The notes: generated by a model from the sequence alone, not told the origin. Counted from the first letter of the stretch, positions 1-51,290 are shown. The stretch is 51,290 nt of DNA from an uncultured Pseudomonadota bacterium (GCA_902771095.1 CACXVH010000002.1:1-51290), one strand, 5' to 3'. Numbers and translations: made by a program.

Positions 1-1451
1 GCGACTTTTTTATTAGTTGCGGCCACCGCAGCAGCCAATTTTTCCATCGTCATACCTTCTTCAACAGAAAACACACCGTATGCAACTGTCTTGCCATTTA
101 TTTCATGTTCAAATACAGCGACACTTTTTACACCTGGTATTTCAATGAATAACCCTTCTAATTCATCAGGATAAACATTTTTACCAGAATCTAAAACGAT
201 TACTTGTTTTTTACGACCTGCAAAATGTAGTTCGCCATTTTTATCCATAGAAACCAAATCGCCTGTACAGCAACATCCGTCTTTATCGAATGCCTCTTTG
301 TTTGCTTCTTCATTATTTAAATAACCATTTAAAACCTGATTACCGCGAACCCAAAGCATACCGATACCAGATTCATCTTTGTTACGAATTTGACATTCTG
401 TATCGCCCATCGGCGCACCAAAAGCATATGGAACACGTTTTTTCAATGGCTTTGAACAACAGATTGGCCCAACAGTTTCTGTCATACCGTAACCTTGAAC
501 AAAAGCCATCCCCAGTTGAGTATAGAACTTTTCCACTTCTGGCTTTGTCGCAGCGCCACCAGCAACCAAAAGACGCGCACGACCACCAAAAATTGAACGA
601 ATTTGATTTAATACTTTATCAACCAGTTTGCCTAATCCAATCATACGCAAGAACTTTTGATTATTCATAATGAAAGACACCAATCCCCATTTTTTCTTTT
701 GCTTGATACCTTCGATAATTTTTTTGCGGAATATTTCCCACAACTTTGGCACCGCAGGTATAACCTGAGGTTTATATTGCGCAAAATCTGCCATAATTGC
801 ATTAGGATTAATTGTCGATTGCAATAATATTCCCATTCCGAAATGAAGTGGTGCCAAGAATCCAACCGCAAAACCAAACACATGGTAAAGTGGCAAAAAC
901 GCATAGAACATTTCACCTGGCTTTAACCATTGATTCAGATATTCCAAATTATCAGAACACGAAACCAAATTAAAGTGTGTTAATGGCACAATTTTTGGTG
1001 TTCCAGTTGAACCGGATGTAAATGATAATGTGGCAATATCTTTATCTTTTAACGGATAAGTTTTTAATTTTTCATCTGTTTCTTTATCCTTTGTTTGAAT
1101 ATCAAAGAACTTAAATATTTTATTATCATAAAAGAAAGATTTTTCAGCACACACCAATTTACAATTTGTTAAAAGTGTCATATTATTATACTCTGCTGGT
1201 GTTAAATTTGTGTCCAACAGCAACACAGTCCCGCCCAAATACCAAATTGCAAAAAGTGTTATTGGAAATTCCGGTAAATTATGTGAAAGCAGTCCAACAA
1301 CATCACCAGGTTTTACCCCTGCTTTTTTTAAACTTGTTGCACGCGCTTTTATCAATTCAGGCATTTGTTCAAATGTTACATTTTCACGGACCAAAAATAC
1401 GGTCTTTGGATTTCTTTTTACATTTTTTTCGAGTAATTCATACATATTCAT
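1..1451 (-). CDS. Long-chain acyl-CoA synthetase (AMP-binding), paralog 2; 3' end runs off the window
   Basis: Not in the ORF track. Manual translation from ATG 1451 gives MNMYELLEKNVKRNPK..., with SFTSGSTGTPK and QGYGMTET motifs; colinear with 1481..3061 at offset 1610. Confidence 0.9.
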   Translation of the reverse strand, partial: MNMYELLEKNVKRNPKTVFLVRENVTFEQMPELIKARATSLKKAGVKPGDVVGLLSHNLPEFPITLFAIWYLGGTVLLLDTNLTPAEYNNMTLLTNCKLVCAEKSFFYDNKIFKFFDIQTKDKETDEKLKTYPLKDKDIATLSFTSGSTGTPKIVPLTHFNLVSCSDNLEYLNQWLKPGEMFYAFLPLYHVFGFAVGFLAPLHFGMGILLQSTINPNAIMADFAQYKPQVIPAVPKLWEIFRKKIIEGIKQKKKWGLVSFIMNNQKFLRMIGLGKLVDKVLNQIRSIFGGRARLLVAGGAATKPEVEKFYTQLGMAFVQGYGMTETVGPICCSKPLKKRVPYAFGAPMGDTECQIRNKDESGIGMLWVRGNQVLNGYLNNEEANKEAFDKDGCCCTGDLVSMDKNGELHFAGRKKQVIVLDSGKNVYPDELEGLFIEIPGVKSVAVFEHEINGKTVAYGVFSVEEGMTMEKLAAAVAATNKKV

Positions 1452-1480
1452 TTTTATCACCTTTTCTTAACTTTTAATAA

Positions 1481-3061
1481 TTATTCATGTCTGTTCGTAT
1501 ATTTACCGTCTATTAAATTCTGACGAACAATATGATGTTTAACTTTCTGGGTACTGGTCATTGGTAATTCTTCGGTTGTCATCGCAAAGTGTGTCACCCA
1601 TTTGTATGATGCAACTTTCTTATTAGCACTTGCAACTTCTTTTGCCAGTTTTTCCATTGTCATACCTTCTTCAACAGAAAACACACCATAAGATACTGTT
1701 TTACCCTTTACCTTGTGTTCGAACACAGCAACATTTTTGACCCCCGGTATATCCATGAACAGCGCTTCCAGTTCATCAGGATAAACATTTTTACCAGAAT
1801 CTAAAACGATAACTTGTTTTTTACGACCAGCAAAATGGTATTGATTATTTTTATCCAAATATACCAAATCGCCCGTATTAAACCAGCCGTCTTTATCAAA
1901 CAGTTCTTTGTTCGCCACATCATTATTCAAATAACCATGGAATATATTTGGACCACGAACCCATAACGTGCCAATACCTTTGTCATTGACATCCCTGATT
2001 GTACATTCAGAACATCCAATAGGTGTTCCAAACGCAAACGGAACGCGATGTTTCACAGGTCTTGAACAACAAAATGGCCCAACAGTTTCTGTTAAACCAT
2101 AGCCCTGAATAAAAGCCACCCCAAGTGATTCATAGAAACTTTCCACCTCTGGCTTAGTTGCTGCACCGCCCGCAATCATTAAACTGACACGACCACCAAA
2201 GATATCCAGTATTGGTTTTTGCACACGACGCACCAACCAACCAAAACCGATTTTTTTCAAAGTTTTTTGATGTTTTAATACAAACGATGCAAACCACCAC
2301 ATATGTTTCGCCTTAATCCCTTCGATTATTTTGTTACGAAAAACCTCCCAAAGACGGGGAACCGCAGGGATACAGTGCGGTTTATAGGTTTTAAAATCAT
2401 CCAAAATATTTTTTGGGTTTATTGTCGGCTGTAATAAAATTCCCATATGAAAATGCATAGGTGCCAAAATACCCGCTGCAAAACCGAAGACATGGTAAAG
2501 TGGTAAAAAGCCATACATTATTTCATTTTTGTGAATCCATTGCCCCATTTCTGCATAGCAATCAGACGATGTCTTTAAATTACCATGGGTTAACGGAACA
2601 ACCTTTGGGTTACCAGTCGAACCAGATGTGAACGACATCGTTGCGATATCATCACTTGACATTTTTGCCGGTTTTATCTTTGCATCTGCTTTACCATCTT
2701 TGGTTTCTATATCAAAGAATTTAAAATTCTTGGTTTCATAGAAGAAAGATTTTTCGGCACATACAAACTTGCACCCAACTGTCTTGGTCATATTATCGTA
2801 TTCAAACGGTGTCAAATTCGTGTCCAATAACAACACAGTCCCGCCCAAATACCAAATTGCGAAAAGAGTCACAGGAAATTCTGGAATATTATGCGCCAAT
2901 AGCCCAACAACATCGCCAGCCCTAACACCGGCATTATACAAAGTAGTCGCACGTTTATGTATTAAATTCAGAACTTCTTTGAATGTGATTTTTTCGCGTA
3001 CCAAATACAAAGCATTTGGCGATTCTTGCGCCACCTGCTCTAAAAAATGATACATGTTCAT
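1481..3061 (-). CDS. Long-chain acyl-CoA synthetase (AMP-binding), paralog 1
   Basis: SFTSGSTGNPK, QGYGLTET, GWFNTGD, GRKK..SGKNVYP motifs. Confidence 0.92.
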   Translation of the reverse strand: MNMYHFLEQVAQESPNALYLVREKITFKEVLNLIHKRATTLYNAGVRAGDVVGLLAHNIPEFPVTLFAIWYLGGTVLLLDTNLTPFEYDNMTKTVGCKFVCAEKSFFYETKNFKFFDIETKDGKADAKIKPAKMSSDDIATMSFTSGSTGNPKVVPLTHGNLKTSSDCYAEMGQWIHKNEIMYGFLPLYHVFGFAAGILAPMHFHMGILLQPTINPKNILDDFKTYKPHCIPAVPRLWEVFRNKIIEGIKAKHMWWFASFVLKHQKTLKKIGFGWLVRRVQKPILDIFGGRVSLMIAGGAATKPEVESFYESLGVAFIQGYGLTETVGPFCCSRPVKHRVPFAFGTPIGCSECTIRDVNDKGIGTLWVRGPNIFHGYLNNDVANKELFDKDGWFNTGDLVYLDKNNQYHFAGRKKQVIVLDSGKNVYPDELEALFMDIPGVKNVAVFEHKVKGKTVSYGVFSVEEGMTMEKLAKEVASANKKVASYKWVTHFAMTTEELPMTSTQKVKHHIVRQNLIDGKYTNRHE

Positions 3062-3131
3062 AACATAAAATCCTTGTTGTTTTTATATTGGACGTGGTAT
3101 ATTATAATATTATTAAATAAAGATTGCAATT

Positions 3132-3905
3132 ATGAAAATACTAACATTAAACATTAACTCTATACGCGCCCATATCGAAAGTTTTATGGAAATTTTGCGC
3201 AAAAATGAATACGACACTATTTTAATCCAAGAATTAAAGGTTGAAACCGCCAATTTTCCGTATAATTTATTGGACGAATACGGATATAATATAAAGGTTT
3301 TTGGGCAAAAATCGTGGAACGGGGTCGCTACTTTTTCAAAATTTTCTATTGAAGACACTATTCTTGGTATGCCGTCTTACCCAGATACAAATGCCCGTTT
3401 TTTGGAATGTGTGGTTAACGGACATATTCGTATTATAAATGTGTATATGCCAAACGGTGATTGTATTGAATCGCCAAAGTTCCCTTATAAATTGGATTGG
3501 ATGAATTCATTTACAAAATACATTTCTCAATACCTTGACAGTGAAGAACCTGTTATAATCGGTGGCGATTTTAATGTAGCAATTCGCGACAAAGATGTAT
3601 GGAATCCAAAAAATTATGTTGGCTCATCAATTTCTGCCCCAGCGGCACGCGAAATCATGCAACAATGGTTGAATGCTGGTTGGACAGACGCGTGGCGAAC
3701 ACTGCACCCAAACGATACCGGATACACATGGTACGGCTATCGCGGACGTGATACGGTTGGAAATAAACAGGGATTGCGTCTTGATTACTTTCTTTGCAAT
3801 AAGACAGCAGTCAAAACGGTTAAAAATTGTGAAATCGATATGCAACCAAGATTAGCCCCAAAACCATCAGACCATTGTGGATTGGTGTTGGAATTAAAAG
3901 ATTAA
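3132..3905 (+). CDS. xth: Exodeoxyribonuclease III
   Basis: NINSIR, IQELK, NVYMPNG, GGDFN, LRLDY, PSDH motifs. Confidence 0.95.
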   Translation: MKILTLNINSIRAHIESFMEILRKNEYDTILIQELKVETANFPYNLLDEYGYNIKVFGQKSWNGVATFSKFSIEDTILGMPSYPDTNARFLECVVNGHIRIINVYMPNGDCIESPKFPYKLDWMNSFTKYISQYLDSEEPVIIGGDFNVAIRDKDVWNPKNYVGSSISAPAAREIMQQWLNAGWTDAWRTLHPNDTGYTWYGYRGRDTVGNKQGLRLDYFLCNKTAVKTVKNCEIDMQPRLAPKPSDHCGLVLELKD

Positions 3906-6385
3906 TCCCCTACCCGTGCCAGATCATCGTATTCATGATATTTTGCACCAACTGCTTCGCGATATTCGTATTCTGCAACTTTATCAGTGCTGTATTGTCC
4001 AAATAATTCACGCACCTTTTGCACAGTATTATCAATCATCATTTGCGCCGTATCATCCGTATATTCAATCAAATCTAAATCGCCATTTTTTAATTGTAAA
4101 AATTGCAAAACTGGGACAACAGATACATTTTTCATTTTTATTGGAAAGCCACCATTTTGCATCATATACCCTTCCAACGCAATTTGTGGCATAGTGCCAT
4201 CCATCAACTGTTTTTTTGTTGGCGCCGCCCCTGTCTTTATATCCATAACCACACCGTCCCAGATTATATCTGCACGCGCGCGAACATTGCGTCCCACAAT
4301 ATTGGTTGACCCAGCAATTTCAATATACTGTGGTTTTTTATCTTTGAATTTTTCTTCCACAAACGCGGCAATTTCGCAAAATCTTTTGTGCCAGAAATAA
4401 AACAAAATTGAATCTGGTGGCAAAACCATTTTTGCCCGTTTATCCATTTCTGCAATCAATTTTGATGCGTCAAAATCTTTTGCGCTTTCAATTACATCAT
4501 GAACCAGATTTCCAAAATTTCGTGCATCTGGCAAAACCCAATAATCGTCTTTTGGTCTAAGGCGTAAAATATGTTTCACATAAAAAGCATATGGATTATG
4601 TATCAATAATTCAATTTCTGTGACATAAATATCACTTTTATCAATCGGTGGTGTTGGCGCACTGTAATCAAGCGGCTTATATTCTACATTATCCCTTTCA
4701 CGCACAGATTGTAAAATATCGTCTGCCGTTTTAATATCGCCAATCGCAACGCGCACACGCGATAAAAACCGCGATTCTGTATTCAATGCCCCCCCAGATT
4801 GTTTCGAACGCAACCAATAAACCATTGACCCACACGAAAGTATCATAAAGTCCAATGCCTGTAAAGCAACCTTGCGATTTGGGGACGGTAATCCGATTTT
4901 TTGTGAAATATTTTTGGGCAACCAAGAATTTTCATAACCAATGCTTGGGAACATACCTTCGTTAAGTCCGGTTAAAATTACAACATCCGCAGTTTGCATA
5001 CGCGATTCAATTGTTCCAATCACACACACACGACAATCTTCTGTTTTTATCGGTCGCACAGAAACACTTCCGATTGCGTCATTAACAAAAGAACGCGCAT
5101 CAAAAACATTTAATACAATATCATTTGCACATAAAATATCTGATGTTTCTTTTATCGCTTTCCAAATTGGAATATCATTTTCATTTTCCACTTCAAAATT
5201 TGGTTGAAAATTATAATTATTATTTTCATCTATAAAATTTACCAACATGTCAAATAAATTATGATTATTTTTCGCATATAATCTTTCAAATCCATCTTTG
5301 TTATTTTCAATCCAATTATCAAATAAATTTAATATTGCGCGACCAACATCTGTCATTGTTCCAGGGGTTCCTGATGAAAAATCAGCATCTATACCAACAC
5401 GCATCATTTCTGATTTTATTCTTTGATTTGCCGCCGCGTCGGGTGTAATTACCAAAACAGATTTATTTTGTTTTATTGCGCGTTCCGCGATTTCTGCGAC
5501 ACATCTTGCCTCTTCACTTTCGCGTAAACACTCAATCAATTTACAATTTTGTAATTTATTATTTATGTGTTGACCGCTGTTTCCAAAAGCAATATTCATA
5601 ATATCAAAGCATTCATTTTTCCCGACATCAATGGTTTGAACCTCTATCCAATTCAACCCGATTTTTTGTAAAAATTTATATTCGTTATTATACGGGTTTG
5701 TATCCAAACAAAAATCTTCATCCGCCCCAGATATTCTTCCAGATAATATAATTTTCCCGTTTGGTCTTTTTGCAATATTTTCCATCAATGTAGCCGTTGC
5801 AGGAACAGAAGCAGTTGACCCACATACAATCACACAATCATATTCATCCAAATGATTTATCCAAGACAAAATATCAGCATTTCTTTTTTGTGTTGTTGTT
5901 AATCTGTCATTTGGTAATTGTTTTAATATATCAAGTATTCGCGCCTTGTTTTGAAAATGGGCGGCATATTTACCATCTATGATTTCAGACCAATTAATAT
6001 CATTTATATCAACGCCTTCGTTTTCCAAATAATCTTGCATACGAATAAAATCGTGCGCCAAAGGAAGCGCAGTTGCAATATTTTTCACATTTGCATCCAT
6101 TGATAAAAGTTTTGATAAAACAATAACGCGTTCTGTATTTGAAATTGCATCTTGATATTCTTGTGTTTCTTCTTCTGCGCCATCACCCAACGGAATTAAG
6201 TTCGGCAATATAACCGCATGCCCTATTTTATCAACAATCATTTTTTCCGCACTTCGTATCGCGCGCCGCGAAGGTAAAAAAATCAAAACACGTGAAAAAT
6301 CATTTTTATATTTTTCAATTTCGCCCCATAACGCGTCCAGCATTTTACAAGGATTAGAAACATTAAAAATATTTTTATTTAACAC
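3902..6385 (-). CDS. addB: Double-strand break repair protein AddB (C-terminal PD-(D/E)xK nuclease)
   Basis: IFLPSRRA, LTGLNEG, ESRFL, NPYAFY..HILRL, ARAD..DIKTG motifs. Confidence 0.85.
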   Translation of the reverse strand: MLNKNIFNVSNPCKMLDALWGEIEKYKNDFSRVLIFLPSRRAIRSAEKMIVDKIGHAVILPNLIPLGDGAEEETQEYQDAISNTERVIVLSKLLSMDANVKNIATALPLAHDFIRMQDYLENEGVDINDINWSEIIDGKYAAHFQNKARILDILKQLPNDRLTTTQKRNADILSWINHLDEYDCVIVCGSTASVPATATLMENIAKRPNGKIILSGRISGADEDFCLDTNPYNNEYKFLQKIGLNWIEVQTIDVGKNECFDIMNIAFGNSGQHINNKLQNCKLIECLRESEEARCVAEIAERAIKQNKSVLVITPDAAANQRIKSEMMRVGIDADFSSGTPGTMTDVGRAILNLFDNWIENNKDGFERLYAKNNHNLFDMLVNFIDENNNYNFQPNFEVENENDIPIWKAIKETSDILCANDIVLNVFDARSFVNDAIGSVSVRPIKTEDCRVCVIGTIESRMQTADVVILTGLNEGMFPSIGYENSWLPKNISQKIGLPSPNRKVALQALDFMILSCGSMVYWLRSKQSGGALNTESRFLSRVRVAIGDIKTADDILQSVRERDNVEYKPLDYSAPTPPIDKSDIYVTEIELLIHNPYAFYVKHILRLRPKDDYWVLPDARNFGNLVHDVIESAKDFDASKLIAEMDKRAKMVLPPDSILFYFWHKRFCEIAAFVEEKFKDKKPQYIEIAGSTNIVGRNVRARADIIWDGVVMDIKTGAAPTKKQLMDGTMPQIALEGYMMQNGGFPIKMKNVSVVPVLQFLQLKNGDLDLIEYTDDTAQMMIDNTVQKVRELFGQYSTDKVAEYEYREAVGAKYHEYDDLARVGD

Positions 6386-6929
6386 CGATAATATCCCTTA
6401 ATTCATCCAGCCCGATTTTCTTTTCAGCAGATGTTTCCAATATTTTTTCAACCATCGCAGGATGATTTTTGTGTTCAATTTTTAATTGTTCTTTTTCACG
6501 AATGCGTTTATCTTTTTTTGTATAAACAATTTGATAACAGATTCCATTTTCATCGCAAAAATTCATTAAATCTATATCAGAATCTTTGACACCAACCCTT
6601 GAATCTATCAATATAAATAACCGTCTTAGTTGCGAACGATTTAATAAATATTCTTCCAGCCGTTGAAGCCAGCGCATTGCTTCTACCTTGGACACACGTG
6701 CATATCCGTAACCCGGCAAATCAACAATCATTGATTTATCGCGTATATTAAAAAGATTTAAACTTTGTGTCCGACCCGGTGTATTCGAAGTCCGCGCAAT
6801 CTTTTCATTTACAATCGCATTTATCAGCGAAGATTTGCCAACATTACTACGCCCGACAAAAGCATATTCGGCAAATTGCGTATTCGGCAAAGATTTAACA
6901 TTTTCAAAAGAACCAACGAATTTTATCAT
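6375..6929 (-). CDS. engB: Ribosome biogenesis GTPase YihA/EngB
   Basis: GRSNVGKSS, DLPGYG, TKKD motifs. Confidence 0.95.
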   Translation of the reverse strand: MIKFVGSFENVKSLPNTQFAEYAFVGRSNVGKSSLINAIVNEKIARTSNTPGRTQSLNLFNIRDKSMIVDLPGYGYARVSKVEAMRWLQRLEEYLLNRSQLRRLFILIDSRVGVKDSDIDLMNFCDENGICYQIVYTKKDKRIREKEQLKIEHKNHPAMVEKILETSAEKKIGLDELRDIIGVK

Positions 6930-7714
6930 GATTTTTTCACCAACTTTTTATATGCTTCCTTTTTTGAAATCCCAGCCCGCGCTGCAACCAAAGCCGCCGC
7001 AGATTTTGTAGACCCAGAAATAACATCATTTACAATTTCACTTATTTCCGCATCACTCATTTTTTTATCAGGTGCAGGCGCAACAACGATAACTATCTCG
7101 CCACGTGGTGGTTCGATATTTACTAATTCAGCCGGATAACCAATAATAGTTTCTTCATGAATTTTTGTAATTTCACGAACAACGGCTATTTTGCGTTCTG
7201 GCATAACAGATGCCAAAGTTTTAATTGTATTCATAATACGATTCGGACTTTCATAATAAATTATGGTATGACGAATTTTGTTATCATCACGCACTTTCTT
7301 TTCATCAAAAAAACCACAGAAAGTAAATCTGTCTGTTGGAAAACCAGATAACACCAGCGCAGATATAACAGCAGTTGGTCCCGGCACAACAAACACATCA
7401 ACACCTGCTGCACGCGCGGCACGCACAATACGAAATCCCGGGTCACTTATTCCCGGCATACCTGCATCAGAAACCGCTGCAATCGCATAACCATTTTGAA
7501 TTTTTTCAATCAAAGAATCAATAACTTCGCGTTCATTATGTTCATGACACGACACAGTTTTTGTTTTTATATTAAAATGATGTGCCAATTTTCCAAAAAC
7601 GCGTGTGTCTTCTGCCGCTATCAAGTCAACATTTTGTAAAATTTCGATGGCTCTGGGCGACAAATCAGCCAAATTTCCAATTGGTGTTCCAATAATGTAA
7701 AGTCCTGATTGCAT
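6926..7714 (-). CDS. rsmI: 16S rRNA C1402 2'-O-methyltransferase
   Basis: TPIGNL, AEDTR, SDAGMPGISDPG, YESP, REITKIHE; start moved to MQSGLY after AAGGA. Confidence 0.95.
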   Translation of the reverse strand: MQSGLYIIGTPIGNLADLSPRAIEILQNVDLIAAEDTRVFGKLAHHFNIKTKTVSCHEHNEREVIDSLIEKIQNGYAIAAVSDAGMPGISDPGFRIVRAARAAGVDVFVVPGPTAVISALVLSGFPTDRFTFCGFFDEKKVRDDNKIRHTIIYYESPNRIMNTIKTLASVMPERKIAVVREITKIHEETIIGYPAELVNIEPPRGEIVIVVAPAPDKKMSDAEISEIVNDVISGSTKSAAALVAARAGISKKEAYKKLVKKS

Positions 7715-7767
7715 TTTAAATCCTTTTGCATTAGAATGATAGCATACAAGAAGTAGGATTTTCAATA

Positions 7768-9372
7768 ATGATGAATAAATTTTTAATTTGTTTGGGGCTT
7801 TTACTGGCTGGTTGCTCTGGCAATCGTGCTATGAAAACTGCGGAAATTGGAACATCTGCACCGACAGATATCCAATCTAGTTATTTGTATTCAACATCTA
7901 TGTATGGGACAGATAGTGCTGGGCCATATGCGAATGTTGCGGTTCTTTTACCGATGACTGGCGATGCAAAGGTTGCTGGCAACGACATAAAAACATCTAT
8001 TGAAACCGCCTTTTTACGCAAAACAAAACAAAATATCAAGGTATCTTTCTTTGATTTGCCGAACAACAAAGCAAACAGATACGATGCGATTCGCAACGCG
8101 CTTAGCACAAACCCAGATGTTATAATCGGGCCATTATTTGCCGAAGATGCGGAAAATTTGCGCGATATGAAATCATCAAATATACCAGTTATATCTTTTA
8201 CATCTGATGTCAATGCATTGGGTGACAATGTAATAACAACAAATTTAATACCAACACAAAGCATTGAAACAATTGTCCGCCAAATGCAAAAAGATGGCGC
8301 AAGAAATATGCTTGTTCTGGCACCAGATGATAATTCGGGTAAGCAAATGGCGGCGGTCGCAGAACGCGTGTCATCTGCGTATAATATGCCAATTAACGGA
8401 TTATTCTATTATCTGCCAAACAATTCGTATTCTATCAAAGATGCTGCCCAGCGGGCATCTATGTATAACGCACGCAATGCCGCAAACACCCGCGCAAGAG
8501 AGGTTTTATCAGACATACTTGCCAAAGAATCTTTATCTTCTGCTGACAAACACAATTTGCGTGTTCAACTGGAAAAAATATCAAGAACAGAAACACTTGG
8601 TCAATTACCGTATGATGCAATATTATTTCTTGGGAACGGCGAAGATTCCAAAACACTGGCGTCATTCTTGCGCTATTATGGGGTAAGTAATAAAGATGCT
8701 GGTTTTTACGGAACAACACTTTGGCACGGTTCAGATATCGCATCTGATTTTACAATGAGCGGCGCAAAGTATGCCACCTTGCCAGAAATTTCAGGCAATT
8801 TCATAAATCTTTATAATATGATGGGGGGCAAAGACCCTGACTATTTGGCTGCTTTTGGATACGATGCGGCAAACCTTGCTTTGGGCATGTTATATTCTGG
8901 AAAAAATCAATCGGCATATCTTTATGATCCAAATGGATATCTGGGGACAACTGGCGCTTTCCGCCTTCAACCATCTGGCGAATCAGAACGCGCATTGCGT
9001 ATAATGGAATTAAATGGTTCGGGCAGCCCAATCACATTTGCGGATGCACCTGCTAATTTCTTAACACCGCTTTATAACATCAGAACAACAAATTTGCGCA
9101 ATGTTTCTGAACGCGAATTGGCAACCCCAGGTATAAATCCTGGTGATTACATCAGCATACCCGATGATTTACGCAGAAAATCTGAATACAAAACCAAGAC
9201 AATCGGTGCAAACTATACATCTGATATGGATACAGTCACGCAAACATATGCGCCGATAAAAATCTATGAAACGGCGGAAAAAACAGAAACCATATCTAAC
9301 CCAGAATATGAAACGGCAAAACCAGAAACAATTTCCCGTTCATATATTGATGTGGTAGAGGTTGAAGAATAA
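7768..9372 (+). CDS. Penicillin-binding protein activator-like (LpoA/LppC-type) lipoprotein
   Basis: Lipobox LAGC, VAVLLPMTG, IIGPLF, AAFGYDA; divergent from rsmI as commonly seen. Confidence 0.75.
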   Translation: MMNKFLICLGLLLAGCSGNRAMKTAEIGTSAPTDIQSSYLYSTSMYGTDSAGPYANVAVLLPMTGDAKVAGNDIKTSIETAFLRKTKQNIKVSFFDLPNNKANRYDAIRNALSTNPDVIIGPLFAEDAENLRDMKSSNIPVISFTSDVNALGDNVITTNLIPTQSIETIVRQMQKDGARNMLVLAPDDNSGKQMAAVAERVSSAYNMPINGLFYYLPNNSYSIKDAAQRASMYNARNAANTRAREVLSDILAKESLSSADKHNLRVQLEKISRTETLGQLPYDAILFLGNGEDSKTLASFLRYYGVSNKDAGFYGTTLWHGSDIASDFTMSGAKYATLPEISGNFINLYNMMGGKDPDYLAAFGYDAANLALGMLYSGKNQSAYLYDPNGYLGTTGAFRLQPSGESERALRIMELNGSGSPITFADAPANFLTPLYNIRTTNLRNVSERELATPGINPGDYISIPDDLRRKSEYKTKTIGANYTSDMDTVTQTYAPIKIYETAEKTETISNPEYETAKPETISRSYIDVVEVEE

Positions 9373-9376
9373 ACAC

Positions 9377-9404
9377 TTGCGTTTATAAAAAAATACGATA
9401 TAAT
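9377..9404 (+). promoter_or_regulatory. Sigma70-type promoter for tRNA-Gly/Tyr
   Basis: TTGCGT-16-TATAAT. Confidence 0.6.
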
Positions 9405-9424
9405 CGTATGGCTTTGAATTTATA

Positions 9425-9499
9425 GCGAGCATAGTTCAAAGGCTAGAATGCAAGCCTTCCAAGCTTGAAATGAGGGTTCGATTCCCTCTGCTCGCACCA
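9425..9499 (+). tRNA. tRNA-Gly(TCC)
   Basis: Cloverleaf GCGAGCA/TGCTCGC, anticodon arm CAAGC-CTTCCAA-GCTTG, TTCGATT T-loop, encoded CCA. Confidence 0.95.
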
Positions 9500-9599
9500 C
9501 GAAATTTCGTTATCGCGCGCAGTGCGCACGATTAAGAAATTTCAGTGTCCCACGAAGTTTTAACGAAGTGGGACCCCAAAAAGAAATATAAAAAGTTCA

Positions 9600-9685
9600 G
9601 GGCGCGCGCCGGAGTCGGAGAGCCGGGGCAGACTGTAAATCTGTTGTCTTTGACTGAGGTGGTTCGACTCCACCCGCTCCCACCA
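9600..9685 (+). tRNA. tRNA-Tyr(GTA)
   Basis: GCAGA-CTGTAAA-TCTGT anticodon arm, variable arm, GGTGG-TTCGACT-CCACC, ACCA end; C4:U69 mismatch and C8. Confidence 0.9.
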
Positions 9686-9692
9686 AAAACAC

Positions 9693-9724
9693 AAACCGAC
9701 CAAGTATGGTCGGTTTTTGTTTTT
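9693..9724 (+). terminator. Intrinsic terminator after tRNA-Tyr
   Basis: AAACCGACCA-AGTA-TGGTCGGTTT followed by T-rich run. Confidence 0.75.
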
Positions 9725-9753
9725 GCCGGTCGCGGTTTGGTAAGAATCCCTTT

Positions 9754-9844
9754 GGTTCGAAAACAAGTAGATTTCACAAGTGGCAACATAGTGAAATCGT
9801 TACGATTGCCGCGCAGCCGACACAAAAGTGTCGAGCGAGCGACT
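9754..9844 (+). repeat. T-loop-split tRNA-tail element, subtype 1, copy A
   Basis: GGTTCGA + core similar to 29554-29623 + CGACT. Confidence 0.75.
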
Positions 9845-9960
9845 ACACAGATACACAATTAGAAAAATCATAAAAATGGAGTTTTTGTTCCCACGAATTT
9901 TTATAGATTTTTATTATTGTGTATCGAGGTCTCACCCGCATTCCAGAGAATTATTAGAAA

Positions 9961-10353
9961 TTACTTTTTATTCCCTTTGCACCATTTTGTGCATCGTTTA
10001 TCACAAACTTTATTTGCATAGGATTTTGATTCTGCTTCACTAATTTCCACAGTTTCCGTTTTTTCAGTATATTTATATTCCACACCATCAACACGTTCAA
10101 CATTATTCACAGTTTTTTTATCTGTTGTTTCAAATGAAAACTCTTCATTTGACGGTCCAAAATCTGGCAAATCTGATTCTTTGTTTTCAAAACATCCGCA
10201 TATATATTTGATAGTTGTTTTTGTTTCTATAACTTTTCCATTTTGTTCAGTTGTTGTTGTGCTACTTGTATTGAGCACACACTTTCCAACAATGGTATTA
10301 TCATCACAAGCACTTAACCCGAAACACAACATTAACAAACAAATTTTTTTCAT
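9961..10353 (-). CDS. Hypothetical Cys-rich lipoprotein
   Basis: 130 aa ORF, lipobox LSAC. Confidence 0.75.
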   Translation of the reverse strand: MKKICLLMLCFGLSACDDNTIVGKCVLNTSSTTTTEQNGKVIETKTTIKYICGCFENKESDLPDFGPSNEEFSFETTDKKTVNNVERVDGVEYKYTEKTETVEISEAESKSYANKVCDKRCTKWCKGNKK

Positions 10354-10365
10354 TTTAAAAACCTT

Positions 10366-10779
10366 TTATTTTATCCCATTAAGTTCTTTCCGCGCAGCTT
10401 TCTGTTTTGCACCTTTCAAGTATTTTTTTATATATTTGTTTATTTTATTTGTATAAGACTCTATACAATAACGATATTTATAAACATTTTCTATTTCATT
10501 TCCAACAAGGATTGTATATTCCTTGTCTGTATTTTCAAAAATTATATTCACTTTCTGTTCACCACAATATATATTTGTCATAAAACTATTATCTGTATGA
10601 CTTTCAATATTCCATTTGCGTTTTAATAAAGCCGAATAAATAGCACCATGAACTTGCTGTTCTGTTATGCAACAACTCACTTCTTCTGTTCTAATTGTCG
10701 GTACCCAATTTACATCCTGTTCTCTGAACAAGGAACATCCACTTAAAACCACTAAAAAAACAAACAATAAATATTTCAT
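10366..10779 (-). CDS. Hypothetical lipoprotein
   Basis: Probable start MKYLLFVFLVVLSGC with lipobox. Confidence 0.7.
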   Translation of the reverse strand: MKYLLFVFLVVLSGCSLFREQDVNWVPTIRTEEVSCCITEQQVHGAIYSALLKRKWNIESHTDNSFMTNIYCGEQKVNIIFENTDKEYTILVGNEIENVYKYRYCIESYTNKINKYIKKYLKGAKQKAARKELNGIK

Positions 10780-10823
10780 GTCAAAATCTCTTGCAACAAC
10801 ATTATAAAAGATTCTATTAAAAA

Positions 10824-10919
10824 TCACAACCATTTTTCTTTAAACGCTTTTACCTGTTGCATTAAATCAACGAACTGCTGTTTGTTTTCTGCTCGATTAA
10901 TGCAAGCATACTCCCACCA
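10824..10919 (-). pseudogene. Start-less 31-codon tail (WWEYACINRAENKQQFVDLMQQVKAFKEKWL), possible recombinase C-terminal remnant
   Basis: Begins at TGG antisense to the repeated CCA; homologous to 11992-12102. Confidence 0.45.
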
Positions 10920-10930
10920 AAATAAAAATC

Positions 10931-10957
10931 ACACCCTTGCGGGGTGTTTTTTATTTT
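10931..10957. terminator. Terminator-like hairpin after the tRNA-Tyr end repeat
   Basis: ACACCC-TTGCG-GGGTGT + T run. Confidence 0.6.
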
Positions 10958-11013
10958 GTGGTCGTGGTTAAATTTATGTGTTACAATTATTTTGTAATCA
11001 AAAAGGATTTGTT

Positions 11014-11265
11014 ATGTCGCGGATTTGTCAGAGTTGTGCCATGCCTATGGACGATTCACAATTGTTTGGAACAAATAAAGATGGTTCCAGAAATTCTGAT
11101 TATTGTATGTATTGTTATAAAAATGGTGAATTTGTCGATAATGTGTCGATGGAAAAATATATTGATATGATGATACCTTTTTCGGCGCAGGCAAATATGA
11201 CACCGGACCAGATGCGTAAATATTGTGAAGAAGTTTTTCCAACGCTGAAACGATGGAAAAAATAA
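11014..11265 (+). CDS. Putative zinc-ribbon domain protein
   Basis: CQSCAMPM...DGS.NSDYCMYCY..GEF...PTLKRWK; AAGGA before ATG 11014. Confidence 0.85.
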   Translation: MSRICQSCAMPMDDSQLFGTNKDGSRNSDYCMYCYKNGEFVDNVSMEKYIDMMIPFSAQANMTPDQMRKYCEEVFPTLKRWKK

Positions 11266-11289
11266 TGGTGCAACAAAAACTTCATTGTA

Positions 11290-11937
11290 TCAAAGAATAT
11301 TATTTTTTAACGCCAATTCAACCAAAGTTTTACCTTTATACAGAAAATCTGTCGCACCATCTGGCAACCCTTTTACTTCATTGTTTGGATTTATTTTATT
11401 ACGATAATCTTTAGCTGCTTTTGAAATCGTATTTGTTGTCCCATCTGGCATAGCCACGATACGAGAATCATTATAAGTTTTTACTGTATATTTAGGATTA
11501 CTAACAAATGTTAATATTGTACCCTTTGGCAATCCAAGCTTTTTAAACGTAATTTTTGAACGCTGTTTTCTTACTTTTTGTATTACTTTTTTATCTTTAG
11601 ATAACATTATATTATCTATTGTGATTTCTTCTGCATCACCGCTAAGAGTGTATGTTCGTAGCAGACAAATCGCTTCTTCTACACTTAATTTAAAGAATTC
11701 ACGATGAGAATTATGGCGAAGCTTACCAAGAGCATTGTGAATCATGGGTTCTATCTTATTATAATTATTAACACAAATTGCGAATTTTGCTTCGAATGGT
11801 TGTGGCATGTTTTCGCCATGTGATAATTCTTTGCGACGCTTTTCAACATCTTTTGATGTACTGCCTTTTGTAACACCTATTTTTACCAAGTCCGGAAATA
11901 ATTCATTCCACATTACATATATAATTCCACGTGTCAT
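11290..11937 (-). CDS. GIY-YIG/T5orf172-family nuclease with C-terminal extension
   Basis: GIIYV...VKIGVT...R.KELS...P.PFE...E..IH..L...REFF pattern. Confidence 0.75.
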   Translation of the reverse strand: MTRGIIYVMWNELFPDLVKIGVTKGSTSKDVEKRRKELSHGENMPQPFEAKFAICVNNYNKIEPMIHNALGKLRHNSHREFFKLSVEEAICLLRTYTLSGDAEEITIDNIMLSKDKKVIQKVRKQRSKITFKKLGLPKGTILTFVSNPKYTVKTYNDSRIVAMPDGTTNTISKAAKDYRNKINPNNEVKGLPDGATDFLYKGKTLVELALKNNIL

Positions 11938-11991
11938 AACAATTCCTTTGTTGTATTACACATATTATTTTATCACAATTTAGGTAAACAT

Positions 11992-12102
11992 TCAAATTTC
12001 ACCCTTAGGTGAAATTGGGCATTTTTCTTTAAACTCTTTTACCCCAAACATTAAATCGGTAAACTCTTGCCTATTTTCTGCTAAGATAGTGCAAGCAGTC
12101 CC
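11992..12102 (-). pseudogene. Degenerate second copy of the orphan coding tail
   Basis: ACTILAENRQEFTDLMFGVKEFKEK versus ACINRAENKQQFVDLMQQVKAFKEK: 16/25 identical. Confidence 0.45.
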
Positions 12103-12109
12103 ATAACAA

Positions 12110-12134
12110 AAAACGCACCAATTTGGTGCGTTTT
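12110..12134. terminator. Bidirectional terminator-like hairpin
   Basis: AAAACGCACCA-ATT-TGGTGCGTTTT. Confidence 0.7.
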
Positions 12135-12154
12135 AATTTTTATAGCACTAGTGA

Positions 12155-12268
12155 TTAGAATATGCGGCCAAATAAACCACCATCCAAAGCCAATGTTAAC
12201 AATATCCACCACCAAGAACATTTAAGAACATTAACCAATTTCAATATAATAAATATCAATGTAAGCAT
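12155..12268 (-). CDS. Small 37-aa membrane protein (MLTLIFIILKLVNVLKCSWWWILLTLALDGGLFGRIF)
   Basis: Below ORF-track cutoff; AAGGAG RBS 6 nt upstream; hydrophobic, LKL...SWWW motif. Confidence 0.7.
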   Translation of the reverse strand: MLTLIFIILKLVNVLKCSWWWILLTLALDGGLFGRIF

Positions 12269-12331
12269 TTTTGACTCCTTTTGTTTGACACAATATGATT
12301 ATATTCTATTTTCACATTTTTTGCAACAATT

Positions 12332-12733
12332 CTATTTTATTTTTTGGTGTCCGTGATGTTGACTGGTTGGACGAGATTCTGTCCATCGTTTAATCAATTC
12401 TTCTTTGTTATCAGACCACATTTTTTTGATGTGTTTCATTATTTTTTGTATCTGCGATGGTATTCCATTTTTTGCTTCTGCCTTCATTGGTTCGCAATCA
12501 ACAATTTTAAAGCGACAAGTGACATTTTGATAAGTCACTTTGAAATGGGGTTCTTCGGTTTCATTTGGATAAATTTCAATTTTGACTTTGACACGCGGAT
12601 CTTGCTTTACTGCAAGCACCATGCCAAAACCGCGTTTAGAATTTGAAAACTTTACTTGGCGCGCAGGCAATACACCATCACCAACCAATAAATCATCTAA
12701 ACATTCTGATAACCGTTTTTCAAAATATACCAT
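12332..12733 (-). CDS. DUF4160-like protein
   Basis: IY.NE..EPHF.V.Y...W..N.EEL..RW pattern. Confidence 0.55.
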   Translation of the reverse strand: MVYFEKRLSECLDDLLVGDGVLPARQVKFSNSKRGFGMVLAVKQDPRVKVKIEIYPNETEEPHFKVTYQNVTCRFKIVDCEPMKAEAKNGIPSQIQKIMKHIKKMWSDNKEELIKRWTESRPTSQHHGHQKIK

Positions 12734-12742
12734 AAACGAACC

Positions 12743-13009
12743 CTACTTCACTGGCGGGAAACAATTATCACCAATTTCTGGGCAACATACCATCCATCCA
12801 TCCCCGGCATCGGTATATGTTTCCCCGGCACAACAACCGTTTTTATCTGGGCTTTCGCCATTTGGACATGTTGCAAAAAATCCGTTCCAGTTTGAAATAG
12901 TATAATGGGCGGCATAACCAATTATTCCACCAGCAAAAAAAGCGATTACAACCCATAACCATAATCTAGATTTTTTATTTGTTGTTTGTTTAGCTACAAC
13001 TTTTTTCAT
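12743..13009 (-). CDS. Small single-TM protein with Cys-rich C-terminus
   Basis: 88 aa, N-terminal TM, six Cys. Confidence 0.7.
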   Translation of the reverse strand: MKKVVAKQTTNKKSRLWLWVVIAFFAGGIIGYAAHYTISNWNGFFATCPNGESPDKNGCCAGETYTDAGDGWMVCCPEIGDNCFPPVK

Positions 13010-13020
13010 TTTGTTTCCCC

Positions 13021-13710
13021 CTATTCTTCTATGATTTTTTCAAGCTCTATTATAAAATCAATTGCAGGACTGGTCAACTTTTTTGCTTTTTCAATCATCC
13101 GTTCCGCTTCCTTTTGCATTTGAAGACGTTTATAAGTTTCAACAATTTCAATTGTATCATCAACATCTTCTAAATCATCATCATTCAATGCGCGCGCGAT
13201 ATCAAGTTCTTGTGCAGCCAAATCTTTATATTTTTTTGAATTTTCTGGACATCCGCGTTCGGACAAATTCGCATAAATTTTTGCATTATCAATATGTGCT
13301 TCTGCATCTGGATTTCCATCATGATATAAACGATTCGTCAATAACATTTCAATTTTACCACATGTAGTATCTGGTAATTTTTTATCCTGCATTTTTTGTT
13401 GCGATTGTGGTTTTGGCTGTTCAAATTCACGATTCAAACAATTTTCAGAATAAACTTTGTTCAATTGTTCAATCAAAGCCGAATTATTATTATATGCAGC
13501 ATCAATAATTCTGGTCGCGATTTCACGACATTGACTTTGTGACATCGTTGAACGATTTACATGTTCAGAACCATTTATAATGTAACCAAAGACAACACCC
13601 GTTAAAAACAGCGCAACCATACCAATTATACCGTATACACGATTTTTATTTGATTCTGTATTTTTTATTTCTTTTTTTGTTTCTATATTTTTAACAATTT
13701 TCTTTTTCAC
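13021..13710 (-). CDS. Hypothetical membrane-anchored protein
   Basis: 229 aa, N-terminal TM, GGAGAG RBS. Confidence 0.75.
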   Translation of the reverse strand: MKKKIVKNIETKKEIKNTESNKNRVYGIIGMVALFLTGVVFGYIINGSEHVNRSTMSQSQCREIATRIIDAAYNNNSALIEQLNKVYSENCLNREFEQPKPQSQQKMQDKKLPDTTCGKIEMLLTNRLYHDGNPDAEAHIDNAKIYANLSERGCPENSKKYKDLAAQELDIARALNDDDLEDVDDTIEIVETYKRLQMQKEAERMIEKAKKLTSPAIDFIIELEKIIEE

Positions 13711-13728
13711 ATCTCTCTCCTTTATTAA

Positions 13729-14439
13729 CTATTTAACGATACCATTTTTAATTGTAATTATTCTATCTGCTTTTTTTGCTAGGTCCATATCATGTGTCAC
13801 AAACAACATAGTCATCTTGTTTTTGCGCACAAGATTAAGCAACAAATCAAAAACCATAGCCGCATGTTGTGGATCCAAACTTCCCGTTGGCTCATCCGCC
13901 AATAAAATCTCTGGATTATTTGCAATCGCACGTGCAATTGCAACGCGTTGTTGTTCGCCACCAGACATTTCAGATGGAAAATGATTGCTGCGATGTGCAA
14001 CATTTGCCGCCTGTAATAACTTCATAGCGCGCGAACACGCAACATCTTCTTTAACCCCGTTCGCCATCATCGGTAAAACTACATTTTCAAGTGCAGTAAA
14101 ATCAGACAACAAATTATGCTTTTGATAAACAAAACCTATTTTTTTTCGGCGCAATAATGTCCGTGTTTCTTCATTTATTTTATCAGTTGGTGCACCGTTT
14201 ATAAAAATATCCCCACTGGTTGGTTTATCAAGCAACCCCACACATTGCAATAATGTGGTTTTACCAGAACCACTCTGCCCGACAAGTGCAACAATTTCAC
14301 CACGATACAAATTAAAACCACCACCATGTAAGACCTTTAACGGTTGACCTGCCTCTATGAAAGTTTTTTTAATATCGCGCACAGACATTACTATGTCTTT
14401 TCTGGATATTTTTGATAAAGAATTTAATATACTCGCCAT
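13729..14439 (-). CDS. lolD: Lipoprotein-releasing ABC transporter ATPase
   Basis: GQSGSGKT, MSGGEQQRVAIARA, LADEPTG; adjacent to lolC/E. Confidence 0.9.
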   Translation of the reverse strand: MASILNSLSKISRKDIVMSVRDIKKTFIEAGQPLKVLHGGGFNLYRGEIVALVGQSGSGKTTLLQCVGLLDKPTSGDIFINGAPTDKINEETRTLLRRKKIGFVYQKHNLLSDFTALENVVLPMMANGVKEDVACSRAMKLLQAANVAHRSNHFPSEMSGGEQQRVAIARAIANNPEILLADEPTGSLDPQHAAMVFDLLLNLVRKNKMTMLFVTHDMDLAKKADRIITIKNGIVK

Positions 14440-14448
14440 TATTTACAC

Positions 14449-15705
14449 CTATTCATTTCTCAAAACCTCTACTGGGTCTGTGTTTGCCGCTTTCCATGCA
14501 GGATAAAGTGTTGCCAAAAATGCCAACGCTATCGCAATAACCGCAATACCAATTACTGTTGATGGAACAACTTTTGATGGCAATTCAGACAAAGAATAAA
14601 GTTCTGCCGGGAACAAATCGTGTCCCGTCACAAACTGGAAAAATTTTCTTATTGGTTCGATATATATCGCGATTATAACACCCAACAAAGTCCCAAATGT
14701 TGCACCAATAATACCAATTGATGTTCCAGACAAAATAAATATTTTCATCATAGATTTGCGCGATACACCAAAAGTTCTAAGCACTGCAATATCTTTATTT
14801 TTATCTTTGACCAGCATAACCAATGATGAAATAATATTAAACGCAGCAACAATAACTATTAACATCAATATCAAAAACATAACACTGGATTCAACTTGAA
14901 GTGCGCCAACAAAACCACGGTTTAAATCACGCCAATCTCGCACAATAAAACCTTCGGGTAATAATGTAGTTAATGCCTTTACCACCTTTTCGCTTTCTTC
15001 GGCATCTGTTAAAAACAAATCGATATGCGTGACAGAATTTTCAATATTCAAATATTTTTGTGCAGTTTCTAATGGCATAAATATATAACCACTATCATAT
15101 TCATACATACCCATAAAGAACGATGAAACAACAGGATACGCCATAATACGCGGCATAGTTCCAAATGGTGTTGCCGTCCCACCATTGGCAGAAATCAATG
15201 ATACTTTGTCACCCGCAGTCACACGTAAATTGCGTGACAAAGTTGACCCGATAACCAATTCACCATCATTAACTTTGTCTAAACTTTTACCATATATTCG
15301 TGTTCCAGTTGTTTTTTTAGATATCAAATCAGGCATTCGAATTCCGCGCACCATCGCACCAGAATTATTTCCGTTGGCAGACGCCATAATTTGTCCCTCT
15401 GCAATTGGGACCATAGATACAACATATTTTTCAACGACTTTATTTTGGCGCATTTTATCCATTAAAAAGTCATAATCAGAAATAGTTCCGTTTTGATGAT
15501 AAACAACAACATGCCCGTTCATACCAATAATACGCGAAAGCAGTGTATCATGAAATCCGCCCATAACCGACATCACAACTATTAATGTTGCCACACCCAA
15601 AGTAATACCAATCAAAGACACCCACGAAATCACCGAACCAAAACCGCGTTTTTTTGCACGCAAATATCGATAAGCAATTTTCTTTTCTAAGTTTGAAAAC
15701 AACAT
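14449..15705 (-). CDS. lolE: Lipoprotein-releasing ABC permease LolC/E family
   Basis: IAYRYLR, SVMGGF, AAFNIISSLVMLVKDK, ATLYPA..AA..DPVEVLR. Confidence 0.9.
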   Translation of the reverse strand: MLFSNLEKKIAYRYLRAKKRGFGSVISWVSLIGITLGVATLIVVMSVMGGFHDTLLSRIIGMNGHVVVYHQNGTISDYDFLMDKMRQNKVVEKYVVSMVPIAEGQIMASANGNNSGAMVRGIRMPDLISKKTTGTRIYGKSLDKVNDGELVIGSTLSRNLRVTAGDKVSLISANGGTATPFGTMPRIMAYPVVSSFFMGMYEYDSGYIFMPLETAQKYLNIENSVTHIDLFLTDAEESEKVVKALTTLLPEGFIVRDWRDLNRGFVGALQVESSVMFLILMLIVIVAAFNIISSLVMLVKDKNKDIAVLRTFGVSRKSMMKIFILSGTSIGIIGATFGTLLGVIIAIYIEPIRKFFQFVTGHDLFPAELYSLSELPSKVVPSTVIGIAVIAIALAFLATLYPAWKAANTDPVEVLRNE

Positions 15706-15715
15706 ATTTTACCCT

Positions 15716-17050
15716 TTACTGATTCAAAAAGTCCCGCAATTCATCGCCAGATAACTGCTTCGTTTTTTGTGTTTGCGTTGCGTCTACAATTGAAATAAGA
15801 CGCGGCGACATAAACACAACCAGTTCAGCAAATGGCGATATCAAAGTTTCTGGTGTAGTCACAAAAGAATGTGTTGGGATACCAATAATTACATAATTAT
15901 CACCTACACTGGATGGAATCGTGAACGAAGATAATTCCCCGTTACTTGTCGATAGAACTATTTTAGCATCAATTTTCTTAGAATCGCCAAAATTCCCATA
16001 GGTCCCAGTTGCACCAATAATTAAGTCAGTTTCCAATCTGTCTTCTTTACCACATTGACCGATATCAAATCTGGTCTGCCAACCATTAGGCACAGCAAAA
16101 GTTCCCTGGGAAATCAAGACCATGCTGGCTTGGCTTGATATAAATTCTTGTAATGTCTTTGTGTTTATTTCTGGACTAACGACCAGCGCACGTCCAACCA
16201 CACCTGGGATAGACATATGTATATTATTTTCCCCAAACGCAGGCAACATATTCATCCAAATAATCGGATTGTCTGTTTTTGGATAGACGCGATAAACATC
16301 AACATCCCACGCCAACACATATTTTTTAGACGCGACATCCGCTATAATCTTAGACACTTCGCGTTCGGTCTGATAATCACCTTCGAAAACGACAGTTTTA
16401 TCAGTCCAATTTATCAACAAATTATGGATTCCTGCCCCACGCATAGCATCAATCATAGCCATTATCATTGTTTCGTTTTCCGGCATTTTTATCAGCCATT
16501 TTCCATTTGCTTTAAGATGAATTTCACCGAATTCACCATCATAAGTGTAATATACATGCCCTATTTTTGTTATCAATTCCACAGCATCAGACAAAGAACT
16601 TGTGGAAATAGAACCAGATATTTTTTCCAATGCAACCTGGTCTTCGACAATACTTATATCTGTATCAACCAACAATTTTTCCAAAGTTTCTTTAACCGGC
16701 ATCTTTTTAAAACTGTAATCAGATACCTTTAAATCAGGTAATTTATCACCGGTATTAAGACGGATTATTTCTATTTTTTCTTCTGGAATAACAGAAACAA
16801 TACTTTGATTATCCCAATTCACCAAACATCTTTTAGGTAAATCAAGCGCGAAATGTTGCGCAGTATCCGTAGTCAATGCCGCTTTTTTCGGAAAAATCGG
16901 AACAGAGTTTTCATCAATCACAACATTTTCTACAACATTTATTGTGTCATAAAGTTCATCTTCAGTATATTGGCGTTTTGCACAACCAGTCAAAATCAGA
17001 CCAGCGCACAAAAATATAAATGCTAAGTTTTTTATTTTGCTATATACCAT
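15716..17050 (-). CDS. Lipoprotein, possibly a divergent PilN/BfpB-like secretin
   Basis: Lipobox LTGC; N0/N3-like repeats and a terminal LVVFMSPRL strand; family call is inference. Confidence 0.4.
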   Translation of the reverse strand: MVYSKIKNLAFIFLCAGLILTGCAKRQYTEDELYDTINVVENVVIDENSVPIFPKKAALTTDTAQHFALDLPKRCLVNWDNQSIVSVIPEEKIEIIRLNTGDKLPDLKVSDYSFKKMPVKETLEKLLVDTDISIVEDQVALEKISGSISTSSLSDAVELITKIGHVYYTYDGEFGEIHLKANGKWLIKMPENETMIMAMIDAMRGAGIHNLLINWTDKTVVFEGDYQTEREVSKIIADVASKKYVLAWDVDVYRVYPKTDNPIIWMNMLPAFGENNIHMSIPGVVGRALVVSPEINTKTLQEFISSQASMVLISQGTFAVPNGWQTRFDIGQCGKEDRLETDLIIGATGTYGNFGDSKKIDAKIVLSTSNGELSSFTIPSSVGDNYVIIGIPTHSFVTTPETLISPFAELVVFMSPRLISIVDATQTQKTKQLSGDELRDFLNQ

Positions 17051-17089
17051 ATTGAAGTCCTTTTTTTACCTTTTGTTTTTATGATACTA

Positions 17090-17413
17090 CTATACATTCA
17101 TAATTTTTTCAAACTCTTCCAGTGTCATTTCATGTATAGGTTTCTGATTTGGTGTCACTAAATTTTTAACCTTTTCGAACTGTTTTTCAAACAAATCCAT
17201 CACTGATGCGACATCAGGTTCTATTTTTGCCCCTGCTTTTTTTAACCTGTTTCCATATTCTACTATATATTCCAAGACATCTGCAGCAAAAAAACGTCCC
17301 ACGTAATTTTCCAACGCAATGCCGCCTTTTTCAACACAAACAGCAGATAAAACCTTTGCCATTTCATTATAAAAGTTAGCCAATTTGATATAATTTTGAA
17401 TTGATATAGCCAT
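17090..17413 (-). CDS. Hypothetical protein
   Basis: ORF with probable start MAISIQ. Confidence 0.65.
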   Translation of the reverse strand: MAISIQNYIKLANFYNEMAKVLSAVCVEKGGIALENYVGRFFAADVLEYIVEYGNRLKKAGAKIEPDVASVMDLFEKQFEKVKNLVTPNQKPIHEMTLEEFEKIMNV

Positions 17414-17486
17414 TATTTTTTCCCATCCTTTTTTTACATTATAAAAACTATTGCCACACAAACGCAATTAAATTATAATATAAAAT

Positions 17487-17867
17487 ATGAAAATGAAATA
17501 TTTATTTTTATTATTAGTGTTAACTGCTTGTGCATCTGCCAATCGTGGCTCGATAGATGATGCTACTATTTTGAATTGGGAAAACGATGCTGTAACGACT
17601 GAACAATTTGTTCGCGACCACAAATCATGCCTTGGCATAAAAGACAATAGTTATACCCCCCGTTCAAGAATAGCGAAACTGTTATCCCCGAACCAAAGTG
17701 CCCTAATGCCTGACTGGTATGGTCTTTGGGTCACATTCCAATCTAATGAATACAAAGATGTTGGTCAACGGGCATTGCTTTCTGTGCCGCGAAATCGGGC
17801 TTCAAAAACTGTCGGATATTATCGTAAGTGTATGTTAAGACGCGGTTATTTACTGCGCGCCCAATAA
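17487..17867 (+). CDS. Hypothetical lipoprotein
   Basis: Lipobox LTAC; TTGCCA-17-TATAAT upstream. Confidence 0.75.
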   Translation: MKMKYLFLLLVLTACASANRGSIDDATILNWENDAVTTEQFVRDHKSCLGIKDNSYTPRSRIAKLLSPNQSALMPDWYGLWVTFQSNEYKDVGQRALLSVPRNRASKTVGYYRKCMLRRGYLLRAQ

Positions 17868-17916
17868 AAAAATTGTCTTGTTGGATATTTATTAAAAATG
17901 TGATATAATAAAAGAC

Positions 17917-18603
17917 ATGAAAAAATCCATCTGGTTTTGGTTATGTTTTGTGTTGTCAATTATATTGGCAATCTATTTTGCGGTTCGCATCATAACCAGT
18001 CAAATGGGACGCGGACCTGTATCGACTGTCCAAAGCATTGAAACCTATGGTGCAAATGCCAAAGATGACGAAATTATAAAAATGTCTTTGGGTATTTCAC
18101 CTGGGACCAGTTTACGCGCTGTGGATTTACATCAACTTAATTATCGCGTTTCTAATATACCCGGGGTAAAAAATTCTGCGGTTCGTCTTTTACCAAATGG
18201 GAAAATTATTGTAAAAATCCAAAAGCACAAGGTTATTGCGACTTGGACAGACGGCGCTTATTATTATCCGTTGTCCGCTGACGGCACAAAAATAAACACC
18301 CCATCCACAGAACGCAATGACAATTCTATTGTATTCCAGGGTGATTTACCTGACAATTTATCTGATATAATATCAAGTGTATCTTCAATATCAAAATATA
18401 TTGACTATGTGAATATGGTAGAATCAAGACGATGGAATATACACACGAAAAACGGAACGACTATATATTTACCAGAAAAAGACCCTGAAACAGCGATTAA
18501 TAAAATCAAAGTATTAAATCAGACACATAAATTGTTGTCCAGAAAATTGGATATTATTGATATGCGTGATAGTGCAAGAATTCTGGTCAAAGAACAAAAA
18601 TGA
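17917..18603 (+). CDS. ftsQ: Cell division protein FtsQ
   Basis: TM + POTRA (V.RLLP.KI.V.I), RRWNI, IDMRD; overlaps the ftsA start. Confidence 0.85.
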   Translation: MKKSIWFWLCFVLSIILAIYFAVRIITSQMGRGPVSTVQSIETYGANAKDDEIIKMSLGISPGTSLRAVDLHQLNYRVSNIPGVKNSAVRLLPNGKIIVKIQKHKVIATWTDGAYYYPLSADGTKINTPSTERNDNSIVFQGDLPDNLSDIISSVSSISKYIDYVNMVESRRWNIHTKNGTTIYLPEKDPETAINKIKVLNQTHKLLSRKLDIIDMRDSARILVKEQK

Positions 18604-20384
18604 AATTATCAAATTCATCTTTTTTATGTTTAGACATTGGAACATACGGGGTTCGCGGTTTTGCACATTGTATAAGGGATGCAAAAATTATTAATTCTGC
18701 GATGCACTTTGTAAAAAATCCGAACACATTATTCGCATTAAAAAGTGTTGTTGATGAACTGGAACAACAATTAAACACACATTTTAATTCTGCATTTATA
18801 ACTGGTGATTTTGGTGAAATGGATTTTCAAACTTTTACAGATGTGATAACTTGGCGCGAAGAACACAAAATAACTGACCTAGATTTAAAACACCAAATCG
18901 CAAAAATACCACGACCAGATGGTTTTTATGCTATGCATATTATACCTGTGTTTTACGGCACGGAACACTTACAAAATATAAACAATACACCAATTGGTCA
19001 AATTGACACACGATTAAAATCTATATTCAGTGTGATTTCTTATGAAGAAGAACAGACACGATACATATCTGATATTTTACGACGCGCACATATTCAATCT
19101 GGTGGTTTTTTTGATTCTACATTTTTACAGAACACAATTTACAGAAAACCCAAAGAAAAAGTTTTATTTTTAGATTTGGGTAATGAATTTACAACCGTTT
19201 CAATATGGACGGCACGTGGACCATTATATATGAATAAAATCAAATTTGGTCAACAAGATATAACCAAGGCAATATCAGATGAATTACAAATCATCAGGAA
19301 TGATGCTGATACATTAAAAATATCTGTCGCCAGCGCAACACCAAATGAAATGGATAGATTTACACCGGCTGATTCTTCTGAAAAATTCGCATCTTTTTCT
19401 GTGTCAGATATAAACGATATATTTATTCCAAAACTTACGGAATTGATAAGCACTGTATTAGAACAATCAGAAAAATATATAAATCAATATAAACCTGAAA
19501 AGGTTATTTTGACTGGTGGTGGCACTTCTATTAATAATATCAATACATTTATAGAAAGAATGTTTAAATTACCTGTGGAAAATCTGGGCGATAGTGCAAC
19601 CATAAATGCTTTATCAGAATATATATGGGCATCACATTTACCAGAAAGAAATGCTTATATACAAAAACAACAAAAAATTCAAAACTTAATCGATAAAGTC
19701 GCAAAAATTTTCAAACGAAAAAAAAGAAATAAAAAGACAAAATTTATTCCAATAATGCCAAGCACACTTTGTTTTAATATGAATGATATGTCAACATATA
19801 CGATGTTTGCGTCGGCTGGTATTTCGGCAATACATGTTGATATAATGGATGGCTTTTATGTCGATAATATTGCGGGCAGTATCGAAGAATTATCAAACAT
19901 ACGAACAAAGACCAAATCATATTTGCATGTTCATTTAATGACGGAAAGTCCGTCCATCTGGGCGCGTGATGCAATAAATGCCGGCGCAGATACAATTATA
20001 ATTTCCACAAATACATCTGGGGTTCGTGACGCAATAAATATTGTAAAATCTGCTGGCAAAAGATGTGGCATCGCATTAAACCCAGATTCTAATATTGAAA
20101 TATTAAAACCGATACTATCACAAATTGATGAAATAATGGTAATGGGTGTTGAACCAGGTGCTGCGGGTCAAAAATTTGATGAACGCACAATTCAAAAAAT
20201 AAAAGTATTAGATTTCACACGAAAAAAACACGGGCTTAAATACTTAATCAGTGTCGATGGCGGAATAAATCCAGATACTGCAAAATTATGCTGGGATGCC
20301 GGCGCAGATTTATTGGTAAGCGGTTCTTATCTTGCCAAAGCACCTGACTTCCCATTGGCAGTACAAAGTTTATTGAATCGTTAA
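18600..20384 (+). CDS. FtsA-like protein fused to ribulose-phosphate 3-epimerase
   Basis: N-part LDIGT, LDLG..FT, VILTGGG; C-part HVDIMDG, HVHLM, MGVEPG..GQKF, VDGGI, LVSGS. Confidence 0.85.
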   Translation: MKLSNSSFLCLDIGTYGVRGFAHCIRDAKIINSAMHFVKNPNTLFALKSVVDELEQQLNTHFNSAFITGDFGEMDFQTFTDVITWREEHKITDLDLKHQIAKIPRPDGFYAMHIIPVFYGTEHLQNINNTPIGQIDTRLKSIFSVISYEEEQTRYISDILRRAHIQSGGFFDSTFLQNTIYRKPKEKVLFLDLGNEFTTVSIWTARGPLYMNKIKFGQQDITKAISDELQIIRNDADTLKISVASATPNEMDRFTPADSSEKFASFSVSDINDIFIPKLTELISTVLEQSEKYINQYKPEKVILTGGGTSINNINTFIERMFKLPVENLGDSATINALSEYIWASHLPERNAYIQKQQKIQNLIDKVAKIFKRKKRNKKTKFIPIMPSTLCFNMNDMSTYTMFASAGISAIHVDIMDGFYVDNIAGSIEELSNIRTKTKSYLHVHLMTESPSIWARDAINAGADTIIISTNTSGVRDAINIVKSAGKRCGIALNPDSNIEILKPILSQIDEIMVMGVEPGAAGQKFDERTIQKIKVLDFTRKKHGLKYLISVDGGINPDTAKLCWDAGADLLVSGSYLAKAPDFPLAVQSLLNR

Positions 20385-20768
20385 TTTTCTTCCCAATCCA
20401 TTTTGTGTTATATAAATATGTATTGTATTTTTTGGCAAAATATCTTTTGCAACCTCGGGCCATTCAATAAGTGTTATATCGTTATCAATCGCATGCTGTA
20501 AACCAATTTCTGTTAATTCCAAAGCGTCCCCTATTCTGTATAAATCAAAATGTGATATTCCATCATAATTTTGAACAAGTGTAAAAGTTGGACTTGGCAC
20601 CACAGTATTTTCCCCGCGCAAAGTTTTAATTATTGTTCGTGCGATTTCTGATTTCCCCATTCCCAAATCACCATGCAAAGCAACAACCACTGGCGTACGC
20701 AAGGTCTTTGCAAAATCGCGAGCCCATGCGCGTGTTTCATCTAAATTATTTAAGATATATTCTTTCAT
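20370..20768 (-). CDS. tsaE: tRNA t6A biosynthesis ATPase
   Basis: LHGDLGMGKS, SPTFTL, HFDLYR, IEWP. Confidence 0.95.
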   Translation of the reverse strand: MKEYILNNLDETRAWARDFAKTLRTPVVVALHGDLGMGKSEIARTIIKTLRGENTVVPSPTFTLVQNYDGISHFDLYRIGDALELTEIGLQHAIDNDITLIEWPEVAKDILPKNTIHIYITQNGLGRKLTIQ

Positions 20769-20770
20769 TT

Positions 20771-22765
20771 TTATTCCACCAATAATAAATCATCTTCCAG
20801 TTTATGAATTGCATCACGCAAAATGGCTGCTTCTTCAAACTCTAAGTTTTCTGCTGCCTTTTTCATTTTTTGTGTGAGTGTTTTTATCTCTTTGCGCAAA
20901 GAATCAGCATCCCAAACACCATCTTTATTATAAACAAATTTTCTTGTTTTGTCTGTTTTTTCTTCTTTTTCTTTAACTTCTTCAAATACAGATTTCGAAA
21001 TAGTTTTCGGAACGATATTATGTTCTTTGTTATATTTTTCTTGTTTTTCGCGTCTTCGCGCAGTTTCATCCAGCGCACTTCGCATAGATTCAGTTATTGT
21101 ATCCGCATATAAAATCACACGACCATTTGCATTACGCGCCGCACGACCAATTGTTTGAATCAATGAACGCGTTGAACGCAAAAAACCTTCTTTGTCCGCA
21201 TCCATAATCGCAACCAGTTCACATTCTGGGACATCCAAACCTTCACGCAATAAATTAATTCCAACCAAAACATCATATTTCCCAAGACGCAAATCACGCA
21301 GCAAATCTATGCGTTCCAAGGTTTCAATATCAGAATGTAAATATCTTGCGCGGACACCGTTTTCATTCATGTAATCTGTTAATTGTTCTGCCATTTTTTT
21401 GGTTAATGTTGTGACAATAACACGACCCTTGGTCTTTTTTACTTCGTCTAATAAATCATCAACCTGATGTGTTGTTGGGCGCACTTCACAAATTGGGTCC
21501 AATAATCCAGTTGGACGAATAACCTGTTCAGAAACAATTCCATGTGCCTGTTCCAATTCCCATGCGGCCGGTGTTGCAGATACAAATATAGTTTGTGGGC
21601 GCAGTTCATCCCATTCTTCAAAAGTAAGCGGTCGATTATCCACACACGAAGGAAGTCGAAAACCATACTGTGCCAAAGTTTCCTTACGCGCCCTATCCCC
21701 GCGCGCCATCGCACCAATTTGAGGAACAGTCACATGACTTTCATCCAAAAACAAAATCGCATCTTTTGGTAAATATTCAAACAAAGTTGGTGGTGGCTGT
21801 CCCGGAAGTCGTCCTGTTAAATATCTTGAATAATTTTCAATACCACGACAAGTCCCGGTTGATTCCATCATTTCTATATCAAAGCCGACACGTTCACGCA
21901 ATCTTTGTTCTTCAACATATTTCATATTTTCGCGAAAATATTTTAATCTTTCATCCAAATCTTTGCGTATATTTCCAATTGCCTGAATTACAGACGGCAT
22001 AGGTGTTGCATAATGCGTATTTGGATACACTGTAATTCTATCTAACTTTTGTAATTTACCCCCGGTTAATGTGTCAAATTCCCAAATCTCATCAATCTCG
22101 TCCCCAAAGAAAGATATTTTCCATGCCCTGTCTTGTGAATGGGATGGAAACACATCCAATGTATCACCACGAACACGAAAATCACCACGCGCGAACGCAA
22201 CATCATTTCGCTTATATTGAATATCGACCAATGCACGCATAACATCTTTTTCAGATATTTTATCCCCAACATTTAATACCAATTTCATTTCTGAATATTG
22301 TTCTGGTGAACCAATACCATAAATAGAAGACACAGACGAAACAACAATGACATCGCGTTCTTCCAACATTGCACGCGTAGCACTATGCCGCATACGGTCA
22401 AGTTGCTCGTTAATCGAGGCATCTTTGTCTATGTAAGTATCCGTAGTTGGAACATATGCCTCTGGTTGATAATAGTCATAAAAAGACACGAAATATTCCA
22501 CATGATTATGCGGAAAGAAAGATTTCATTTCTGTATACAATTGCGCCGCCAATATCTTATTAGGTGCCATAATCATGGTTGGACGCGATAATTTTTCAAT
22601 AACATTGGCCATTGTAAATGTCTTTCCAGAGCCAGTCACCCCCAATAAAACCTGGGATTTTTTGCCATCATTTACACCTTTGACCAATTCAGCGATTGCC
22701 GTTGGCTGGTCCCCCATCGGCTTGTAATCAGATTCCAAAGAAAAAACACTTTTTATATTTTTCAT
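20771..22765 (-). CDS. uvrB: Excinuclease ABC subunit B
   Basis: [36 protein letters not shown] domain. Confidence 0.98.
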
Positions 22766-22805
22766 GTTATTTTTTTATTCACATATACTAATATAATCTA
22801 TTATA

Positions 22806-25307
22806 ATGAAAATACAAGGAAAGAGAATCATGGCATCAAAAAATTCATTTAAAAGCAAATTTGTATGGTTTTGCATATTTATAATGGCAACCCTGGTTTT
22901 GACTATTATTATTGTTCCACCGATGATTAACCTTAATTTTCTTAAACCAAAAATAGAAAATATGATTCTAAACCAAACCGGGATTTCGGCACAAATTAAT
23001 GGGAATATAAATTTTACACTTCTGGGGAAAACAACGATTATTGCACGCGACATAGTTATTCCAAATGGAACCGTGGCATCCTGTAAATTCGCAATACCAT
23101 TTTGGGATATATTTGATTTAAAAAATGCCCACATGTCAAGTGATATTTCCGTTTCTGGCGCTTCATTATTTATTACAAGATTAAACCAATTTAACACGAG
23201 AAATACTATAACTGTTCACAATTCAAACATACGATTTCTTAATAAAGAATACACAATAATTGACGGGACTTTGTCCAGGCACGATATCAATGCCATTGTT
23301 CGCACAAATCAACATAAATACGATGTTAAATCGCACAACAATATGTTCACGATAAAAAACAAGAACAATGATTTAAATATATCTGGAAAATTATTCAAAG
23401 ACGGAACAGCCACTGCACACATTGAAATAAATGCCAAAGACATAAATCGTTGGTTTGAATTTGAAAAACCACAAATCAAAGGTCAATTTCCTATTACCGC
23501 AGATTTATTCTGGGACGGAAGTTATGGTGTCAGATTTACGAATATATCTGCTCATGGGATAACAGGTTCCATAGACATCAAAAACAATGGATATAAAATA
23601 GTCAAATTAAAATCGAACAATGCTGATTACGATTTATCATTTTTTGTTCAAGACACTGGTGTTTTTCAGGACATATCTTTTGATTTAGATTTTTACGGGG
23701 ATTTGAAATTTGCAGATTATACTTTCAAACATGTAAAAATTATCACCGTTGGTTCAAAAAATGAATTGAAAGTGGACACAATCATCGCAGATGATTTACA
23801 AATCCAGGGCGGAACTATTGACAAAGACGGTGGACACAATCTGCATGTATCTGTCCCAGAATTCGGCACACTCAGTACATGTCTTTTCAATGGCACCCCA
23901 ACAAATTGGACATGTGATAATTTCTCGTATGGCGGAATAGTATCAGGGACATTAAAAATTAATACAAATCATTTTGAAGCAGACCTTTATTCACCTGAAC
24001 CATTTAAAAATTTCAATACCGTTATTGGTATGGCAAGATTACTGGGGGCAAATGGTTATGTAAAATTTGACACACCTGATATGAAAGGTATATTAACTTT
24101 GACAGATAATCAACCTTCTGTATCTTATACGCGCCTTAATTCAAAATCTTTAAATTGGGCAAAGATTGATTTACCTTTTATCCCAGATTTTATGCGTGAA
24201 GAAAAAGGCGATTTTGTTTGGACCAAAGATTCTATGATGTTTATTCCAGAATCTAAACAATGGCAATTATCGACAACAAAAGATTTTTTCATTATTCATG
24301 GACAGAATTTCAAAACATGGCTGGGAAATCTAGATTTACAATCTTTACGCGATTTGCATTATACACTATCTGGTAATTATAAAAACGAAAACATATCTAA
24401 TTTAACACTTGAAATAGGCCAGCAAAAATTCACTGGCTCTGCGACTGCGAAATCGCTAACACTAAAAACATCTGTATTGGACATAGATTATTTACTTGAC
24501 CCATATTTTGTGGAAAATTTTGAAGAAACTTCTTTCTTTTCTCAATCTCCGGTTATGATTTTATTTGATTTAAACACAAATGTTGCTGTATCAGCAGATA
24601 GCATTATTTACGATAATAAAAAGTATAATAATTTTATCTATTCGTTGCATGACGACACACAAACTTTTTCAATTAGTGGTTCGAAACACGGGAATATGCT
24701 AACAAAAATAAAAAGGCATAACACAAAATATGAATTAAATATCCAATTAAACAAATTTGTTTTTGACAAAAAATTATTGCCGTTAAATATGCCTTTGAAT
24801 ATTTCTGACACTGCTATTACTGCGGATATAAAATTAGACACCTCTGGAAAAATAGCACATGATATTATTGATAATTTAAAAGGTACCTTTGATGCATCTT
24901 TTGAAGGTGGAAAATTATATGGATTTGGTTTCGATGATTTTTATGCTTCGGCAAAACAATTAACTTTATTAAACAGTGAATACTTTTTATCCAAAGCACT
25001 AAATGGTGGCACAACAACTATAAAGAAAATGCACTTGATTGGCACTTATGAAAGTGGGGATATAAAAACATTACATCCGTTTGTTATATCAATGAAACAT
25101 GTTGATGCATCTGGTATGTTTGAAATCAAGAACAATGAAATGAATGCTGATTTAGATATCGTTTTACGCGGAACATCACCAGAACCAGAATCAATAAACA
25201 TAATTATCTTTCCAGACAATAATCGTAAATTCTCTTTATCTGAAATTATGATGCACTTTGATCCGGAATATATGAAAGTATTTGTAGAATCACATGATAA
25301 ATTCTGA
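22806..25307 (+). CDS. AsmA-like membrane-anchored beta-rich protein
   Basis: N-terminal TM, INLNFLKPKIE, beta-rich body, C-terminal SG....I..NL.G pattern. Confidence 0.55.
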   Translation: MKIQGKRIMASKNSFKSKFVWFCIFIMATLVLTIIIVPPMINLNFLKPKIENMILNQTGISAQINGNINFTLLGKTTIIARDIVIPNGTVASCKFAIPFWDIFDLKNAHMSSDISVSGASLFITRLNQFNTRNTITVHNSNIRFLNKEYTIIDGTLSRHDINAIVRTNQHKYDVKSHNNMFTIKNKNNDLNISGKLFKDGTATAHIEINAKDINRWFEFEKPQIKGQFPITADLFWDGSYGVRFTNISAHGITGSIDIKNNGYKIVKLKSNNADYDLSFFVQDTGVFQDISFDLDFYGDLKFADYTFKHVKIITVGSKNELKVDTIIADDLQIQGGTIDKDGGHNLHVSVPEFGTLSTCLFNGTPTNWTCDNFSYGGIVSGTLKINTNHFEADLYSPEPFKNFNTVIGMARLLGANGYVKFDTPDMKGILTLTDNQPSVSYTRLNSKSLNWAKIDLPFIPDFMREEKGDFVWTKDSMMFIPESKQWQLSTTKDFFIIHGQNFKTWLGNLDLQSLRDLHYTLSGNYKNENISNLTLEIGQQKFTGSATAKSLTLKTSVLDIDYLLDPYFVENFEETSFFSQSPVMILFDLNTNVAVSADSIIYDNKKYNNFIYSLHDDTQTFSISGSKHGNMLTKIKRHNTKYELNIQLNKFVFDKKLLPLNMPLNISDTAITADIKLDTSGKIAHDIIDNLKGTFDASFEGGKLYGFGFDDFYASAKQLTLLNSEYFLSKALNGGTTTIKKMHLIGTYESGDIKTLHPFVISMKHVDASGMFEIKNNEMNADLDIVLRGTSPEPESINIIIFPDNNRKFSLSEIMMHFDPEYMKVFVESHDKF

Positions 25308-25339
25308 AAAAAATATCCCGCGATTTGCGGGATATTTTT
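25307..25339. terminator. Bidirectional terminator between convergent genes
   Basis: AAAAATATCCCG-CGATTTG-CGGGATATTTTT. Confidence 0.8.
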
Positions 25340-25354
25340 ATATGCTTTTTCATA

Positions 25355-27124
25355 TTAATTTTTATTACGAATTTTAATATGAACATCGCGTAATTGTTGT
25401 TCACTGACTTCATTCGGCGAACCCATCAGCAAATCTTGACCGCGTTGATTCGCAGGGAATGCCACAGTTTCACGAACACTGTCACCATCACCCAAAATTT
25501 CTGAAACCAATCTATCGATACCAAAAGCACATCCACCATGTGGTGGCGCACCATATTTAAATGCAGTATAAAGCGCATTAAAATTCTTTTCGACTGCTTC
25601 AATTGGGTATCCAGCAATATCAAAACATTTTTTCATAACTTCTGGATTATAATTACGCAATCCACCGCTACAAATTTCAAGACCATTAAGCACCATATCA
25701 AATTGAGCCGCCTTGATTGTAAATGGATCTTTTGTATCCAACTCTTCCAAAGTTGCAAGCGGATACGAAAAAGGATTATGCGTGAATGCTGGTGCGCCAC
25801 CACGTTCTTCATCTGGTTCAAAGAACGGGAAATTATCAACCCAACAAAAAGCAAAATCACGCGGATTTACCAATCCTAAATCAGCGCCCAGTTTATTACG
25901 CAAGCGACCTGATGCCTTAGATGCAGTATCAACATTATCACATACAAAGAACAACGAAGAATTATTCCCAGCAATTTCACGCAATTTCGCGATGCGATTC
26001 TCATCTAATTTTTTTGCAACTGGTCCCTTGGCTTCTTCGGCAAACACGATATACCCAAGTCCGCCAAGCCCCAATTCTTTTGTTGCATATTCGCCCAATT
26101 TATCAAACCAAGAACGCGGTTTATCTGCGCTGTTCGGTGCAGGAATTGCACGAACCACAGCCCCATTTTCAATCGCATTTGCAAAGATTCCAAAATCAGA
26201 CCCGCGGAAAATTTCCGTCACATCACTGATTAAAATTGGATTGCGCAAATCTGGCTTATCACAGCCATATTTCAACATAGCATCATCAAAAGATATATGT
26301 GGAATTTCTGGATAAACATTTGCATCAGGCGCAAAAGCACGAACCAATTCAGGAATAACTTTTTCGCCAACCTCTTGAATTTCTGGCAAATCAACAAAAG
26401 ACATTTCTAAATCCAGTTGATAAAATTCCAGCAATCTGTCCGCACGCAAATCTTCATCACGAAAGCAAGGCGCGATTTGAAAATATCTATCAAACCCAGA
26501 AACTTGCAACAATTGTTTAAACATCTGTGGTGCCTGAGGCAACGCATAAAATTTGCCATGGTGCAAACGAGAAGGGACCAAGAAACAACGCGCACCTTCC
26601 GGCGAATCAGCAGTTAATAACGGTGTTTGAAATTCAGAAAAACCCAAATCCCACATTTTATCACGCAACCATTTTATCATCTTGTTGCGCATTAAAATAT
26701 TGTTATGCAATCTTTCACGCCGCAAGTCCAAGAATCGATATTGATAACGCAATTCTTCGCTTGTATCATCATCACCAAATACTTGGAAAGGCAGAACTTC
26801 TGCATTAGTCAACACCTCCCAATTTTGTGATTGAATTTCGATATGACCGGTTGGAATTTTATCGTTTATCGCATCACTGCTACGTGCAACAACTTTACCA
26901 GTAATTTTGATAACAGATTCCGGACGAATTTTTTCCAAATTTTCGTCCCCCCCATCGAACACACACTGTGTTATTCCATAATTATCACGCAAATCAACAA
27001 ACAATAACGAACCATGATCACGCTTACGATGAACCCAGCCAGACAATGTCACTGTTTCACCAACATTTTTTTCATTCAATTCACCACAAGTATGTGTGCG
27101 GTATTTAGATTTCAAAGATAACAT
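25355..27124 (-). CDS. aspS: Aspartate--tRNA ligase, probably non-discriminating
   Basis: YRTHTCGEL, RDHG, LPQAPQ, CFRDEDLRADR, GAPPHGG; start MLSLK after AAGGG. Confidence 0.96.
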   Translation of the reverse strand: MLSLKSKYRTHTCGELNEKNVGETVTLSGWVHRKRDHGSLLFVDLRDNYGITQCVFDGGDENLEKIRPESVIKITGKVVARSSDAINDKIPTGHIEIQSQNWEVLTNAEVLPFQVFGDDDTSEELRYQYRFLDLRRERLHNNILMRNKMIKWLRDKMWDLGFSEFQTPLLTADSPEGARCFLVPSRLHHGKFYALPQAPQMFKQLLQVSGFDRYFQIAPCFRDEDLRADRLLEFYQLDLEMSFVDLPEIQEVGEKVIPELVRAFAPDANVYPEIPHISFDDAMLKYGCDKPDLRNPILISDVTEIFRGSDFGIFANAIENGAVVRAIPAPNSADKPRSWFDKLGEYATKELGLGGLGYIVFAEEAKGPVAKKLDENRIAKLREIAGNNSSLFFVCDNVDTASKASGRLRNKLGADLGLVNPRDFAFCWVDNFPFFEPDEERGGAPAFTHNPFSYPLATLEELDTKDPFTIKAAQFDMVLNGLEICSGGLRNYNPEVMKKCFDIAGYPIEAVEKNFNALYTAFKYGAPPHGGCAFGIDRLVSEILGDGDSVRETVAFPANQRGQDLLMGSPNEVSEQQLRDVHIKIRNKN

Positions 27125-27189
27125 TTTACACCCTTTTACTTTTGTCCTGGTGTCAAATAATTGGATTTGGCACCAATTCAAATCTTAAA

Positions 27190-27292
27190 TTTCAGGGGCG
27201 CTAAGATTTTTTCGCGCGGTGCCACCCTGATTTTTTACTTTTTGTTTTTTTCAGATATTCCGCGGTTGTCAGTCGCATCACTACATCTGATA
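27190..27292 (-). promoter_or_regulatory. T-box riboswitch-like leader of aspS
   Basis: AATCAGGG-TGGCACC-GCG...CGC-CCCTGA antiterminator; upstream K-turn hairpin with loop ACTGACAAC. Confidence 0.75.
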
Positions 27293-27326
27293 AAAAACGA
27301 ACAAACGCAAGATAGATAATGCATTT

Positions 27327-27482
27327 GTGGTGCCCCTGCTTCATAGAAGTTGGGACAACTGGAATAGATTCTATACTGAAATTATCCGGAATGCAAGGAT
27401 TATTAAGGAAAGCGGCATTTCTGACATATTACGAGTCGTCAACGGCGGATTTGTGCCCAATCGCAAGAAATCAAAACCTTAA
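27327..27482 (+). pseudogene. 51-codon orphan tail (VVPLLHRSWDNWNRFYTEIIRNARIIKESG...), possible recombinase C-terminal remnant
   Basis: Open frame starting at the tRNA-end repeat, same phase as the end of the acyltransferase gene. Confidence 0.35.
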
Positions 27483-27535
27483 CACCAGGGAAGAACAGGA
27501 ATAGTTATAGTATAATACAAACGTTTGTAAAAAGA

Positions 27536-27563
27536 TTGATTTTCAAGCATTTTTTGATAGAAT
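27536..27563 (+). promoter_or_regulatory. Sigma70-type promoter
   Basis: TTGATT-16-TAGAAT. Confidence 0.5.
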
Positions 27564-27570
27564 AAGAAAT

Positions 27571-27786
27571 GAATCCAAGAGATTGGGTTCGGGGCTCGCT
27601 AAGCCCACTTTGTCCGGTGCGAAAGCATCGTTAAATTGATGTGATGGTGTTTTTGCACCGTTATCATCCCTGGCTTATGGTCGGGGGTTCGTTGGTTATA
27701 AAACAGGGGCAACCCGAAAACCACGAAATCAATGACAAAGTGATTTAGCAACTCCCCGACCGCTTTTTCTTGGGCGGTCTCTTTTT
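27571..27786 (+). ncRNA. Unassigned structured RNA / leader with terminator
   Basis: GC-rich, GNRA hairpins (GAGA, GAAA, GCAA), long-range CACTTTGTC/GACAAAGTG helix, terminator GACCGC..GCGGTC-TCTTTTT. Confidence 0.55.
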
Positions 27787-27803
27787 ATTACTGGGGTTAT
27801 GAT

Positions 27804-29261
27804 ATGAAAAAATTATTCAGCTTTATTATAATGTTAGTTTTATTGTTTTTCACAAAAGATACATGGTTTTCATATGATGGCAAAATTGTATTAAACACAT
27901 ATGTCTCTGAACACACTGAAATCACAGCAAATTATCGTAATGATACAACCAGCAAATTACTGACCGCAACAGGGACAGTAAATGACAAAGGACAAGTGCA
28001 TATTAAGCTCAAAGGAAAATCTATCTCTTATATAAAAATTGTCACCCCAGAAAATCTTGATATTACAAAAACCGTTTTTCTCGGAAAAGCAAGAAAAGAT
28101 ATCGTATTAAATGATAATAACGAATACTCTATACCACTCAAAAACCCTGGTATAATTCACTGGTGGTGTCTTATTATACTTGCAGGTCTAGGGTATTATA
28201 TTGGATGGTCTTTAACATACGTTTTAAAAAACGGAATCCCTTTGGATGATAAAAAATTACCAAAAATGTTAAACATCGAATTTTTACGTATTGTTTTTAC
28301 ATTGGGGGTTGTATGGCATCATTTTGCCGGAAAAATGAATATATGGAACAAAGGGGAACTTGGCGTAGAATTATTTTTTATTTTAAGTGGATTTTTATTG
28401 TTTTATACATTCAGACCTGATAAAACTGTCGGCAATTTTATTATGAACAAATGGATAAGATTTATGCCATTAACCCTATTGGGGGGCCTGCTAGTAATTT
28501 TATTTGTTGGGAATTTAGATATTACATTATTTATACGCGGGCTATTTTTTATCCCTAATAATGCAAAACTTACTATTATGCACAATGGTTCATCTTGGTA
28601 TTTAGTTGTATTATTTTGGTTGTCTTTATTATACTTCTATTTACTTAAATATTTTAAAAGAGAATCTGTCAATGTATTTGTTGCAATATCTTCAATTTTG
28701 GCCTCAGTATTTGTGTGCACAGATTCCAACATAATGAACGATATCATAAATGTTCGCCTAATGCGCGGTATCGCATGTATGGGTATAGGGTATTTCCTTG
28801 TGTATATTTATCAACAATTAAAAGGGAAAGAAATTATTCATCAATTTGCGTATAACACATTTGAAATCTGCGTCTTTTTATTTGCGATTACAAACATTTT
28901 TTATAAACCTTTATTCCAAGGCCGACTTTTTGCTTGTTTAACTTTTGCACTTGTTATTTTAATGTTTATTTTAAAAAAAGGTGTCATTTCAAAATTCTTT
29001 GAAAAACCTATTTTTGCCATAATGGCAAGATACAGTTTAGCCGTATATTTGACACATGGCGCTGTTATAAGAATGTATATGGAAAAACACAAAGAATTCT
29101 GTATGCAAAATTCAGAATTATGTATCCCGGCTATATTTATTTCTGCTATATTACTAGGCATCATAGCACATCATATGATTGAAATTCCAGCAACACGCAT
29201 ATTAACAAAATGTATCAACAACGATGAAACAAATAAAAAATCAACTATTATGGTGCCCTAA
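27804..29261 (+). CDS. Acyltransferase-3 (OafA-like) membrane protein with extra N-terminal domain
   Basis: IEFLR, HH, GVELFFILSGF, SWYL, SLAVYLTH, IEIP motifs; stop overlaps tRNA-Thr. Confidence 0.85.
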   Translation: MKKLFSFIIMLVLLFFTKDTWFSYDGKIVLNTYVSEHTEITANYRNDTTSKLLTATGTVNDKGQVHIKLKGKSISYIKIVTPENLDITKTVFLGKARKDIVLNDNNEYSIPLKNPGIIHWWCLIILAGLGYYIGWSLTYVLKNGIPLDDKKLPKMLNIEFLRIVFTLGVVWHHFAGKMNIWNKGELGVELFFILSGFLLFYTFRPDKTVGNFIMNKWIRFMPLTLLGGLLVILFVGNLDITLFIRGLFFIPNNAKLTIMHNGSSWYLVVLFWLSLLYFYLLKYFKRESVNVFVAISSILASVFVCTDSNIMNDIINVRLMRGIACMGIGYFLVYIYQQLKGKEIIHQFAYNTFEICVFLFAITNIFYKPLFQGRLFACLTFALVILMFILKKGVISKFFEKPIFAIMARYSLAVYLTHGAVIRMYMEKHKEFCMQNSELCIPAIFISAILLGIIAHHMIEIPATRILTKCINNDETNKKSTIMVP

Positions 29262-29324
29262 ACAAGAATCGGACTTGTGACTCGTCCTTACCAAGGACGT
29301 GTTTTACCACTAGACTATTAGGGC
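29251..29324 (-). tRNA. tRNA-Thr(GGT)
   Basis: GCCCTAA/TTAGGGC-ACCA, CGTCC-TTGGTAA-GGACG; T-loop TCCGATT. Confidence 0.93.
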
Positions 29325-29371
29325 AATTGCACTTATTATACCCACGCATCCGGAAAAATCAAATAAAAACA

Positions 29372-29399
29372 TTGCAAAGTCAAAAAACTCTGATATAAT
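29372..29399 (+). promoter_or_regulatory. Promoter for tRNA-Met
   Basis: TTGCAA-16-TATAAT. Confidence 0.65.
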
Positions 29400-29409
29400 G
29401 CGTCTCACT

Positions 29410-29484
29410 GGCGGCGTAGCTCAGTGGTAGAGCAGAGGAATCATAATCCTTTGGTCAGGGGTCCGAATCCCTTCGCCGCTACCA
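29410..29484 (+). tRNA. tRNA-Met(CAT), elongator type
   Basis: GGCGGCG/CGCCGCT-ACCA, GAGGA-ATCATAA-TCCTT; T-loop TCCGAAT. Confidence 0.92.
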
Positions 29485-29546
29485 AAATTCAAACCGGGCA
29501 TGACCCGGTTTTGATTTTGGTATAGTAGCGTTGGATGAGGACCCCA

Positions 29547-29643
29547 GGTCCGACAACAAGTAGATTACACAAGCAAAGCGTGGTGTAATCGTTACGGTTG
29601 CCGCGCAGGCATTTATGCCGAGCGAATCCCTTCGCCGCTACCA
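29547..29643 (+). repeat. T-loop-split tRNA-tail element, subtype 1, copy B
   Basis: GGTCCGA + core + CGAATCCCTTCGCCGCTACCA (exact tRNA-Met 3' end). Confidence 0.85.
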
Positions 29644-29704
29644 AAATAATAAATGACCCTCGTGGTCATTTTTTATTTTGATATCTGGGATTTGGACACC
29701 GGCA

Positions 29705-29808
29705 CAGGGGTCCGACCCGCAGCAAAAAGGCGGAATAATGCTGGTTTGCCGTCAGGCAAATTTTGCAAGGGAGTGAAGCGCAGCGAAACAATCCCTTCGC
29801 CGCTACCA
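29705..29808 (+). repeat. T-loop-split tRNA-tail element, subtype 2, copy C
   Basis: CAGGGGTCCGA + core + AATCCCTTCGCCGCTACCA. Confidence 0.85.
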
Positions 29809-29857
29809 CGAATTTTTCAATTTGTCTTATTCCTTGTTTTGTGATAGAATATAGCTT

Positions 29858-30433
29858 ATGAAAAAAATTCTATTGTTGCTAAGCATTTTTATTTTACCGT
29901 TACCAGTCATGGCTGACCCGTGTATTTTACCGGAAAAAAATCCTTTTATGGGAACATATCAGCAACAGGTTGCCTTTGGTATTGGTCAAGGTTTTGATAC
30001 CGGTATTTTATTACCACCACCGGTGCGCCCTGTTCCTTTTTACATCGCAACTTTTCAATATTCCCAACCAACGACCTTTTTCCGTGTTCCAGCGCGTCGT
30101 TCTTTGAATATATCTGAAACACTTGGTTTTTATCGCAAATATGGCTGGGAATGGCAAGATTATACGATTCCCATGATTTATTTTACCGAAGATATTGCAC
30201 TTTTTAGATACGACAGTGTTTATGCAGGTCTTGGTGCGGGTGCTGGATTACAGGCAAAACAAAACAAGCGCATTGGTTCTAAATTAATTTTCGAATTTAA
30301 ATTGACATTTGGGTATAACTTTAACGAACAATGGGCAATGGAATTTTTTATTCAACATTTCTCCAATGCCAATACCGCGGACGAAAATAATTCTTATGCA
30401 TTTTATGGTCTTGGGTTTACATACAATTATTAA
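29858..30433 (+). CDS. PagL-like lipid A 3-O-deacylase / acyloxyacyl hydrolase
   Basis: Signal peptide, beta-barrel pattern, HFSNA motif near the C-terminus. Confidence 0.7.
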   Translation: MKKILLLLSIFILPLPVMADPCILPEKNPFMGTYQQQVAFGIGQGFDTGILLPPPVRPVPFYIATFQYSQPTTFFRVPARRSLNISETLGFYRKYGWEWQDYTIPMIYFTEDIALFRYDSVYAGLGAGAGLQAKQNKRIGSKLIFEFKLTFGYNFNEQWAMEFFIQHFSNANTADENNSYAFYGLGFTYNY

Positions 30434-30436
30434 AAA

Positions 30437-31102
30437 TTACCATTCAATTGGCGACATCCCGTTCGCAATCAAATATTCATTAGCGCGTGAAAAATGATGG
30501 TTTCCAAAAAATCCACGATATGCAGAAAGTGGTGATGGATGCGCACTTTTTAAAATTAGATTTTCTTGTTCATTAACAAATTCTGCCTTCTTTTGCGCAA
30601 AAGAACCCCACAACATATAAACAACATGTTTACGATTTTGTGCTACTGTTTTTATAACAGAATCTGTAAATGTTTCCCAGCCCATACCACTATGCGAAGC
30701 CGCGACATGCGCCCGAACAGTCAAAGTTGAATTAAGCAATAAAACACCTTGACGCGCCCAAGATGATAAATCACCTTTTGTAATACTTTTGTGTCCAATA
30801 TCAGATTCTATTTCTTTATAAATATTTATCAGTGACGGTGGAAATTCTGTCCCGCTTTCCACAGAAAAACAAAGTCCGTGCGCCTGATGTGGTTCATGAT
30901 ACGGGTCTTGTCCAATAATCACAACTTTGACTTTATCCAGTGGACACAAATTAAATGCATTAAAAATATTTTTTGCCTCTGGATAAATTGTTTTTCCGGA
31001 CAAATATTCGTTGCGAACAAAATCGGTCAATTTTTTAAAATAATCTTTTTCAAATTCCGCGTTCAATGCATCTTTCCAAGATTGTTCAATTTTTACATCC
31101 AT
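30437..31102 (-). CDS. ung: Uracil-DNA glycosylase
   Basis: GQDPYH, PPSL.NI, GVLLLN, HPSPLS. Confidence 0.97.
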   Translation of the reverse strand: MDVKIEQSWKDALNAEFEKDYFKKLTDFVRNEYLSGKTIYPEAKNIFNAFNLCPLDKVKVVIIGQDPYHEPHQAHGLCFSVESGTEFPPSLINIYKEIESDIGHKSITKGDLSSWARQGVLLLNSTLTVRAHVAASHSGMGWETFTDSVIKTVAQNRKHVVYMLWGSFAQKKAEFVNEQENLILKSAHPSPLSAYRGFFGNHHFSRANEYLIANGMSPIEW

Positions 31103-31164
31103 TTTTTAATTCCTTTAACATATTTTACTAAATTGATTTATATATGACAAGAACGCAGTGTAAA

Positions 31165-31866
31165 TCAAGGGAGTGTATTGGACATACATGACTGCGATTT
31201 ACACAAGTTATTATCCATAGAAATCAATTTATTTTGACAAGCTTTCCATAAAACAACATCAATATAGCCAATCGGTAAATTTGTTTCTTGATGTAAATGT
31301 TCAAACATATCATCACAACATTTTTTAATATCTGTGTCTAAATTTCCATTGTCTATTTTTTGCGCTATACGGCTATTTCCGCCGTAAAGAACACCCAAGC
31401 GCTGAATCCATATATCATATTTAACAACATTTTCACCCAAATTTCGTGCCAGATGATTTGCAGTTATTTTTCCAATATGTGGTAATTTTTGAAGATAATT
31501 TAATTTATCGTATAAACATTTGCAATTATAAAAACCATCACAAAAATCTTTGCGACACTGCCAAATTTTATAAACAGCATTTATTTTATTTTTATTATTA
31601 AAAATTTTTAATAAATCTTCTATTGCCGGTTTTTTTGGCATTTTTTCCATAATTATGCTATGAATTTTTTTTGCTGTTTTTTGTGAAAAACCACTAGCCA
31701 AAATAACATAAATAACAGCACTAGCAAATTCATCTGGGTTTAGTTTTTTCGGTTGCGCAAGATTTTTCTTTATTTCATCAAATGACTTATCATCACTATC
31801 CAGCCCTAGATTTCGCAACTGCGATTCCAAATCAAAAAACCAATATGCAGAAAATATTTTATCCAT
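31165..31866 (-). CDS. Helix-hairpin-helix protein (DNA glycosylase-like fold)
   Basis: L.KLPHIGKITA.HLARNLG..V.K.D motif. Confidence 0.55.
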   Translation of the reverse strand: MDKIFSAYWFFDLESQLRNLGLDSDDKSFDEIKKNLAQPKKLNPDEFASAVIYVILASGFSQKTAKKIHSIIMEKMPKKPAIEDLLKIFNNKNKINAVYKIWQCRKDFCDGFYNCKCLYDKLNYLQKLPHIGKITANHLARNLGENVVKYDIWIQRLGVLYGGNSRIAQKIDNGNLDTDIKKCCDDMFEHLHQETNLPIGYIDVVLWKACQNKLISMDNNLCKSQSCMSNTLP

Positions 31867-32179
31867 TTCTTTTTTTAAAATTTGTTATCGCGGCATAAAA
31901 AACAGAATTATCATTTGATTTATCAGATGAAATCATCTCATTTTTTATTTTTTCACGTGCCTCATCCAATGCCTTATTCGATTCATCTATGTTTAACTGT
32001 TTTTTCAATTCATTATATCGCGCAATTTTTATTGGGTCATTTGTTGGGTTATGGTGATTATTCAAAACTTCGTATTCCAGTTTGGAAAATTCTTTCCACA
32101 ATGGGTCAGAATCAAGCAATTTTCTGGTTCTATTTTTAAAAACAACTTCGCCAGATTCATTTATTTTATAATCAGCCAT
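31859..32179 (-). CDS. Hypothetical protein
   Basis: 106 aa ORF with GGGGGAG RBS, in gyrB run. Confidence 0.7.
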   Translation of the reverse strand: MADYKINESGEVVFKNRTRKLLDSDPLWKEFSKLEYEVLNNHHNPTNDPIKIARYNELKKQLNIDESNKALDEAREKIKNEMISSDKSNDNSVFYAAITNFKKRNG

Positions 32180-32203
32180 AACTCCCCCTTTGGTTTTGGT
32201 TAA

Positions 32204-34603
<2,400 letters not shown>

Positions 34604-34697
34604 TTAAAAATCCTTTCTTTTTGCTGTTCAAACCATAGCAATTTATGGTATAATTATCAAGAGAAAATAAGAAAAAAACACAAAAAAAGGATAAAAA

Positions 34698-35012
34698 ATG
34701 AAAAGCACTTATCATCAGTATCTAACCAGGGAAGATGCCCAAAAATTAACATCTGCTGGAAGACCAGCAAAACAATCAACAAGTTATACCAAAGATGATT
34801 ATTTGACCCCTGGCCAAGTCGCGACAAAATTTGATATTTCCGTAGATGAAGCCAAAAATATAATGAAACAACTTAAATTCCGTAACGCATCGTTTGTATT
34901 AAACGGTCATAAAGCTCTGGCCATAGTTAACCTTGGCAAAAAAGGGAGTATGTATCTACACCCAATGGGAACAGAAATTTTTGAACAACAGTTGGCTAAA
35001 CAAAGGGGCTAG
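34698..35012 (+). CDS. Putative HTH DNA-binding protein
   Basis: YLTPGQVATKFDISVDEA HTH-like segment; AAGGA RBS. Confidence 0.55.
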   Translation: MKSTYHQYLTREDAQKLTSAGRPAKQSTSYTKDDYLTPGQVATKFDISVDEAKNIMKQLKFRNASFVLNGHKALAIVNLGKKGSMYLHPMGTEIFEQQLAKQRG

Positions 35013-35015
35013 ACC

Positions 35016-35585
35016 ATGAAATTCAAGTTATTGTATTATGGAGACATATTAACCAACCCGAAAAAACGGGCGCAACATATTGCCGATATTCGCATGCAAT
35101 TTCATCCGCAATTAAAGAAATTGATGGAATTTAAGCCATGGGACAACCTTAGCAAATTTATGATGCCAAATGCTAAAAAAAGCCCGATTACAACCCGTCA
35201 CATTGGCGGTATCGATTGGAATCCAATTATTACACCGAATTTAAAGATGATTGCAGAATTGGATATTTTGTTAATGCACCCAGAAATTGTTGGTGTTCCG
35301 CGTTCTGATATTGATAACCGTGTTAAAACGATTCTTGACGGACTTCGTTGTCCCCAAAACGAACACGAAATTGGACAAAATACACCGCGTGATATTGGAC
35401 CAATTTATACATTGTTGGACGACGACCATTTGGTTACTAAATTGACAGTTAACACCAGTCACTTGCTGTCGCCAAACGCATTTGTTGGACGCGGACAAAA
35501 ATCACCAGACGCGGTATTTATGTTGATTGATGTAAATGTCCGTGTAACCGAAGGGACTTTGGAAAACCTACCCTTTATGGTGTAA
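35016..35585 (+). CDS. RusA-like endonuclease-fold protein
   Basis: DIDNRVKTILDGL ... LDDDHLV..L.V, matching the RusA D-x-D-N..K..D / DD pattern. Confidence 0.5.
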   Translation: MKFKLLYYGDILTNPKKRAQHIADIRMQFHPQLKKLMEFKPWDNLSKFMMPNAKKSPITTRHIGGIDWNPIITPNLKMIAELDILLMHPEIVGVPRSDIDNRVKTILDGLRCPQNEHEIGQNTPRDIGPIYTLLDDDHLVTKLTVNTSHLLSPNAFVGRGQKSPDAVFMLIDVNVRVTEGTLENLPFMV

Positions 35586-35592
35586 AAAAAGT

Positions 35593-35627
35593 AAACAACA
35601 ACCGCCCAAAATGGGCGGTTTTGTTTT
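35593..35627. terminator. Bidirectional terminator
   Basis: AACCGCCCA-AAA-TGGGCGGTT flanked by A/T runs. Confidence 0.75.
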
Positions 35628-36696
35628 ACATCAACACAGATGTTATTTGTTCTTGCATTTGGAATGTTCCCATAACAACCCAACCAATTATAATGGATAC
35701 AAGAATAATACCGATACTATTCAAAACACTAGATATACTTTCCATTTTCCGAACGGACTCTTCCATATAATCATTTGCAATTTGATTTACATTTTTCGCA
35801 AAATCATTCATATCAGAATAAATTATTAAATCGCCGATAATTTCTTGGCTTGGGAAATCTTTACCCGTTGCCGCCAACGCATTACCCAAATTTTCACCAT
35901 TTGCAATATAATGTAATGCTTCTTCCAGAATATCAGACAAATAACGATTGGAATAATCTGCCAACAAACGCATCGCATCTGGCACAGATACCCCCGCAGA
36001 AACCATTGCTGATAATGACATCAACCAACTGACCGACAATTGTAATTTATATGTATTCCATGGTGGAAATTTATCAAATAATGTCCGCAATTTTCCAGTC
36101 CATACAGGCAACGAAACCCATACCAAGAAAAACAATATTACAAACCCACCAGCCAACACATGCCAATATTTCCCAGCCACTTCTGATACCCACACAAGTG
36201 ATGCTGCACTGCCACGCCAAACAACATCTGAACCAGCCGCCTCAGTCAAAGGTGGAACCAAATATAAACCAACCATAATAACTATGGCTATTGTTAAAAC
36301 AAACAAAAATAATGGGTATGCTATCGCAGACCACATAGCGCGCTTAATACGATTTATTCCGCCAACAATGCGCCCGATATTTTCCAAAGATATTAATAAA
36401 CTAGATACATTCCCAGATGTTAATAACAATGTTTCTTCACGCGGAACCCAATCATAAGTTGCCTGGGCAAAAGTCATTCCGCGTTCCAAGTTCTGTTGAA
36501 TATCACGCATCGCAATCGCAAAAGGTTCATTTGGTTTGCGCCCATTATCTGATTCAATCATTTCTATTCTATTAAGCGCGTCCATCAATGTAAAATTATT
36601 CCGCAAAAGCGATGCCACTTTGCGCGAAATCGCCATGCGCTTTTCAGTATCTGTTTTAAAAACTAATTTTGCATAAAGCAATTCTAATTTATTCAT
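35626..36696 (-). CDS. Type IV pilus / T2SS-F inner membrane platform protein (PilR/BfpE-like)
   Basis: Two T2SSF-like domains, A.YP, GV....A; probable start MNKLEL. Confidence 0.85.
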   Translation of the reverse strand: MNKLELLYAKLVFKTDTEKRMAISRKVASLLRNNFTLMDALNRIEMIESDNGRKPNEPFAIAMRDIQQNLERGMTFAQATYDWVPREETLLLTSGNVSSLLISLENIGRIVGGINRIKRAMWSAIAYPLFLFVLTIAIVIMVGLYLVPPLTEAAGSDVVWRGSAASLVWVSEVAGKYWHVLAGGFVILFFLVWVSLPVWTGKLRTLFDKFPPWNTYKLQLSVSWLMSLSAMVSAGVSVPDAMRLLADYSNRYLSDILEEALHYIANGENLGNALAATGKDFPSQEIIGDLIIYSDMNDFAKNVNQIANDYMEESVRKMESISSVLNSIGIILVSIIIGWVVMGTFQMQEQITSVLM

Positions 36697-36700
36697 AATT

Positions 36701-38326
36701 TTAATACACCCATGGTCTATCCAACATACCAACCCAACGTTCCAGTTCATCCACACCAATAATTCCACGCAACATTAATTCTATGGCGGCTTCTTTCAAT
36801 GTGCGACCGTTCATTTTTTCAAGCCAATATTTTAATGCTGCCTCTGTTTCGCCACTTAATGCCAAATTTAGAAATTCACTGTTCGTCATAATAATTTCAC
36901 CGGCCTTGATACGACCGATAGTTCCAGTTCCATTACAATATTCACACCCAACACCACGAACATAAACCTGGTTCAATCCCAATTCACCAAATGCGTCTTT
37001 GACACGATTGTATGCAGTATGTTCATGTTTATCAGATAATTTTTCACGACAATGCGGGCATAACTTTTTAAACAAACGCATAGACACAAGACCGCGTATC
37101 ATCGTTTCATCTTTTAATTTAAATGCCTCTACACCCATATCCAGTAAACGCATCAATGCACCCATCGCAGAATTAGCATGCAAAGTGGTCCAAACATTAT
37201 GTCCAGAAAGCGCCCCTTTGACCGTCAATTGTGCCGCAGATAATGTTCTTATTTCGCCAACCATCAATGTATCAGGGTCACTTCGAAGTGCCGCAGCCAA
37301 TGCTTCTGTAAATTTTTCTTCCCTTTGTTCTTCGTTAATCGCGTTAACCACAGGCATTTGGTGGGCGCCGAAAATTTTTTGTTCTGCCGGATCTTCCACA
37401 GTAATAAGATTTATTTCATATCTTCTTTCCTTTAACATCAATGCCATATTGTGAACCAAAGTCGTTGATTTACCAGATGAAGTAGGACCTGCCACAATTA
37501 CTAACCCAGTTGGTGCAGAACGCAAACGCATTAATAATTTTCGTTCATACTCATTAAATTCTTGTTCTAATTTAACACCTTGGCTTGGGTTATCATAAAG
37601 AAGACGCATAACAACATATTGTGAACCAAACGCAATAGGGTTAAACTGCATTCTTATACCCAAAACACCCGCAGGTAAATATAAATCTTTGGTTCCGCGT
37701 AATGGTGTACGCCCGTCTTTTTGTGCGGTCTGATATTCATTTTGCGCATAACTAGAATTAGAAATATCAGCCGAAGCAAAAGCCGCCCTAACAAAAGATT
37801 CACCCCATTGTGAATTATATTCCAACACTGGTTGCATACTGCCATCGATACGAAAATAAATTGTTGTTTGATCTGCAACTTCAATATGAACATCAGAAAC
37901 TTTTTGTGCAGCAGCACGCGCGATTATATCAACAAAATCTTTCTGCATCTGGTTGTCATAATCTGTACGCGAACGCGAACTGCCACCCAATCTTTCATTA
38001 TTAGTTTTATATATATTGGAAAGCAAACCTAAATCAGAATAAAACGGCTCTTTAACAACCAGATTTTTTTGTTGTAGCAAATCAAGAAAAGCCAACACGC
38101 GCCCATCATATTGGTGTGTCCGCGATATAACAAGTTCACCACCAGAAAAATATGCAATTAAATTTTGTGTGTCTTTTGGTAAAGCCAATTCGCCAGAATA
38201 CGCCGTCAACAGTCGGTTATTATTCGCAAACAAATAATCTAGTATTTCCTTACTGTTTGCTTTCTCTAAACCAACTGGTACAGATAAGTTTTTATTACTA
38301 GAAAAATTGTTATCTGTATTTGGCAT
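36701..38326 (-). CDS. Type IV pilus assembly ATPase (PilQ/BfpD/GspE family)
   Basis: SDVHI, GPTSSGKST, TVEDP.E, LRSDPD..MVGEIR, GH.V.TTLH, CPHC/CEYC. Confidence 0.9.
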   Translation of the reverse strand: MPNTDNNFSSNKNLSVPVGLEKANSKEILDYLFANNNRLLTAYSGELALPKDTQNLIAYFSGGELVISRTHQYDGRVLAFLDLLQQKNLVVKEPFYSDLGLLSNIYKTNNERLGGSSRSRTDYDNQMQKDFVDIIARAAAQKVSDVHIEVADQTTIYFRIDGSMQPVLEYNSQWGESFVRAAFASADISNSSYAQNEYQTAQKDGRTPLRGTKDLYLPAGVLGIRMQFNPIAFGSQYVVMRLLYDNPSQGVKLEQEFNEYERKLLMRLRSAPTGLVIVAGPTSSGKSTTLVHNMALMLKERRYEINLITVEDPAEQKIFGAHQMPVVNAINEEQREEKFTEALAAALRSDPDTLMVGEIRTLSAAQLTVKGALSGHNVWTTLHANSAMGALMRLLDMGVEAFKLKDETMIRGLVSMRLFKKLCPHCREKLSDKHEHTAYNRVKDAFGELGLNQVYVRGVGCEYCNGTGTIGRIKAGEIIMTNSEFLNLALSGETEAALKYWLEKMNGRTLKEAAIELMLRGIIGVDELERWVGMLDRPWVY

Positions 38327-38331
38327 AATCT

Positions 38332-39030
38332 TTATTTTCCGATATTTAAACTTTCTTCTACACCGTCTTTTTCAAAAACGATGCCATCATTCAAGGATAT
38401 AGATTTTACAACATATCCATCTAAATCTTTACCCACAGCAATACGTTTATTTTGCCCCGTAGATACTTCTTGAACTGTGGCCTGTAATTGATTATCGATA
38501 CCAACAATATTTATCAATTTGTATCTTCTGCTGAAACTACCTTCTTCTTTTTTCGGGGTTGATTTTTTTACCACAACTTCATCTATTTCTTCGTCCAGTG
38601 CATATCTTTGCTGTTTTAACTTTTCTGTCTGGATTTCCAATTGGGTCTTCGCAGTTTCTAATTCATGTTGTTGTTGTTCTGCGCGCCCAGACAAAGTATC
38701 AAGTTCCATTTGTAATTTAATTCTTTCTGCATTCAATCTGTCCAAATCTAAATCTAATTGTGCGCGTTCTTTTTCAAGTTGTGCAACAACTTTTTCTTGT
38801 TCCAGCATTGTAATTTTTTCAAATAACGAACCTGTCATATCATAATCTTGTAATGCCTGGATAGACATTTCATCTGCAATTTCTGCATTTTGAGCGACAT
38901 TATCTGCATCATCATATTCTATGAAATCATCCATATAAACTTCTTCGGACCAACCAGCAGAAATATGCAACCCCAAAGCTATCATAACTGCAAACACTAT
39001 AAGATTTATTTTTTTAAACATGTTTCCCAC
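38332..39030 (-). CDS. PilP-like type IVb pilus accessory protein
   Basis: Signal, coiled coil, C-terminal I.G....L.A....G...V..IS...V beta domain; position in operon. Confidence 0.55.
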   Translation of the reverse strand: MGNMFKKINLIVFAVMIALGLHISAGWSEEVYMDDFIEYDDADNVAQNAEIADEMSIQALQDYDMTGSLFEKITMLEQEKVVAQLEKERAQLDLDLDRLNAERIKLQMELDTLSGRAEQQQHELETAKTQLEIQTEKLKQQRYALDEEIDEVVVKKSTPKKEEGSFSRRYKLINIVGIDNQLQATVQEVSTGQNKRIAVGKDLDGYVVKSISLNDGIVFEKDGVEESLNIGK

Positions 39031-39040
39031 CTTTTATTTA

Positions 39041-40291
39041 TTATTTAGAATAAATTACTACTTCGTAATTCCACATTTTTGTATTTGCGCGCCAAGTTAC
39101 AGACGGCATATACACACCATTAAACCCATCAAACGCACGCATAAATTCTGTCGGTATCAATTTTGATGCAACCCCAACTTCGGTTACATAAATATTTTCT
39201 GTTCCATTTCCTGTTGAAACAGTATCTACGACACCTTGGATATTTGCGTTGATATTAGATTGTTGAAAAATTGTTGTAACATCACGCATCAAAGTTGTTT
39301 GATCGCGTTCATCAATTGAAAAAGAAGTTTTAAGTTCTGGTAACTTTACACGAACAATTATTTCATCTTCTGAAATCTGCTGGACCATGGCGCCAGGCAT
39401 TAAATCACCACCAATTTCATAAAAGTCATTCAATGTTCCAAAATCACGAATAAAGTTAGCAGATACATATTCTTCATCGCATTTAGCATAAGTTTGATTC
39501 CAACCCATAATCGGCTGCATTACAAAAGCCATTGCCCTGTAACATAAACTTGCCCGTTCATTAACATTTGGCAAATGGTCATAGGCATAATCTATATCTT
39601 GTTCCACAACTGTAGGTAAAATTTTATCCGTTATTTTTTGAGTTTTTTCTTCTATTTGTTTTTTATATTCTGCTATTTTTTCCGCGCTTATTGTTGGCTT
39701 GCTGACTGTTTTATTTACCACAGAATTTTTCAAAACAACATAACCAAACACCCCAAACAAAACCAAGAAGAACATAGATGGCAACATTGATTTCACAGTG
39801 CTTATTTCACGCAACTTCACATTGGCACCCTGGCCCATCAAATCAGATAACTGTTTTTCCTGGGATTTTGGTATTCCCCAAGATGATGGCGCAAACAAAG
39901 CCCCCCAATCTGGAATTTCTGACATTTGGGTGTATAATTTTCTGGCACTTTCTGCATCAGTTAGCAAAATATCACGAATAATAACCCCATTACGGACAGC
40001 GATTAAATAATAATTGTTGTTATCTGCCTGGAAAACACCCAAAAAAGACACCAAATCTGACAAGGCACTGACTATCTCTATTGCGGCACTTGGCATACCA
40101 GCATTTGCACCTTCATAGGTATTGGTCAAACCGACCATTGATTTATACCCGACATACAAGGTATATTTTTTATCACCATTCTTAGCCAATTGTCGTGCAT
40201 AATTTTGTGCGGTATTACCAACACGCATGGGCTGCCAAAACAGTCCTGTTGCATACCTTTTATGATTAACAGTTATTACTTGTTTTATCAA
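39041..40291 (-). CDS. PilO-like type IVb pilus accessory protein
   Basis: V.....YATGLFWQ start, SAA, YYL.AV..G.I..D, single TM; operon context. Confidence 0.6.
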   Translation of the reverse strand: MIKQVITVNHKRYATGLFWQPMRVGNTAQNYARQLAKNGDKKYTLYVGYKSMVGLTNTYEGANAGMPSAAIEIVSALSDLVSFLGVFQADNNNYYLIAVRNGVIIRDILLTDAESARKLYTQMSEIPDWGALFAPSSWGIPKSQEKQLSDLMGQGANVKLREISTVKSMLPSMFFLVLFGVFGYVVLKNSVVNKTVSKPTISAEKIAEYKKQIEEKTQKITDKILPTVVEQDIDYAYDHLPNVNERASLCYRAMAFVMQPIMGWNQTYAKCDEEYVSANFIRDFGTLNDFYEIGGDLMPGAMVQQISEDEIIVRVKLPELKTSFSIDERDQTTLMRDVTTIFQQSNINANIQGVVDTVSTGNGTENIYVTEVGVASKLIPTEFMRAFDGFNGVYMPSVTWRANTKMWNYEVVIYSK

Positions 40292-40355
40292 ATCTCTCTC
40301 GTTACAAAAACATTATAGCACAAATCGATAAAAAAAATAAAGCCGAAATTTATAA

Positions 40356-40384
40356 TAAAAAAGTCGTATTTCTACGACTTTTTT
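40356..40384 (-). terminator. Intrinsic terminator
   Basis: AAAAGTCGTA-TTTC-TACGACTTTT. Confidence 0.65.
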
Positions 40385-40385
40385 C

Positions 40386-40703
40386 TTACTTTATACAATC
40401 ATATACTTTGACTTTGAACTTATAAGTATGTTCTGGCCCAAATACAGCCCCAACATTATTGATTATATCTTCATTTACAATCAGGTAAGAATCCCCGATT
40501 AAATCTTTGTTTTCCAAGATGCTTTTTTCAATATAATCATACGCACCAGAAAGTTTATATGTTGTAACACTTGAATCCAAAGTGTACAAGAAATCACAAT
40601 TTTTTGGTTCTTCGGTCAATCTGGTTAGACCATTACCAAGATTTTGTGTCGTTGCGCAGCCACACAAAGCCAACACAGACATTAAAACAACAGTTTTTTT
40701 CAT
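40386..40703 (-). CDS. Small lipoprotein
   Basis: Lipobox LCGC, AAGGAG RBS. Confidence 0.75.
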   Translation of the reverse strand: MKKTVVLMSVLALCGCATTQNLGNGLTRLTEEPKNCDFLYTLDSSVTTYKLSGAYDYIEKSILENKDLIGDSYLIVNEDIINNVGAVFGPEHTYKFKVKVYDCIK

Positions 40704-40723
40704 TTTTTTTACTCCTTTTTTTG

Positions 40724-41653
40724 TTAAACAATTTCGTAATTAGATTTATCACTAAATAATTTTCTTAAAACCAAATTATTCAGCGCATGCGATCCCTTAA
40801 AAGATTCAAGATGTCCATAAATAAAACCGGTGCTTGTAAACATATCACCAATTGCATCTATAATTTTATGACGAACAAATTCATCTTTGTAATGTAATTT
40901 ATTAAGCGTCCCATCACCATCTTTATTCAAAACTATTACATTTTTTTCATTTGCGCCATGTGCCATACCATGGGCTTTTAAATAGTCCCATTCGGAATAT
41001 TTTCCAAAAGTTCTTGACCGTGATATATTTTTCACAAAATTATCAACCGACTTTTTTGTTCCATCCAACAAACAAGAATAAGATTGTGTCCCAATAATTT
41101 TATCATCATAAACCAAAGTAGCATCTATCAATAAACCATTTTCATTTGGCGATAATTTAACATATCCATTACCACGCCGCCAAATTGTATGATTTAAAAT
41201 GATTGTTTTCACGCGTTTCCAAAAAGGCAAATTTTTTGCTAATTCATTTCTTCTTGCGATAACAGTTTTTTTAACAATTATTTTTTTCATCTTTGTTTTT
41301 TTACCGACCACCTTTTCCAATGCGTTAAAAAATTCAAAAGCACTGCCATCCATAATCGGTGTTTCATAATTATCTATTTCGACAATTGCGCTGTCAATGC
41401 CAAGAACGAAAAATGTCGCCATCAAATGTTCGACTGTTTGAACATGGGCACCTTTTTTATCACCAATTGTTGTATTGCGCATAAATGTTTCACCGACATT
41501 ATCAAATGTCGCAGGAATTAAATCAGAACCCTTCATATCAATTCTTTTGAAAAAAATCCCCGGCCCTAAAGATGGTTTTATAACCATATTTACTGGCAAT
41601 CCAGAATGTATGCCAACACCAGATATTTTAACTTTTTTTGACAGTGTGCTCAT
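40724..41653 (-). CDS. lpxC: UDP-3-O-acyl-GlcNAc deacetylase
   Basis: GVGIHSG, TVEHLMA, PIMDGS, SRTFG, RHKIIDAIGD, SHALN. Confidence 0.93.
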   Translation of the reverse strand: MSTLSKKVKISGVGIHSGLPVNMVIKPSLGPGIFFKRIDMKGSDLIPATFDNVGETFMRNTTIGDKKGAHVQTVEHLMATFFVLGIDSAIVEIDNYETPIMDGSAFEFFNALEKVVGKKTKMKKIIVKKTVIARRNELAKNLPFWKRVKTIILNHTIWRRGNGYVKLSPNENGLLIDATLVYDDKIIGTQSYSCLLDGTKKSVDNFVKNISRSRTFGKYSEWDYLKAHGMAHGANEKNVIVLNKDGDGTLNKLHYKDEFVRHKIIDAIGDMFTSTGFIYGHLESFKGSHALNNLVLRKLFSDKSNYEIV

Positions 41654-42554
41654 TTACCTTTCCTTTTAACCAATTATAAAAACTTTTTTCAATTTCTGTA
41701 TTAAATTCGGAAAATTTTATTTGTTTTTTTGCCCAATCTGGAATACGCACCCAATCTTTTTCAGTTGTTAAAAGTGCTGCATTTTTCAATTTTGCTTTTT
41801 TAATCAGCGAATTTATATCTGCATCACTATATTGATAATGGTCTGGGAAAGATATCTTTTCAACAACATTGCACGGTATATTATCGAAAAACTTTTTTGG
41901 ATACCCAATCCCAGCAAAAGCAATCACATTTGTTTTTTTATCAAATGGGCAACTTTCACTATTTTTTGCAGTAAATATTGGAATATCTGTCGGCAAAGCA
42001 AAATTTTGTGCGACATTTTTTCTTTTTATCAATATAATCGCATCCGCACGTTTTATCGCAGATTTTCCTTCGCGTAACGGTCCCGCAGGTAATAAAAAAC
42101 CATTACCGAATCCAATTGCTTCATCAAAAACCAGAACAGAAATATCCTTGTTAATTCCAGAATTTTGAAATCCGTCATCCATAATAATCGGTGTATTTGA
42201 TTTTTGTTTATTTAATAAAATTAAATTACTTTTTCGATTTCCGACATGCACCAAAATACCATCATTTGATAACATTTTTGCTTCATCCCCGACATCGCCA
42301 GTTTCTTTTGATTTTTTATACCCCCGCATTACCACAGGTGCATCAAAAAATTTTGCTACTTCACGAACCATTGGTGTTTTGCCAACCCCACCAGATAAAA
42401 TATTACCGAAACATATCACTGGTCGTCTTGATTTATACATGCGCATTTTGCGAAACCCAAAGACAGTTTTTGATGCAATTAAATAAAACAAAGACAGTGG
42501 CAATAACAAAAGTGCCACAAACCCGCGCTTTAAAAACCATTTTGGTGTTTTCAC
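41628..42554 (-). CDS. lpxK: Tetraacyldisaccharide 4'-kinase
   Basis: GN..GG.GKTP, GDEA, DDGFQ, LPAGPLRE, FPDHY, TTEKD. Confidence 0.93.
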   Translation of the reverse strand: MKTPKWFLKRGFVALLLLPLSLFYLIASKTVFGFRKMRMYKSRRPVICFGNILSGGVGKTPMVREVAKFFDAPVVMRGYKKSKETGDVGDEAKMLSNDGILVHVGNRKSNLILLNKQKSNTPIIMDDGFQNSGINKDISVLVFDEAIGFGNGFLLPAGPLREGKSAIKRADAIILIKRKNVAQNFALPTDIPIFTAKNSESCPFDKKTNVIAFAGIGYPKKFFDNIPCNVVEKISFPDHYQYSDADINSLIKKAKLKNAALLTTEKDWVRIPDWAKKQIKFSEFNTEIEKSFYNWLKGKVNEHTVKKS

Positions 42555-43309
42555 AGCATTACCGCCTTGTCTTTAAAATTATCAGGTGTTAAATCTTGTT
42601 CAACACGGAATTTAGTAAATTTTTTGTCCAAATCATATGCCTGTTTAACCATAATATCTTCAAGATTTTTACGAATTTTTTCAAAATCTTCAATTTTTGT
42701 TTTCTTATCGATAAATATAGGTTTTCCGACAGTCCCAGCAATAATTGAAAATGGCTTAGTCAATAAATACCTGTCCCACCGATTTTGAAACCATGGTCTT
42801 GACGAAGAATAACAAACCGGGATAATTGGCGCACCAGTCATTTTCGCGAAATAAAGCGCCCCATCATGAAACCGCATAGACGGTCCATCCGGTCCATCGG
42901 GGGACAAAGCCAAACAATTTCCACCACGACGAAGTGCCTCTACACCCTTGCGCAAAACAGATACCCCACCCCCCGCAGACGAACCATAAATGGTTTTAAG
43001 CCCGAATAACTTTTCCATTTTTGCAATCGCGCGCCCATCTTTTTTAGAATCAGCAATCGCGTATCCACGCACACGATTTAATGCTATAACCGGGGACAAC
43101 ATCATTGTCCGCCCATGCCAAAATACGAAAATTGCTGGCTTTCTGGCATATTTTTTTAATATGGACAGTCCAGTGATTTCTTTTTTCGAAGTAAAATAAA
43201 CGAACCAGATTAAAACATAATAAACCAGGGCTAAAATCCATTGAATAACCCCCCAACCATAAAGAAACCTGAAAAATCGTCTAAATCTTTTTTTAAGTGC
43301 TTTTTTCAT
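42551..43309 (-). CDS. DUF374 / LpxJ-like lipid A acyltransferase
   Basis: FWHGR, S.DG, GSS, PDGP.GP, WDR...KPF. Confidence 0.8.
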   Translation of the reverse strand: MKKALKKRFRRFFRFLYGWGVIQWILALVYYVLIWFVYFTSKKEITGLSILKKYARKPAIFVFWHGRTMMLSPVIALNRVRGYAIADSKKDGRAIAKMEKLFGLKTIYGSSAGGGVSVLRKGVEALRRGGNCLALSPDGPDGPSMRFHDGALYFAKMTGAPIIPVCYSSSRPWFQNRWDRYLLTKPFSIIAGTVGKPIFIDKKTKIEDFEKIRKNLEDIMVKQAYDLDKKFTKFRVEQDLTPDNFKDKAVML

Positions 43310-43404
43310 ACAAAAAAACCTTATGAAAAAGATTCTAGCAATAAAAAATTCACAATGCAAGAATGATAAATATTGACAAAAAAACGCGATTTAACCATTT
43401 TTAA

Positions 43405-43432
43405 TTGACATATGAATATAAAGATATATAAT
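43405..43432 (+). promoter_or_regulatory. Promoter for tRNA-fMet
   Basis: TTGACA-16-TATAAT. Confidence 0.75.
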
Positions 43433-43444
43433 AAAACACACTAT

Positions 43445-43521
<77 letters not shown>

Positions 43522-43529
43522 GTTAAATG

Positions 43530-43558
43530 AAAAACGCACCAAAAATGGTGCGTTTTTT
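43530..43558 (+). terminator. Intrinsic terminator after tRNA-fMet
   Basis: AAAAACGCACCA-AAAA-TGGTGCGTTTTT. Confidence 0.8.
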
Positions 43559-43594
43559 GTTTAATTTATTTCGGGATTTGAATCAACGAGACAA

Positions 43595-43694
43595 GATGGT
43601 TCACAACAAGGATTAGGCGGGTGGAAACACGCCGGTTTGCCAAAGGCAAAAATCCGCAGCCAATGAAGCGAAGTGAAATAAATCCATCTCCCGC
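43595..43694 (+). repeat. T-loop-split tRNA-tail element, subtype 2, copy D
   Basis: GATGGTTCA + core similar to copy C + AAATCCATCTCCCGC (tRNA-fMet 3' part). Confidence 0.8.
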
Positions 43695-43713
43695 CCTAAA
43701 ATTGTATAAAATT

Positions 43714-45147
43714 TTATTCTGTGTATCCTATTAACATAGCATGAACACCGACATATTGATTACATGGTTCTGTATCAACTACTTTAAATTTGTATCCTAA
43801 ATTTAATGATTCCAACATCGGTTTTATTTCAAAGAAATCTTTTGGTGTATGATATATACAAATTAAAAGTAAAGGTTTATCGCGTTTAATAGTTTTGATT
43901 GCACCCTTAATCACATCGTATTCCATACCTTCTACATCCAGTTTTATACAAGATATTTTTTTATCTTTGGCAAAAGTATCTATGGTTGTGATTTTACATT
44001 TTTCACCCATAACAACATCTGTCCCATCTTTGGCACCCAAACCTACCTTGATTGCTTCTACTTTATTACATTTATTTGCCTTTAAAGTTTTAACCATATC
44101 AGTATAAATAACAGATAACGGCTCAAAAGCATATACTTTTTTAACAAAATCGTATTCAGAAAACATCAAAGCAGAATCTCCTGAACACGCGCCACCATCA
44201 ATAATACAACCTTTGGATAAATATTTTTCAACAACTTTGTCATCTAAAAAGGATAATCCATTTTTAAAATAAAATACCTCTGGTTGAAAACCAGTTTTAT
44301 TTATTATCTTATATTTAGAAATATCTTTAGACCATGCCAAATATCTTTGGTATAATTCATTATTTGAAAAACTGTATTTATTCTGACGGCGATAAAGTAA
44401 TGTATTAATAATGCTAACACTTTTACCAGATAAATTGTGACATAAATTGTTCATAATTTTATCATCAAGATTTTCATTTATGTAATTTTCCCATTCTTGT
44501 TGCATAAAAGATGTTTGCAATTTATTAACATCATAGAAATCTTTTGAATCAAATACAGATGATATTATATCAGTATCAGAAGTAATATTTATTAAACCAT
44601 AACTTAATTTTCTTTTATCTGAATTTATACCTAATTCATTGGGGGATATTTGATTCGTTGTCAAAAATGATAAACAAACCCTGTTTTTACATTTATTCAA
44701 TATTGAACGCGGTATAGTGAAAGAAAAACTATCTTTGGTTTTATTCGTCACAAATTTTGTCACATATTGATTATTAACAAAAACTATCAATTCTTGTTTA
44801 ATTTTATTATCGCCTGTGTTGATTTTGGAAACATCAATCGTCAAATTAACATCATTTATAACAGGTTTACAAAAAAATACATAAACCCTTGCACATTCTT
44901 TTATCCAGGCACCCCAATTTTCTATTCTATAAAATCCATCTATAACCAATACATCATCTGATATTTTTACAAATTTTGTTGTATTTATTTGTAATTTATC
45001 AAATTGCTGCTTTAAATCTGTATAACGATTTTCCATTTCAGCCAGCAAATATTGTGCTATCTGTTTTATTGATTTTTTACGTTTTATGATACATTTACCA
45101 AAAATATAATATTTTGTGTAATAAGGTGTATGCTTTATTTTAAACAT
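43714..45147 (-). CDS. FkbM-family methyltransferase with N-terminal beta domain
   Basis: IDGGA..GD, VYAFEP, IKLDVEG.E, P.L.ICIYH. Confidence 0.85.
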   Translation of the reverse strand: MFKIKHTPYYTKYYIFGKCIIKRKKSIKQIAQYLLAEMENRYTDLKQQFDKLQINTTKFVKISDDVLVIDGFYRIENWGAWIKECARVYVFFCKPVINDVNLTIDVSKINTGDNKIKQELIVFVNNQYVTKFVTNKTKDSFSFTIPRSILNKCKNRVCLSFLTTNQISPNELGINSDKRKLSYGLINITSDTDIISSVFDSKDFYDVNKLQTSFMQQEWENYINENLDDKIMNNLCHNLSGKSVSIINTLLYRRQNKYSFSNNELYQRYLAWSKDISKYKIINKTGFQPEVFYFKNGLSFLDDKVVEKYLSKGCIIDGGACSGDSALMFSEYDFVKKVYAFEPLSVIYTDMVKTLKANKCNKVEAIKVGLGAKDGTDVVMGEKCKITTIDTFAKDKKISCIKLDVEGMEYDVIKGAIKTIKRDKPLLLICIYHTPKDFFEIKPMLESLNLGYKFKVVDTEPCNQYVGVHAMLIGYTE

Positions 45148-45327
45148 ATTTAAACTCTTTAATTATTGTGTATATTTTACTGTTTACTGTGATATTTTCA
45201 ATATAATTTTATTTTATCGTTGTTTTTTTTCTGATTTTGTGGTATAATAGGACCAGTTTGAGCCGATTTATCATCGGTTTTTTTCGTCCATTTTTGGACT
45301 TTTTTTTATTTAACCCAGGAGTTATAA

Positions 45328-45837
45328 ATGTCTAGACAAATACAAATTCGCCGCGGAAGCGCAGCGGAAAATGATTCCTTTACCGGCGCGATTGGTGAAA
45401 TTACAATGGATACAACAAATAATACACTTCGTGTTCATGATGGTGTAACAGCAGGCGGAACAAAACTTGCAAAACAAAGTGAAATACCAGCACCTTATAC
45501 CATGCCAACAAATTACGATTTTGTAATTGATTTTCAAGAACCAAGTTCATCTAATAATTATACTTGGTACCGTCTTTACAAATCTGGATGGGTTGAACAA
45601 GGAAGTTTTTCTAATCTGGCAAATAATGTTCGAACCAATATTACATTGCCAATCGCTTTACAAGGTGCAAATTTTGTGTTTCCACAAATATCAAACACCC
45701 AGGCAGGTTTTGGTTCCCAAGATACACTTTCTATACAACTTTCGACAGATGGTACATATGTAATTGTATTTCAAAAAAATGCTAGCAGTGCAACTATGTG
45801 CATATGCTGGGAAATCAAAGGTATGAAAAAAAATTAA
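45328..45837 (+). CDS. Phage tail fibre-like protein (Mtd-N-like N-terminus, gp53-like C-terminus)
   Basis: QIQIRRG...FTG..GEITMDT....RVHDG.T.GG and WYR.Y.SGWVEQG motifs; AGGAG RBS. Confidence 0.7.
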   Translation: MSRQIQIRRGSAAENDSFTGAIGEITMDTTNNTLRVHDGVTAGGTKLAKQSEIPAPYTMPTNYDFVIDFQEPSSSNNYTWYRLYKSGWVEQGSFSNLANNVRTNITLPIALQGANFVFPQISNTQAGFGSQDTLSIQLSTDGTYVIVFQKNASSATMCICWEIKGMKKN

Positions 45838-45862
45838 AATCGGGTTTTCCCGATTTTAATTT
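45831..45862. terminator. Bidirectional terminator
   Basis: AAATTAAAATCGGG-TTTT-CCCGATTTTAATTT. Confidence 0.75.
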
Positions 45863-47802
45863 ATTAAATTTTTTTTGGTTATTTTGAAATATTTTATTAC
45901 ATTTTGTATTTGAATATCATTTCTGTTTTCTGCGACATTTTGTGAATGTAATGTTTGTCCAGATAAACCTAATTCTTGACCCAAATCTACATAAACCAAT
46001 CTTTTATCAAAATCTATAACATTTATCTTGGTGCCTTTTTTAACAGCCATTGCCCAAAACCATATATCATCATTATAAGGGGATAATTTTTTAAATAAAT
46101 CTTTATTTGTGACCATATCATCCAAACATTTCGGTGGATACAAAACCCCACCAACACCAGTTAGAAAATTAGTCAAAGACGGTTTTACATCAGACACAGA
46201 CCATTTCCAATTTTTATATGGCATTATTTCATCATTTTCTTGATTAAAAGTTATTTGATGTGCCCTTACACAATGAATCAGTGTTGGTTGTTTTTTATAT
46301 GCATCATATAATTTTTCTATTAAATTTTCTGAATAAAATATATCATCATCCACAGTGATTATTATATCATCTGGAAATTCTATCAAAGACGGAACTAGTT
46401 TTGTATATGCTTTAATATCTTCACACCATTTAATAGTTAAACCAAATTTACATAATTGTAATAAATGTTCTGGTAAATCTTTTTCGCGACCTGGGAATTT
46501 ATCAGCACCCAACCATAAAACAATCATATCTGGTTTCAATGTTTGATTAAAAATAGAATAAATTGCATAAACCACATCATTTATTCTTGCTGGGAAAGAA
46601 GTCATTGATACGATTATGCGTGGTTGTCTTGAACAATTACAAACACATGATTTATCTAAAATTTCTATTTGTTTTGCCACAGCATTACGGTTTACATAAT
46701 ATAAAGCATTAACAAATTTTGGTAATGAGATTTCTTTTGTTTTTATTACCGTTTTTTTCTGTTTTTTACTATAACTAAAAATTTTTTTACCCAATAAATA
46801 CACATGTCTTCTACCATTTGAACAATATTCTTTGGTAAACAAAAAATTTCCTTTGATTCTGGAATCTGGTGCCAAATATGGTTTACAATTAAAAATCTTT
46901 ATTCCAAAAATATAAAATTTGTGGCCACCGTTGTCATATTTTTTATAATTAAATATAAATCTTTTGAAAATGGACAACCAAGGTTCTGTTTTTATTTGAT
47001 AATTCTTGTAATATTTATTCCACAAATTACTACCTGGTGCATTATCAGAATTCCAAGGTTTCTTTTTATTTGTTAAATGTAAAACTGTTGGATTTTCTAA
47101 TATTTTTTTAATATCTTCTTCTTTTATTTGATAAAATTCCACAATATCTTTTGTTGGATAATTTAGATTTTGTAACATGCAATTATATTTCAAAGAAACA
47201 TATGTAACATTTTCATCAAACACTTGATTCAAAGCATCTTGGTCCATAAAATGTTTATATTTATCATGTTTTTTTGCATAAAGTAATTTATCAGTAATAT
47301 TATCCTGGCGCATTTTTTTCAAATTCAACAACATCATTCCAGAATTAAAATATTTTTTTAATCCTAACTTTGTATGATGTGCACCAGACAACATTGCCTT
47401 CATATCAACAACAACAGCAGCATACTTGTTTTCTATATTTGTATTATACAAATCATACAAATCATCAAAAAACAACATATCACCATCCAAATACAATATC
47501 TTATCCAAATTTGGAAACATATTTGGTATGTTAAATTTTATCATTGCTGCCTTGCTTACATGTTGATGTGTTGTCTGAATATCATCATAAATATTTTTAG
47601 TATTTATAACATCTATATTTACATTGTCTGTCTTTAATTTTTTAAATTTATCGGCAAGCTTTTTATTTGTACCCACAGCGATAACATATACATTATATTG
47701 TGTATCTTTGTTGCAATTTTTAATCAAAGATTCAATTGCGACCCCCGTAGGAACAGCATAATTTGTATCGGTTATAAAACAAATATTTACAATGTTTTTC
47801 AT
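45856..47802 (-). CDS. Two-domain glycosyltransferase (GT8 + second GT-A-like domain)
   Basis: LYLDGD, YFNSG, DQDALN, H...KPW; second domain SMTSFPAR, ITVDDD, GVGGVLYPP, DDIW. Confidence 0.85.
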   Translation of the reverse strand: MKNIVNICFITDTNYAVPTGVAIESLIKNCNKDTQYNVYVIAVGTNKKLADKFKKLKTDNVNIDVINTKNIYDDIQTTHQHVSKAAMIKFNIPNMFPNLDKILYLDGDMLFFDDLYDLYNTNIENKYAAVVVDMKAMLSGAHHTKLGLKKYFNSGMMLLNLKKMRQDNITDKLLYAKKHDKYKHFMDQDALNQVFDENVTYVSLKYNCMLQNLNYPTKDIVEFYQIKEEDIKKILENPTVLHLTNKKKPWNSDNAPGSNLWNKYYKNYQIKTEPWLSIFKRFIFNYKKYDNGGHKFYIFGIKIFNCKPYLAPDSRIKGNFLFTKEYCSNGRRHVYLLGKKIFSYSKKQKKTVIKTKEISLPKFVNALYYVNRNAVAKQIEILDKSCVCNCSRQPRIIVSMTSFPARINDVVYAIYSIFNQTLKPDMIVLWLGADKFPGREKDLPEHLLQLCKFGLTIKWCEDIKAYTKLVPSLIEFPDDIIITVDDDIFYSENLIEKLYDAYKKQPTLIHCVRAHQITFNQENDEIMPYKNWKWSVSDVKPSLTNFLTGVGGVLYPPKCLDDMVTNKDLFKKLSPYNDDIWFWAMAVKKGTKINVIDFDKRLVYVDLGQELGLSGQTLHSQNVAENRNDIQIQNVIKYFKITKKNLIN

Positions 47803-48722
47803 TTTTCATAAGTTTTTATAATATCTGATATTGTTTGTTGTAATGTATATTTTGGATTCCATCCTAGTTCTTTTTTTAATTTGGTGTTATCTCCAATAAC
47901 CGAAGAAACTTCATTAGTACGAACACGAGATGGATCTATAATTATATTTGGTTTGATATTTAATTCTTTTGCAGTTGTATTTATTATGTCACGCAATTTA
48001 ACCCCATGACCACTGCATACATTATAAACACTACGATTCGGAGCATTTTTAATTATACGATAGTATGCATCAACAACATCACGAACATCTGTAAAATCAC
48101 GAACAACATCAATATTGCCGACCATCATTTTATTTTCGTTTTTTCCTAATGAAATATTAACTAACTGTTCAATAAAAGATGGAATTACAAATTTTGTGTT
48201 TTGACGCGGACCAATATGATTAAAAGACCGTGTCATTACAATATCCATATTAAAATTATCAACATATAATTTTGACATATATTCTTGAGATAGACGCGCA
48301 ACTGAATACGGACTTTTTGGATGTAAATTTAAATCTTCTGTCATTGGTTTATCATACATTCCGTATTCTTCAGATGAACCAACAGATAAAATTCTTGTAT
48401 TTAATCCATTATTACGCACAGCTTCTGCCAAATTCAAAAACGCAGACATATTATTCATAAAACAAGTTGCCGGTTCTTTCCAACTTTGCGCCACAGACGA
48501 CATAGCAGCCAAATGAACAATATAATCAGGTTTCAAAGTTCTTACTATTTTATCTACTTGTTTTGCGTCTATTAAATTCAAAGATCTATATTTGATATCC
48601 ATATCGCATTTTGATGCAATATCAATTCCATATATTTTCGATTGAGGTTCTTTTTCATTAAGATATTCTACAAAATATCTTCCAACAAACCCCATAACAC
48701 CTGTTATCAAATATTTACTCAT
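47799..48722 (-). CDS. NDP-sugar reductase/dehydratase, Rmd-like
   Basis: TG..GFVG, HLAA.SSV, SSEEYG, RSFNHIGP; adjacent to gmd. Confidence 0.75.
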   Translation of the reverse strand: MSKYLITGVMGFVGRYFVEYLNEKEPQSKIYGIDIASKCDMDIKYRSLNLIDAKQVDKIVRTLKPDYIVHLAAMSSVAQSWKEPATCFMNNMSAFLNLAEAVRNNGLNTRILSVGSSEEYGMYDKPMTEDLNLHPKSPYSVARLSQEYMSKLYVDNFNMDIVMTRSFNHIGPRQNTKFVIPSFIEQLVNISLGKNENKMMVGNIDVVRDFTDVRDVVDAYYRIIKNAPNRSVYNVCSGHGVKLRDIINTTAKELNIKPNIIIDPSRVRTNEVSSVIGDNTKLKKELGWNPKYTLQQTISDIIKTYEK

Positions 48723-48734
48723 ACATTATCCTTA

Positions 48735-49784
48735 TTATCTTTGATATTGTTTCAACATTTTTTCTGTTTTTGCCAATTTTAAATCTTCGGCGACCATTTC
48801 TTGTGCCAAAGTTTTCCAAGTATATGTTGGTTTCCAGCCCAATTGAGTTCTTGCCTTTGTTGAATCACCTAATAACAAATCAACTTCGGCTGGACGGAAG
48901 AATTGTGGGTCAACAGCGATAACAGTTTTACCAGTTTTTTTATCAACGGCCTTTTCATCAACACCTTTGCCAGACCATTCTAAATCAAATCCGGCTTCTT
49001 TAAAAGCAACCTTCACAAAATCACGAATAGATGTAGTCACACCAGTAGCCAAAACATAATCTGATGGTTTTTCTGCTTGTAATATACGCCACATACCTTC
49101 AACATAATCTTTGGCATGACCCCAATCGCGTTTAGAATCCATATTACCGAGATACAAACAATCTTGAAGACCTTCTTTAATTCTGGCTGCTGCTAATGTA
49201 ATTTTGCGTGTCACAAAATTATCACCGCGTCTTGGACTTTCGTGATTAAACAAAATACCATTACATGCAAACATATTATAAGATTCACGATAATTCACAG
49301 TTATCCAATAACCGTATAACTTAGCCACACCATACGGAGAACGCGGATAAAACGGTGTTTTTTCTGATTGGATTGGTTCTTGGATTAAACCAAACAATTC
49401 AGATGTAGATGCCTGATAAAATCTTGTTTTTTTACCAAGTCCATTTGTATGAATTGCTTCTAATAATCTTAACACACCAATCGCGTCAGATTCCGCAGTA
49501 AATTCTGGACAATCCCACGATATTTTAACATGTGATTGTGCAGCCAAATTATAAACTTCATCTGGTTGCAAACTGCGAACAAGATTATTTAAATTTGTAG
49601 AATCTGTCATATCACCATAGTGCAAATTAACCTTATTTGCGATATGGTCTATGCGTTCAGTATTAGGAACAGACGAACGACGAATAATACCATGAACATC
49701 ATAACCTTTATCCAACAATAATTCTGCCAGATAAGAACCATCTTGTCCTGTAATACCTGTAATCAAAGCAATTTTTTTTGTCAT
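48735..49784 (-). CDS. gmd: GDP-mannose 4,6-dehydratase
   Basis: [38 protein letters not shown]. Confidence 0.96.
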
Positions 49785-49795
49785 TATTTCACCTT

Positions 49796-50230
49796 TTATT
49801 TTTCTTTATATTTTTGTAAAATCCAAGACGATGAATTTGCCTTATTTTCACCACCGACACCAAAAACAATACCAACATTACATTCTCTACATGTCGGCAT
49901 TTCTGGTATATTATCTTTTGTTCTGTCGCCACCATTTGCGAAAACTAATTCATCATTTGGATATTTTTTACGCGCTTTTCTGATTCCATCACAAGCGCTA
50001 TTATCAGAATCATCAAAAGCAATTACATCAATAACACCCTTGATATTTTGCAATATAACACGACGCGTATTAAAAGCATAGAAATTCTTACCTTTCTTTC
50101 TGCAAAGCCAATCATCAGAATTAGCCAAAACAATAACCCCATCAGATTGTTTTACAGAAGCGACTATCATCGCAATATGTCCTTCGTGAATTGGGTCAAA
50201 ACCACCAGAAACTATGTAATATTTTGCCAT
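49796..50230 (-). CDS. Cytidylyl/adenylyltransferase-like (HIGH) protein
   Basis: [23 protein letters not shown]. Confidence 0.85.
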
Positions 50231-50231
50231 T

Positions 50232-51290
50232 TTATTTATCCCTTTTCATTGTATCTATTATAATATCAACGGTTTTTTCCCAAGAAAATTCTTTACTTCT
50301 TTCAAGACCTTTCTTTGCCATTTCGTCACGATATTTTTTATCCATATAATATTTTTCATATGCAGCGATATGTTGTTCATCACTGTCCCAATCTATCATA
50401 ATTCCTGCATCACCAACAACCTCGGGTAACGAAGAATTATTTGATGTAATTACTGGGCAACCGCATTTCATTGCTTCTAATGGCGGAAGACCAAAACCTT
50501 CGTATTGACTTGTATAAACAAACCATTCAGCGCCAGAATATAATGCCGCCAAATCTTCATCATCTATATAACCTGCACGAATAATTTTATCTTTATATTT
50601 CCCAAGGTCTTTGATTTCTTTTTCTAATTTAATAATAAATTTATCCCAATGCGCACCACCAAGAACAAATACCATATCATCAATTTTATTTTTTTTGATA
50701 AATTCTATAAATGTTTTGACAGCGCGAATTAAATTTTTACGCGGTTCAAGTGTGCAAAGAGAAAACACATATTTTTTATCAGTCGGGATATTATATTTTT
50801 TACAAACTTGTTTTATTTTATTTTTATCTTTTTCTTGATAAAAATTATCACTTGCCGCCAATGGCATAATAGTTATATCATCTGAATTCATATTTAATAA
50901 TCTAACAAAATCATTTTTACAAGATTGCGATATAGCAAAATATTTACAATTCGGCTTTGATTTTATATATTCAACCAAAATATTAAACCAATTACTTTTT
51001 GAATATGAGTTATAACCAGAAATTAATAAAGGTATAGTATCATACAAAATAATATACTTATCATTTGCTTGTATTTTTTTAGAAAAAGCATCACATGGTG
51101 AAAAAGCAATATCAAATTTAGGTAATTTTGACACTTTTCCAATAAATTTTAATGGCTTCCTTATAAATATATTTAACAATAATTTTAAAATATTATGACG
51201 GGATTCCCTTAATTTCAAATCTAATTTTTGTAATTTTTTTAATTTTCCCCCATATCTATTACCAAAATATATTTCTATATTGTTACCAAA
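50232..51290 (-). CDS. GT4-family glycosyltransferase, 5' end outside the window
   Basis: [20 protein letters not shown]; frame open to the window edge. Confidence 0.9.

Follow-up and report, generated by a model that had tools for sequence, protein, structure and literature searches.

The window, by which we mean the whole stretch of 51,290 nucleotides that was analysed, carries a gene for an aspartate-tRNA ligase, aspS, on its minus strand. Upstream of the gene, on the same strand, is a leader whose sequence reads as a T-box element spanning 27192-27290. The features are listed below from the 5' end of the leader to the gene, together with the evidence from which each was read.

27251..27290, minus strand: Stem I, a single hairpin (sequence and fold)
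27283-27290 with 27251-27258, minus strand: lower helix of Stem I, 8 pairs (sequence)
27280-27282, minus strand: 3-base bulge of the K-turn, with sheared G.A/A.G pairs formed by 27278-27279 and 27259-27260 (sequence)
27274-27276 with 27262-27264, minus strand: upper helix of Stem I, 3 pairs (sequence)
27265..27273, minus strand: specifier end loop of 9 bases, ACUGACAAC (sequence)
27268-27270, minus strand: specifier triplet GAC (Asp), followed by a purine at 27267
27231..27250, minus strand: A-rich linker of 20 bases, occupying the place of Stem II, IIA/B and Stem III of other T-boxes
27192..27230, minus strand: T-box discriminator core, or antisequestrator (sequence and RF00230 alignment)
27225-27230 with 27192-27197, minus strand: helix A1 (sequence)
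27218-27224, minus strand: T-box bulge of 7 bases, UGGCACC (sequence)
27214-27217 with 27198-27201, minus strand: helix A2, closed by a 12-base loop
27141..27182, minus strand: downstream hairpin (fold), whose 5' arm carries GGUGCCA at 27168-27174
27128..27136, minus strand: ribosome-binding region AAAGGGUGU, G-rich and atypical for the genome
25355..27124, minus strand: aspS, 589 residues, bacterial-type aspartate-tRNA ligase (translation; NCBIfam NF001750)

The aspS product scores 718.1 bits on NF001750, where the cut-off is 443. The ATG is at 27124, and the T-box core ends 67 bases upstream of it. The initial annotation had proposed a T-box-type leader before aspS, and all of the pieces listed are present on the minus strand ahead of this gene. 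We take the bulged element in Stem I to be a K-turn on the basis of the K-turn consensus, and its UGA...GA letters are present in 86 of 87 distinct leaders (the set is described below).

At the gathering threshold, Rfam reports tRNAs alone in the window, and no T-box. RF00230 aligns to just the antiterminator part of the model (positions 183-216 of 219), with E values of 0.012 in a local search and 0.005 genome-wide. The comparison with Rfam T-box models that had been suggested as a check was thus borne out for the core, which aligns at 21 bits, and not for the rest: the score is a long way short of the gathering score of 93, and the remainder of the model has no aligned counterpart. When an E-value threshold was used instead, Plastid-rps12 and mir-29 matches also appeared at 27104-27189, and with E of about 0.2 these were set aside as chance. 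The exact 12-base T-box core occurs a single time in the genome of 818,487 bases; with one mismatch allowed there are 4 matches, which is the control level, since the reversed pattern also gives 4. The predicted fold recovers both domains, with a z score of -2.45 and 3 of 200 shuffles equally stable. Because the RF00230 match is weak and limited to the core, and the one-mismatch matches are at control level, the case rests on comparison with relatives. Genome-wide searches with RF00230 and with the covariance model described below found no other T-box in the source genome. On the plus strand at G000:C5:64864-64957, some 1.8 kb downstream of a lysS-like gene, RF00230 aligns over its full length but very weakly (11.1 bits, E 1.8), and this match is probably chance.

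The element was found in all 30 aspS leaders from the same genus, with the core equally far from the start codon in all of them. When the structure read from the source sequence is laid on the 30 aligned leaders, 90.1% of the cells are paired, and 15 of the 24 pairs show compensatory change, being altered on both sides. None of 500 shuffles matches these pairing and covariation values, and sliding the partners by 1-3 columns lowers the paired fraction to 35-52%. Changes on both sides are seen in all 8 pairs of the lower helix and in 2 of 4 upper pairs of Stem I. The T-box core does not vary among the 30 leaders; around it, covariation is seen in the outer pairs of A1 and the inner pairs of A2. 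The linker carries a conserved AAAGU-N-A-Y-AAA stretch in the same alignment. In four of the leaders, on different branches (L004, L006, L013 and L027), a GC-rich hairpin of about 27 bases and of the type UCCCAC...GUGGGA is inserted between the downstream hairpin and the SD sequence (alignment columns 201-230); it resembles a small repeated or mobile element.

A covariance model built from the 30-leader alignment has one match in the source genome, at 110 bits; two further weak matches there (E 1.26 and 2.29) were rejected as chance. The model matches 124 of 151 genomes sampled from the order and 118 of 121 from the family, and the element spans at least six genera. Eight weak matches were inspected. 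Six are fuller T-boxes before aspS-type genes, and two, L074 and L076, are unrelated plain GC hairpins and were discarded. At E up to 1 no T-box was found in aspS leaders from families f3 (three genomes), f6 (one genome) and f2 (one genome), so the element is patchy within the order.

A pattern scan was also made of named genome records, in which 80 of 119 stretches were listed. Among these, at least 32 loci have the same leader; 7 are titled Candidatus Enterousia and most of the others Alphaproteobacteria bacterium. A further 26 of the 80 were judged by eye to be chance matches, several of them sharing one protein-coding motif. One Candidatus Enterousia leader (L136) differs by a single base over about 83 bases from a leader of the same genus as the source (L019). 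NCBI places the genus Candidatus Enterousia in the Alphaproteobacteria, and the placement of the host in that class by the initial annotation agrees with the names in the clade, which includes records named Candidatus Enterousia or Alphaproteobacteria. In the portion of its text available, a 2025 paper assigns Candidatus Enterousia to the uncultured order Rs-D84, with reduced genomes in all members; riboswitches and T-boxes are unmentioned in that portion. At the level of sequence comparison, we regard it as confirmed that a real, conserved and strongly reduced T-box precedes aspS in a gut alphaproteobacterium with a tiny genome.

The degree of reduction can be described from 100 covariance-model matches, which give 87 distinct sequences. 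From the first pair of Stem I to the last pair of A1, the whole element measures 94-106 bases. Across the 87 leaders, Stem I and A1 are separated by a linker of 18-25 bases (median 21) that is 53% A, and not one of the 87 linkers folds with a minimum free energy of -2 kcal/mol or below, i.e. there is no Stem II, IIA/B or Stem III. This agrees with the earlier description of a K-turn hairpin with its specifier in the end loop and neither Stem II nor Stem III. A purine-rich AAAGU...AAA string remains in the linker. Stem I has no distal platform for the tRNA elbow: the 9-base loop sits directly on 3 pairs. The pair at the base of A2 is G-C, and not G.U, in 30 of 30 aligned leaders.

In two further genera of the family, and in families of the order beyond it, aspS-type genes are closely preceded by fuller T-boxes. 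A fuller form also occurs in one unrelated alphaproteobacterial family with small genomes, and a class-wide search with RF00230 gave 2 matches among 151 genomes, sampled at about one per family. In the Rfam alignment the fuller forms have a Stem I cut to around 7 loop bases, a Stem II region of AGUA type and a IIA/B pseudoknot, with Stem III present in some. They score 31.9-55.9 bits on RF00230, and their loops contain GAC or AAC. Since relatives of the same order retain Stem II and IIA/B, it is most likely, judged from sequence comparison, that Stem II, IIA/B and Stem III were deleted secondarily within the Candidatus Enterousia family. The simplest reading of the order of events would be that the fuller plan is ancestral in the order and that the deletion in the Enterousia family came later. 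A single order would then hold a deletion series from the fuller to the minimal form, and the aspS leader looks like the smallest natural tRNA-sensing T-box to date.

The same hairpin form of Stem I is found in other lineages. At least 20 loci in MAGs of uncultured gut Bacilli/Tenericutes (for example L094:2199-2272, L095 and L167) have a K-turn hairpin as Stem I with a 9-base end loop. Among the matches listed, the loop triplet is GGA in 16 and GGC in 4, the bulge is UGGA in 20 of 20, and 19 have a GlyRS gene downstream in the same orientation, in some cases with a short ORF in between. The twentieth locus stops 560 bases past the core. Three of the downstream proteins were confirmed as glycine-tRNA ligase. 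The UGGA bulge fits the U73 of tRNA-Gly. These glyS leaders have no Stem II, and they keep a short Stem III and a terminator with a U run. A 2024 paper on glycyl T-boxes contains no occurrence of 'truncated', 'terminal loop' or 'ultrashort'.

The hairpin is also present in a Parcubacteria MAG (L114:4666-4778), with GAC and a UGGC bulge, before a gene for an archaeal-type aspartate-tRNA(Asn) ligase (477 bits vs 353), and in a Eubacteriales MAG (L154, about 6545-6622), with GAC and a UGGC bulge, before hisS. The hisS leader has a hairpin at the position of Stem III followed by a U-run terminator. In comparison with the Gly-type and Eubacteriales leaders, both this hairpin and the terminator are absent in the Enterousia family alone. 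The Parcubacteria and Eubacteriales occurrences show that the design is spread over distant phyla. Comparison of the Asp and Gly lineages shows that triplet, bulge base and gene change together: GAC or AAC with UGGC goes with AspRS-type genes, and GGA or GGC with UGGA goes with GlyRS (19 of 20 listed loci). The match of codon and gene, which the initial annotation had proposed to look for in other aaRS leaders of the source genome, where no second T-box was found, is therefore seen across lineages.

The specifier itself is highly restricted. At loop positions 4-6 the 87 distinct leaders have GAC (73) or AAC (14) and no other triplet, and the base that follows is a purine in all 87. Loop positions 7-9 are more varied, with AAC in 63, GAC in 10, AAA in 6, AAU in 3, GCC in 2, ACC in 2 and AAG in 1. 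On account of this exclusivity the first triplet behaves as a codon restricted to Asp and Asn, and the second triplet shows no consistent codon behaviour. The expectation that orthologous aspS leaders would conserve the specifier was correct, if AAC is admitted beside GAC. Positions 2 and 7 of the loop (27272 and 27267 in the window) show a further pattern in the 87 leaders: A at position 7 is found with C (71) or U (4) at position 2, and the combination of C and G never occurs. This may reflect an intra-loop C.A, U.G or U-A pair, or shared ancestry.

A FastTree phylogeny was made of 54 distinct full-length AspRS proteins, 49 with a GAC leader and 5 with an AAC leader. The AAC label needs 5 changes on this tree, at least 4 of which are forced by well-supported branches. 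The switch from G to A has thus been recurrent, and the next two letters of the specifier have never been altered. Genes for tRNA-Asp (GUC) and tRNA-Asn (GUU) are both present in the genome, and in each the discriminator is G73 and the CCA is encoded; the UGGC bulge is complementary to the G73-CCA end of both. The match between the bulge C and G73 of the two tRNAs, which had been assumed, is therefore present in the source genome itself.

No asnS gene scores above the curated cut-off in the source genome, nor in 101 genomes of the family. Matches below the threshold, at 127-243 bits, occur in 15 of the 101, and the two of these that directly follow a T-box both look like a second, archaeal-type AspRS. 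The source genome does contain gatB. With gatB present and asnS absent, AspRS must charge tRNA-Asn as well, so the gene content makes a non-discriminating AspRS, as had been suspected, likely. Uncharged tRNA-Asn is in that case as valid a report of AspRS shortage as uncharged tRNA-Asp, and because AspRS also charges tRNA-Asn, lineages can move the specifier to AAC and monitor tRNA-Asn instead. It may also be that GAC accepts tRNA-Asn by means of a G.U pair, in which case the switch would report both substrates. In two sister genera (L082, genome G161, and L084, genome G155) the minimal T-box stands before a second, archaeal-type AspRS-like gene and not before a bacterial-type aspS; one of the pair has AAC and the other GAC.

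The region between the core and the gene gives indications of the mode of control. The GGUGCCA heptamer in the 5' arm of the downstream hairpin is the exact complement of the 7-base bulge, and it resembles the GCCA 3' end of the tRNA. Within the genus this arm is invariant, and the 3' arm varies in ways compatible with pairing (G-C to G-U, U-G to U-A). Of 85 distinct leaders, 74 have GGUGCC somewhere between the core and the start codon, 23 of them as the complete heptamer; in background sequence GGUGCC occurs 1.4 times per 10,000 bases. In sister genera that have no downstream hairpin, GGUG(C/U)C is itself the SD sequence, 5-11 bases before the start codon. For comparison, AAGGA precedes 96 of 411 crude gene starts in the genome and GGGUG precedes 5. 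Pairing between the SD window and the bulge region has a mean energy of -7.3 kcal/mol, as against -3.1 for shuffles, and 81% of the 85 leaders fall in the best 5% of the shuffles.

The predicted minimum-energy folds contain two modes of SD masking across the leaders. In one, the C-rich 3' strand of A1 is predicted to pair with the SD sequence. The other has the heptamer paired to the bulge and the freed arm of the hairpin paired to the SD sequence. Covariation cannot identify the real off-state pairing, because there is no variation in the bulge, in the 3' strand of A1 or in the heptamer. Nearest-neighbour modelling yields no clear-cut switch: the antisequestrator and its alternatives are close to isoenergetic, with a mean SD accessibility of 0.37 in the on state and 0.23 in the off state. 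When capture of the bulge was modelled, SD accessibility fell in 14 of 30 leaders, rose in 7 and did not change in 9, and the models with the antisequestrator forced, with it excluded and with the bulge captured gave no consistent opening or closing. Translational control, in which masking of the SD sequence would compete with a tRNA-stabilised antisequestrator, is the most likely mode; we have lower confidence in the details of mimicry and relay.

A promoter scan gave 3 sites where 1.9 are expected from shuffles, which is not above that background. A PolyA RNA-Seq contig covers 26715-27220 with 50 differences, and so derives from a relative; DNA carry-over is possible, and the contig does not reveal a transcript start, end or level. 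Just 5' of Stem I, at 27300-27372 on the minus strand, are two stable hairpins (z -3.75, none of 200 shuffles equal) which end in the tRNA-like GGGGCACCA. At this same spot, directly before the leader, several relatives have the end of a complete tRNA-Thr(GGU) gene, and RNA and DNA contigs of other strains diverge into tRNA sequence there. The hairpins may be what is left of a tRNA, and aspS may share a transcript with a tRNA.

We infer that the leader is a working, drastically reduced T-box riboswitch which tunes aspS expression to the charging of tRNA-Asp, and we put the probability of this at about 0.7. The GUC anticodon of the tRNA would pair with GAC in the end loop of Stem I, as suggested by the conservation of the codon and by its match to the gene. 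The K-turn and the purine-rich linker of about 20 bases would bring the uncharged GCCA 3' end to the UGGC of the bulge; the complementarity is read from the sequence and the binding is a prediction. This contact would lock the A1/A2 antisequestrator and leave the ribosome-binding site open, and when there is no uncharged tRNA the G-rich ribosome-binding region would be masked. The masking could be direct, if either the C-rich 3' strand of A1 or the bulge pairs with this region. Alternatively it could go through a relay: the invariant GGUGCCA heptamer would occupy the bulge, and its hairpin partner, thereby freed, would pair with the SD sequence.

A bolder version would be that a T-box of about 100 bases reads tRNA by two pairings alone, codon with anticodon and UGGC with GCCA, without an elbow contact, Stem II or Stem III; that the GGUGCCA mimic fills the bulge until uncharged tRNA displaces it; and that the specifier flips repeatedly between Asp and Asn, AspRS being non-discriminating. 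Taken jointly we hold these proposals only tentatively, and doubt that all of them are right. According to the part of PMC7583486 available, Stem II is essential once Stem I is truncated, an antiterminator without Stem III binds tRNA poorly, and the aminoacyl group is sensed mainly by the G.U pair at the base of A2. Stem II, Stem III and the G.U pair are all absent here, so by the published account poor binding of tRNA would be expected. The loss may be made good by the purine string (AAAGU...AAA) together with the extended A1, the RNA may have help from a protein, or it may no longer switch.

Help from a protein would mean that the RNA is too small alone, and that a partner such as a K-turn-binding protein of the L7Ae type, or AspRS, holds the tRNA or does the switching. 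The near-universal retention of the K-turn letters noted above is consistent with this, as are two statements in the available part of PMC7583486, namely that K-turn proteins may aid T-boxes and that Stem II and Stem III, both missing here, normally give most of the binding energy. However, direct pairing with tRNA explains the covariation of codon, gene and discriminator without any protein, and we consider this explanation rather improbable. Lost switching would make the leader an evolutionary relic, a structured but non-switching RNA kept for mRNA stability or for constitutive translation. Three modules are missing, G-C replaces the G.U sensor pair, and in some leaders the antisequestrator is predicted to be stable by itself (P up to 0.92), all of which a relic would explain. 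It would not explain a 14-base core that is invariant, a loop triplet that is GAC or AAC in 87 of 87 leaders even though the change from G to A arose at least 4-5 times, helices with compensatory changes, or persistence over at least six genera. Together these indicate selection on exactly the letters that would contact the tRNA, which argues against lost switching and makes a relic the least probable of the explanations considered.

If the leader does respond to tRNA, control could still be transcriptional, by Rho-dependent or cryptic termination, and not translational. Most known T-boxes are transcriptional (PMC7583486, in the part available), and the look-alike leaders of glyS in Bacilli and of hisS in Eubacteriales have a hairpin and then a U run. 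In the Enterousia family the picture differs: no terminator-like site was found on the minus strand from 27192 to 27124, the 30 aligned leaders have no U run behind the downstream hairpin, and in several sister genera it is the bulge-complementary GGUG(C/U)C that serves as the SD sequence. Transcriptional control thus appears very improbable. A further question concerns which tRNA is read. In a dual-register sensor the adjacent codons, GAC then AAC, would let tRNA-Asp and tRNA-Asn each bind in its own register, and the flexible linker might tolerate a shift of 3 bases. One AspRS has to serve both tRNAs, and the Clostridium acetobutylicum transamidation operon reportedly has a two-codon T-box, which would be a precedent. 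An Asp and an Asn codon do stand in tandem in 65 of 87 leaders (58 GAC-AAC and 7 AAC-GAC), and the second triplet is GAC in 7 of 14 AAC-first leaders as against 3 of 73 GAC-first leaders, a contrast that overstates the association because the sequences are related. The second triplet is neither an Asp nor an Asn codon in 14 of 87 leaders (AAA, AAU, GCC, ACC or AAG), while the first always is one, and the base next to the first triplet accords with the purine that T-boxes conserve after their specifier. Moreover, G at loop position 7 occurs solely alongside U at position 2 (12 of 12), a coupling that points to a structural constraint within the loop and not to a second codon. The dual GAC and AAC register suggested by the initial annotation is therefore weakened, and we think it unlikely. 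The preferred reading remains a single-register T-box acting on translation.

The literature searched, full-text papers on T-boxes in Alphaproteobacteria, Patescibacteria and Saccharibacteria, contains no report of such an element, and TBDB may already list such sequences. In the available part of the TBDB paper, the translational-class model was run just on Actinobacteria and on Rfam matches with a truncated Stem I; the aspS leader has no Rfam match at the gathering score. A 2008 survey, in the part accessible, gives T-boxes in 2 of 125 proteobacterial genomes, both of them deltaproteobacterial leuA leaders. The present element would extend T-boxes into the Alphaproteobacteria, and the class with an end-loop Stem I past ileS. 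The current structural view, as presented in the part of PMC7583486 available, is that a T-box needs either an elbow platform or Stem II, and that Stem III is integral to the charge sensor. A conserved and selected element without platform, Stem II or Stem III would define the true minimum for sensing the identity and charge of a tRNA. It would moreover supply synthetic tRNA-responsive switches with a compact part and offer structural biologists a small target, and its specifier switching would track the dual substrate range of a non-discriminating AspRS.

Among known systems, the glyQS T-boxes of Bacillus and Geobacillus are like the aspS leader in having no Stem II and a single-stranded linker between Stem I and the discriminator (PMC7583486, in the part available). 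They differ from it in their long Stem I with an elbow platform, their Stem III and their transcriptional mode; the aspS leader has neither platform nor Stem III. The same source, in that part, ascribes the tolerance of glyQS to strong GGC:GCC pairing. The GAC:GUC pairing of the aspS leader is weaker. With RF00230 as a whole the leader shares the antiterminator part of the model and nothing else that aligns. The two-codon T-box of C. acetobutylicum is said to be tied, like the aspS leader, to tRNA-dependent formation of asparagine and to be able to sense tRNA-Asn; it is reportedly full-size and transcriptional with overlapping codons, whereas the aspS leader has GAC or AAC at one fixed position in each lineage.

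The closest resemblance is to the ultrashort (US) ileS T-boxes of Actinobacteria, of the Mycobacterium smegmatis and M. tuberculosis type. Both have a short K-turn Stem I with the specifier in the end loop and no distal platform to bind the elbow, and in both control is probably translational, by masking of the SD sequence. According to a 2023 preprint, in the part available, all US T-boxes regulate ileS. The aspS leader differs in its gene, its specifier GAC and its alphaproteobacterial host, in having no Stem II S-turn, IIA/B pseudoknot or Stem III, and in having G-C instead of G.U at the base of A2. The fuller relatives in the same order, with Stem II and IIA/B, share the plan of the actinobacterial ultrashort ileS T-boxes.
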